The position numbers were made by a program, and so were the translations under genes. A DNA stretch of 50,787 nt from Vezdaea acicularis (Eukaryota). Positions 1 to 50,787 of this stretch are shown here, one piece after another. The notes under the pieces were generated by a model. It was given only the letters and a program-made list of their open reading frames with translations. It ran no database searches and was not told where the DNA came from. Position 1 is the stretch's first letter. Every line of letters starts with the position of its first letter. The stretch spans positions 62,001 through 112,787 of the forward strand of contig JAPEUI010000054.1 in assembly GCA_026025075.1 (NCBI GenBank), written 5' to 3'.

Positions 1-1217
1 ATCACCTAGGCTATTTCACGCCTCTTAATAGCAAGGAACCGGTGCTGCTAACCTCCGGGGACTGGGAGGTCGTCGACGCTCCATCCGTCATCGACCTTAA
101 GAATAATCTCGTGTACTTCCATGCCACGAAGCAGTCTTCCATCCAAAGACACGTGTACAGCGTCAAGATAGATGGAACGGGTCTGAAACAAATCACGGAC
201 TCCGGTAAAGATGGATATTATGATGCCTCCTTCTCAAAGGGGGCTGGCTATGCTCTCCTTTCATATCAAGGCCCGTCCATTCCTTGGCAAGAAGTCATCA
301 ATACTCCGTCAAATCCAACGGCCTATAGTCACACCATCGAAGAGAATCCCTCTCTCAAAGCCATGGCCGCTAGCCACGAGCTCCCCATCAATATCTACAG
401 CACCGTCACTATCGACGGCTATGAGCTCAACGTCGTCGAGCGCCGCCCACCGCACTTCAGCGAGAAGAAAACATACCCGGTCCTCTTCCACTTATACGGT
501 GGCCCTGCAAGCCAGACAGTTAACAAGAGATGGAATGTCGATTTTCAGGCATTCGTGGCAGCTAATCTTGGCTACATCGTCGTCACCGTGGACGGCCGTG
601 GCACTGGCTTTATTGGCCGTGAAGCACGTTGCATCATCCGCGGCAACCTCGGCTATTACGAGGCTATAGACCAAATAGAGACTGCCAAAATCTGGGCTGC
701 AAAGCCATATGTTGATCCAGAACGGATAGCGATTTGGGGATGGAGTTATGGTGGTTTCATGACGCTAAAAACACTAGAAACTGATGCAGGGAATACCTTC
801 AAATATGGCATGGCTGTTGCCCCTGTAACAGACTGGCGCTTTTATGACAGCATATATACTGAAAGATATATGCATACACCACAACATAACCCCTCCGGGT
901 ACAGGAACTCAACCATTTCGTCGACGGATGGTCTACGCGCTAATGTGCGCTTCTTGATCATGCACGGCGCGTCGGATGACAACGTTCATCTACAGAATAC
1001 ACTCACTCTACTGGACAAGCTGGATTTAGCAGCGGTTGAGAACTATGACGTTCATTTCTTCCCAGATAGCGATCATAGCATTTTTTTTCATAACGCGAAC
1101 CGGATGGTGTATGACAGGCTAAAAGACTGGCTGGTCAACGCATTCAATGGCGAATGGTTGAGGATAGAGGAACCAGTGCCTAACGTCAGAGCGAGGGGTC
1201 TTCCTTTAGGCGCTTAG
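1..1217 (+). CDS. DAP2: Dipeptidyl aminopeptidase B (S9B family), 3' part; gene starts before the window
   Basis: GWSYGG nucleophile motif, HGASDDNVH (Asp) and DSDHSI (His) triad, [17 protein letters not shown]. Confidence 0.93.
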
Positions 1218-1300
1218 TGTTTTGACGAACATTTGTACTATAGATATTCGATTCTAGAGAGATATCCAAATAGGTCTGCCGAATGTAGGTGTGACTTCTG

Positions 1301-2671
1301 TTATCTATAACCTCTGACCTCTAGAATTACCCGGCTGACCCCTTGATCTGCCTCCCACACTGTTTTGACGGCTCCGCCACCGTCCTCGACCAGCCGCACG
1401 AATACATCGACACCACCCCCAACACCAAAGTACAACCTCTTCGCTGCAACGTACGCTCGGGAACCTTCCGTCAGATTGTCCTGCCGAAGTATACCTAGTA
1501 AAGTTGACGTAAATGTTGGTAGGGTTTCAAGGGAGTAGATAGTCTCGCTAGCAAGCACTATCCTCTTGACTTTTCTCTTGGTCATGAGACCTACGAACTC
1601 CTTGCCCCACTGCCCGGAGATGAAGTCTATGTTAAAGTCGAGGCACACCATATCCTTGTAGAAGGCCTCGAGGTCGTCGGGCTGCAGCTCGAGGTCTGAC
1701 GGGGGAGATGAAGAGGCATAAGCTTTAGACCTGGAGAGGTACTTCTTTGTAAGGAACCAGGTGGCGAAGAGCGCCGGGGCAGTCCCGTGGCGTAACACAG
1801 AGGCGTTGTAGTCTGAGAGCGTGAAGTGTGGTTTTAGTGAGGCCAAAGAGGGAGAGTCTTTCCGGTTCATCAGGAAGTGGTAGAACACGGTCAAGGAGGG
1901 GATTGCGAGACCTGCTCCTAGCTAAAAACATAAGCCCTATAACCGAAAAGGTCGGGTTTCTTATTTAGAGTCACCTCTACTACATGCAACTCATCACCCT
2001 CCCCCGCGGATACAATGCTATTAATATTCTTAAGGAGGTACTCCGCGAGGTCCTTAGCCCCCTCCCAGATCTGCCAGCCACCTTCATAGAAACCAGGCAC
2101 GAGATCAGTACCACGAAGAATAGGAGATGGTGGCGCATTTTCCGAAGCCATAAGATCCATTTGCCAGTTGAAAGTAGCCCGCCTGGGGACGTGTACAGAC
2201 TCCTCGGATTGTAGCCCTAGAGTCGTGTACGACATATCAATTTGGCATGGTGCGAAATCCTCAAGCTAATAAGGCTCGTTAGTTCACTGAGCTATATCAG
2301 CAGCTGATGACGAGAGATTGCATACGAGTCAGATTGTATGAAATGAAACAAATCGACCGACCAATGGATCTTAGCTCCAAGCAGAAAGACTGAAGGCTTA
2401 GGAACAGATCTCAAGAGAGATATTTGAAGTAATTAAAAGGAACTCATGAACTTTCGAATTTACAAAAGTTTGAAACATGACTATAAACTTTGGATCAAAG
2501 AGCCGTCGGACCTACGAATTCCTGTATGTTCCAAAGCCTAGCACGTTCATCATCTACCCTTTCCTCATCTCGAAGAATGGGTGTATTCGGTAGATCACTC
2601 TGTTGATTACCATGAAACTGTTCATTATTGCCGATGTCATCATCGGCAAATCCAAAGCTGAAAGTGTTCAT
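1301..2671 (-). CDS. HPM1: Histidine protein methyltransferase 1 (HPM1/METTL18-like), spliced
   Basis: Start MNTFSFGFADDDI at 2671. Intron ~2515-2266. YEGGWQIWEGAKDL motif. A second intron joins HVVE to LGAGLAIPS (SAM motif I). LASETIYS and VAAKRLYFGVGGG motifs follow. Confidence 0.8.
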
Positions 2672-3133
2672 CACAGGACATCCACCGGTAGGTGAAGCTC
2701 TAAGGGTTCAAGCCGCTTCAGAGTGAACAGGAAGGGGGTCAGCGTTTAAGCACATTTCTAAGTCAACCCAGCGACAAAGTCCGCATGACTCGCTTAACTG
2801 GTGCACAAAGGGGAATTGAAGCCCTTAGGATTTGAATCACGATATTTCAAATGTCAAGTGAGTTCTTGGAGTTTTTATTTAATGCAAAGTATATCCACCA
2901 TATCCATCTCACAGCTAAGCCTTTGGCTTGTCTACAGATGAGAAAGACTTGTTTCGGGAGAAGAGTTTTCATGGAGTTCGCAATAATATATGGTCCATTT
3001 ACTGTCACACTAAAGCTCTAGACTAGGAACTGAAGAGTAGTCAAAGGAATCTGCCCTATGCTACACATCTATATCGCCTTATCAGCACAATTATCAACCC
3101 TGTTGAGAAGCATCACGCACTTCCAAGTACCCT

Positions 3134-5285
3134 TCACGAGAAACTTTTTGTGAAAGATTCTACGACGTCCTTTAGTTTGCCCTCTAGCTCCTTGCTCAAA
3201 GCGCCTTCCTTATCAATGGTAGCAAGAAGATCAGATTCGTTAGTCCTTAGGTGGGACAAGAAGTCTGCTTCCCATTGGAGGACTTTCGCTACAGGTACAC
3301 TGTCAAGATGACCATTGACACCGGCAAAGATAAGCGGAACCATCTCATTGACAGCCATAGGGGAGTATTGTTTTTGTTTGAGAAGTTCGGTCAACTATTG
3401 TATTGCATTAGTATATTTGATGAATGAGGAGACAAAGGTGACCTACCCGTTCGCCACGATTCAGAGTTTGCTTAGTTGCAGCGTCCAAATCTGAACCGAA
3501 TTGAGCGAAGGCAGCAACTTCACGGTATTGGGCCAAGAAGAGCTTCAAGCTTCCAGCAACTTGTTTCATGGCTTTGAGTTGTGCAGCAGAGCCAACACGA
3601 GACACAGAAAGACCGACGTTGATGGCTGGACGAACACCCTTATAGAAGAGCTCGGACTCCAAGAAGATTTGACCGTCAGTGATTGAAATGACATTTGTAG
3701 GAATGTATGCTGATACATCGCCGCCCTGGGTCTCGATAATAGGCAGAGCCGTAAGGGAGCCACCTCCATGCTTGTCATTCAGTTTGGCAGCGCGCTCTAG
3801 CAGACGCGAATGAAGATAGAAGACGCTGCCCTGTTATTAGCTTAGATCCTTTCATAGTATAAATATAAAACTTACTCTCCAGGATAAGCTTCACGCCCAG
3901 GGGGTCTACGAAGAAGCAGAGACATTTGACGATACGCAACAGCCTGCTTAGTCAAGTCATCAAAGACAATGACAGCGTGCTTGCCGTTGTCTCTGAACCA
4001 TTCTCCCATGGCGCAGCCAGTGGAGGGAGCAATATATTGTAATGGAGCAGCTTCCGATGCTGTTGCCGCAACAATGATAGTATACTTCATTGCGTCATTC
4101 TCCTCTAGAGTTTTGACCAATTGGGCCACTGTAGAACGCTTTTGACCGATCGCAACGTATACGCAGTACAAAGCCTTTTTTTCGTCTCCAGATTCATTCC
4201 AACGCTTTTGATTCAAAATAGCATCAAGAGCTACGGCAGTCTTTCCGGTCTGACGATCGCCAATGATCAACTCTCGTTGACCGCGACCAATGGGTACCAT
4301 AGCATCGACGGCTTTGAGACCTGTTTGTACCGGCTGGTTGACAGATCGTCGAGGCAAGATTCCAGGCGCTTTAAGCTGAGCTCGACTCTTCTCTGTGGTT
4401 TTGATAGGTCCCTTGCCGTCTATAGGATTACCCAATGCGTCGACAACACGGCCAAGCATCGCAGGACCAACAGGCACATCAACCTGTGTTGCCCCAGTGA
4501 GTGTCCAGAATATCATATGATAGAGGCTAATACTTACGATTTCGCCAGTGCGTTTGACTACCTCGCCCTCCTTGACAAGTCGATCAGAGCCGAAGAGCAC
4601 CACACCAACTTGACCGGCCTCGAGATTCATGCACATTCCCTTGACACCAGATGCAAACCTTTCAGGTGGTCAGTAGCCATTGCCAAACATAAAGGTGGAG
4701 AGTAAAACATACTCGACAAGCTCTTCGGCCTGGACGTTGGCCATGCCATGCACACGAGCGATACCATCACTATCAGGCCATGATTGTTAGCTCAATCGTC
4801 ACTGCACGAAAATTACCTGCTGCGAAGCCCTCGGCCACATATTTTTCTTAATCACATACCCGACTGAGAGTACACGTCCTGTCTCTGCAAGCCCGGCTTC
4901 CTCCTGAACGCCTCGAATGCGTTGTTCAAGGATGGATGAAACCTCTGTTGGGGCAGCTTTAGCTTCGGCATAGTTCCTTGTTTGTATTGACGAGGAGTTG
5001 ATCGCTGCTGGTGCTACAACTCGAGAGTTCTGCGAAATGAGGAGAAAACGTCAGCTTTCGGCGATTCGGAGATCGGAAGCCGACAACAGCTAGGCAATAC
5101 ACGCCAAAAGTTCCAATGGGATACAAGTAAATGTAATGAGTTTGATTGAGCTTCCGTATCCCCCAATAAATTTCACCTGTGAACGCATTCGCAGAAGAGG
5201 GACGAAAGCTTACCGCAGCGGCCCTGCTTGTAGCAGTGATCGCGCCGACTGTGCGGGTCGACTGTCGAAGTGCGTTCCTAAACAT
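3134..5285 (-). CDS. ATP1: Mitochondrial F1 ATP synthase alpha subunit, multi-exon
   Basis: Presequence [12 protein letters not shown]-loop [47 protein letters not shown]. Confidence 0.98.
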
Positions 5286-5751
5286 CACGATCGCGGTCCA
5301 GAGGTGAGTTAAGGAGAGTGTGGGCCAATTGCCAAGCAATTGATCAAAAGTGAGAGTTGATGAAGAGGGTGGTTGAAGTCTTTGGACGACTCTCGAGAGT
5401 TCTGCTGATGAAGAGACGTCGAAGATCCGGGATTTGAAGCTACAGGGAGCGCTAACTAGAGCACGTGATGCCAAGACCCGAGCTCACTGCGAATTCGGCG
5501 CGGTCCACCGAAAGAACCGATGAATTGCGATTGACAATTTGCCCAATCCTCGTCCAATGATGCTCCTAATCTCTCACTGTATGTCTACCCTACCAAAGGC
5601 GGGGCTTCATCTAAGTCCTCGAGATACCGCTCCAACATAACATAAGCTTCCAAGTTAAGGAAAAGTAGCTTTAACGATATATTCATCACATATCAACTAG
5701 TCCTACGCGGCAAGCTACAAGTTTGACTCTAACCTCAATTTGGCAATCAAG

Positions 5752-6858
5752 TCAGCTATTTTCTGGAGACAAGTCTGTATCTCGCAGGATCCTCAGTACT
5801 CCCTCATACGTCCACATCGTGATTGCACTCGCTGGAGCTGCCTTGAATAGGCTTACTGTCAATCCTCTATAGAGCCCTTTTACTCCATCTGTCCTTGAGA
5901 TAACTTTTAGGGTTTTATATACACCCTTGTAGACTGGAATGTTTTGATGGACATATTTGTCGCGTGTCGGACCCTGCACTTGAAGCCTCTTACGGACTAG
6001 GTCAAGCGGGAAAACGCCCGTTTTAGCAAGAACACTTGCCATTATACCAGCAGTAGCATCTGAAGAACCGAACGGGAGATTCAGCGTGGAGAAGGGGGGC
6101 TTCAGCGTTTCGTACGTTGCAAAGAAGAGTCCCATATAAGGCACAATTTGTATGACCCCAGCTCCAAGTCCCTGGAAAAAGCCTTGTGGTCCCTCGTGGC
6201 GAGCGATATCTCGGAGAGAGGAGAGCAGGCTAGCATACACTTTCTTGGTGCCTTGGGCAGCGAAGCGCGTTCGAAGAAGGTCCAACGGATATGTCGTAGT
6301 AGTCGCAACGCCACCAGCGAAAGCACCGGATATGAATGACTGTGCTACATCGGGAATGTCATATGGTGTCGACTGTAGTACTGCTGATGTCGAGCGATAG
6401 ACGCTGAATTGAATTCCTCCATAAAGAACGTACAATAATTCGGCGGGAATATTGCCCTTCCATAAACCCTATCTTGATGAGCTATGAAAGGACAGCACTC
6501 TGAGAAGCTCTCTTACTGGTATACCTTCCTCCCTTAAGATAGTTTTCAACGTTCGTAAGGTGCCTTTATAAAGCGGCCTTACAATAAGCCTGTGACTAGT
6601 GGGATCTCTAAGAGAGTGCACCTGAAGTTGCAAGCGGATTTTGACAACATCTAACGGCGCAATACAAAAGCTAGATAATCGTTCAGCTGACCATGAAACC
6701 TCTCATCGCTCGCATGCATAATACCGTGAGAATAGACCGGCAATGCCTCCAGCAAGAACCACTTGCTTTCTTGTGCCCTACGTCATAATCAGCAGCGTAG
6801 GATAAGGGGAAGTAGGCGTGGGTACCTCATCTTTGAGGTGTTCTCCTCCACTCGACAT
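5752..6858 (-). CDS. TPC1: Mitochondrial thiamine pyrophosphate carrier, spliced
   Basis: Start [11 protein letters not shown]. Three carrier signatures: [49 protein letters not shown] motif. Confidence 0.9.
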
Positions 6859-7372
6859 GCATCTGACTATCTTGAAACTCCTTACTTGAGATCAATTAAG
6901 GTATTTGCAATATTCCACCATTCGATGCAATCTCTTGAAGCTCGAAAGGACAAAAATCTAGGAGAGTTCGCTTGCAGTTGCTGAAGAAAGCGAGGAAAGG
7001 ATTACTGGTTATGACGCGGAAGTTTCTAGCGAGCCTCGGCGACAGGGGATTCATACCGTAGCACGCATCAGGGTAGCATTCCACACTGTTAAATTTGGAA
7101 CTAGAATGTCTCGGAATACTTTGCGATTCACCAATTAGAGCACAAAAGATGAAAGGGGGGCAGTCGGTAGTCAAATCCGATGCCAGGCTTCATGCTCCCC
7201 TTGTATGGGTTTGCTGAAGATAATGTAGCGTGTAATACAATAAGTGCCCCAACCTAACTCGAGTTCGAAAATCAACCCCTTTTGACCCCCTCTGAGGGGT
7301 GCTGCAATGATGAAATACATGCACGCTGTACTGAGATAATATGCATTCAAAGCCCACGGGCAGTAAGCATCT

Positions 7373-8154
7373 CTAGGTATTATGCAATAAGAAGTTACGA
7401 AGGCTGTCCCAGTGATCAGCATTCACATATCTATGTCTTTGTTAGAACCTGGATCAAATTGGAGGAATGGTACTCTCATACATATATTTCATACTACTCC
7501 TTAAGCTTGGCTGCAGCATGTCCGGATACCATCTGAAGATGTACATCACGAAAGCCCAGCTGAGACTGGCAAAGACTGGCCAGGCGTTTCGTGTCGTCGA
7601 CCCGTTCGGATCCGGAACAACGTGCTTCTGGGTAGACATCTTTGCCAAGGCCAGTACCACCCTTGCAAACACATATATCGAGATCTGTTGGTTCACAGAG
7701 CTCTGTATCCCGCGACCAAAGACACCATACCCACCAATAAGGCCTGCAAAAAATGTGTCATACTTTCGTTCTTTACCGTGATTGAGCCTCCGCAGGACGA
7801 GGCAGGTAAGCTTATAGATAGTTGCGAACTTAGCGAGGTTACGGGCGTGTGTCCGAGTTGCTCTGAATATCAATTTAAATTTCTCTCGAATGGTGCCAGA
7901 CCGGAAGAGAAATACCATGCTACCGGCAGCAATGAGCATCACTGGATGCCCAGAAGGTTCAGAGTACATGACTTACACAAGGGCGTGCGGAAATCGAACT
8001 TTGGCGCCATAGACGGCGCCGTTGCGGGCCGCTTTGACAACAGCTAGAATGTCGGCATAGGCAGGATCAAGTATCAACCTATTGATGACATCCTGAAGTG
8101 GTTTGTGAGCTCTAGGTCTCAAAGTGAGGGTAGACTTACCCTCGTGGCTTCCAT
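7373..8154 (-). CDS. PXMP4: Peroxisomal membrane protein 4 (PXMP4/PMP24, Tim17 superfamily), spliced
   Basis: KAARNGAVYGAKVRFPHALV, ATRTHARNLAKFA, QPSLRSSMKY, final exon YVNADHWDSLRNFLLHNT*. Confidence 0.88.
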
Positions 8155-8667
8155 CTGGAAATAATTAGACCTCGGTAACTTGAGGCTTGGAATTCCGTGC
8201 GTAAAAGGGCTTGTATACGCTATCGCTTGGGCCAAAGCATTGAGGTAGGTCCCCCTTGGAGATCTGAAGCAATGGAAGGGAGGTTCAAGGATAGAAAGCA
8301 CCTACTAAAAAACATAGCATTCCTCATGTTAATTTATCGGTGCTACCCCACGTTCTTCGGACTTTCCTGAGTTTAGCGGGCTTCACTCCAGATCTCGCTT
8401 CGCTTAACCCTGGTTCTTGCATGTGAAGGGAGCGTGACGTGATCACCGTATTCGAAGTAGAAAATTTTGTATGAAGTCAAAGATTCTAGATTGAAAGATT
8501 CGAGTACTGCCCCACGATATACAGAGTTATGGTTTGTATGTCTTCGTCTGTTGAGTTAGGAGTTCGGTTTTTTGGGTCATCGAAATGTACGCCAAACCCA
8601 GAATCGCTAAATTTCTATCGACTTGCACAAATATCGCACATCAGCTTGAAAAGTCATAGACACAACA

Positions 8668-9769
8668 ATGTTGCGTCAAATGTACGTTTAATAATCCCAG
8701 GAAAAAATCATTAATCAAAGCTGATGCATTGCGATCTAGCAAACCGCGCAATGCTCGTTCCAAGAGAGCGTTGGAGAAAAAGGAACCTAAACCGGTCGAA
8801 AACCCCAAAACAACCTTATTTATGCGTGGTAGTAAGGCGTCAGCACTTGTCCAGTCAGCAATGTCGGACCTCTACTCGCTCAAGAAACCCACTTCTATTA
8901 AATTCACAAAGAATAACCCAATTCACCCATTCGAAGATGCTTCCTCTCTTGAATTCTTCTCGAATAAGAACGACGCGAGTCTGATTGTGATAGGATCGAA
9001 TAGCAAGAAACGTCCGCATTGCCTCACACTAGTTCGAACATTTGAATATAGGATATTGGACATGTTAGAGTTGTATCTAGACAAGGACTCCTTCCGAAGC
9101 CTTGCACAATTCAAGAATCGAAAATGCGCATATGGGCTAAAGCCGCTACTACTCTTTACTGGTACATCATTCGACTCGCCAACACCAAACGTTTACACTC
9201 TAGCAAAGAATATGCTTACGGATCTCTTCAGGGGCCAAGAATCGAGCGAGGTGGATGTAGAGGGTCTCCAACACATCGTTTGTATAAATGCAGGGGAAGA
9301 AGGAGAACAAGGCCCGAGAATTAACTTGAGAGTCTACCTAATACATACCAAAAAAAGCGGTCGGAAATTGCCTCGTGTTGAAGTCGAGGAAATGGGACCT
9401 AGGATGGACTTTAGAATTGGTAGGACGAAGGAGGCAGAAGATTCGGCTATGAAGGAAGCTCTAGCAAAATCGAGGCATCTAGAGGTGAGCTGCGTAAGAA
9501 TTATCTGCGAATTATTGCGAAAGCTAATCTTTAATTTGTAGTCCAAAGGAAAGAAAAACGTGCAGACGGATGTTGTGGGGGACAAAATAGGTCGGATTCA
9601 TCTCGGTCGGCAGGATCTTGGGACTCTCCAGACAAGGAAGATGAAGGGCCTCAAGCGGGAACGAGGAGTTGAGGCCGAAGAAGACGATCACGATGAGATC
9701 GAATTCATCGACGACGAAGACGAAGACGAACCGGTCGAGAACGCACCCAAGAAATCCAGAATTGATTGA
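8668..9769 (+). CDS. RPF2: Ribosome biogenesis protein Rpf2 (Brix domain), spliced
   Basis: Short first exon MLRQ then KPRNARSKRAL, IHPFED, KKRPH, KKSGRKLPRVEVEEMGPRMDF, GRIHLGRQDL. Confidence 0.95.
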
Positions 9770-9902
9770 GCAATTTGCGATAATTCGTTTAGGCAACAAT
9801 CATGGAGCTGACTTGAGGCTGTCTTCTGAATAGTCTATAGCATTATCTGGCGGGTGCATAAAAGTCATGGAGCTAATTTTGGTCTTGGTTATTTAAAGTC
9901 CA

Positions 9903-11077
9903 TTAATCAGGGGAGGGTAGCCTCTATTGCGCTCAGCTCTTCTGCTTGAGCCCTCGAACCACCCTGAACGAACGTTCGATTGTGGATTAGCCTCTGGAGC
10001 ACAATTAGTTCCGCCCCCTATCCTTTCGATAGTGCCTACTTACTAAAAGATTCCTTAGCAATACAACTATGGTTACCTTGCCGATGGCTGGCACGTATAT
10101 TGATGCTTTCTGCTTCACTCCTGGCAAAAAGTTCTTCTCGCTTGAGAAGTTGATGCAAACCGCGCCTTCTCTCAAGAACTCTGTGGGAACCTTAAATCTC
10201 TCACCGGGCACACCGCTTATAACGACATCGGAGAGTGGGAGGCACTGAGCTAAATTCCAATTTGGTTTTTCAATTACCTCATGCCTATTGTTTCTGAGCC
10301 CCTCACCGCGAGTGAATTGTTGGACACCTGATATGTCGACACTATATACACACGCGCCATCGTTCGCAAGAAGGGCAGCAAGCGGCCGCCCCACAACTTC
10401 CGATCGATTTATAACCGTTATTGAATGGCCAAAGAGTCGGTTCCCGTAAGGGAGAATTGTGTTGTAGATTTGAAGATACTCAAGGATCTTTATCACCGCA
10501 AGAGGGGTGCATGGCTAAGCATGAAAGTTACTAGAGCTCGAAGGTAGCTGTTGGATGAGCTCACCAATATGCATTTCTGCATCTTTTCCGCGTCCAGGAA
10601 CCTAATATTTTGATACATGTTGAATATGTATTTGTGACTTAGACCCTCAACATCCTTTCCTACATCAGTCACCTGTTGAAGATATTGGTCCTGCCTATTG
10701 CCGAAGATAGGATAATACACGATGATACCATCAACTGCATTGTCCTGGTTTGCCGCTAACAGCTTCCTTTCCAAGTCCTCGCGGTCGACTTCCCGCAAGT
10801 CGAACCGGAAGCCACTGCGTTGAGAATATGGGCATTAGCACTTTGCCCCAGAAGAAAACGAACAAAATACAGACCGAAAGGCTTACTTTTCTTCACAAGT
10901 TCTCGCTGTCCAGTCAGCATACATCCGCGCTGCTGGATCCGAGTTTGCCAGGAATCCTACAAGTAGTGGTGGCTTTTCAAGCTTTGACAAGCCGTCCGAG
11001 ACTTCCAACAGAAGATTTTTGGCAATTGAGCCAGCGAGTATGACCTTGCATGACGCGACTGTACTGTTAGAAGACAT
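9903..11077 (-). CDS. MTD1: NAD-dependent methylenetetrahydrofolate dehydrogenase, spliced
   Basis: LVGFLAN, DGIIVYYP, KDVEGL, INRSEVVGRPLAALLANDGA, IGKVTIVVLLRNL. Confidence 0.93.
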
Positions 11078-11337
11078 TGACGATAAAGTTGCCTATTGAT
11101 AACAAAAGAAAAGTCTGCGCAAAGAGCGTCCAGAATCGGAACTTCAGATATATATCCATCATGCTACTTACGCTTGTCAAAGAAGCCACAAACTTTATAC
11201 TTTGGTGGGGCAGGGGGAGCGAAGATAATCCGGCGGGACCCGGATAAACAACCCCAATGGAGAAATTATGGTAAAGATCTCAAGACATCCCACATTGTGC
11301 GTCGTCAATGTCCAGACGCAATAGCTGAGCTTGCGCT

Positions 11338-14300
11338 ATGTCCGACGCGCAAGAATACTTGCTAGCAATCGACAAGAATCAGCAAGAAGCCGCTCACATT
11401 GCCAAGGAAGTAGCCAATCGAATTGAGAGGAAAGAGACCAAACTAGTCGAGGTCGTCCAATCCGTCGGTGAATACTTAACGGACGACGATGCCACGATAC
11501 GCGCGAAGGCAGTGGCCTACCTTGGAGCCGTATTGGGATCACTAGATGCGAAAGCTTTGACTCGACAACATGGTATTCCCACGAGAGTCCTGAGCTTCCT
11601 TTCTTGTACTGATACAACTAGTCGCCGTTACACGCCAGTTCTTCTGCGATCGAATCGATGATGCGACGGGCCTCAAGGAATCAGCACAAGGTCTGGTTGC
11701 TCTTCAAAGATCAAGTCATTTTTCAGCAGAAGATGCCGCACAAGTTGCTATTGCACTCTTTGCTGGCGCCCAAGATCTCCAGCAACATCCTCAAGGGACT
11801 AGGTTCATCGTTCTGACGCTTTTAAGCAATTTAATGTCAGATTACCGCGAGGCTCTCAAAAAGATCGGCCATAGCTTCATCGTCGGCATCACAGACCTTG
11901 TCAGTGGAGAGAAGGATCCGAGGAACCTCATGGTCATATTCTCAATGCTCAAGGTTGTCATGGTAGAATGGGATATATCTACCTACATCGAACCTATGTT
12001 TGAGTCGGTATTTTGCTATTTTCCAATCACATTTCGGCCGCCTCCAGGGGACCCTTATGGGATCACCGCACAAGATTTGAAGGATCGCTTGCGTGAGTGC
12101 ATTGCTTCATCAACATACTTCGCTCCTCATGCATTCCCGGCCTTGATCGATAAGCTCGACTCCACGTCTGTAAACGTCAAGGTTTGTTGCCACCCCTTAT
12201 ATCTTTAGAGTTCCTGACAAGTCGTAGAAAGACGTCCTCCAGGCAATCACTGCTTGCGCTCTAAACTATGAGCCCGCAACAATTGCGAGCTATTCGATTA
12301 CTCTTTGGGACTCCATGAAGTTTGAGACCCTAAATGCGCAGGAGGAAGACCTTTCTAGAGAGGCTCTTACTGCGATACAAGCCATAGCGGTGAAACTATC
12401 TGAGACTGTGACAGACGAGGGACGCGAATTACCGTTGTCAAACTATCTTCGGCCGATAACCAACGAATGTGAAGAGTTCTTGCGAGAGCCGCAGGCGAAG
12501 CAGGCGAAGCAGGCGGGCCAAGTCATTCGATCGATTTCCTCGGCATCGCCGTCTGCCTTCAACTATACCATCAAAGCTTGTCTAGACCCATTACTCACAA
12601 TGTACCAAGATCAAGACACTATCATAAAGCGGAGAGCGCTTCTGGAGGTAGTGAACGAAATACTACGGTCAGGCTTAACAGTATATGGTATCTCAGGGTC
12701 AAAAGCACCTGAGGGACTACCTGAAAGTTCCCTGAAATACTTTCAAGACCGACTCTTCGAAGTTTACAGCCAAGCGCTCATGGGCACGCCAAAGGAAGAG
12801 GTTTCTTTCCGTACGGTAGCCCTCGCCGGACTGATATGCATGTCAAAAATACACCATTTCTTGGTCGATAACGAAATTGGTATGGTTGTGCAGTATTTGG
12901 ACGAAATCGTGCTCCTCGAAGATTCATTGGGGAGAGATGAGATTAAAGGTCATGCTATTGATGGCCTTTTGGAACTATCCTCTGTCAAATCCGACATCAT
13001 TATGAACATAACGTTTCCAGCATTCATGGCCAGACTTCCTGACTCAGACGAAGGCGAGGAGACTTACCTACCAACTTTGGAAGGGCTTGCAAAGCTAAGT
13101 GAAGGTAATGAAGTTTTTGAGGTTCTTCTCAGAAGACTTCTTGGTAAACTTGAGACGGTGATTAAAGCGAATACATCATCGGCGTACCCTGTCGCAATCC
13201 TTTCCGCCATTTTGTATGCCCTTGAACAACGAGATCTTGAGAAAGATCCAAATCTAGAGATGTACTTTGACCGCATAGTAGTCGGATTAGGAAAGAGAGT
13301 AGAAGAAGCCGAGGAATCCTCTGTCATAGTCGTCGATTCTGTGCTAGAGATAATTGGGAGTCTTACAAACGTCATTATCCGAACTTTCAGCGAGCCGCGA
13401 CAGCAAGAGATGTTCTCCCAAATTAGAGTCTTCATTCCAGATTTCAGGGCGTTCGAGCCACCAAGCCGTCCAAGACACAGTACAGCTATACTCTTCACAT
13501 ATATTCTAGCAGGGACGCGTCCCTCGATCAGCCTCCCTTATGATAGAAATGCTCTCTTCCGGAACATCCTATTTAATGCTTGTAATCCAAATATTGTATC
13601 GATCCAGACACCTTACCTTCAACAGGTCACCCTGCTTGTGAACAAGTGGTTCTCGCCCCAGGAAAGCCACATCATCGAGGCTTATAAGATCGAGCAACTT
13701 GGTCGTCTCAATGCTAGCCCGTCGGATCTAGGCTTGCAAATTCGACCACTATTCCACATCGCGGCCGCACTTCTTTTAAGAACTGATAAGCAAGCATTCT
13801 CTCTTATTACAGATCTGTTTGACCTACTCAAAACGAATGGGCCTGAGATTGCTCCTTATTTCGAGATTCTCCTCTCACCAGGCCCTCTACTCACTAAACA
13901 GAACTTTTGTATAGTTCGGCTCCTCCACAAACAGCGCCTTTTGACCCATATTCTCCCTCTTCTGTCTTCAGCTATCCAAGAACTTTCTGCTACCAGCCCT
14001 GACCTACCAGCTTTGAGAACTAGCTACCTTGTGGCGCTTGCAGGAATATTAAAGGGTGTACCTAGCTCGGTAATACTTCCACATGCAGAAATACTAATGC
14101 CACTGTTGCAACAGAGCATTGATGTCCCAGTCCCTAATGTCAAAGAAGCTTCTGTTGTCACATTGGCAGTAATTATCTCGGAGAATTCAGCTACAGGCGA
14201 GGGCCATCTGAGTAGCCTCATTACCCGGCTTTTAAATATTTTGATAATACAGGATGCAAACAATGCGCCACGAATACGATACAGTGCTCTAAGATGCCTG

Positions 14301-14465
14301 CAGATATTCCCTAAGGCTTTTCGTGCAGAGCTGCTTTTACCATTCCGCAAGAAAGTCATACGGACACTTATGAAAGTTCTCGATGACCCGAAGCGAACGG
14401 TACGGAAGGAGGCTGTGGATTGTAGGACGCTATGGTTGGGGTTAGACGAACCAGAGGAAAATTGA
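11338..14465 (+). CDS. MET18: MMS19/Met18 cytosolic Fe-S assembly targeting factor, spliced
   Basis: GEKDPRNLM, CYFPITFRPPPGDPYGIT, C-terminal LDDPKRTVRKEAVDCR. HEAT-repeat-like composition. Confidence 0.95.
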
Positions 14466-14640
14466 GCCGCTGCCCACGCTTTAGGATCTGCTTAGGAATT
14501 CGTATAGGGTTATATCTCATGTTGCAATATCCTGTTTGTTATTGTATGCACAGATCATGAGGTTGTTGGGAAACTGTATAATGCAAGCGCGTCTTTCTAA
14601 GTGCCTTCAACCCTTCATGGACCTGGACATCTGAGGGGCC

Positions 14641-16206
14641 CTACCGGGCTACTTCACAAAGCTCGTTTGGGGCTCTTTCTGCAGAAGCCTTCTCCTGTTC
14701 GTCCTCGATCGCCGCCATCTAACTTCACATTAGCGCAATCAGCTCCCGAGTTCACGTCATACTCACTCGCTGGAATAGTCCAATTCGGCCTCTCGGCCTA
14801 GATCGAACGTGTCTACCAGCAAGGGCAGCATCATACGGCCGATATAATCCATGTAAACCAGCATGAAGAAATTTACACCAGTTGGGATGGCTGCATTGAC
14901 CTCTTTGCTCATCCATAAGACACCTTTGAGGCGCCAGAGACTCGGCCGGCCTAACATCAGAAGAATGGTCTTCAGCTCTAGCTCTACCAGGGGCTGAGTA
15001 TAAACTAGAGCCTGGGCCAGAGCCTGAGCCAGACGGCTTGCTGAGGTTTTCATTGGTCGTGAACTTGCCGCTGCCTTCTTCGGTCCCCCCATTCGTTGTA
15101 ATTTTGTCAAGCGAACCCGATATTGTACCATGGTCAAATCCGGCTGATGTCTCATCCGACAGGGCATTTGCTGTCCGTTGCTTCGCACATTTGAGCACAT
15201 ATCGGTCTTCCTTAAGCCCCCATTGAGCTTTCTCCCCTATTGCTTTCAATTGTTCGGAAGTCTGAGTACCTTTCAATTTGTGAAGCTTGCGAGCCCCATA
15301 TCCGTTGGTCTCTCCTTGCTCGGCTCCCTCTACTGCATTTTCAACCTGCCCTTGTACTTTGTCATGAGGTCTTATTGAGGAGGATTGTTGAAGTGCTCGA
15401 GTGCCATGTTCCTTGTGCGCTTGCTGCAACTTCTCGACCATGCGGCGCTTTGTAGGATAGCGGTTCCTGCGCTCCTCTAACCATGCTGCAAGCTCACTAG
15501 GATTGTCAAGATGGGTTTCTTTACCCTTGAAGACAAAACTAAGACTCTTGGCGGAAGCAGCCTTTCCAGCGACCACTTCCTCATCGACTGCCTCCTCTTC
15601 ACCTTTTCCTTCTTCCTCGCCTTCAGTATACAGACCAGGTGTCAAACCTAAACTATTGAATTTGCGTTTCTTATCTACATGATCGAGAGATCCTTCACTG
15701 CTCGTAGGACATGGCGGAAGGGCAATGGCGGAGAAATTGGGCACTGCAGGAGCAGTCTTGACTTTCCTTGCACTCTCAAAAATGCCACTGGGGCGGTGAT
15801 CATACTTGTGATCCCTTGGCTGGAAGACTACACGCCCGTTACTGGATCTAGCTTTTCCTGATGGCTGCGTTATGTACGGATGTTGGACCCCTTGTCCTCC
15901 CGGTAGTCGAGAACATGAAGCCGCATTTGCACCCGTTGCAACGTTGTGGCCCACCGGATCCCCCGCTATCTCAATATCATCCTTGCTGCTCGGGTAATGG
16001 GGTGATGTATTGTGGGTGCTGTCAAGGCTTTGTGACGGATGATTTCGACTCCAGGAATTTCCTCTGTTTCCTACACGAGTGGTCCCACCACGACGCCCTC
16101 TAGCACGCACGTACGAGAAATCGACATAAACATTGTTGATGTCCCGCTGAACTACGCGTGGCGGTGGAGGTGGAGGAGGAAAAATAAACGGCGACTTTGA
16201 GGTCAT
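14641..16206 (-). CDS. NUFIP1/Rsa1-domain protein with a CCCH-like zinc finger
   Basis: ELAAWLEERRNRYPT resembles the NUFIP1 motif. CLMDEQRGQCSHPNWCKFLH is a CCCH-like finger. A GTGAGT intron near 14766 leads to a short last exon ending TAG at 14641. Confidence 0.7.
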
Positions 16207-16497
16207 TACCCTGTTGTGAGGGGTAAAGCTACAGAATGCGCATCACCAACGCAACATTAGCTGTAGGAATTGAAGACTGTCCAATGGCGGGTAGAATATC
16301 TAGAAGATTTCGAACCGAGTCAAAGCGGCAATTTCCGGTGATCACGTTTCTCGCATGGAGAGATTGGTGACGCTAAGAAAAGTCTCGGCAACCACCACAA
16401 CCTCCCTACTTCCTTAACAACTGCGTATTTAGGAAGCGGATCAACAGGAACACTCGATCGACTGTTTTCTGCTGTATTAAGCTTCAAATACACAAAG

Positions 16498-17592
16498 ATG
16501 TATGAGCACCACACTTCTTGGTTACCCTTGATACTGCTGTAGAGCGCAATTGACAGGTACGTAACAGGTTTCTCATACGCCGCGCCGCTTTCAGAGCGAC
16601 GTCCGTAGGCCCATCGCTCCTCCTCAAACCTCGCTATCTTACTACGACTACCCCGTTTATTACACGTTCAAAACGATCGGCCTTAGCCTTTTCTGAGCAA
16701 CGTCGATTTGCCAGTAACGAGGCAGAGGAGAAGCAGCTCAATTCTCAAGAAGCTATTGACGATGATTCGAAATTTCCGAATCCTACAAGTGTGACCCATG
16801 AATCAGACCCTTCTCCCGAAGATCTCTCTGGTGTAACGGAAGAAAACTCCCAGGACAGGAGTGGTGCTGCCGAGGCCCCTGAAGCCGAAAAAGACAAGAA
16901 AGATGCAATTTCTCGACCCGCACCTTCCACCGAGTTCAAGAGAAACCCACATACAACTGCCTTTCTTGGAAACCTTTTCTTCGAAGTAACCGAGGAAGAT
17001 CTGATGGAAGAATTGAAGAGATTTGGCGAGATTGAGAACATAAAACTGATTCGGGATCAGAGAGGTTTAAGCAAAGGGTGAGTTTCTTGCACCCGCTTGA
17101 GGCTAGCCCTAACAGGAAAAGCTGACATGAGCCGGAAGATTTGGCTTCGTGAACTTTAAGGACACCGAATCAAGAGATCGCGCAATTAGAGAGCTGCATG
17201 ACGAGGTCTTTGGTGGTCGTCGAATCATTGTTCAGCCCGGACAAAACTCACCGCAAAAACGACGTAATGAAGCAGGTCGCCCACGACACCCTCCTTCCAA
17301 TACACTCTTCGTGGCTAATCTATCATTCGAAATGTCGGACGCCGAACTTAACAACATTTTTAGTGAACTTAGAGGCGTTACCGGCGTAAGAGTAGCTATC
17401 GACAAGCGCACAGGGCAACCGCGAGGCTTTGCACACGCAGAATTTGTCGATGTCGAGAGCGCAGTGAACGCGAAGGAACAGCTGGGTGGGAAAGTTCTTT
17501 ATGGACGGGACCTCTATCTCGACTTTGCGCCCCCTAGAGCAGACACGTCTCCATATGGTCGACCCCATTCAGAGCACCAACCACGTCTATGA
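16498..17592 (+). CDS. Two-RRM RNA-binding protein, probably mitochondrial
   Basis: RNP motifs AFLGNL / SKG-FGFVNF and LFVANL / PRGFAHAEF. Arg/Ser-rich leader MFLIRRAAFRATS appears after removing intron 16500-16567. Confidence 0.82.
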
Positions 17593-18130
17593 GTATTATA
17601 TTAGTGTGCCCGTGCTCTAGGCTTGTCTGGAATTGAGGAAATCTGCTTCAGGTAGCAGAATTTACATGTTACAGAGCTTGCTTCATTTATACCTAGGACG
17701 TGGTCAGAATTAGGGACGCTGCATTCTCTCGTGTCCTTTTTATGCTTTGATCTCCATAAGCTGTATAATGATACATAGCATTTCACGGCGTAGGTACAAG
17801 AATTTAAACTCTCCTCTGGCTATCTTCTAGAGGCAGCTATCGAAATGTAGACTCATGATAATGCTGCACCCCGGAATACCTTCTAGCGATAGAATCTCAC
17901 GTGATTGCTTCCAAAGGACCTCGGATGATTCGCAATGTTTTGCCGACGCCTCGTGGCTGACAGCCCATCCACAAGCATCTGGTGTCCTTCCTGAACACTG
18001 AGCATCTGTGTTCTGTACGTGATGCATCACTCGAATAGTCAAGGACATACCATTTTCCTGCAAGTACAGTAGTTTATTATCACATTCATACCTTTGTTGA
18101 CAATATAAATCATACGGGCGAGACCTTGCA

Positions 18131-20149
18131 ATGTCTTTCCTTGGTGGCGCTGAATGTGCTACTGGAGCCAATCCGTTAGCTCAGTTCACGAAGCACGTCC
18201 AAGATGACAAGACGTTACAAAGAGATAGGCTTGTTGGGCAAGACTCTGGAGGAATTCAAGGTGGTATTCGGAGTAATGGCGTGATCGGACAGCAGGACCA
18301 GGTGAGCTTGAGACATCTAACTCCCTGTGGTTATCTCTTTCAACGGAGACTAACCACTTGCCCTAAGATGATGGAAGAGTTCTCAAAGCCTGCAATCCTA
18401 CAGCCAGGTCTGACCACACCGTTTGCCATGGACCAAATGCGAAGAGAGCTGGAGACTTTTCAAGCACCGCCTCTACGAACTCATAATATATCCAGCAGAT
18501 GGGCATCCGAGTACACCCCACAAACTCCATCCCAAAGAATAACAGATTCAAGTTTTCAGGCGTCCAATCTATATGGATTCAGTGCATCGGAGTTTGCTAC
18601 TTTCCAGCAAAGTAGCGACGGTTTCATGCAGCGAATAAGTAGTCCAACCTCGAAAATCACGAATGGGATGAATGCCTATCGCTATCCTATGGGTATGGGA
18701 ATGTATTCTGGAATGAGTAATACCAACATGGGATTGGTAAATCAGCCACTGTCTAATTTCCAGGGCAATGAGCAAGCTGTCGGCAATGGAAAAGGTAAAT
18801 CTCGAATGGTGGAGCTCGACATTAAGAATTGGGAAGAACAGTTCGCCCAATTAGACGCAGAAAGTGTGAAAGACCTTGAAACCGAGGCAAATGCAGCGAA
18901 TGAGAGAGAAATCAACCGCTTGGACAGGTCAGTCCCATCAGAAACCAATGAATTTGGAGACTTTGAATCTATATGGAAGGGCATACAAGCTGAGACTGCT
19001 GCTGCCAGGCAAATGGTTGGAGAAGACGCTAGGAACGACGAATATCACGCAGATCCACTTGATGAATGGGGCAATTTTGACGGATTAGGAACACATGGTG
19101 CTAGCTTTGGGGACCCCTATCTCGGCGACTATCTTTTCGAGGAGGAGAACATGTTCCTAGTTAGGGACGTTGCTGACCCATTCAGCGAAGGTATGCGGGT
19201 CATAGATGAAGGAGGCAATCTCACTTTAGCCGCCCTTGCTTTTGAGGCTGCTGTGCAGAAGGATCCTAAACACGGAGATGCATGGTCGATGCTTGGTGCC
19301 ACCCAGGCCCAGAACGAGAAGGAATCGGCTGCCATTCGTGCCCTCGAGCAAGCTCTTAAACTCGACCCGTCGAACCTTGCTGCGTTAATGGGACTAGCCG
19401 TCTCTTATACGAATGAGGGGTATGATTCGACGGCCTACCGTACGCTCGAGCGATGGCTCGTTACGAAATATCCGCAGATTGTTGATAAGTCAGAACTAAA
19501 CTCTAGTATTGATGTTGATGTTGGGTTCACGGAGAGACACATCCTCCACGAAAAGGTCACTGACCTATTTATCCGCGCGGCACAGCTTTCTCCTGACGGC
19601 GAACACATGGACCCCGACGTCCAGGTTGGTCTAGGCGTACTCTTTTATGGTGCCGAGGAGTTCGACAAAGCCGTGGACTGCTTTTCTGCGGCTTTGGCGT
19701 CTACGGAAAGTGGGACCAGCAACCAACGCCAACAGGTCCACCTACTCTGGAACCGACTTGGCGCCACTTTGGCGAACTCAGGTCGATCGGAAGAAGCCAT
19801 CACAGCATATGAAAAGGCGCTCACAATCAATCCCAACTTCGTGCGGGCGCGATATAACCTGGGCGTTAGCTGCATCAACATTGGCTGCTACGAAGAAGCG
19901 GCACAACACCTTCTGGGAGCCCTTGATATGCATAGGTGGGTAGAGCAAGAAGGGCGCGAGTGGGCCCGGGAGGTGGTCGGAGGAGGTGTGAGCGATAGAG
20001 AGCTCGAGCGGATAGTTGCACAGAACGAGAGCACGAATCTGTACGATACTCTTCGACGCGTCTTTGTCCAAATGGATCGACAAGATTTGAGCGAGAGGGT
20101 CGTCCCCGGAATGGACGTGGAGAGCTTCCGTGGAGAGTTCGACTTTTAG
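18131..20149 (+). CDS. PEX5: Peroxisomal PTS1 receptor
   Basis: MSFLGGAEC N-terminus with conserved Cys, WxxxF/Y motifs (WASEY, WEEQF), TPRs including LWNRLGATLANSGRSEEA and FVRARYNLGVSCINIG. Probable in-frame intron ~18302-18367. Confidence 0.97.
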   Translation: MSFLGGAECATGANPLAQFTKHVQDDKTLQRDRLVGQDSGGIQGGIRSNGVIGQQDQVSLRHLTPCGYLFQRRLTTCPKMMEEFSKPAILQPGLTTPFAMDQMRRELETFQAPPLRTHNISSRWASEYTPQTPSQRITDSSFQASNLYGFSASEFATFQQSSDGFMQRISSPTSKITNGMNAYRYPMGMGMYSGMSNTNMGLVNQPLSNFQGNEQAVGNGKGKSRMVELDIKNWEEQFAQLDAESVKDLETEANAANEREINRLDRSVPSETNEFGDFESIWKGIQAETAAARQMVGEDARNDEYHADPLDEWGNFDGLGTHGASFGDPYLGDYLFEEENMFLVRDVADPFSEGMRVIDEGGNLTLAALAFEAAVQKDPKHGDAWSMLGATQAQNEKESAAIRALEQALKLDPSNLAALMGLAVSYTNEGYDSTAYRTLERWLVTKYPQIVDKSELNSSIDVDVGFTERHILHEKVTDLFIRAAQLSPDGEHMDPDVQVGLGVLFYGAEEFDKAVDCFSAALASTESGTSNQRQQVHLLWNRLGATLANSGRSEEAITAYEKALTINPNFVRARYNLGVSCINIGCYEEAAQHLLGALDMHRWVEQEGREWAREVVGGGVSDRELERIVAQNESTNLYDTLRRVFVQMDRQDLSERVVPGMDVESFRGEFDF

Positions 20150-21544
20150 CATGGCTATAGAAACATCGCTATGTCGTTTCTGGGCAGGATGTTCTGCATT
20201 GAGTGCATGCCTCCACATACACGCAGGCTTGCTCGGAGAAATTGCAATCATTCGGCTACAGCAGCCCCTCATATCTACCCGATAGGAGATATGAGTGTGT
20301 AATACATATAAGCTGGACATGCCGGTCTTTGCCGGGCGGAGCATCTCGCGGCGATGCTCCTTCAATGCTCCACTCTGCTCCCCGCCGCGCCGTGAGGCTT
20401 CTCAAAACATACGTCAAGTCCTCCAAGGATCCACATTTTGGGTGGGCTGCGCGTGGGGTCGACTGAAGCTAATCCAGCCAAGGGAAGCTCGAAGGCAGCC
20501 ACGGGCTGTCTTGGCAGAAGCTTAATGGTGGTGAACCCTATCGTTTCTGCGCTACGGACGACAAGTACGTGTGGCGTCCGCCTCAGACAGGATCCAATAG
20601 CTTCCAGCTCGGGAAAGGGCCTGGAAGGATTGTTTGTCGATACCCCAGACCTCTTTTTGCTGAGTATGGACAAGTGATATGTATTTCCTCGTGCAAGCCT
20701 TGTTCGTGCGAAGCCATCCCTTTCAAGCGAGCCCTACACCGAACGACATTCCCAATGTAACAGAGCTATCGTCCATGTCAGAATGCGTCATCGTGATACG
20801 GGAGCGGGAGCTGAGCTCCCGAGAAGCGAGCTCCTCGGCCCCGGTTGCCGTCACCAGCTGTTGTCATGGCTCATCCCGCAGACCCGTCCACGAACTCAAG
20901 AGGGGAGAAAGCATGAGGTTGTCCCAATTAACATAGCCATGCAGATGCATTGCTCATCGCACGTGCGCCGGTTGATTGGCCGTCAGCCCTGCCCGGTGCT
21001 GTTCCGAGTCGAGGGGGTGTTCGCGACTGTCCGCGCCACCCGTCTGGTCTCGCACTTGCGCTTGCACGGTAATCGTCAAACTCTGACCTTAATTCTCTTA
21101 GCGGGCCCACCTACCTCATCTTGCCTCGCATATGCTTGAGCCTTCCCCGTCGTCATTCGACCACTCACCGTCGATTTCTCCGACCCACGGCTTCAGACAG
21201 TGCCCGAGCAGAGCTGTTATCAACGAAACCTCTTCACGCCGTGCACGATCCATAGACTAAAATTCGAGGACCCCACACACTGGTTGGCCAATCCGTCCAC
21301 GCGTTTAGCAGCGTTGCACCCTCCATCATGCGAGCCGTGCTCGTTCGTCCACATATGGTTGTTTTCCAGCGCTGTGGTGTAGGGAAGGCGTGGCCTATAT
21401 AGAGTCTCTGGCCACCCAATCCTATTCGCGCCCAATGTGACAAGGTCTTCGCCCTTTTGGAAAGGGTACTGACATTGTACTCCTCTGTCGTCCTCCTTTG
21501 CTTGCGCTATCGACGGTAAGGCCCTGACCTGCCGGTGACGGAGT

Positions 21545-23653
21545 ATGGCAGAACCCAAAGCTGCAGGAGGACCTCCCAACCCACGTGCAAATCATGATCT
21601 CAATGAGGGCGAGATCTTCAATCATATCCTTCGGCCCTCCGACAGCTACGATGAGAATGGAGTGTACTGGGCAGATCTGCCCATGGGGAAGAGGATCGCA
21701 TTCGTAAATCGTGTCAACAATGTCGAGGCCGCGCGGGAATTACGGCTCATCGGTTCAATGACCAAAAGAGACCCTTTAAGTCCTGTCAGCGCGTACTTTA
21801 GGAATTTTGTCATTCCTGGTCTCGGATTAGGTCTTGAGGGGTGAGCTAATCCTTATTCCTCCCCTCGCTCAACATTGAATGGCATCCACTAAATATCTCT
21901 TAGCTATGTTTTGTTCTCTATCGGGAACGTGAAGCCTCTCTTTCAGGCCGCGTTCGCGTCTTGCTGGAAAAGTCACAAGATCTGCAATCCACAGTGGATC
22001 AATGCTGTAGATTACCTTGAAATACTCGGCATCATTGTTGGCCAGATTCTTGTTGGCATCCTAGGAGACTGGTGAGGATCTATTTCGCGTACCCAAGGAT
22101 ACGGGCTAATAATCGTTTCCTTCTGCAGGCTTGGCCGAAGATGGGGTCTCATCCAAGATGCCACGATCATGTTCATTGGCTTGATCATGCTGACAGCGTC
22201 ATGGGGTGTGACTCAGAACGGATGGGTCATCTGTTACGCCTGGTCTCTTTTCTTCTATGGTGTCGGCGTTGGTGGAGAATATCCCATGACCGCCACATCC
22301 GGTATGGAAAACGCGGTAGGCAATGGCCGTGTTGATGGGAGGCAAGATCGTCTACATCGAGGCCGCAAGGTCACCAGTGCCTTCCTAATGCAGGGCTGGG
22401 GACAGTTCTTCAACCAATTCATATTGATCCTGCTTTTGCTGATCTTCCACCACGGCAGCGGAAACCCCCCATACTCAGAGAGGGCAGCCCAATGGACTTT
22501 CAGAGTCTCCTTTGCAATTCCGGCTGTTGGAACCCTCTGGCTTGTCTACTACCGTACCTACAAGATGAGAGCGGCTAGTAAGCAGCTGGTGAATGCTAAG
22601 AAAAGGACCAGTGTAACCGGATATGATGTCAAGGCACTCAAATATGCCTTCACCTATTTCGGGCCAAGAATGTTAGCGACTGCTGGCGCATGGTTTTGCA
22701 ATGACATTTTCTTCTACGGCAACAAGCTTTTCCAAAGCGAGTTTATTGCAGTTATCAGCCCAAACAATCACTCGGTTGTTGAGGGCTGGCTCTACAATTT
22801 GATCAACGTTGGAGTTAGCCTATGCGGTTACTACCTAGCCTGTAAGTAACATTCACTCGTCGAGAACTGATAGTCGGGAAAGTTGACACTCGGCATAGCA
22901 TTCCTCATTGACAACAAACTATACGGCCGAAAGTACATGCAAATTGTTGGCTTCCTTCTTGACTTCATCTTGTTCATTGTCCCTGCATTTCATTTCCATT
23001 ACTATACCTCAATCAAGGGTGTTACGGCCTTTCAAACCATGTATTTTCTATCCTCGTTCTTCAATCAGTTCGGCCCCAACGCTGTAACTTTCATCGTCGC
23101 CGCTGAGGTTTACCCTACCCCAATCCGCGCAACCGCGCACGGTTTCTCCGCAGCTGTGGGAAAACTAGGTGCATTGACCGCCGCGGTCATGTACAATTAC
23201 ATTACGACACAGCAAGTGTTTTACGTGGTCCCGTGGTTTGGTTTGTTCGGCGCAGCAATCACCTTTCTCTTCCTCCCCGATACGACTGGCCTAGATCTCT
23301 TTGAGCAGGAGCGCCGCTGGAGATGCATTCGCGATGGGCGCGAACACGAATATCATGGTGCTGCGGTCCACCCGAAGCATCTCTCGCTCTGGGAGCGGCT
23401 TCGGGGCGTGGGCAAGTATCACGATGAAGATTTGGATAAGGCGGAGAAAGTCAGAGAGCTTGAGGCGGAATGGAATGAGAAGATGGCCTGGAGGGCACAG
23501 GAAAGCAACAAGGCGGCGACGATGGGTGATGATGGATATGAAGGGTCTAACGATTATGACTTCACTCCCGAGATGTCAACCTATTACGACTCAAAGTCGC
23601 AGCTTATGCTGGGCGAGAAGCGTGTTCCTGGCTCGGAGTCGGACTCATTGTAG
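21545..23653 (+). CDS. MFS transporter, PHO84/GIT1-like (phosphate or organophosphate), 4 exons
   Basis: GDW|LGRRWG, GVGVGGEYP, AFLMQGWG, QFGPNAVTF, AEVYPTPIRATAHGFSAAVGKLG. Confidence 0.85.
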
Positions 23654-24343
23654 TCCCCCTGGCTTATGTCCAGGTGACGTGGATTTTGCGAGGATGGCTT
23701 CTTGATGAACGCCTTTCCTTCACAGTCTCTTCTAGCTATGACTTTCACAATGATTTCACTGATAATGTATGATATTGTTCAGTCTTCGTTGACCAGGATA
23801 TTCAAGAAAAAAATTGTATGGTAGAATCCTCGGGATAAAATTAGCAACTTCTTAACGGTGTTCACCCAATGAAAACGTTCCGAGGCATGAGCCTTTAAAG
23901 CACCATTTGAGCAGCACCCAGAGTATCCCCTCCTAGAGACGCTTTGTTTCCTTGCTGGGTATTTTTGATCGTAATAACTCGGGCTTTATCTGAAAACTTG
24001 AGTTCAAGACGTTGTTTCCTGTAATGAGCTGATTATGCCAAAGTCCGATTCCATTGGATCCTTTGAGTGAAATGGGGATGGGGAAATTCAAGGTACTGCC
24101 GGCGCTAGTGTTTAGCGTAGCCGCGACGTTAACCGTGAAGCTAGAGCTTAAGATGCACCTTCAGGACCATCGTGTTTGCTACAACACTCTTCGGACGCAG
24201 CACGGGGCGTACCTGTAAATATCTCAACCACACACGGCTCCTTAATTCTGCACAAGCATCTTTCTTGCTAGTCTTGAATTTTATCAACGGAGCCTCTAGA
24301 GCAATAGGCAAGTTTGTCAAGAAGCTGTGGCAAGCCCCTAACA

Positions 24344-25027
24344 ATGCATATGACCACATCTCCAACTCTAAAGAGGAAACGAGAAGGAGTAGAACGTTCT
24401 GAAATAACGAAGAAAGAGTATAAGTAAGTTTAACCAACTTCGCTCTAATAGTTGCAAGCCTGGCGGTCTGAACATATCTATAGCTCGCTGGCCGGCTCTC
24501 CACCGTACGCGTCCACTACTCCCGGCTCGGAGACGTTTCTTACGCATTTCTCAGCAATAACTCACGCCTCACACTCTCTTTACTCACCCTTCCACCGACC
24601 TGGAGACGATCTACCCAAGTACCCAAGTCAAGATGCTCTGCCGCCGAAGAAACGATTGAAGCCTCTCAAATCCACGAAGTCCAAGGCTATGACGTTCATT
24701 GACCTGGTACCACCTGGCTCACCTACAAACACACGCTCACTCAAGGCCCTAGAGCGGTGTCACAAATGCAGCCGCCGACCAACAACGAAAGCTCTTCTGA
24801 ATGCGTACGTCGACTGCGAGGATTGCGGGGCAAGGACTTGCTTCATATGTATTCGAGAATGCGAGGCAGGAAATTGCCTTAGCAATATAACAAGAGACAA
24901 TAGCACAGATGCCGGTGGAGGTCGAAGAGTATGCGCAGCATGTTGTGTGGAAGATGGGGTCGAAGGCATTATATATTGCCGTGATTGTCGGAAGAGAAAT
25001 GGAAAAGGCGACGAAGATGAAAATTAA
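24344..25027 (+). CDS. Hypothetical protein with NLS-like KRKR and a C-terminal Cys-rich putative zinc-binding domain
   Basis: Exon 1 MHMTTSPTLKRKRE, GTAAGT intron ~24424-24483, then CHKC..CEDC..CFIC..C..C..CAACC..CRDC. Confidence 0.7.
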
Positions 25028-25337
25028 GTTCAGGCATTCCACCAGCAGCATATCATTGCTGTACATGCTTAAGATTACCATCATACAAGTCTTTGTTCTA
25101 TCTATCGCAAGGGAATATCAAGAGGGAGAATAACTACAAATACATGCATATTTAGGAACACGAGGTCCCGGCCGATCATTCAAGGAGTCAGTATCAACAT
25201 AAAACTATTTCTACATGAATATGCTATATCGTCTTCGAGAGCTATAAAGCCAAGAATTTTCCTTCTAACAATCGTGTAAGAACGTCACTATGCAATAACA
25301 AATGCGAAACTCCAAAGGGACATAGCTGACACCAATA

Positions 25338-26437
25338 TCATACAGCAGGTCCACACATATCTTTCCATGGTATTCGGCTTAGTCCGTTGGGAATGTGTGA
25401 CGCTTCCGCGGTCCAGGTTGCCAGAGTAACCTCAAAGGACCAAGCCAACAATGTCTTAACCCAATGCCTTTTCCGACCCCATATCGCCGTCTCCGCTACA
25501 GTCCCTACTCCGTTGAGAAAGAAAAATAGCCCGATGCGAACAAGGCTATCCCGGGGTAACAGAGGTGTCAAAGAGTATACGTGGAACCAACCCATCAGTA
25601 CGAACGCTCCCATTACGCCGAAGCCCCGAGCTATTGATACTGGAACACCAATTTTGGGCAGCCCGTACCGCAAAGGGTTATACGCCAAGCTCTGACAAGG
25701 GGATGCAAACGTGTTGTGCCACGTTTCGCTCCAGAACCCAGTCAAGCTATCAGCACGGTACAACGGACCGAAAAGCGCGGGTGAAGTCCTATACCTCAGG
25801 AGCAATTGCAAGGTGGTGAAGATTAAGTAGATGGCCAGCAGCACCTCAAACGCCAGGATCGTAGGCACATGCTGAGGAGCCGCCTGCAAGAGGGCGAATA
25901 TGCCTGCATGGATCGCAAGCTGCAATGGCTCTGAGAAATTCTCATCCAGTCGCGCCAGCCGGATATGATTCGGAGAGAACGACTCGTAACGCAGCTCCGT
26001 GAGGATGATCAGGGCGAAGAGACTTGGCGAGGGCCGTTTACCCGCGTTGTACATGGGGAGGTCGTTGCGCCGCGCGAAGATGTCCAGCATCTTCATTATG
26101 CCAATAATGACTACAACTCAACACATCAATGCCCTGCGGCAGCAGAAGCGCAGCGAAAAGTGAGCAGGCAAAGCGTACCAGCAAAATTCTGCACGCAGCG
26201 CGCTGGTCCGCAGCTGATCGGGGCAACCCATGAGCTCGCCCAGAAGCCTACCACGGATGCAAACGTGAACAGCTTGAACAAGCTGGCATGCCCGCGAACA
26301 TACACATAGATGGCAAGGTAGATGAATGCCGTAGGCAGTAGCAGGTAAACAATTGAAGCTGTGACTTCCTCGGCGAGAAGCACGTATGCCGGTGGGATGC
26401 TGGTGATATCCATGCGGATTAACCTTTCGTCCGCCAT
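25338..26437 (-). CDS. Membrane-bound O-acyltransferase (wax synthase/MBOAT_2-like), spliced
   Basis: Hydrophobic segments. PALFGPLYRADSLTGFWSETWHNTF and AFVLMGWFH (putative catalytic His). The start could alternatively be 26521. Confidence 0.78.
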
Positions 26438-27318
26438 GGCGCCGGGGCGCGCTAGCGACAGGCTCGCAGGAAGGGAAGACGAGGCGCTGAAAAGCCGACG
26501 GGTGATCCCCGAGGAATGCATCGCTCGGTCCTGTAGCTAATGTAGTAGAACAGCAATGGTACTATCGAAGCGGAAAAGGCATGAGCATTTGAATAACAGA
26601 GCTGTGGCATCTCTCGTAGAGCTAATAAGATCTTGTTCTTGCCGTATGTCCGGCCCGCTTAGACTGCTTGTCCTGTCTTATGGCACAGCCGGATAGCTTC
26701 CGGAATGCACCTTTTTCTTGTGCATTACTAACCTACAGTAGCGCCCCGCCCGCGCGGATGCATAACTTCCGTGGTCCGGCGAGTTGCCCAAATTCTCCGC
26801 TGTTCAGACTCATCCGTCATCGCTGTGCGTGAATTTGGGATAGTTCAGGCGCCAAAGTTTAGTAGGAGCTATCACTCGTGGTGATGCTCGGGGCGTAGGA
26901 CTGTGTTGTCGCATGACCTGCCTGACAAGGGAGATTTCGGGGGTTCCGGCGCTGATGATTGCTGCCAAGGTCGGCATGGGGGTTTTGGTTGGCCGACGGA
27001 ATGGTTCGGCGGACGGGCAAATAGGGCCGGGACGCTTGATGTCATTCATGAGTATTACGGAAACACGAAGAGGAGGGGGCCGCTCTTCTTTTGCGATTTG
27101 TTCTAATGGGGATAGCAGTATGACATTCATGAGTTCGAGGAGAGAGATGTTTGTAATTATGCACTGTCCGCCCTGGTATGTCTTATATAGCGCTACGGAT
27201 GCCCCTTTCGAAAGTTCAAGCCAAGAGTGGAATGTAGCCCCATAAGCCCTCTGCCTGAAACAGTTTTAGCCCTTTCTAAACCAGACTTTTCCCTCGGACT
27301 CTCCCTCAGAACTCTCGC

Positions 27319-29059
27319 TCAGACTCTCCGCCTCACCCCGACCATACACGCCAATGGCTTTCTCAGGAAGCCCTCCCTGGTCTCCAACTCCCCTTGCCTG
27401 AGTTCCATTTCGAACTTCCGAAACACTGTTGACACAATAAGCACCAACTCCATCTCCGCAACATTCCGACCGACGCAGGCACGTGGTCCGTAGCTAAACG
27501 GAATGAATGCATTCTTCATATTCTCGTCGAGATGGTCCCACCTTTCCGGCCTGAATGAGTCTGCGTCTGGGCCCCAAATGGATGTGCTATGATGAATGGT
27601 GTACGCGGGCACAGAAAGGGAAGTGCTGGCAGGAAAGTGGTAGCCTTTGAAAGAGATGCCTGGGCCCGGGGGAACCTGGCGGGGAAGCCCGAGAGAAGAG
27701 GTAGAGTGAATACGGAGGGTTTCGTTGATGACATTACGGAGACTGTAGGGAGCATGAGTAACGTGCTTCATAGATTAAGATATATGATTAAGATATATGA
27801 TTAAGCTTACTATGGAAGGTCTTTAACTGATGCAAAGTATGGAATGGAGGAACCATCAGGGATAGCAGCATCAAGCTCGTCTTGTAGCTTCTCCTGAACG
27901 CCAGGCGTTTTAGAGACCCAGTATACAATACTTTAATTGTAAGCAAGCGAAGAGTCTAGGAACGACTATAGGAGCTTACGCGCAAGAGGTGTTCGAGATA
28001 GTATCACTACCTGCTATTAACATTGTCAGGGCTTCCGCCGTGAGCTCCTCTCTACCCAGCTTCTTCCCTTCAGCATCCTTTCCTTCCATCAGTCTAGCCA
28101 GTAAATCAGTCCGCTGATTCGTCACCATCGCCTCGGGCTTGAGCCGTTCTCCTACACGTGCCACAGCTATTCCAGCGAGCTTCTGCACGGCTTCGAGGCC
28201 TTTGCTGAAGAAATCGTCGGGTAGCCATTTGGCATATGGCTTTATCTGAGGATAACAGCCAAGAGTTGCAGAGACCTCGCCGCGTCGATTAATCGTCCGG
28301 ATGGCAGAAGTATATGTAACAGGTGCGTCTGGAGACATTTGGACCTTCGTAATGTCTTTACCTTCTTCTAGCATGCCAAAGGGCGCCCTAATCCTCGTCG
28401 GTCAGCAATGACAAATCTCAAGCTGGTGGATAATCTAACCCAAAGGCGAGATCCCCTATTATGTCGAAGGATAGGTAGTTGAACCAACTCAAGCATTCCA
28501 TGTCTGCGAATCCTCCTTTCTTTAACTCCCGTGTGATCCCATTCCACTGCTTCACTAAAACCTCAAGGTTGTTATGAATATATTGTTCGAATTGCGTGAC
28601 ACTTCTTGGTGAGAAGGTATGCGAAACAACCTTTCTTTTACGTGTATGCTCTGCTCTATCACGTGTAGTGAAGATACCTCGCTGGATTGACACGAAGGCA
28701 TCATAATACTCACTAGGGACCTCGTCAGTGAATTTTCCATGGCTCAATCAAGTAGGAACGAGCCTTTTCAAAAATCCGTTTCCGTGTCCATATATGATTG
28801 AGATAGCATCGCTATCAGCGAACGAAATATGGTTTGGCTGAATCCGCACAACTGGCCCCAGGGTCTTGTGCGCTCTATCGACAGCAGCATATCGCCTCCC
28901 TCTCCGGCAATGAAGCATGAGCCAGCAATTTGTAAAAGCCGCGGGGAAAGGTGCAGGAATTCTAGCTAGCTGGTATGCACGAAAATAAGGCACAAGCCAG
29001 TAGCTCAGTACAAGAGCCACGAGTGTCCATGGAGTGAGAAGCCCTTCGAGGATACTCAT
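27319..29059 (-). CDS. bphA: Cytochrome P450, CYP53A benzoate 4-monooxygenase-like, 5 exons
   Basis: IYGHGNGFLK|SEYYDAFVSI, RDRAEHTRKRK, AEALTMLIAGSDT, ETLRIHSTSSLGLPR, heme motif FSYGPRACVGRNVAEMEL. Confidence 0.92.
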
Positions 29060-29590
29060 ACTCGAGACTTAGAAAATCAAAGTAGATCTAGAAACATGGA
29101 GCCTCTGAACAAGGCACTCGAGATGAAAAATCAGATTCTACCATGGAATCATGGACGGGCTAAGTCATAAGGCTGTGTGACCTTCACTTGCACTAGGTGG
29201 AACCACAAGGGTAGTTGGTGAGGCTAGCAAAGACCCTGCAAGCCACGCGATATGACCTTCCCTGAGATAATGTGCATAATAGGGCGAGAAAGGAGCAGCA
29301 TATTGACTTGGACCGTGCTAATTATTCTTTACGAATAACGTACAATAGAGCCTGAAGCATCTATTTCCTAGGGTTCACAGTGGGGGAGTTGAAGGGGGAC
29401 ATAGTTTCGACCCAGAGGTTAGGACGGTCCAATGGACCTGCCGAAACGAGTCTGTTTGCTGTGCATGCAAACGTGCCCCACACCGGGCCTAAACCTTGGC
29501 TAAGCACGTCATCCAGAGCTTCCAATCAAGTGATAAATATAAAAACGATGTAGATTGTTTTCCCCTACACAACTGAGATTGCTACAGATC

Positions 29591-31562
29591 ATGGCGCCGC
29601 TCACTGGTGCTCAGATAATTGCGCGGAGTCTCCAAGATTTGCAGATCAAGGTCATATTCGGCATCGTGGGCATACCTGTCGTCGAGATCGCAGAGGAAGC
29701 AATCAATCTTGGCATACGTTTTATAGGATTTCGTAACGAGCAAGCTGCAAGTTACGCTGCAACGGCTTATGGATACCTAACGGGGCGACCTGGAGTATGC
29801 CTTGTTGTCGGGGGCCCAGGGGTTCTTCATGCTATGGCAGGGGTACGTTTGCCCGTGCCCTCCATTTCTAGATGTTCTCTCCACTCAAAGGCCAATGCTA
29901 ATGCTAATTTCAGGTTGGCAATTCTTCTACCAATGCTTTCCCTCTACTAATACTAGCCGGCTCGAGCGAATCCCATCTAGTCACGAAGGGTGCCTTCCAG
30001 GAACTTGATGCAATATCTCTGCTCACTCCGCATACGAAGCTCTCGATTAGACCACCAACACTTGAGTTGATACCTGAAATATTAAATGGCGCTTATCGGA
30101 CATCCTGGTTTGGTAGACCTGGCACCAGCTTCGTAGATCTACCAGCAGACTTGATACAAGGTGTTGCTGAGGATGCGGACGATATCAGAAGGACTGGCGT
30201 GGTGTTAGAACCTCCTACTGGAGGAGCCAACGAGCAAAGATTGACTGGCATTATCAAGTTACTCAAGAGTGCAAAAGCTCCTCTCATAGTGATTGGGAAG
30301 GGTGCCGCTTATGCGAAGGCTGAAAAGGCCCTTCGCGAGCTTGTAGAAAAGTACGAGCCCTGTGCCTTCAATCTGCCCTAAACTGACGATGTGCTGCCCA
30401 GAACATCAATACCGTTCCTCCCAACCCCAATGGGGAAGGGCGTGCTGCCCGACTCGCATCCGCAGAACGCGTCTTCAGCTCGTTCCACAGCTCTGAAAGA
30501 GGCCGACGTAGTCCTCATTTTTGGGGCTCGCCTAAATTGGATTCTCCACTTCGGAGATATACCCAAATGGAATGCGGAGGCACGCCTTGTACAAATAGAT
30601 ATATCGCCTGAGGAGATTGGGAGAAATAGGGGTGACCCGGAACTTGGAATTATTGGCGATATCAATGTTGTTGCAAGCCAAATACTCGCCGGATTGAACG
30701 GATGGCAATGGGACAGCAGAGCGTCAAACTACGTTAAAAACCTGGCAGATGCTAAGAGTAAAAATGAGGCTCTTGCAGCTAAGAAAGCGGCAGAAGACAC
30801 GGTACCTTTGACATATACTCGAACGTTCGATGTTATCAAGCGGGTCATCCAAGGACTATCGCCTCCTCAGGACGGCAGAGTGGTATATGTATCAGAAGGT
30901 GCCAATACTATGGACATCTCCCGATCAGTGTTTCCTGTGGAATATCCTCGCCTTAGGCTGGACGCTGGAACCTATGCTACCATGGGGGTGGGGCTCGGCT
31001 ACGCTATTGCTGCGCATGCCGCGTACAACAGTGCCGATCCTGAAGGCTCGGCGGGAAAGAGTGGGAGGAAAAAGATTGTAGCCATAGAAGGAGACTCGGC
31101 ATTTGGGTTCTCTGCCATGGAGGTAGAAACCATGGCAAGGTACAACATGGACATTCTCATTTTCGTCATCAATAACGGTGGCGTCTACCACGGCGATTCG
31201 AATTCGGCAGATGAATGGCTTCAGCGCCAAAGACAAAGCGCTGGTGGCAGCAGTTCTACGAATGGGCTTCGAAGTACCAGCCTTGGCTGGGAAGTGGGGT
31301 ATGAAAAGCTCGCGGAGGCTTGTGGGGGATTGGGATTCCTCGTGAGGAATAGTGCGGAGCTAGAACATGCAACCTCTCAGGGGTTTAAAGCCAATGTTCC
31401 TGTAATTGTAAATGTAATAATTGAAGCTGGAAGCGCGAAGAAGCTAGTAAGTCTCAATAGTCTGGGAGTGTTCAGTATTTCAGCGCTAATCACTTTATTG
31501 AGCAGGAGTTCGCATGGCAAGCATCTGCGAAGAAAGGCCCAAAAAAAGATTCTAAGATCTAG
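29591..31562 (+). CDS. 2-hydroxyacyl-CoA lyase / oxalyl-CoA decarboxylase-like TPP enzyme, spliced, peroxisomal
   Basis: [44 protein letters not shown] motif GDSAFGFS...NN. Last exon [18 protein letters not shown]. Confidence 0.9.
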
Positions 31563-32463
31563 ATACCCGGCCGAGAAATTGGATATGATAGGCACCTCTG
31601 ATAGATCAAATAAAGGATTACCAAGAATGGCTTAAGAAATGGACGTGAATAAGTCTGATCGGTGGCCTTGCCTTGTACAGTACATGCAAGCAAGGTATCC
31701 ACCCCCTACGTCCACCAGCTCCCCCACCATGGTTTTGAGTTGCTCAAGCCTGTTGAACATCGAAATTAGCCGTTTCATTCCCTGGATTGTTCAAGTCCGC
31801 TGTGCCAATTCATCCTCCCAAATAGGGAGACGGGGATTCTTGGTGCTACTGGCAGCATTCCAGCATCATCAGCCTTTCCGGGCAAAGCATCCAATCAAGC
31901 ATTTTCCTCCACGACTATTTCAGCAACATCAAAGATGCAACGTCCCCTATTTTGCGCTTACGGAAGAATCACTGTTAGTCCCATTTCATCAAATACTGAA
32001 ATGAATCATTTCTGATATATTCACGGTTCAGGAAATGGGTACAGCAGGGTCGGTCTTTTGGCGGCCATAAAGCAAACGCGACTAGGATGATTATATCGGA
32101 AACGGTGTGGCAGGAGAGCACTTCTGTACTTGATCTTGTCATTGACGGAGTCCAATCTATCCCGATTCCTTGTCTCACTATAAGGGCCATGAACCGCGAA
32201 AGACGTATAACGATAACGAGTCCGTTCTCGTCTATGAACATGACGATGTGGAAGCGATTCTTCATTGTGGCCTGATTTCTTTTTCCAAGCAAACATCTAA
32301 CTATAACACAAAGATCACGAATGAACACAGACGTATCAAACAAAAAGTGCCTCTGAAAACCAACAGCGCAACCCAAAGCAAATGCGTTACATCTAACGAA
32401 CGCACAAAACCCATCCAAAGCAACGCCAACCCATGCAAGAAACCCTTGCTTTCACAGTAAAAA

Positions 32464-34657
32464 TCAATCCGAACCGGAGGTCTCTCCCTTCGCCCCATCC
32501 CCATGAAACAAGTCCTCGAACCACCCCTTGATGCCCTCAATCTTGCCCTCGAAGAAATCGGCCCAGGCCTGGATCTTCGTCTTATCGTCCTCACTCACTT
32601 TCTTCTTTCCATCGTCGCCCACGACGGGCCGTTCGGGCATGAGGTCCGGCGTGTCGACGCCGACTGGCGCGGCGGAGTGTTCGGGAGTTGGTGGGCCGGT
32701 CATGTTGGTGGGCGGGAGGTCGAGATCGGGGGCCTCGGTGGCGTTGTTCGGTGGGTCGTCCGAGTGGAGTCCAGTGGGCTTCAGGGGAAGGCGTAGGGTT
32801 CCGTTGTTCGGCTTTGGGGTGATGGCTAGCGAGTCGCAGAGGATGTTGTAGACCTCCGTGTTTTCTAGGGTATCGTCAGCTTCAATTTTGTTTTTAAATC
32901 TGGGGGAGATGGGCAAACTTACGGAAGACTTCGACTTTGCTATGCGGCTTATGGGGGAACGCAGGACCGTGGGCAACGAAGATAGCCCGCATGAGAGGGT
33001 TCTCATGGTCGTATCCGTGCAATCCGCGTGGGTGATATATCTCGTTATTCGCTTTAGCCTTCGCGACATCAAAGTCTTTCTTCGTGACGATAGCCCAGCC
33101 GGTCTCGGGGACTATCCAGAGAGGTGCTATCCTGTCATTGTTAGTGAAGTGATAGCGCTCGGGCATGGTGTCCTTCAAGTAGACCTCGTAATGGCGATCG
33201 GCCTCCGATTCAGCTACTAGCTGATCGTAGAGGCCGCGGAGGTCGTCAGGATTCTTTGGGCGGAGGCCGTAGAGCGGCCAGCCGTCGATGTGGGCGAGCT
33301 TGTCCACATCGATGATGTCGTCTAATTGTATGAGTCTCTCCGTAGCTGTTGTGGCCATCCCATGATCTGATACAACCACGATATTGACGACATCCGTCAA
33401 GTTACGGTTTGCCAGGTTGGCGAAGAGCGAGCCAAGCATGTTATCCGCGCTTGCGATCGTGTCCCTTATTTCAGTGCTGTTGGGTCCGTACAGATGACCA
33501 TCGGCGTCGACATTTGGGACATATGCGGCGATAAACTGCGGCCTCTTGTCGCCGTCGGTTGCGCTCTCATCTTCGCGGCTTGGCAGGTCGATGAGCTCTA
33601 GGATACGGTCCACTTTCCGGGAGAGGACCTCTGTGGAGTTGTATCTATCCAAGAAAGTTGGCTCGATACCCCCAACATGCGCTTCAGAACCGGGCCACAT
33701 GTGTATGGCGCTGCTGATGCCTTGTCTTTCAGCAGTCACCCATATGGGCTCTCCATTCCACCACTTTGGGTCCATCGATCTCGCGGGATCCGTGTAGAAG
33801 AACTCCGCCTCTAACTCAGGGTCCCAGAAGGTGTTCCCAACTATCCCATGGCTCTCTGGGTAGAGCCCTGTGACTAAGGTGAAGTGGTTTGGAAAGGTGA
33901 CGCTTGGGAAACTTGGCAGCATGTACTTCGGCGATATGCCGTCCTTTATGAATTTGTTGAGAGTCGGTGTCAAACCCCGATTTAGAAAGTCCGCTCGGAA
34001 GCCATCGAGAGATATCAGAATTGTTGTAGGTGCGAATATAGAGGTACCATTGCTAAGGAGCCCAGGGTTGTTCTTCGGACGAGAAGCGCGTGATATCTGA
34101 TAAGCTCCCAGAAGAATGATAAGGAAAAGGACCGTGACGAAGGAAAAGACGAAAATGAGGATGCAGCAACGAGATGGCTTTGACTTCTTGCCAAATACAT
34201 CCTGATACTTCCTCCGATCAAGCTCTGAAGACTCGTCCGAGCTCCCCGTATCATCTTCACTCCGGAAGCCCCCCTGCTCCATCTCCATCATCATCTCGCC
34301 CTCCTCGCCATGCCCTGCCATAAGTCTGCCCTTGTGGGCGCGTCTTTCTCTCCGCTCCCTCCGCCTCTTGATCTTCTCTGACTTCCCGATCTTGACTCTA
34401 CTGCCATTGCTCAGGCCTCCGCTGAAAATTCGGCGGAGACCCTCGATGGAGCTACCGCTAGCTAGGAGTTTTTCTCGCTCTTCTTCCTCTTCCAGCACGC
34501 CTCGATCGTGTTCGGCAATCTCGAGTGAGTTCTGGGCTCCATGTAAGACCTCGTCGTCTTCCGAGTCGGAGTCCTGGTCCGAGAGCGTTCGCAATGAAGA
34601 AGCGTCATCATCGTAGCTCGATGGCGCAAGGAGTGTCCGCTCCCTGTTTGTAGCCAT
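32464..34657 (-). CDS. NPP1: Nucleotide pyrophosphatase/phosphodiesterase (type I phosphodiesterase), single TM
   Basis: [41 protein letters not shown]. An intron near 32920-32875 joins to [12 protein letters not shown]. Confidence 0.92.
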
Positions 34658-36195
34658 TGTCTGAAAGCTACCTCAGGATGGAAGTCGAGTATCGAGGTTG
34701 GAGGGTTCTAGGCAATTGATATGGCCATCGCTGTATCGCGAGGTGCTTGACAGCCAAAATGCACTCAAGTCATCTGAAACACTCGTTCGGCCGTATTCCA
34801 TGGACGGTTGAGCGATAAATCGCATCTGGGTCGCGATGTCACGTGAAGCTCATTTACATAAACCATGGGCATTAGTAGAGCTGCTAGATGAAGATTCAAG
34901 CTTAATGAGTCCAGAATTTGAGGACTTCTATTATTCAGAAGGAAGTATCATGTTCGCAGATAGTCGCCCTGACCAGGGGTGAGACCACGATCCCCTCGGC
35001 AGAGCCATCGAACAAGCTTCCAGAAGCGTTGAGGGAACTTCTGCATATCATATAAGGGTTGACTAGCTGAAAGAGATTATCCAAAGCCTCCGATCTTTAG
35101 TATCCTGGGATCCGTGGACAGGAAATGCACAAAGCGCCTTTTAAGGAACACGCGTTCCCATCAGGGAATGCCCTTTTGGTTTTGATTTTGAATAACCCGA
35201 ATGCCAATCGTTATGATTCAACGGCCAAATTCAGGACTTCGAAAGGCTGATTCCAGCGAGGGAAAGAAAGCAAGAAAAATCCCCTGAAAACCACATGGTT
35301 AGAGGAAGTAACATAGGCCCGAGTGCAAGGCATTCCCCTTTGCGACCAAATGTCGTTCATTGGAGATAAACAGCTACAGTAGGCGCCCCAAAGGGCCTTG
35401 CATGATGCATGATGCAGCGCCTTATCGGTATCCCACTATCTCTCCAACATCAAGTGACCCCTCTGCATGCAACGCATTGCAGCATCGACAATATCGATAT
35501 CCCTCGACCATCGACAATATTGAAGATCCCATCGCCATCGCCTCGAACAGTAGCATGAAGGTTTTCAACCACGAAGGCCCCATTCATGACACCAGCTCTG
35601 CGCCAGGGTGAAACAGCGAGTCTCCGCGTTCCTGCAGAAGCCCCCGACCGGAACGCCCCTGGAACGGGCGCGACCGCCTGAATGACGGGCCGCCCTGAGC
35701 TGCTCTCGGCTAAGTGATTGGCGTGGTGGGTGCCGGGGATCGTCAGGAGCCAACCCCGTTCGGTCGACCGCAGCAATCGGGGGGGCGTGCCAAGCGAGTT
35801 GTTCCACCGGCGTTCGTTCGTTGCCGGGGTGTGGCAGCGCTTCTCGACGTTTCATAAGGGATCGTTGCCCTTCTTCAATTCTCCCTTCTTTTCTCTTACC
35901 CCTTCTACCACTTCCTCTCACACTCACCTCACCACAACACACCGCACCCTCTCCTTAATTGCTGAGCAATAATCTCTGAGTCCGGTACTCAGATCACATC
36001 CTCACTTTCGTTACTCCCCTCATACCCAAACCGAGTCGATCTCGCCCTTCGTTTCCTCACGCAGAACCCACAGACACAATCGCCAAGAGGTAAACAGAAT
36101 CGACCGGGTCGATCTCAGAACCTTCACTCTCAACCCCACAGAACACCAACAATAACCACAAACGCCCATAACGCCAGAAGTCACAACCAAGCAAA

Positions 36196-36663
36196 ATGCT
36201 CTTCACAGCTGCACTCACAGCCCTTGCGGCTTTCACAGCGGGCACCTCCGCCGCACTCGCCCCACGCGCCGTAACAGCCTCGACATCCTCCATGCCCGCC
36301 ATCATCTACCCAACGACCTCCTACACCTTCGCAGGCTACAATACGTCCAGCACGCCCTCCTACACCATCCCTAGCACGATCGTGACCACCAACGGCACGA
36401 GCAACTTGTCCACGTCCACGACCTCCGCGAGCAGTAGCAGCACGCCCTCAAGCCTGCTGACCGCCAGCTCAATCGGCCAATCGACTGCGACGTCCGTGGT
36501 TGTTGTGGGTGCATCCACGACGGGTGGTGCCGCTACAGCAGCCGCAGGCTCTTCCGGTACGGCGAAACCGACGCTGGCGTCTGGGGCGGCGGCGATGGTG
36601 GGCAATGCGGGACAGATGGGGTATTGTGTCGCTATTGTGTTGGTGGTGGCCCTGATGTGGTAA
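36196..36663 (+). CDS. Small Ser/Thr-rich, probably GPI-anchored cell-surface protein
   Basis: Signal-like N-terminus MLFTAALTALAAF, S/T-rich body, small-residue omega region (SGAA) and hydrophobic C-terminus. Confidence 0.8.
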   Translation: MLFTAALTALAAFTAGTSAALAPRAVTASTSSMPAIIYPTTSYTFAGYNTSSTPSYTIPSTIVTTNGTSNLSTSTTSASSSSTPSSLLTASSIGQSTATSVVVVGASTTGGAATAAAGSSGTAKPTLASGAAAMVGNAGQMGYCVAIVLVVALMW

Positions 36664-37709
36664 GGTCAGTCTATCAGGTGGATAGGCTTAGAAGGGAGGC
36701 TCATATAAGAGGGGAGGAAAAAGAAAGCTATCACACTCTCTTAGGGTAGTAAGGTCTAATTACCACCAATACCAACAGCAGCCATTCCACCAACGACTTT
36801 ATGAAAGTAGGCTTGCCGCTTCTACTGTGATCTCTTTCCGCCGCCTCGCTCTCGCAATTGCAATCTTGCTTGATATCCTCCAGCCGCTCCCAAAGCTCTG
36901 CCTTATCCACACGCTTGTCCGACCGGAACCACGAGCGATATCCCACTTGACCTTGCTTTCAGGAAATTTTTTTTCCTGCAACTCATTGAATTATCAAGGC
37001 CTTCTTGCGGAGGGTGCGTGTCAAAGGCTATGGATTGGCGTAGCATCTAAGATGGTTAGCAGCTTGGGAAAGGCCTAGGTTGTACTAAGATCTTGACTCT
37101 GATTGGTATGGATGTGCTGTATTGGTAGTTATGAATTGGCAAAAGAGTCAAACGAGGGGGGGAGCCTTGGGAATAAAAACAAAGCGTCCGTCAAAAATAA
37201 TGTAATAACTAAGTTATTGCAAAGGTGGTTGTTTCAAATATTCTAAGAGCGTAGGGACGCCATAGGAAGCAATTTTCGCGGCTTGCTGCAAAATCCCTAT
37301 ACGCAAAGCTTATTGTTCTTCTCTATTGATATCTCGTCCTTTGCAGTACTCATCTGTCCTCTTTCTCAACTTTATAGAGACCTGATGCCGCCTCCAAGCT
37401 CACTCAAACGACTGTCGGGTTCTATGTATGCCCTGGTCAACCGTGCTCGAATGCGTCTCCATTGTCTTATCATGGTAGGCGAATCCCTCCTAACCTTATC
37501 CCCAAGCACAAAAAGGGAGACCTGTTGACCCTTAAGCGATATTAATGACTTGCTAATCAGCCCGTGGCCGTCAGTCGCTGCATATCACATTGCTTACTAT
37601 ATCTCCGTTTCCACTTTGATTTAAGTGAAGAGGGCCCCTTTTGGAAGCTCGAGATACCATTATAGTAGCAATATGACGCCTCTCGCCGACAACCACTTCT
37701 TCCAGAGTA

Positions 37710-38107
37710 TCAGGAAGATAAGAGACTGTCGAGTAGTTTCTCTAGGGTGTCGGGATCGCTAATGGGTGAACTTTCCGTAGCTGCTGAAGTCGTAGTAGAC
37801 GTAGAACCTATGGAAGTTTATGCGAAGTCGTGGGAACGGTGGGTTTATTAGAGGTCTTACTAGTCGTAGTCGTAGTAGTCTTCGTCGAGGAGGTCCAAAT
37901 AGGACTAGGGCATGCTGGGGTATATGGGCATTGATGGCTACCGCACGGGCATTCACTGATACCGCATGGGCACTCGCTGGTCCCGCATGGCCCGTAGATA
38001 CAATAGGGATAAAGCGTGGTGGTCGGAGGTGGCTGGACCGAACTGGCTGCAGCAACGCCTGCCCGGAGAAATGTGAAAAAGGCTAAGAGAAGGATGTAAG
38101 GGAACAT
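37710..38107 (-). CDS. Small secreted Cys-rich protein with Ser/Thr tail
   Basis: Signal peptide MFPYILLLAFFTFLRAGVAA and PCG-x-S-x-C repeats. A putative 53-nt intron 37860-37808 extends the ORF to TGA at 37710. Confidence 0.65.
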
Positions 38108-38444
38108 GATGCGTGATTTCTGACAATCAAGGTCTTTGAGGACGTGCAAATGTGAGACCGTGTTAGGAGAAGCAGTACAGGTGATTTTGAGGTGTATGAG
38201 AGATGGGAGAAGAGGCGCAGAGGGCGGAATGTCTGACAGGGGGAGAGAATCCCCTATAAGTAGATGATGGTGCGGGGCTTACCGCTGTCTACCTGTCTAA
38301 GAAGTTGCTTTTCAGGAAAATCCACGCTAGGAAGGAGTCCTTGTAGGCGTGGTATCACCCCACCCTATTTCCCACAGTAGACAGGGTAGATTCTCAGAGG
38401 CAGAGAGAGAAAGAATATTTGGAAACAAGGGGTTATATTTGCTG

Positions 38445-40985
38445 CTACTCCCACTTGTACAGGCCGTTTTTCTTCTTATCCATTGCCCACCTCTCACACC
38501 AAGCCTTCATCTTCTCCCTTGACTTGGCTGAACCCACATTGACAGTCGGGATGATCTTATCAATCCTCAGGGCACAAACAAACATAGTCAGCTCTCGGAA
38601 GCTACTATGCTCGCTATATGGCACACCAAAGCAGTTGGCCTCCCTTGTGCTACCTCGCTGTGGCTCTAGGTTCCCAACGCTATAATGAGATTTCCAGTTA
38701 TCTGAGTTGAGAACAGTCTGTACAACTGGAAGATCAGCCCGGCTACCTGGTGGACGGTAGTTCCATCCTGAGGGCCGGAACCCAACAACCCGCGAAAAAT
38801 GAGGTTTGTACGCCGTGAGGTATTCATGCAATGTCTCTGCCCTGATTTCGAACAGGGGTGTCATATGGACCTGAGCTTCTTGTGGATCCCTTGTCAAGAG
38901 CGCATCGAGCTCTGGGTCTTCTAGGCAGGCACATATCCGTTGCTTTGGGCCGGGTGCGTAGATCTTGCTCTTAAGCGCCTTCGCAATACCAACGCAGATA
39001 CGCTCCTTGCCGATACTATAGGTGCCGACTACAACCAGTAGCCTTCCTGGAGGCTCTTTGGCATTTGCATCTGATTTGACAAATTTGATCATGCCATTAC
39101 CTGTCTTCGTAAAGTCATCAGTGCCGTTGGTCAAATTTATGCATGCCTCAGCACATGCAGTGATCACTTCTTCTTGACTCGGGAAGGCATAACGGGGATT
39201 TAAGTAAGTGGTGTCGAGATAGCAAATGTTTATCTTTTGTTGCTTTCCGTCATTTACTGGCCGTAGCAGAGGATGGTTGATATGCTCTGGACAAGCTCTG
39301 AAGTCCCCACAATGGAGGATCCGGGTCTTTCCCTTTTCGAAGAGGAATATTGAACTTCCGGGGCAGTGATTCGCAGGAATCATCGTCACTCGCGCGCCTG
39401 TTCCAGGAACTTCGAACCCCTCTTCGAATTCGAGGGCGACAACCCACTTAGGGTCCACTCGCAGTTGCTGCCTTACAAGGTTTGCAGTGACTCGACTACA
39501 ATATATCGGTCCGTGCTGCCAGGTCGACGTCAAGCCAATGTAGTGATCGCTGTGAAAATGGCTCAAGAAGTAGGCATTACACCCTTCTACAGCGCCATAT
39601 CGGAAAGCGTCAACGCATATCGAGAAGCCTGTCAGAATCTTGTAAAAGGGGCAAGTTCTTTGGTACGCTGGCTTTCCTCGCGCTTGTTGTTCTGCGGCGG
39701 CTGCACTCGCCCAGGCGGTGTCTTCAGCATTTGAAGACATCATTTTTGAGAATGCTGAAGCATTACCGGACTTGGTACTTGCATAAGGATCTGCTTGTCC
39801 GGGCTTTGCAGGCCACACTGGCCGGCGAAAGCGATTCAAAGCTGATATCTCCTTCAGAGGTGGCTCGTCTTCTTGCTTTTCTGACTTGACCGGGACTGGA
39901 TCACCATCAAGGCAATGATTGACATGCTGGGTCGCCTCCTAAATAATAGAAAGGATAAGCCTTGATCATGGACAAGAGACGAGTATGATGATGATGTAAA
40001 GCTGGCTCTACCTCCGTTTGGTTAAAAACCAGCCTTAAACCGAAATCTAGCGTACCTCATTACTCATGCTCACGAGACTCAAATTGCATATCGGGCAGCC
40101 TTCAGCACCAGCATTGCTCTCAGCTGCTTCGATTTTGCTAAGGGCCACGTTTCCTTCGACATCATCATCGTCATCCTCACAAAAGATTCCATTTTCAGCC
40201 ATCTCAAGTCTTGCCTGCTCCTTTATCCATCGCCTCTCAGTATACTCGTCCCCCTCTCCGTACAGATCCTCTACAAAATCACCCATGCCGTCGAATCCAT
40301 CGTCAAAGTAGCTTGTAGATTCTCGTTTGAGTGTTAGAGGTGGCGTCATTGCATCCATCTTGAGTGGGTCTGTCTGTGCCTGCACAGGATCCAAACTGCC
40401 AACACCAGAGTTCTCTCCCTCGCTCTCACTATCCTCAAGAAAGGGGCCTCTCCTACGCTTGCCAGATCTTACTCTTGCTTTTGCTACTGCAGGTGTTTCG
40501 GAGCTGGGCGGTGACTCTGTCGTGACGCTAGAACTTGATGCTTCTGTCTTCTGCCTTTTGACAGGAATTGAATTCTCATTGTATCTTGTGACGTCTCCTG
40601 CCCGACTCAAAGACCGAAAAGGTTTCTCTGGCGATGGCGATCCCTGGAACGAGATATTACCATTGTCTTGGCCGCCTTGGACAAACAATCCATCGCTGTC
40701 GCTCGTCACAGGCTGCGAATCCGCCTTTTTGAAGTAGCTAAGGATACTCCCGTTGGACTTCCCTTTAAGCTTGGTATTTGACCGAGGCGGTGTAGCGGTA
40801 AAGGTTCTTTTTGCGCTTGCTGCTCCGTTGAGAGTCGTTTTCGACTTTTCGGCCAAGGGCATTGCTGGAGGAGGCAAATTCTTTGGTTTCGTCATGCCAG
40901 AAGGTGGGGTAGGAGGCCGGCCTGTCGAAGGCGTCGAAGCCAGTTTGGTGGATTCGGACGTATCCGTCCGGGGATTACGGAACAT
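38445..40985 (-). CDS. PSO2: DNA interstrand cross-link repair nuclease Pso2/Snm1 (beta-CASP metallo-beta-lactamase)
   Basis: LSHFHSDHY, ANHCPGS, LHCGDFR, YLDTTY, VPYSEHSS. The CPIC...HVNHCLD zinc finger is split by an intron ~40055-39940. Confidence 0.93.
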
Positions 40986-41460
40986 TCTCGCTCATATCGG
41001 TGGGTGGACGTCTACACTTGCTGCAGAGGGCAAGCGTCATACACTTAAGAGGGTTCCCCAGGAGTCGCGTAAAGCGGTTTCGTTCTCGCGATTTCGAAGC
41101 ACGAGATCACGAGACTCAAGATTGGATACCCCTTAGTCACACACATACATCAATTTCACTGCGAGTTTTGCCCAAATACAGTTCGGGTTATGTAGAATTG
41201 ATTGTCGCTGTATGAGAACGCTTTAGAATCTCATACGCAACGAGGGTCATGGACAGAAGCTCCGCGTCGTCCATAACTAGATGCCGAGAACTGTTGAAAG
41301 CTTCATTTTTGATATTATTGCATGTAGCTCGGATGCTTTCATTCGAGCTTCCGTAACGCCATAAATGCATTGCTGTTGGACGGTATCACGCTGGATACCT
41401 GAGTGCCTGCACGCAGCCCCCCTGCCTCAACCCCCAACTCCAACCCCAACCACCCTAACA

Positions 41461-41899
41461 CTATCGTGCCTTTGCCGGTTGAGCCGCCGCTTCTATACCT
41501 CAAATTAACCCATGTCCCATAACTTTAATACCTTAGCACCATGATGACACCGCGTCACTCACCTCGTCTCGTAGCATCCTCTAACAGGGCTGTATCCACC
41601 GCGGCGCCAGGTAGATGAACATATCTCACCACACTCCCCCTAATGAATACATTCTTCACACTTGACAGATGCGGGTATTTGATCTCTTCCACGACGGAGA
41701 TATCGTCGAGTTTAATATTGAGGTACTGGTCGACAGACTTCAAGGTACCCCGGATGGAGATGTCGTTTTTGAGCTCGACAGTCACTTCGTGGTCCACGAG
41801 GGTCTTGAAGAAGCTGTGGGGGGGGAAGGGAGAATTAGTGCAGGCTTGGGAGAGGGCTTCGGGAGTTGTTGGAGAGGAGATATACCTGAAGAACAGCAT
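41461..41899 (-). CDS. LSM2: U6 snRNA-associated Sm-like protein LSm2, 3 exons
   Basis: MLFF|SFFKTLVDHEVTVELKND...LKSVDQYLNIKL...FIRGSVVRYV...DATRR|EAAAQPAKAR*. Confidence 0.96.
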
Positions 41900-42139
41900 G
41901 CTGGCGGATTATGAAATTATTGATGGACATGTTGTTCGCTTCGCGAATAAAAGCATTTAGATTCGAACAGCTTTAGCATATATCATGTGATGGCGCGCAA
42001 CAAAGTCTCCCCTTCTAGCTAAACTACGGGAGTCATGAGGAAGAATGTTTGCTCTTGAGTGCTCTTGTTTATCTATCTATCTAGCTATTTACTAAGGAAA
42101 AGTGGGGTATCTCAGGTGAGGAGCTATATCGCTAATATA

Positions 42140-44779
42140 TCAACGCAAAGGCTTGCGGGCGTAGCCATTTAAGCAGCGCCAACCAGCGCCAACACTTTGC
42201 CCTTCCGTAAGTACAGATCGAACACCTTCCAGGAGCATCTCGTCAGGTTTTCCCATTTCCATCTGGAGCTTGAGCATCCACTTTTCCCAAGCCAAGCCCC
42301 CCGCCACACCAGTGATGGTTGCGGCATCCCTTGTCGTTGCCATTGGTTCTTCTTCTCCAGCTCCGCTCTGCTCATACCATTGCTGGCGCACGGCATTGGC
42401 TTTAGCCACTGGAGTCCCTGGGCCAACAGGGAGGAATATCCAGGCCCGCTTGACTGACCTGAAGCCAGCTCCCCTTAGACGACCTAGCCAAGCGCGGGTC
42501 GGGTTCGGGTCGTAGCCTCGAGTCTTAAGGTTGAAGCCGAACTCGACTGACATTGCTAGGCCATGTGGGCCGGCTCTCATGATCTCTGAGTCTAGGACAG
42601 AGTACTCGAGATAGCCACCAGGCTTCAAGCAGCGCATGCACTCCTTGAGACATAGATCGTACTCGTCTTCACCGTTTTCTGATGGTTTATCAGTCTTGAG
42701 AAGAGTGTGAAGTGTCCGTGCTGAGATGACATCAAAGTAGTTGTCGCTAAAAGGTAGACGCCACAGATTAGGCACAGAAACTGATCGGTGGTTTGTAGGT
42801 CCTCTCAGCGCGGCGTGCGACGGCTGCCTGCATGACTTAGTGACCACACTGTAGACTTTTACATTAGGATATTCGCGTGCACATTCCCATGCCCAGTCAC
42901 AGACTGGTTGGCCTCCCAGATCGAGTACTCGAGCGCGCTTGTTCTTGGACGCTGGTCCTGCTCGGGCTAGGCGACTTGCGGCTGGGCGGCTCATAAGTAG
43001 GCCACCATTTAGGGTCTTGTCAGCTGCAAGCTTCCACGTAGCGGCATCGATTTGCTCGAGAGCATCTTGCTCTTTCGCTGCTCTGATCACATGCTTCGCC
43101 TCCTCTGTAGGCGATTCGGCTACACACTTTTTGTCAGATGCTTGATATGCACCCATTAAGCGCAATCTGTGGGCCTCCGGAGCGCAAAGTCTGCGGACTT
43201 GAAGAGCTTCAAAGCGCTGCTCCCGGTGGGTGAATCCGTCCGCTTCGTCAGTGTTGGCCGCTGTGTGCTGGAAGGCTCGAATGAAGACAGATTCTTTCTT
43301 TTCGGGGTCAACATGCTGTTGCTCTGAGAGGGCGGCTGAGAATCTGATCGAGCTTTTCGCAGGAGAGGTATCTTTGGCTCCTGACACCGATTCTTGCTCT
43401 TCTTCTTCGATCGGCGCAACACTTATGTCTACAGCTTCCCGAAGCGTAGTTAATACATCTTCTTGTTGTCGGAGCCACATGCTAGTTCGCTCGAAATTGG
43501 CCGAACCAACTTCTTGAAGGGTGGAGACGTAATTCTCGTCGTAATCTACGGTGATTTCTGTGACTTGGGTAGGTTCCCCTTGAGAGCTGTTGAGTTGGAG
43601 TGAGGATTGTCGCCGTGGGAGTTTTAACGGGATTGCTGTTGGTGGACCATCCATTGCACTCTCTCCAGCATCGATGACTTGCTCTATGGTTTGATTGTCG
43701 GCAGGACTGAAAGGTACCCCATAGAAGTTCGCAGCGAGGGCAGAGGACGGTGTGATGGCAGATGCTGGGCACCATGTGCTCCGAGCACCAGCTGCTAGAG
43801 AAGAGAAGAAACCACCTGGTGAAGGAATACCAAGGTCGGGAAGGGTCATTTGAGTCGCTGGAGTCTGAGCATCAAAACTGTTCCGTCGTCGAGAGGGCTG
43901 TGTAAGCTGCTCCATCTCGGCCGGCGCTTCCAGAGGCGTCTGTATAACAGATTCGCCTGCTGAGAAGAACTGCAATGTGTTCATTGCATCAGGTGGAAGT
44001 TGTATTCCGCCATCCCATTGGGCTTCATCAGCATCGGTGCCCTCGGAAGGTCTTGGTGAAGATCGCACGGTCCACTGTTGTTGATCGTCTGCGCATGCAC
44101 CTGTTGAGGGTGTGGGTGGGGCTTCTGAGCTTGCAAGCTGCTCTGATGTCAAGCTACCATCAAGTGACGGTGGTGCAGTAGATGATGGAGCTTCTTGGTT
44201 AAAAAGGGATAATACCGCAGGTGAGATCGGGATTTTTGGAGGTGGTGTTGGCGGGACTGGAGAGTTCTTCATGGTTGCGGCTATGCCTCCTGTGGGGATC
44301 TGCAACGAGAGCCTGTTCTTAGAAGCCCCAGTATTCCAAGGTAATCTAAATGAATCCCGTCTTGGGGAGTAGAAGCTCGAGTTCGACATGTCCAAACCCA
44401 CTTTTATTTCGGGGACATGATCTCGGCTTTCATCGGCTTCATCCTCGCTGAGATCGTATAAGCTGTCGTAAGACCGCCGACTCGGATCACCCATTGGAGG
44501 ATCGTCAATCGGCGAGGGTGTTGTGGAATCATCGAATGCCATTTGATTTACCAGTGGGGAGACTGGCGATGCTCGGACTGAGAACTGATTGGCACGTGGG
44601 GTCGGGAAGTTGTCACTTTGGGGGGATTTGAAAGCCATTCTTGAGCTCGACATCCGCTTTCTCCTGTTGGGAGACGCTGGCTGATTGTATATTGAAAGTG
44701 CAGGCCTTTGCAGATGCCTCCGAGCCTGCTCAGATGATGAGGGTTTGTACGCAACACTTGGAAGGAGCTCGATCTCCAT
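42140..44779 (-). CDS. Fungal protein with long Pro/Ser-rich N-terminus and C-terminal class I methyltransferase-like domain
   Basis: 879-aa ORF. RVLDLGG, LPFSDNYFDVISAR, ECMRCLKPGGYLE. Confidence 0.85.
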   Translation of the reverse strand: MEIELLPSVAYKPSSSEQARRHLQRPALSIYNQPASPNRRKRMSSSRMAFKSPQSDNFPTPRANQFSVRASPVSPLVNQMAFDDSTTPSPIDDPPMGDPSRRSYDSLYDLSEDEADESRDHVPEIKVGLDMSNSSFYSPRRDSFRLPWNTGASKNRLSLQIPTGGIAATMKNSPVPPTPPPKIPISPAVLSLFNQEAPSSTAPPSLDGSLTSEQLASSEAPPTPSTGACADDQQQWTVRSSPRPSEGTDADEAQWDGGIQLPPDAMNTLQFFSAGESVIQTPLEAPAEMEQLTQPSRRRNSFDAQTPATQMTLPDLGIPSPGGFFSSLAAGARSTWCPASAITPSSALAANFYGVPFSPADNQTIEQVIDAGESAMDGPPTAIPLKLPRRQSSLQLNSSQGEPTQVTEITVDYDENYVSTLQEVGSANFERTSMWLRQQEDVLTTLREAVDISVAPIEEEEQESVSGAKDTSPAKSSIRFSAALSEQQHVDPEKKESVFIRAFQHTAANTDEADGFTHREQRFEALQVRRLCAPEAHRLRLMGAYQASDKKCVAESPTEEAKHVIRAAKEQDALEQIDAATWKLAADKTLNGGLLMSRPAASRLARAGPASKNKRARVLDLGGQPVCDWAWECAREYPNVKVYSVVTKSCRQPSHAALRGPTNHRSVSVPNLWRLPFSDNYFDVISARTLHTLLKTDKPSENGEDEYDLCLKECMRCLKPGGYLEYSVLDSEIMRAGPHGLAMSVEFGFNLKTRGYDPNPTRAWLGRLRGAGFRSVKRAWIFLPVGPGTPVAKANAVRQQWYEQSGAGEEEPMATTRDAATITGVAGGLAWEKWMLKLQMEMGKPDEMLLEGVRSVLTEGQSVGAGWRCLNGYARKPLR

Positions 44780-45912
44780 GATGCAGGTGATTATATGTGG
44801 TGACTGTCACCGTTGCCTGAAGTATATTACGTAGACTGAGTATATACGCTGAGATAAGATGTAGAAATGAGGCGGAAGATGATAAAGCATAAACCTTATG
44901 GACACATGAGAGAGTTAAGAGGAAGATGACGAGCCATCACTACAGGATGTGCCCTACTTTAAAACGAGGTCCGCATTGTCTCGACCTCCTCCGAAACGTC
45001 TCTGCAACACAGAGCAGGTCAATACTCCCAGCGCCAGCGCGGTCGAGACGCCGACATCGTGGGCGCGTATCTCGTGGAGACAGCTTGAAGGCCCATTCGG
45101 CGGCCACAATACCGCCACCCACGATGTGATAGGTGTGCTGATACCGTTGCATAGCATCAGAGCGTGACTGCATAATGAGCATAAGGGGGTGGCCTGTAAA
45201 GGTCTCCGAGTGATTGGTGCTAGAACCAGTCAATTATGAAGGGCTGCAGATGGCCATCAGGGACAAAGCAGGATGCGCGCGGTGACGGTTGTGGTTGGTC
45301 GAGGCGAGAAATTGGTTGGCGAATCACAGAGCACAGCGCTGGCCAACCGCTCAGCTTTGGAAATGTCTCGAGTAGCTGGGCGCGTATTTCCCTCCGTACC
45401 ACATTGTACCTGACCGCCATGATCGACAGGCCCCATTTCTCGAAGGAGCAGACCACTGCTTGAAAGGCCGGAGTGACCTTTGCGCACTATCGATTCCTAT
45501 ACCGATTTTCTGAAAATCACTATCACGCCGCGCCAAATCGTCAAGTCTTCCGACCTTTTCCGTACTTCCGTACACTGTTAATCGTGGTTCAATACTTTGG
45601 TAACTCGCAAAGCCCTGGATGCATTTGCATCATGAGCAAGAGGAGTATTTGTTGTTATTATGTAGGAAGTGGTGCTGCTGCTCGACCATGCTGGTCTCCA
45701 ACTCATCTACCGTACGCGCTAACAACTGACGTAGCCTGCCCCGCTATGTTCGCCAAATCTTCTCGATCCAGTTGCCCCGCGGTGGGACCACATCCTGAGT
45801 ACCTGCGGCACGCGTTCACCTAGCGTTACGCTGACTGGAGAGTTCCCAAAAGCCATACCTGCCTCAAGACCGCTGTCGATTGTTTGAACCGCCCCTTATA
45901 GAATCTTCCATC

Positions 45913-46806
45913 ATGGCGCCAAAAGCAATCATAGCGCCCTCGATTCTATCCGCCGACTTCAGTTGTCTTGGCGCCCAATGCTCCCAAACGATGACGGATG
46001 GCGCGGACTGGCTCCACATCGACATTATGGACGGACACTTCGTGCCGAACATGACATTCGGCGCTCCAGTTGTAACAAAGATACGGCCTCACGTGGGGCG
46101 GCCGACAACAGCGCATGGCAAGGGAACCTTCGACTGCCATATGATGGTCAAGGAGGTGAGACATCACACCATGAGTATGGAGCAAGAATGTATAGTAGGC
46201 TGGGCTGACAGAGTAAATAGCCAAAGAGATGGGTTCGAGATTTCAAGGACGCGGGATGTGACCTGTATTGTTTTCATTATGAAGCGGCTGTCGACTCAAC
46301 AGCAGCAGATAGTCCGGCGGGAAAGTCGGACAAGCTGACTAACCCTAAGGAGCTCATCAAATTTATCCACGATAACCACATGAGAGCAGGCATAGCAATC
46401 AAACCAGAAACACGTGTGGATGTATTGTGGGATATCTTAGAGAATCCAGAAAGACTGGAGGTACCCGATGTAAGTAGCTCCGGCTGCTCTGGCGACCGTT
46501 TATATCAGGACAAAGATTATTGATGCGTCGTAGATGGTCCTGGTTATGACCGTTCATCCAGGCTTTGGTGGTCAGAAATTTATGGCGTCTGAATTACCTA
46601 AAGTAAGAGCGCTACGTGACCGGTACCCCGACCTCAATATTGAAGTCGACGGAGGTCTTGGTATAGGCACAATTGACGAAGCCGCTGATGCTGGCGCGAA
46701 TGTGATTGTAGCAGGGTCGGCGGTTTTCGGCGCTAAAGATCCTGCTGATGTGATCACAAAATTGCGAGAGGCGGTTGATAAACGAAGAGAGGCTGGTAAG
46801 ATATGA
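45913..46806 (+). CDS. RPE1: Ribulose-phosphate 3-epimerase, spliced
   Basis: [55 protein letters not shown]. Confidence 0.97.
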
Positions 46807-47111
46807 TAGATGCCACCATCAGAATTCTATAGTTCCTAGAATGCTAGCGTTTGAATGATGCCTTGTAAGCTCAGTTGTGCGTTGACTGGATCGTGGTCTA
46901 GATCACCAATACCACCGATGGCATAAGTATCAAAATCGTAGAAGCGAGCCAGAAGAAGATAGGCTAGAAGAGTAAATAACTGCGAGCCGAGGAAGCGACG
47001 AAGCTAGTAGAGAGAGGCATGTATCTCAACTAGGGGCTTAAATGACGCGCAATGGTAGGAGGGCAGTAAACATCCCAGGTCACGGAAACGAAAGTCCGTT
47101 ATGGGCATTCT

Positions 47112-48314
47112 TCAATCAGCCACTGTGGTCCCAGCCTCTTTGGGATCAGCCGCTGCTTGAGTTTGTGTGTTGCCTGGTTCAGAATGGCTAGTTGCAGTAC
47201 TTGCAGTAGGCTCCACAGGTTCCGCAGTATGTGCAGCTTTTGTGTTCTGTCCGGGGATCTCCTTCGCAACGTCCTCTTCATCTTGTTCTTCATCCTCTTC
47301 GGGTATAGCTTGGTCATCCTCGATCTGCTTGATCTCTTCAACAGAGGCTGTGGACACGTTCGAACCTCTGTGTTGCAGCGTGCCGATTGGCAGATTTGAG
47401 GCTGGATCTGGCTTCGTCGCAGATATAGAATCCGAACTCAGGACGGCCTCTGCGTGTGGTTCCACTGCTCTTTTAGATTGCTCCAACTCAGCTTCCTCTG
47501 CCTCATGAATAGAGATTCTCTTCGCGTTAGGGCTTGCAGACATTGTCTCCGGTGCAGCAGCTTCAGAGGCGGTATAACTTCCAGTCGGTGGGGGAGCTAC
47601 CGCAGAATGGACTAGAACTTTGTCTACTTCTTTCGTGGAAGAGTTCGGTTCGGAAATCTCACCGGCAGCAACCTTGCTGTCTCCTAAGCCCTTTGCTTTT
47701 CCCTCGCTAGCTTTCTTAGCAGCTTCTTCTCCTGCCTGTTTCATTGCCACAGTAAAGGCAGTAGGTGTAGCACCAGCGGGTACCTTAGGTTTTTCCCCCA
47801 CTGTCTGAGGCACATTTGATAGCGTGCCCAAAGACGTAGGCCCTGTTGAAGTACCAGAAATCCCTCCAATTGCAGGGACAGGGCCAATCTTCTCCTTCAG
47901 CTCGCCGTATTCATTCCAGTCTTCAATCTCGGTCAGATCCTATTGGTAGTCGCTGATTAGCCCGCTATTTTGTATGGAGCGTATTAATGGACTCTATCAT
48001 ACTCCAACCGGATAGCCCAATCTCATAAGCCCAGGAAGCTTACGGCCTCCAGCTCTTCTTCCCCACAACTTGCGTGCATTCTCATCTGTTGCCAAATCAA
48101 TTGCTCGAAAAGGTATCTTATTGGCTTTGAGAATGGTTTCGAGCCTAGACGTAGCAGTAATGATATGTGAGGACCCCGCTGTTAAGGAAGTACATAGGTA
48201 TAGTGTCTCGTCCGTCTGTGAATACCTGAATCAGTGCCCCACATTTTAGATCGGAGGAAAAGATGCCATCCTGCGTCGACGTACATAGTAGGAAGTTGAC
48301 GCTGACTCGGCCAT
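47112..48314 (-). CDS. SH3BGR-like thioredoxin-fold protein with long acidic low-complexity tail, 3 exons
   Basis: An exon missing from the ORF track encodes LYLCTSLTAGSSHIITATSRLETILKANKIPFRAIDLATDENARKLWGRRAGGRKLPGL, spliced to DLTEIEDWNEYGELKE. Confidence 0.8.
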
Positions 48315-48673
48315 GGTGTTTCTTGAGTCTAGAACTCAGACGCGAAGGATTCTTTGGAAGGTGCGTTATTGAACCTTTCTATCCGATTGACTACTAGAGG
48401 ACGAGATACTCCTTCCTCCGGTTGACGTAGTTGTCGGGTCGGCTAAACTCTGCTCGTAGAACTTGCCAAGGTTTCGTTTTCTGCCAGAATGACACGCGAT
48501 CGGCAAAGTTCTTCTCGAACGATGTATTGGTTATCCGTAGGCCTAAGAATTTCTCTAGAATTCCGATACAGTTATTGGGCTTGGTGCAACTAAGTTACAA
48601 AGACTGCTGACCAGCGGGTTTCTTAAGTGGGGGACGACTCAAGCGAAGCGGAACATTCTGATCATCCACCACA

Positions 48674-48935
48674 TGTGAGGCGTAGGCGTACGAGTAGGGA
48701 GCAGACTAAACCGTATCCGGCGTAGAGCAAGCGTCACTCAGGGGGGTCACTATAGGTATCGAGAAGTATAGCATATAGTAGCAGTCAATGAATACGTCTA
48801 TGTGGATTGTGTATTGAATGCTGGGGAGCCATGCCTCAGGGCTTCCCCGCATTCCTATCTACGGTGCGTCACGTGACTCAAGCCTAGTGCAGGCATAGCG
48901 CAGGCTGCGATCACGGGATGGGTACGTTCGTGACA
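48674..48935 (-). repeat. Putative 3' LTR, ~262 bp
   Basis: TGT...ACA termini, internal GTCACGTGAC palindrome (48868-48877) and TCAATACA motif (48817-48810). The 48935 end is anchored by the PPT. The 48674 end is the best TGT candidate and is less certain. Confidence 0.62.
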
Positions 48936-48950
48936 ACTACCCCCTCTCCT
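48936..48950 (-). other. Polypurine tract (plus-strand primer site)
   Basis: AGGAGAGGGGGTAGT abuts the TG start of the LTR. Confidence 0.68.
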
Positions 48951-49332
48951 ATGGCTGCGGTCCCCGCAGACTTATGCTAGGGTTCTTTTCTACTATATCC
49001 GCTGCTAGCATCTTATGCTAGCTTCAGCGTATGCTAGCTGTTGCAGCTAGATTCATCTCAATAAGTACCGTAGGCTGCCGTCTCAAGAGGCGCTCAGGAG
49101 AAGAGCAGGCCCTATTGTCGATTGCTGCGGCTCTATTGTTCTTTGTATTGAGATGCATCCCCTTTGTTTCAGGTTGGACAGGGATCTTTTTGGCGTTTCC
49201 TGAGTCTCTCAAGACTAGCTCAAGCTTCACTTGAGCGATAGTCTTGCGAGATCGTATGCTTCATGACGGAGAGTTATGAACTTTCACTTCGACGTCATGT
49301 CATCGCCTTGTGGGGCTTTCTGCCGTCCCGCC

Positions 49333-49339
49333 TATATAA
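49333..49339 (+). promoter_or_regulatory. TATA box of the 49455 gene
   Basis: CC-TATATAA-GG ~120 bp upstream of the ATG, followed by a pyrimidine-rich tract. Confidence 0.6.
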
Positions 49340-49454
49340 GGCAGCGGATCCCCCACTTTTTTTCGTCCAACCTTCTTCCTCTTTACACCTTGCTGGTGTC
49401 CTTTCTTTTGCTCTCTGCTCATAGCTTAATCAAGCTATAATCAAGCTCTTTACT

Positions 49455-50472
49455 ATGTCTCGCATTCGTCCTCCCGAGGATGCACAAGTGCCCTTCGAGG
49501 AAGGAGTCGTGCCTGGCCGGCTTGCCAATCCACCTGAGATGACTCGTCGGGTCTGTCTCAGATGCATGAAGAGAGTTGATCAAGATCCTGGGGCCGAATG
49601 TGCTCGTCTCACTCCATTGACAAAGTGTACCTACTGTCAGGAGTTCAACCATCTTTGTCATGACGTGAGTATCCCTTGATTCTCTCACGAGCTCAGCTAA
49701 TCGCTCATAGGTTCCGGTCCCTTATGTCGCTATTGCCAATAAACTCCTCGAGCATGCTGACGTCTTGTGGGGTATGGGTGAGTAGCTCTAGGATACCTCA
49801 TGAGTATAGCTTGCTAACGCTCTGAGTTCTAGGTCCCGATCACCCGCGATACAAGGACGGTCAGGCTCTTTTGGCTCGCAAGACGGCTATCTTCGCCAAG
49901 GACGTTGAGGCATGGCGCAAGGCCAACGATCCGACTCGCAATACCCAGGACGAGGCTCAACGTTCACGAGATGCCACTCAAAAGGGTATTCGTCTGGCTC
50001 TCGAGGCTCTTGTTGACGTTACTCGGTATATTGTAAGTGCTCCTTCTCAAGCCCAGCTCTAAGGCTACTCTTGAGTTAAGCCTGCTAACTCTTCTTCCAG
50101 GCCCGCCTTCCGTCTCTTCCTCTTGGCCGCTGGTTCGAAGACGACGAGTACGGTCTGAACTGGAACTACTTCTTCGAGGGTCGCGATCAGGACGGCACTC
50201 CTATTCCCGGAGTTGAGCCCATGGACCCGCCTCTCCCTACAACCTTGGTGGTGAGAACTCCAAGACGCAGTACCTTCTTCCTTTCTGGCCCTGATCCCCC
50301 CGCGCTTGCTCCCAGCTCCGATCCTGCTTCCGGTTCTGACCCTCCTGGCCTGCCCAACGTGACGAACTACGACACTGAGGACCCGGACGACAATGACGGA
50401 GAGGACGAGAACGCCGAACTGGACTCCGCTGGGGCAGCACGTCGTGGCTTCTCTTCCGTCAATAATCAGTAG
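49455..50472 (+). CDS. 4-exon gene, 282 aa, atypical Zn2Cys6-like cluster with Pro-rich/acidic tail, antisense within the putative retroelement
   Basis: Exons 49455-49664, 49711-49777, 49833-50032 and 50101-50472. Introns GTGAGT/GCTAAT/TAG, GTGAGT/GCTAAC/TAG and GTAAGT/GCTAAC/CAG. The spliced frame is open for 849 nt. Confidence 0.85.
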
Positions 50473-50787
50473 GCACTCAAGGGGCAATCAAGCTCTTGCC
50501 GGCGTTAGGGACACAGCGTTGGGTAGCTGAAGGGCTTGCCTTGGGCGTAGGATGGCTGAGATTGGACGGATTGAGCAATAGGCTCTAGACTTGCGTTGCT
50601 TCTCTTAGATAGACTCAATACAATGATCTATTCTATGACTTGACCCCGCGTGAGACCCTCTCTGTTGTGGGACAGCAGGATAGGGGCAGGGAGTAGCGAC
50701 GATATATACTAACAGACGCAGCTTCCTTATAGCGCCTGCCCATAGGGGCAGCGCTATGAGGCATGCGACTGCCCTGCAACGGACAGC

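Follow-up and report, generated by a model that had tools for sequence, protein, structure and literature searches.

To our knowledge, extra genes carried antisense to LTR retrotransposons have been described from Boty and from a few families in plants, and none of them has a known function. Zhao et al. reportedly described the gene brtn in 2011 (Virology 417:248) in Boty-like Ty3/gypsy elements of Botrytis cinerea and Sclerotinia. LTR retrotransposons also capture cellular genes, which are then copied along between the LTRs, as in non-autonomous LARD-like elements; such captured genes are typically intronless fragments in sense orientation. Introns that lie antisense to the element RNA, on the other strand, survive reverse transcription. 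The Boty retrotransposon of Botrytis carries brtn as an antisense gene (PMC7264820, PMC8365987, PMC4227169). In Grande (gene23), RIRE2, Retand and PvRetro13, which are Ty3/gypsy elements of plants, the interval from pol to the 3′ LTR contains antisense ORFs (aORFs) that have been proposed to act in the nucleus or in regulation (PMC7264820).

The locus that we analyzed lies in a 50,787-nt stretch of DNA from the lichen fungus Vezdaea acicularis, referred to here as the window, and combines a 282-aa gene on the plus strand with an adjoining LTR (LTR-A) and polypurine tract (PPT) read on the minus strand. We propose, with about an even chance of being right, that this gene sits in antisense orientation inside a mobile LTR-bounded insertion, as a member of an old and sparse ascomycete gene family within a low-copy sub-family of the element. 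An earlier note on this DNA had named the plant elements Grande and RIRE2 as precedents; that comparison stands (PMC7264820), but precedents are not confined to plants, Boty brtn being fungal (PMC7264820, PMC8365987). The likeness to Boty is that of a fungal LTR element with an extra gene opposite to gag-pol and beside the 3′ LTR. For Boty, gag-pol and both LTRs are known, whereas here there is one LTR with its PPT; three introns interrupt the 282-aa gene, unlike brtn, and its product carries a Zn2Cys6-like domain. The two are likened by position. As in the aORF-3R class, the gene lies on the opposite strand next to the PPT and 3′ LTR, pol not being among the 1.85 kb visible, and it shares this placement and orientation with the plant aORFs. 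The plant aORFs, which are compared here by position alone and belong to another kingdom, occur in the majority of the copies of each family, whereas the 282-aa gene is much rarer than its LTR. Compared with captured cellular genes, it differs in being complete, intron-bearing and antisense.

LTR-A (48674..48935, 262 bp, minus strand) has TG..CA termini and is interpreted as the 3′ LTR of an element on the minus strand. Its edges at 48673/48674 and 48935 are set by loose ends in run X4. The run data consist of metagenome contigs, in which depth adds up organisms and coverage holes prove nothing; on this scale, LTR-A reaches 5-11 times the depth of the host flank in three public runs (22-31 against ~4.4 in X1, 49-83 against ~7.6 in X2 and 85-122 against ~11 in X4). 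A PPT-like run (48938..48950, minus strand) abuts the inner edge of LTR-A and contains 11 purines at 48940-48950, 4 nt from the LTR-A end. Purine runs of at least 11 occur 34 times on the plus and 39 times on the minus strand of the 50.8-kb window, a frequency at which one would rarely fall by chance less than 5 nt from an LTR end that was defined independently. The LTR, a genuine multi-copy repeat according to the read-derived data, and the PPT to the left of the gene have the orientation that had been claimed for them, and the gene, with its exons on the plus strand, runs opposite to the element on the inner side of the PPT and LTR junction, again as proposed. A 49-nt block comprising the LTR end and the PPT (48921-48969) recurs in another copy, as seen from loose ends. 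Within the 50.8-kb window there is no second copy of LTR-A, and a 22-nt pattern of the LTR end and PPT gave 0 matches in metagenome contigs. A solo LTR was rejected on the grounds that the 5-nt flanks differ (CCACA versus ACTAC), as was a TIR element, the ends not being inverted repeats past TGT/ACA.

The gene itself consists of four exons. Exon 1 (49455..49664, 70 codons) begins with the start ATG at 49455 and encodes a disordered N-terminus followed by a six-Cys knot; exon 2 (49711..49777) has 67 nt; exon 3 (49833..50032, 200 nt) encodes a helical region; and exon 4 (50101..50472) encodes a Pro-rich acidic tail, probably disordered, and ends in the single terminal stop at 50470-50472. The introns of 46 nt (49665..49710), 55 nt (49778..49832) and 68 nt (50033..50100) start with the donors GTGAGT (49665), GTGAGT (49778) and GTAAGT (50033), end with the acceptors TAG, TAG and CAG, and carry the branch-like motifs CTAAT, CTAAC and CTAAC, respectively, upstream of the acceptors. 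The predicted spliced CDS of 849 nt encodes 282 aa, and the joined product (P0010) is identical, letter for letter, to KAI9857351.1, a hypothetical protein that others annotated in GenBank from a V. acicularis MAG. In a local blastp search, a paralogue (P0001) aligned with 33% identity (E 2e-26), colinear with residues 1-155 and across all three exon joints. The identity with KAI9857351.1 and the colinear alignment of P0001 place the gene model beyond chance, and, judged by its sequence, the gene is real, intact and intron-bearing, with exactly the four exons, three consensus introns and 282-aa CDS that the earlier note had assembled. The TATA box attributed to it at 49333 is also present, as a TATA-like TATATAA at 49334..49340 (plus strand), 115 nt 5′ of the ATG and followed by a CT-rich leader.

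Alternatively, this could be an ordinary, lineage-restricted host gene that happens to lie between a stump left by an old, truncated insertion (LTR-A, the PPT and ~20 nt) and an unrelated insertion at 50663, its ~2x depth reflecting either duplication of the segment or the presence of another, related fungus in the metagenomes. We consider this rather unlikely, and it is the most probable of the alternatives. In its favor, a TATA box and leader of its own precede the gene, its GC3 of 0.555 falls inside the range of 0.42-0.63 found in seven sampled host ORFs, and its GenBank annotation is that of any normal hypothetical protein.

The family to which the protein belongs, which had previously gone unrecognized, has no counterpart in Pfam: at E≤10 no family was returned for exon 1, P0001, P0002 or the whole of P0010, Zn_clus being absent, and the four weak rows obtained for P0003 were unrelated and did not include Zn_clus. 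The cysteines follow the spacing C-x2-C-x11-C-x8-C-x2-C-x6-C in 4/4 family members. The Zn2Cys6 consensus is CX2CX6CX5-12CX2CX6-8C, and the family departs from the spacing of PF00172 Zn_clus in its first loop, which has 11 residues instead of 6. The modelled fold may resemble Zn2Cys6. A structure model of exon 1 (pLDDT ~74 across the Cys part) was compared using Foldseek, and all 10 rows at E≤10 were Zn2Cys6 domains (Lac9, Ppr1, Put3, Gal4, Leu3 and Pho7), with rmsd values of 1.4-2.9 Å over 34-40 columns, each match being insignificant individually (E 5-9.7). Of the 48161 chains compared using VIA-align, only AlcR, also a Zn2Cys6 protein, reached Z≥2, with a Z of 2.0 that is insignificant alone. 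Like Gal4, Ppr1, Put3, Leu3, Pho7 and AlcR, the protein has six cysteines in two CxxC halves, with a typical second half (x8, x2, x6), and a helical region and acidic tail after the Cys knot; it differs from these factors in the 11-residue first loop, in being far smaller, and in lacking both the fungal-specific middle homology region and a Zn_clus match. In the models, the 282-aa protein has the appearance of a diverged DNA binder of the Zn2Cys6 type, and it may bind DNA.

The P0001 model contains a Cys knot and a three-helix bundle; over 155 aa it gave no Foldseek match at E≤0.001, and VIA-align returned generic three-helix bundles only (top Z 10.5, a designed coiled coil), a score too low to be meaningful for helical bundles. 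A sequence profile searched against the PDB matched only two de novo designed proteins, with none for the Cys part. Exon 4 was compared with longer proteins, none of 1103 candidates being significant, a miss that reflects the limits of the word search, given that the collection does contain the full protein; its protein gave 600 pattern matches in metagenome contigs, none confirmed, and P0010 gave 7 and 109 pattern matches in viral and prokaryote genome contigs, respectively, none of which was confirmed. The nearest ESM Atlas clusters are Ascomycota hypothetical proteins (scores 0.92 and 0.87), and the family searches returned no Botrytis proteins. The relatives P0001, P0002 and the P0003 cluster stand at 30-41% identity, and P0003 carries an in-frame 15-aa insert exactly at the position of intron 1. 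Relatives were found in other lichen fungi in addition to the 33% paralogue within the same MAG, and each of these distant relatives is found on 1 contig in the collection, apparently as a single copy, a pattern like that of a host gene family, which again favors an ordinary host gene.

The junction between host sequence and LTR-A speaks against that alternative. The contig evidence covers the matches listed, with 208 further pieces and 101 loose ends outside them, and uncovered stretches (the X6 host flank, and 48994-49373 and 50356-50582 in X4) were given no weight. In X4, contig 18, which is 6835 nt long and has a depth of 11.8 and a flank of 93% identity, matches 46606-48671 and then continues for 4768 nt with non-window sequence; this contig is without the gene, because X4 depth over 48994-50582 is only 0.4 to 7.4. 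In X1, record 6 matches 48269-48674, followed by 89 nt unlike the window. The host flanks in a strain with 99.6% identity and in a relative with 93% both leave the window exactly at the start of LTR-A (48674 and 48671, respectively), and the contigs of X4 and X1 indicate a polymorphic insertion whose empty site coincides with the LTR terminus. A host gene at this position is hard to reconcile with an orthologous X4 flank that runs 4768 nt without it, while X4 has copies of the gene elsewhere, or with the departure of the X1 flank at the LTR start. The LTR end and PPT are, moreover, bridged to the gene side in three runs (X1 record 7, 48906-50025; X2 record 14, 48918-50025; X6 record 27, 48907-49196), a repeated junction that also counts against a host gene, as does, more weakly since it is a coverage hole, the lack of an X6 host flank.

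Copy number separates the gene from both its host flank and its LTR. Gene-region depth is 8.3 and 6.9 in X1, against ~4.4 for the flank, and 12-14 in X2, against ~7.6. The gene region thus stands at ~1.6-1.9 times the host flank, which argues against a simple host gene in single copy and in synteny, whereas LTR-A stands at 5-11 times; presence in most family copies, as in the aORF-3R class, is not seen here. Another LTR-like copy matches only the PPT and ~20 nt, diverging at 48969, 34 nt into the element. This copy would fit a break point at 48969, as expected for a host gene beside an LTR stump; together with the ~2x depth of the gene against 5-11x for the LTR, it places the gene in a sub-family at most. 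Most copies of the LTR-A family are without the 282-aa gene, and the gene exists in more than one copy or variant. X4 contains two variant series, 97-98.6% and 86-91% identical. The LTR end and gene region differ from the window by 0.94% in X1 and 0.83% in X2, whereas the flank differs by 0.39% in X1 (Fisher p 0.018) and by 0.24% in X2 (p 0.0023). As the divergence of the gene region is 2.4-3.5 times that of the flank, paralogous copies fit better than allelic ones, a further point against a host gene. The earlier note had taken the gene to be element-encoded and not a host gene; its linkage to the LTR end in three runs and its depth of about twice the flank agree with this, but it is rarer than the LTR and there is no pol signal in the visible 1.85 kb.

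We searched for the remainder of the element in 10 ORFs of 34-140 aa on both strands of 48706-50787, and found no RT, integrase, gag or chromodomain (Pfam E≤1) in this 1.85 kb of interior, and the lack of a pol or gag remnant there counts in favor of a host gene. The other 48 kb of the window hold ordinary genes only, with no gag-pol signal. The absence of linked pol in the visible 1.85 kb also weighs against a more ambitious alternative, in which the gene encodes an accessory factor of the element, either a transcription factor acting on its own LTR or on an ATGCTAG array, or a counter-silencing factor, kept by element-level selection. We regard this as improbable. The position and orientation of the gene resemble those of the antisense ORFs of Boty brtn, Grande and RIRE2 (PMC7264820), and the N-terminal domain is DNA-binder-like in the models. 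Of the coding differences listed, 4/7 are synonymous, including all three in the N-terminal half, and all 3 replacements fall in the tail; this would hint at constraint, but the proportion is not significant (binomial p 0.06). The X4 copies are 97-98.6% identical, whereas the flank is 93% identical, which could mean recent spread between species. Set against these points, the gene is present at ~2x and the LTR at 5-11x, and CCG-N4-CGG sites are not enriched (5 in the window against 8.2 expected, one of them inside the LTR). The anti-silencing role suggested in the earlier note finds no support here, and any service of the protein to the element would be a matter of inference. ATGCTAG sites do cluster: 4 of the 9 matches in the window fall within 64 nt (48974..49037), ~420-480 nt 5′ of the ATG, and could form a cis-regulatory array. 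It is tempting to speculate that an active low-copy LTR sub-family carries a complete, three-intron, antisense gene for a mini-Gal4-like regulator acting on its own LTR or on this array, and that it has moved recently within the species and perhaps between species, the hint for the latter being that copies in the other organism are 97-98.6% identical while its orthologous flank is 93% identical; taken as a whole, we consider this quite improbable.

To the right of the gene, a second and much higher-copy repeat begins at 50663 (50663..50787) with TGTTGTGG, as indicated by read depth (78-200 in X1 and 162-385 in X2). The window stops inside this repeat at 50787, before any second LTR, PBS or target-site duplication comes into view, the element being known here from one LTR and its PPT. 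The gene-bearing contigs of X1, X2 and X6 depart from the window at 50662 and continue for 269, 155 and 497 nt, respectively, unlike the window. The repeat does not resemble LTR-A and was for that reason rejected as the other LTR of the element.

Characteristically, it is LTR elements, and not other classes, that end in TG..CA and carry a PPT. The host-to-LTR join could, in a MAG-derived window, be an assembly path through the repeat, but an artefact of this kind, with LTR-A joining the host locus to a distant repeat-rich region, or else a larger non-retroviral mobile or duplicated block, is very improbable. In favor of such readings, the window apparently forms the final 50,787 nt of a MAG contig that is 112,787 nt long (112,787 - 50,787 = 62,000), no contig among the matches listed spans 48614-48674 as the window does, and the right-hand repeat has several boundaries (50663, 50699-50706 and 50725). 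Against them, even a chimera would require a copy of LTR-A in the host locus, and elsewhere the gene would remain adjacent to LTR-A and the PPT; the ends and PPT argue against another mobile class.

According to the explanation that we prefer, a mobile LTR-bounded insertion with an antisense gene, the 282-aa gene would lie in the 3′-proximal interior of an insertion whose left end is LTR-A, and would be transcribed antisense to the element. The insertion itself would be a retrotransposon with gag-pol. As the three introns are antisense to the element RNA, reverse transcription would leave them in place, and each new copy of the element would include the gene in full. The protein, which combines a Zn2Cys6-like knot and a three-helix bundle in the models with an acidic tail rich in proline, may be a small Gal4-type DNA-binding regulator, and the gene is most likely one of an old and sparse ascomycete family that was taken up by, or was resident in, a low-copy sub-family and now moves along with it. 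If confirmed, an antisense extra gene with a recognizable DNA-binding-type domain would make the function of such genes testable, and the locus would offer a clean natural case of introns outlasting retrotransposition on the antisense strand. If the gene is a host gene instead, it is an already annotated hypothetical gene beside transposon debris, which would be ordinary.

Finally, a motif downstream of the gene had been pointed out in the earlier note as resembling one in the LTR. This motif, TCAATACAA, is present on the plus strand at 50615..50623. Its statistical weight is low, since TCAATACA occurs 4 times in the window where 1.24 matches would be expected, a count that 1 of 100 shuffles reached.

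Script-based splice reading of the plus strand at 49455-50472 gave four exons (49455-49664, 49711-49777, 49833-50032 and 50101-50472) separated by introns of 46, 55 and 68 nt. The donors are GTGAGT at 49665, GTGAGT at 49778 and GTAAGT at 50033, and the script placed CTAAT or CTAAC branch-like motifs 14-20 nt ahead of the acceptors. Joined, the exons make 849 nt, i.e., 282 codons followed by a single terminal stop, which bears out the uninterrupted gene with three introns described in the earlier note; the TATA box (TATATAA, 49334-49340) and the downstream motif (TCAATACAA, 50615-50623) are likewise present on the plus strand. A search with exon 4 led to a protein, P0009, whose 90% cluster includes P0010, i.e., KAI9857351.1, a 282-aa entry named 'MAG: hypothetical protein M1824_004901 [Vezdaea acicularis]'. 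The joined product is the same as this entry letter for letter, therefore the same four exons were reached by another group's gene finder, and the identity to an annotated protein rules out a chance reading frame. The contig that encodes P0010 measures 112,787 nt, exactly 62,000 more than the 50,787 of the window, which we take to be its final piece, with the assembly ending at 50787. The 12-mer AATCAAGCTCTT occurs twice, just 5' of the start codon (49439-49450) and just 3' of the stop codon (50486-50497), which could be a chance event because the blast E-value is ~1. The leader (49423-49447) holds 2.4 tandem copies of an 11-nt unit.

Left of the gene lies a repeat, LTR-A, read as the 3' LTR of a minus-strand element. 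In the public run X4, loose contig ends fall at 48673/48674 (six contigs, among which the upstream sequence differs) and at 48935, and therefore delimit a 262-nt repeat with TG and CA termini (48674-48935). With an 11-purine run on the minus strand (48940-48950) 4 nt inside its right end, the PPT-LTR junction holds; in the whole window, purine runs of this kind number 34 and 39 on the two strands. A 49-nt block (48921-48969) is common to another LTR-like copy, which diverges after it; most family members thus have a different interior. The LTR also varies within X4, where internal deletions of 104 nt and of 84 nt occur (48721-48826), hence the repeat family is heterogeneous. Five nucleotides past the divergence point begins a cluster of four ATGCTAG sites within 64 nt (48974-49037; four of the nine matches in the window), which may be a regulatory array; the start codon of the gene lies ~420-480 nt downstream of it. 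LTR-A and the right-hand repeat, which runs to the window end, have no further copies elsewhere in the window.

Seven public runs contain part of 48300-50787, none recorded as RNA, and the contigs of four (X1, X2, X4 and X6; three of them metagenomes) were compared over 44000-50787. At the left boundary, X4 contig 18 (6835 nt, depth 11.8, flank 93.0% identical to the window) follows the window from 46606 to 48671 and goes on for a further 4768 nt, the gene lying outside its reach according to depth, and X1 record 6 matches 48269-48674 and then carries 89 nt dissimilar to the window; both depart 3 nt or less from the LTR-A terminus. The LTR end, PPT and gene-side sequence share one contig in X1 (record 7, 48906-50025), in X2 (record 14, 48918-50025) and in X6 (record 27, 48907-49196). 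Depth in X1, X2 and X4, respectively, is ~4.4, ~7.6 and ~11 for the host flank left of the LTR, 22-31, 49-83 and 85-122 for LTR-A (48540-48993), 6.9-8.3, 12-14 and 0.4-7.4 for gene-region contigs (X4 bins 48994-50582), and 78, 162 and 22.5 for the right-hand repeat (50583-50787). In X1, the LTR end and gene region differ from the window at 16 of 1706 nt and the host flank at 17 of 4365 nt; for X2 the counts are 14 of 1693 nt and 11 of 4612 nt (Fisher p = 0.018 in X1 and 0.0023 in X2). Gene pieces of X4 form two series, 97-98.6% and 86-91% identical to the window, against 93% for its flank, and X6 pieces are 92-98% identical. Over 49374-50298 the 97-98.6% identity of X4 pieces holds for introns too, and gene-piece depth (3.6-6.6) is below that of the flank (11), a pattern that could reflect recent between-species transfer of the element or a polymorphic insertion. 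A single X4 contig connects the LTR end (48937) with 50706 and passes over 1768 nt; in that organism the two repeats may lie side by side without the gene segment.

The simplest account of the boundary, linkage, copy and divergence data is LTR integration with the gene in the insert, and we give about an even chance to the gene being carried within an LTR-bounded mobile insertion. An LTR element would have entered at 48674, in minus orientation, whereas a near-identical strain and a related species lack the insertion here. The gene would be part of the inserted DNA, be represented by two or more copies or variants and, given the orientation of the element, lie antisense to it. Introns antisense to the element RNA are not removed and are passed on through reverse transcription, and those of the gene would in this way escape splicing and persist. 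The feature as seen in the sequence is confirmed, and its interpretation as a gene of a retrotransposon is partly supported: the LTR/PPT junction and the opposite direction of the gene stand, while gag-pol, a PBS and a second LTR are not visible up to 50787. All the parts that define a retrotransposon in the narrow sense are thus missing: RT, integrase and gag are absent from the 10 ORFs tested in 48706-50787, and up to the window end at 50787 neither a second LTR nor a PBS or target duplication can be seen.

A host gene between transposon debris is a possible but rather unlikely alternative. The remaining 48 kb of the window holds ordinary housekeeping genes (for example prolyl oligopeptidase, ATP synthase subunit, mitochondrial carrier, Tim17, Brix, MMS19, RRM proteins, TPR, P450, TPP enzyme, phosphodiesterase and DRMBL), and RT, integrase and gag were found in none of the 39 ORFs scanned there; on the other side stand the departures at the LTR terminus and the excess divergence of the gene region. 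A neighbour, the divergent minus-strand gene at 47112-48316 in two ORF pieces (47112-47939 and 47997-48230), has no Pfam match at E<=1e-4, and its start ~360 nt left of the LTR would place the insertion within its upstream region. The earlier note's stronger proposal of an element-encoded accessory gene is a sub-case of the mobile-insertion reading and appears improbable. Antisense extra genes of LTR elements have precedents, among them brtn of Boty, reportedly from Zhao et al. in 2011. ORFs of this kind, placed between pol and the 3' LTR, are known from Grande, RIRE2, Retand and PvRetro13 (PMC7264820), and brtn is the fungal example, in Botrytis and Sclerotinia (PMC7264820, PMC8365987, PMC4227169). 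With an abundance far below that of the LTR, and with relatives that resemble single-copy genes, the gene is more likely resident or captured in a sub-family, possibly non-autonomous, than the family's core accessory gene. An artefact of assembly, or a unit of some other kind, is very improbable. Should the mobile-insertion reading be true, this is one more case of a known kind, the extra gene that an LTR element carries in antisense, and one with an unusually informative protein; should the gene belong to the host, it is an ordinary, previously annotated hypothetical gene. Our literature searches, not built to exclude one, found no account of this gene or of any LTR element carrying a Zn2Cys6-like gene; on the species itself, one floristic paper came up.

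On the right, the gene-bearing contigs from X1, X2 and X6 match up to 50662 and then carry 269, 155 and 497 nt dissimilar to the window, where a high-copy repeat starts at 50663 (first letters TGTTGTGG); the window copy thus has an extra insertion there or is joined to another repeat. This repeat, in which the contig ends, is far commoner than the LTR (maximum depth 200 for X1 and 385 for X2) and has a core at ~50725-50783 with a short hairpin-like palindrome, and alternative boundaries at 50663, 50699-50706 and 50725.

When 1.84 billion representatives were searched exhaustively by phmmer, exon 1 gave two matches only at E<=0.001, P0001 (155 aa, same Vezdaea MAG) and P0002 (172 aa, Pleopsidium flavum MAG), and a profile search added P0003, a 6-sequence cluster from Logan, ENA and JGI samples. 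In local blastp the joined product is colinear with P0001 over residues 1-155 (33% identity, E 2e-26) and aligns with P0002 over residues 11-166 (E 1.5e-13), and the alignment spans all three exon joints. In P0003 and P0008, both relatives, a 15-residue insert stands in frame precisely where the gene has intron 1, probably a 45-nt intron left in by a prokaryote-style gene caller. As the P0003 insert looks like such an unspliced intron, we infer that the position is old; it would then be conserved at ~30% protein identity.

Pfam searches with the exons, the relatives and the whole protein gave no relevant family, and no Zn_clus even at E<=10. All four family members share six cysteines, C-x2-C-x11-C-x8-C-x2-C-x6-C, deviating from the Zn2Cys6 consensus spacing, CX2CX6CX5-12CX2CX6-8C, in the first loop only. 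In the AlphaFold model of P0001 (pLDDT 73) the N-terminus is disordered, residues ~30-70 form a Cys knot and residues 73-154 a three-helix bundle, and a model of exon 1 alone reaches pLDDT ~74 across the Cys part. Foldseek with the exon-1 model returned 10 rows at E<=10, every one a Zn2Cys6 DNA-binding domain (Lac9, Ppr1 twice, Put3, Gal4, four chains of Leu3, and Pho7; E 5-9.7, rmsd 1.4-2.9 Å across 34-40 columns), and in VIA-align, over 48161 chains, the sole row at Z>=2 was AlcR (Z 2.0, 44 residues), a Zn2Cys6 protein too. These matches are singly insignificant and the argument rests on their unanimity; we term the predicted domain Zn2Cys6-like without assigning it to the family. Fold searches with the helical part matched generic bundles only. 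The exon 4 tail is rich in Pro, Asp and Glu, and searches with this exon gave no relatives other than near-identical copies. Seven coding differences are listed between the window and X1/X2, four synonymous (binomial p 0.06, in a small sample) and three replacements, all in the tail and all present in P0009.
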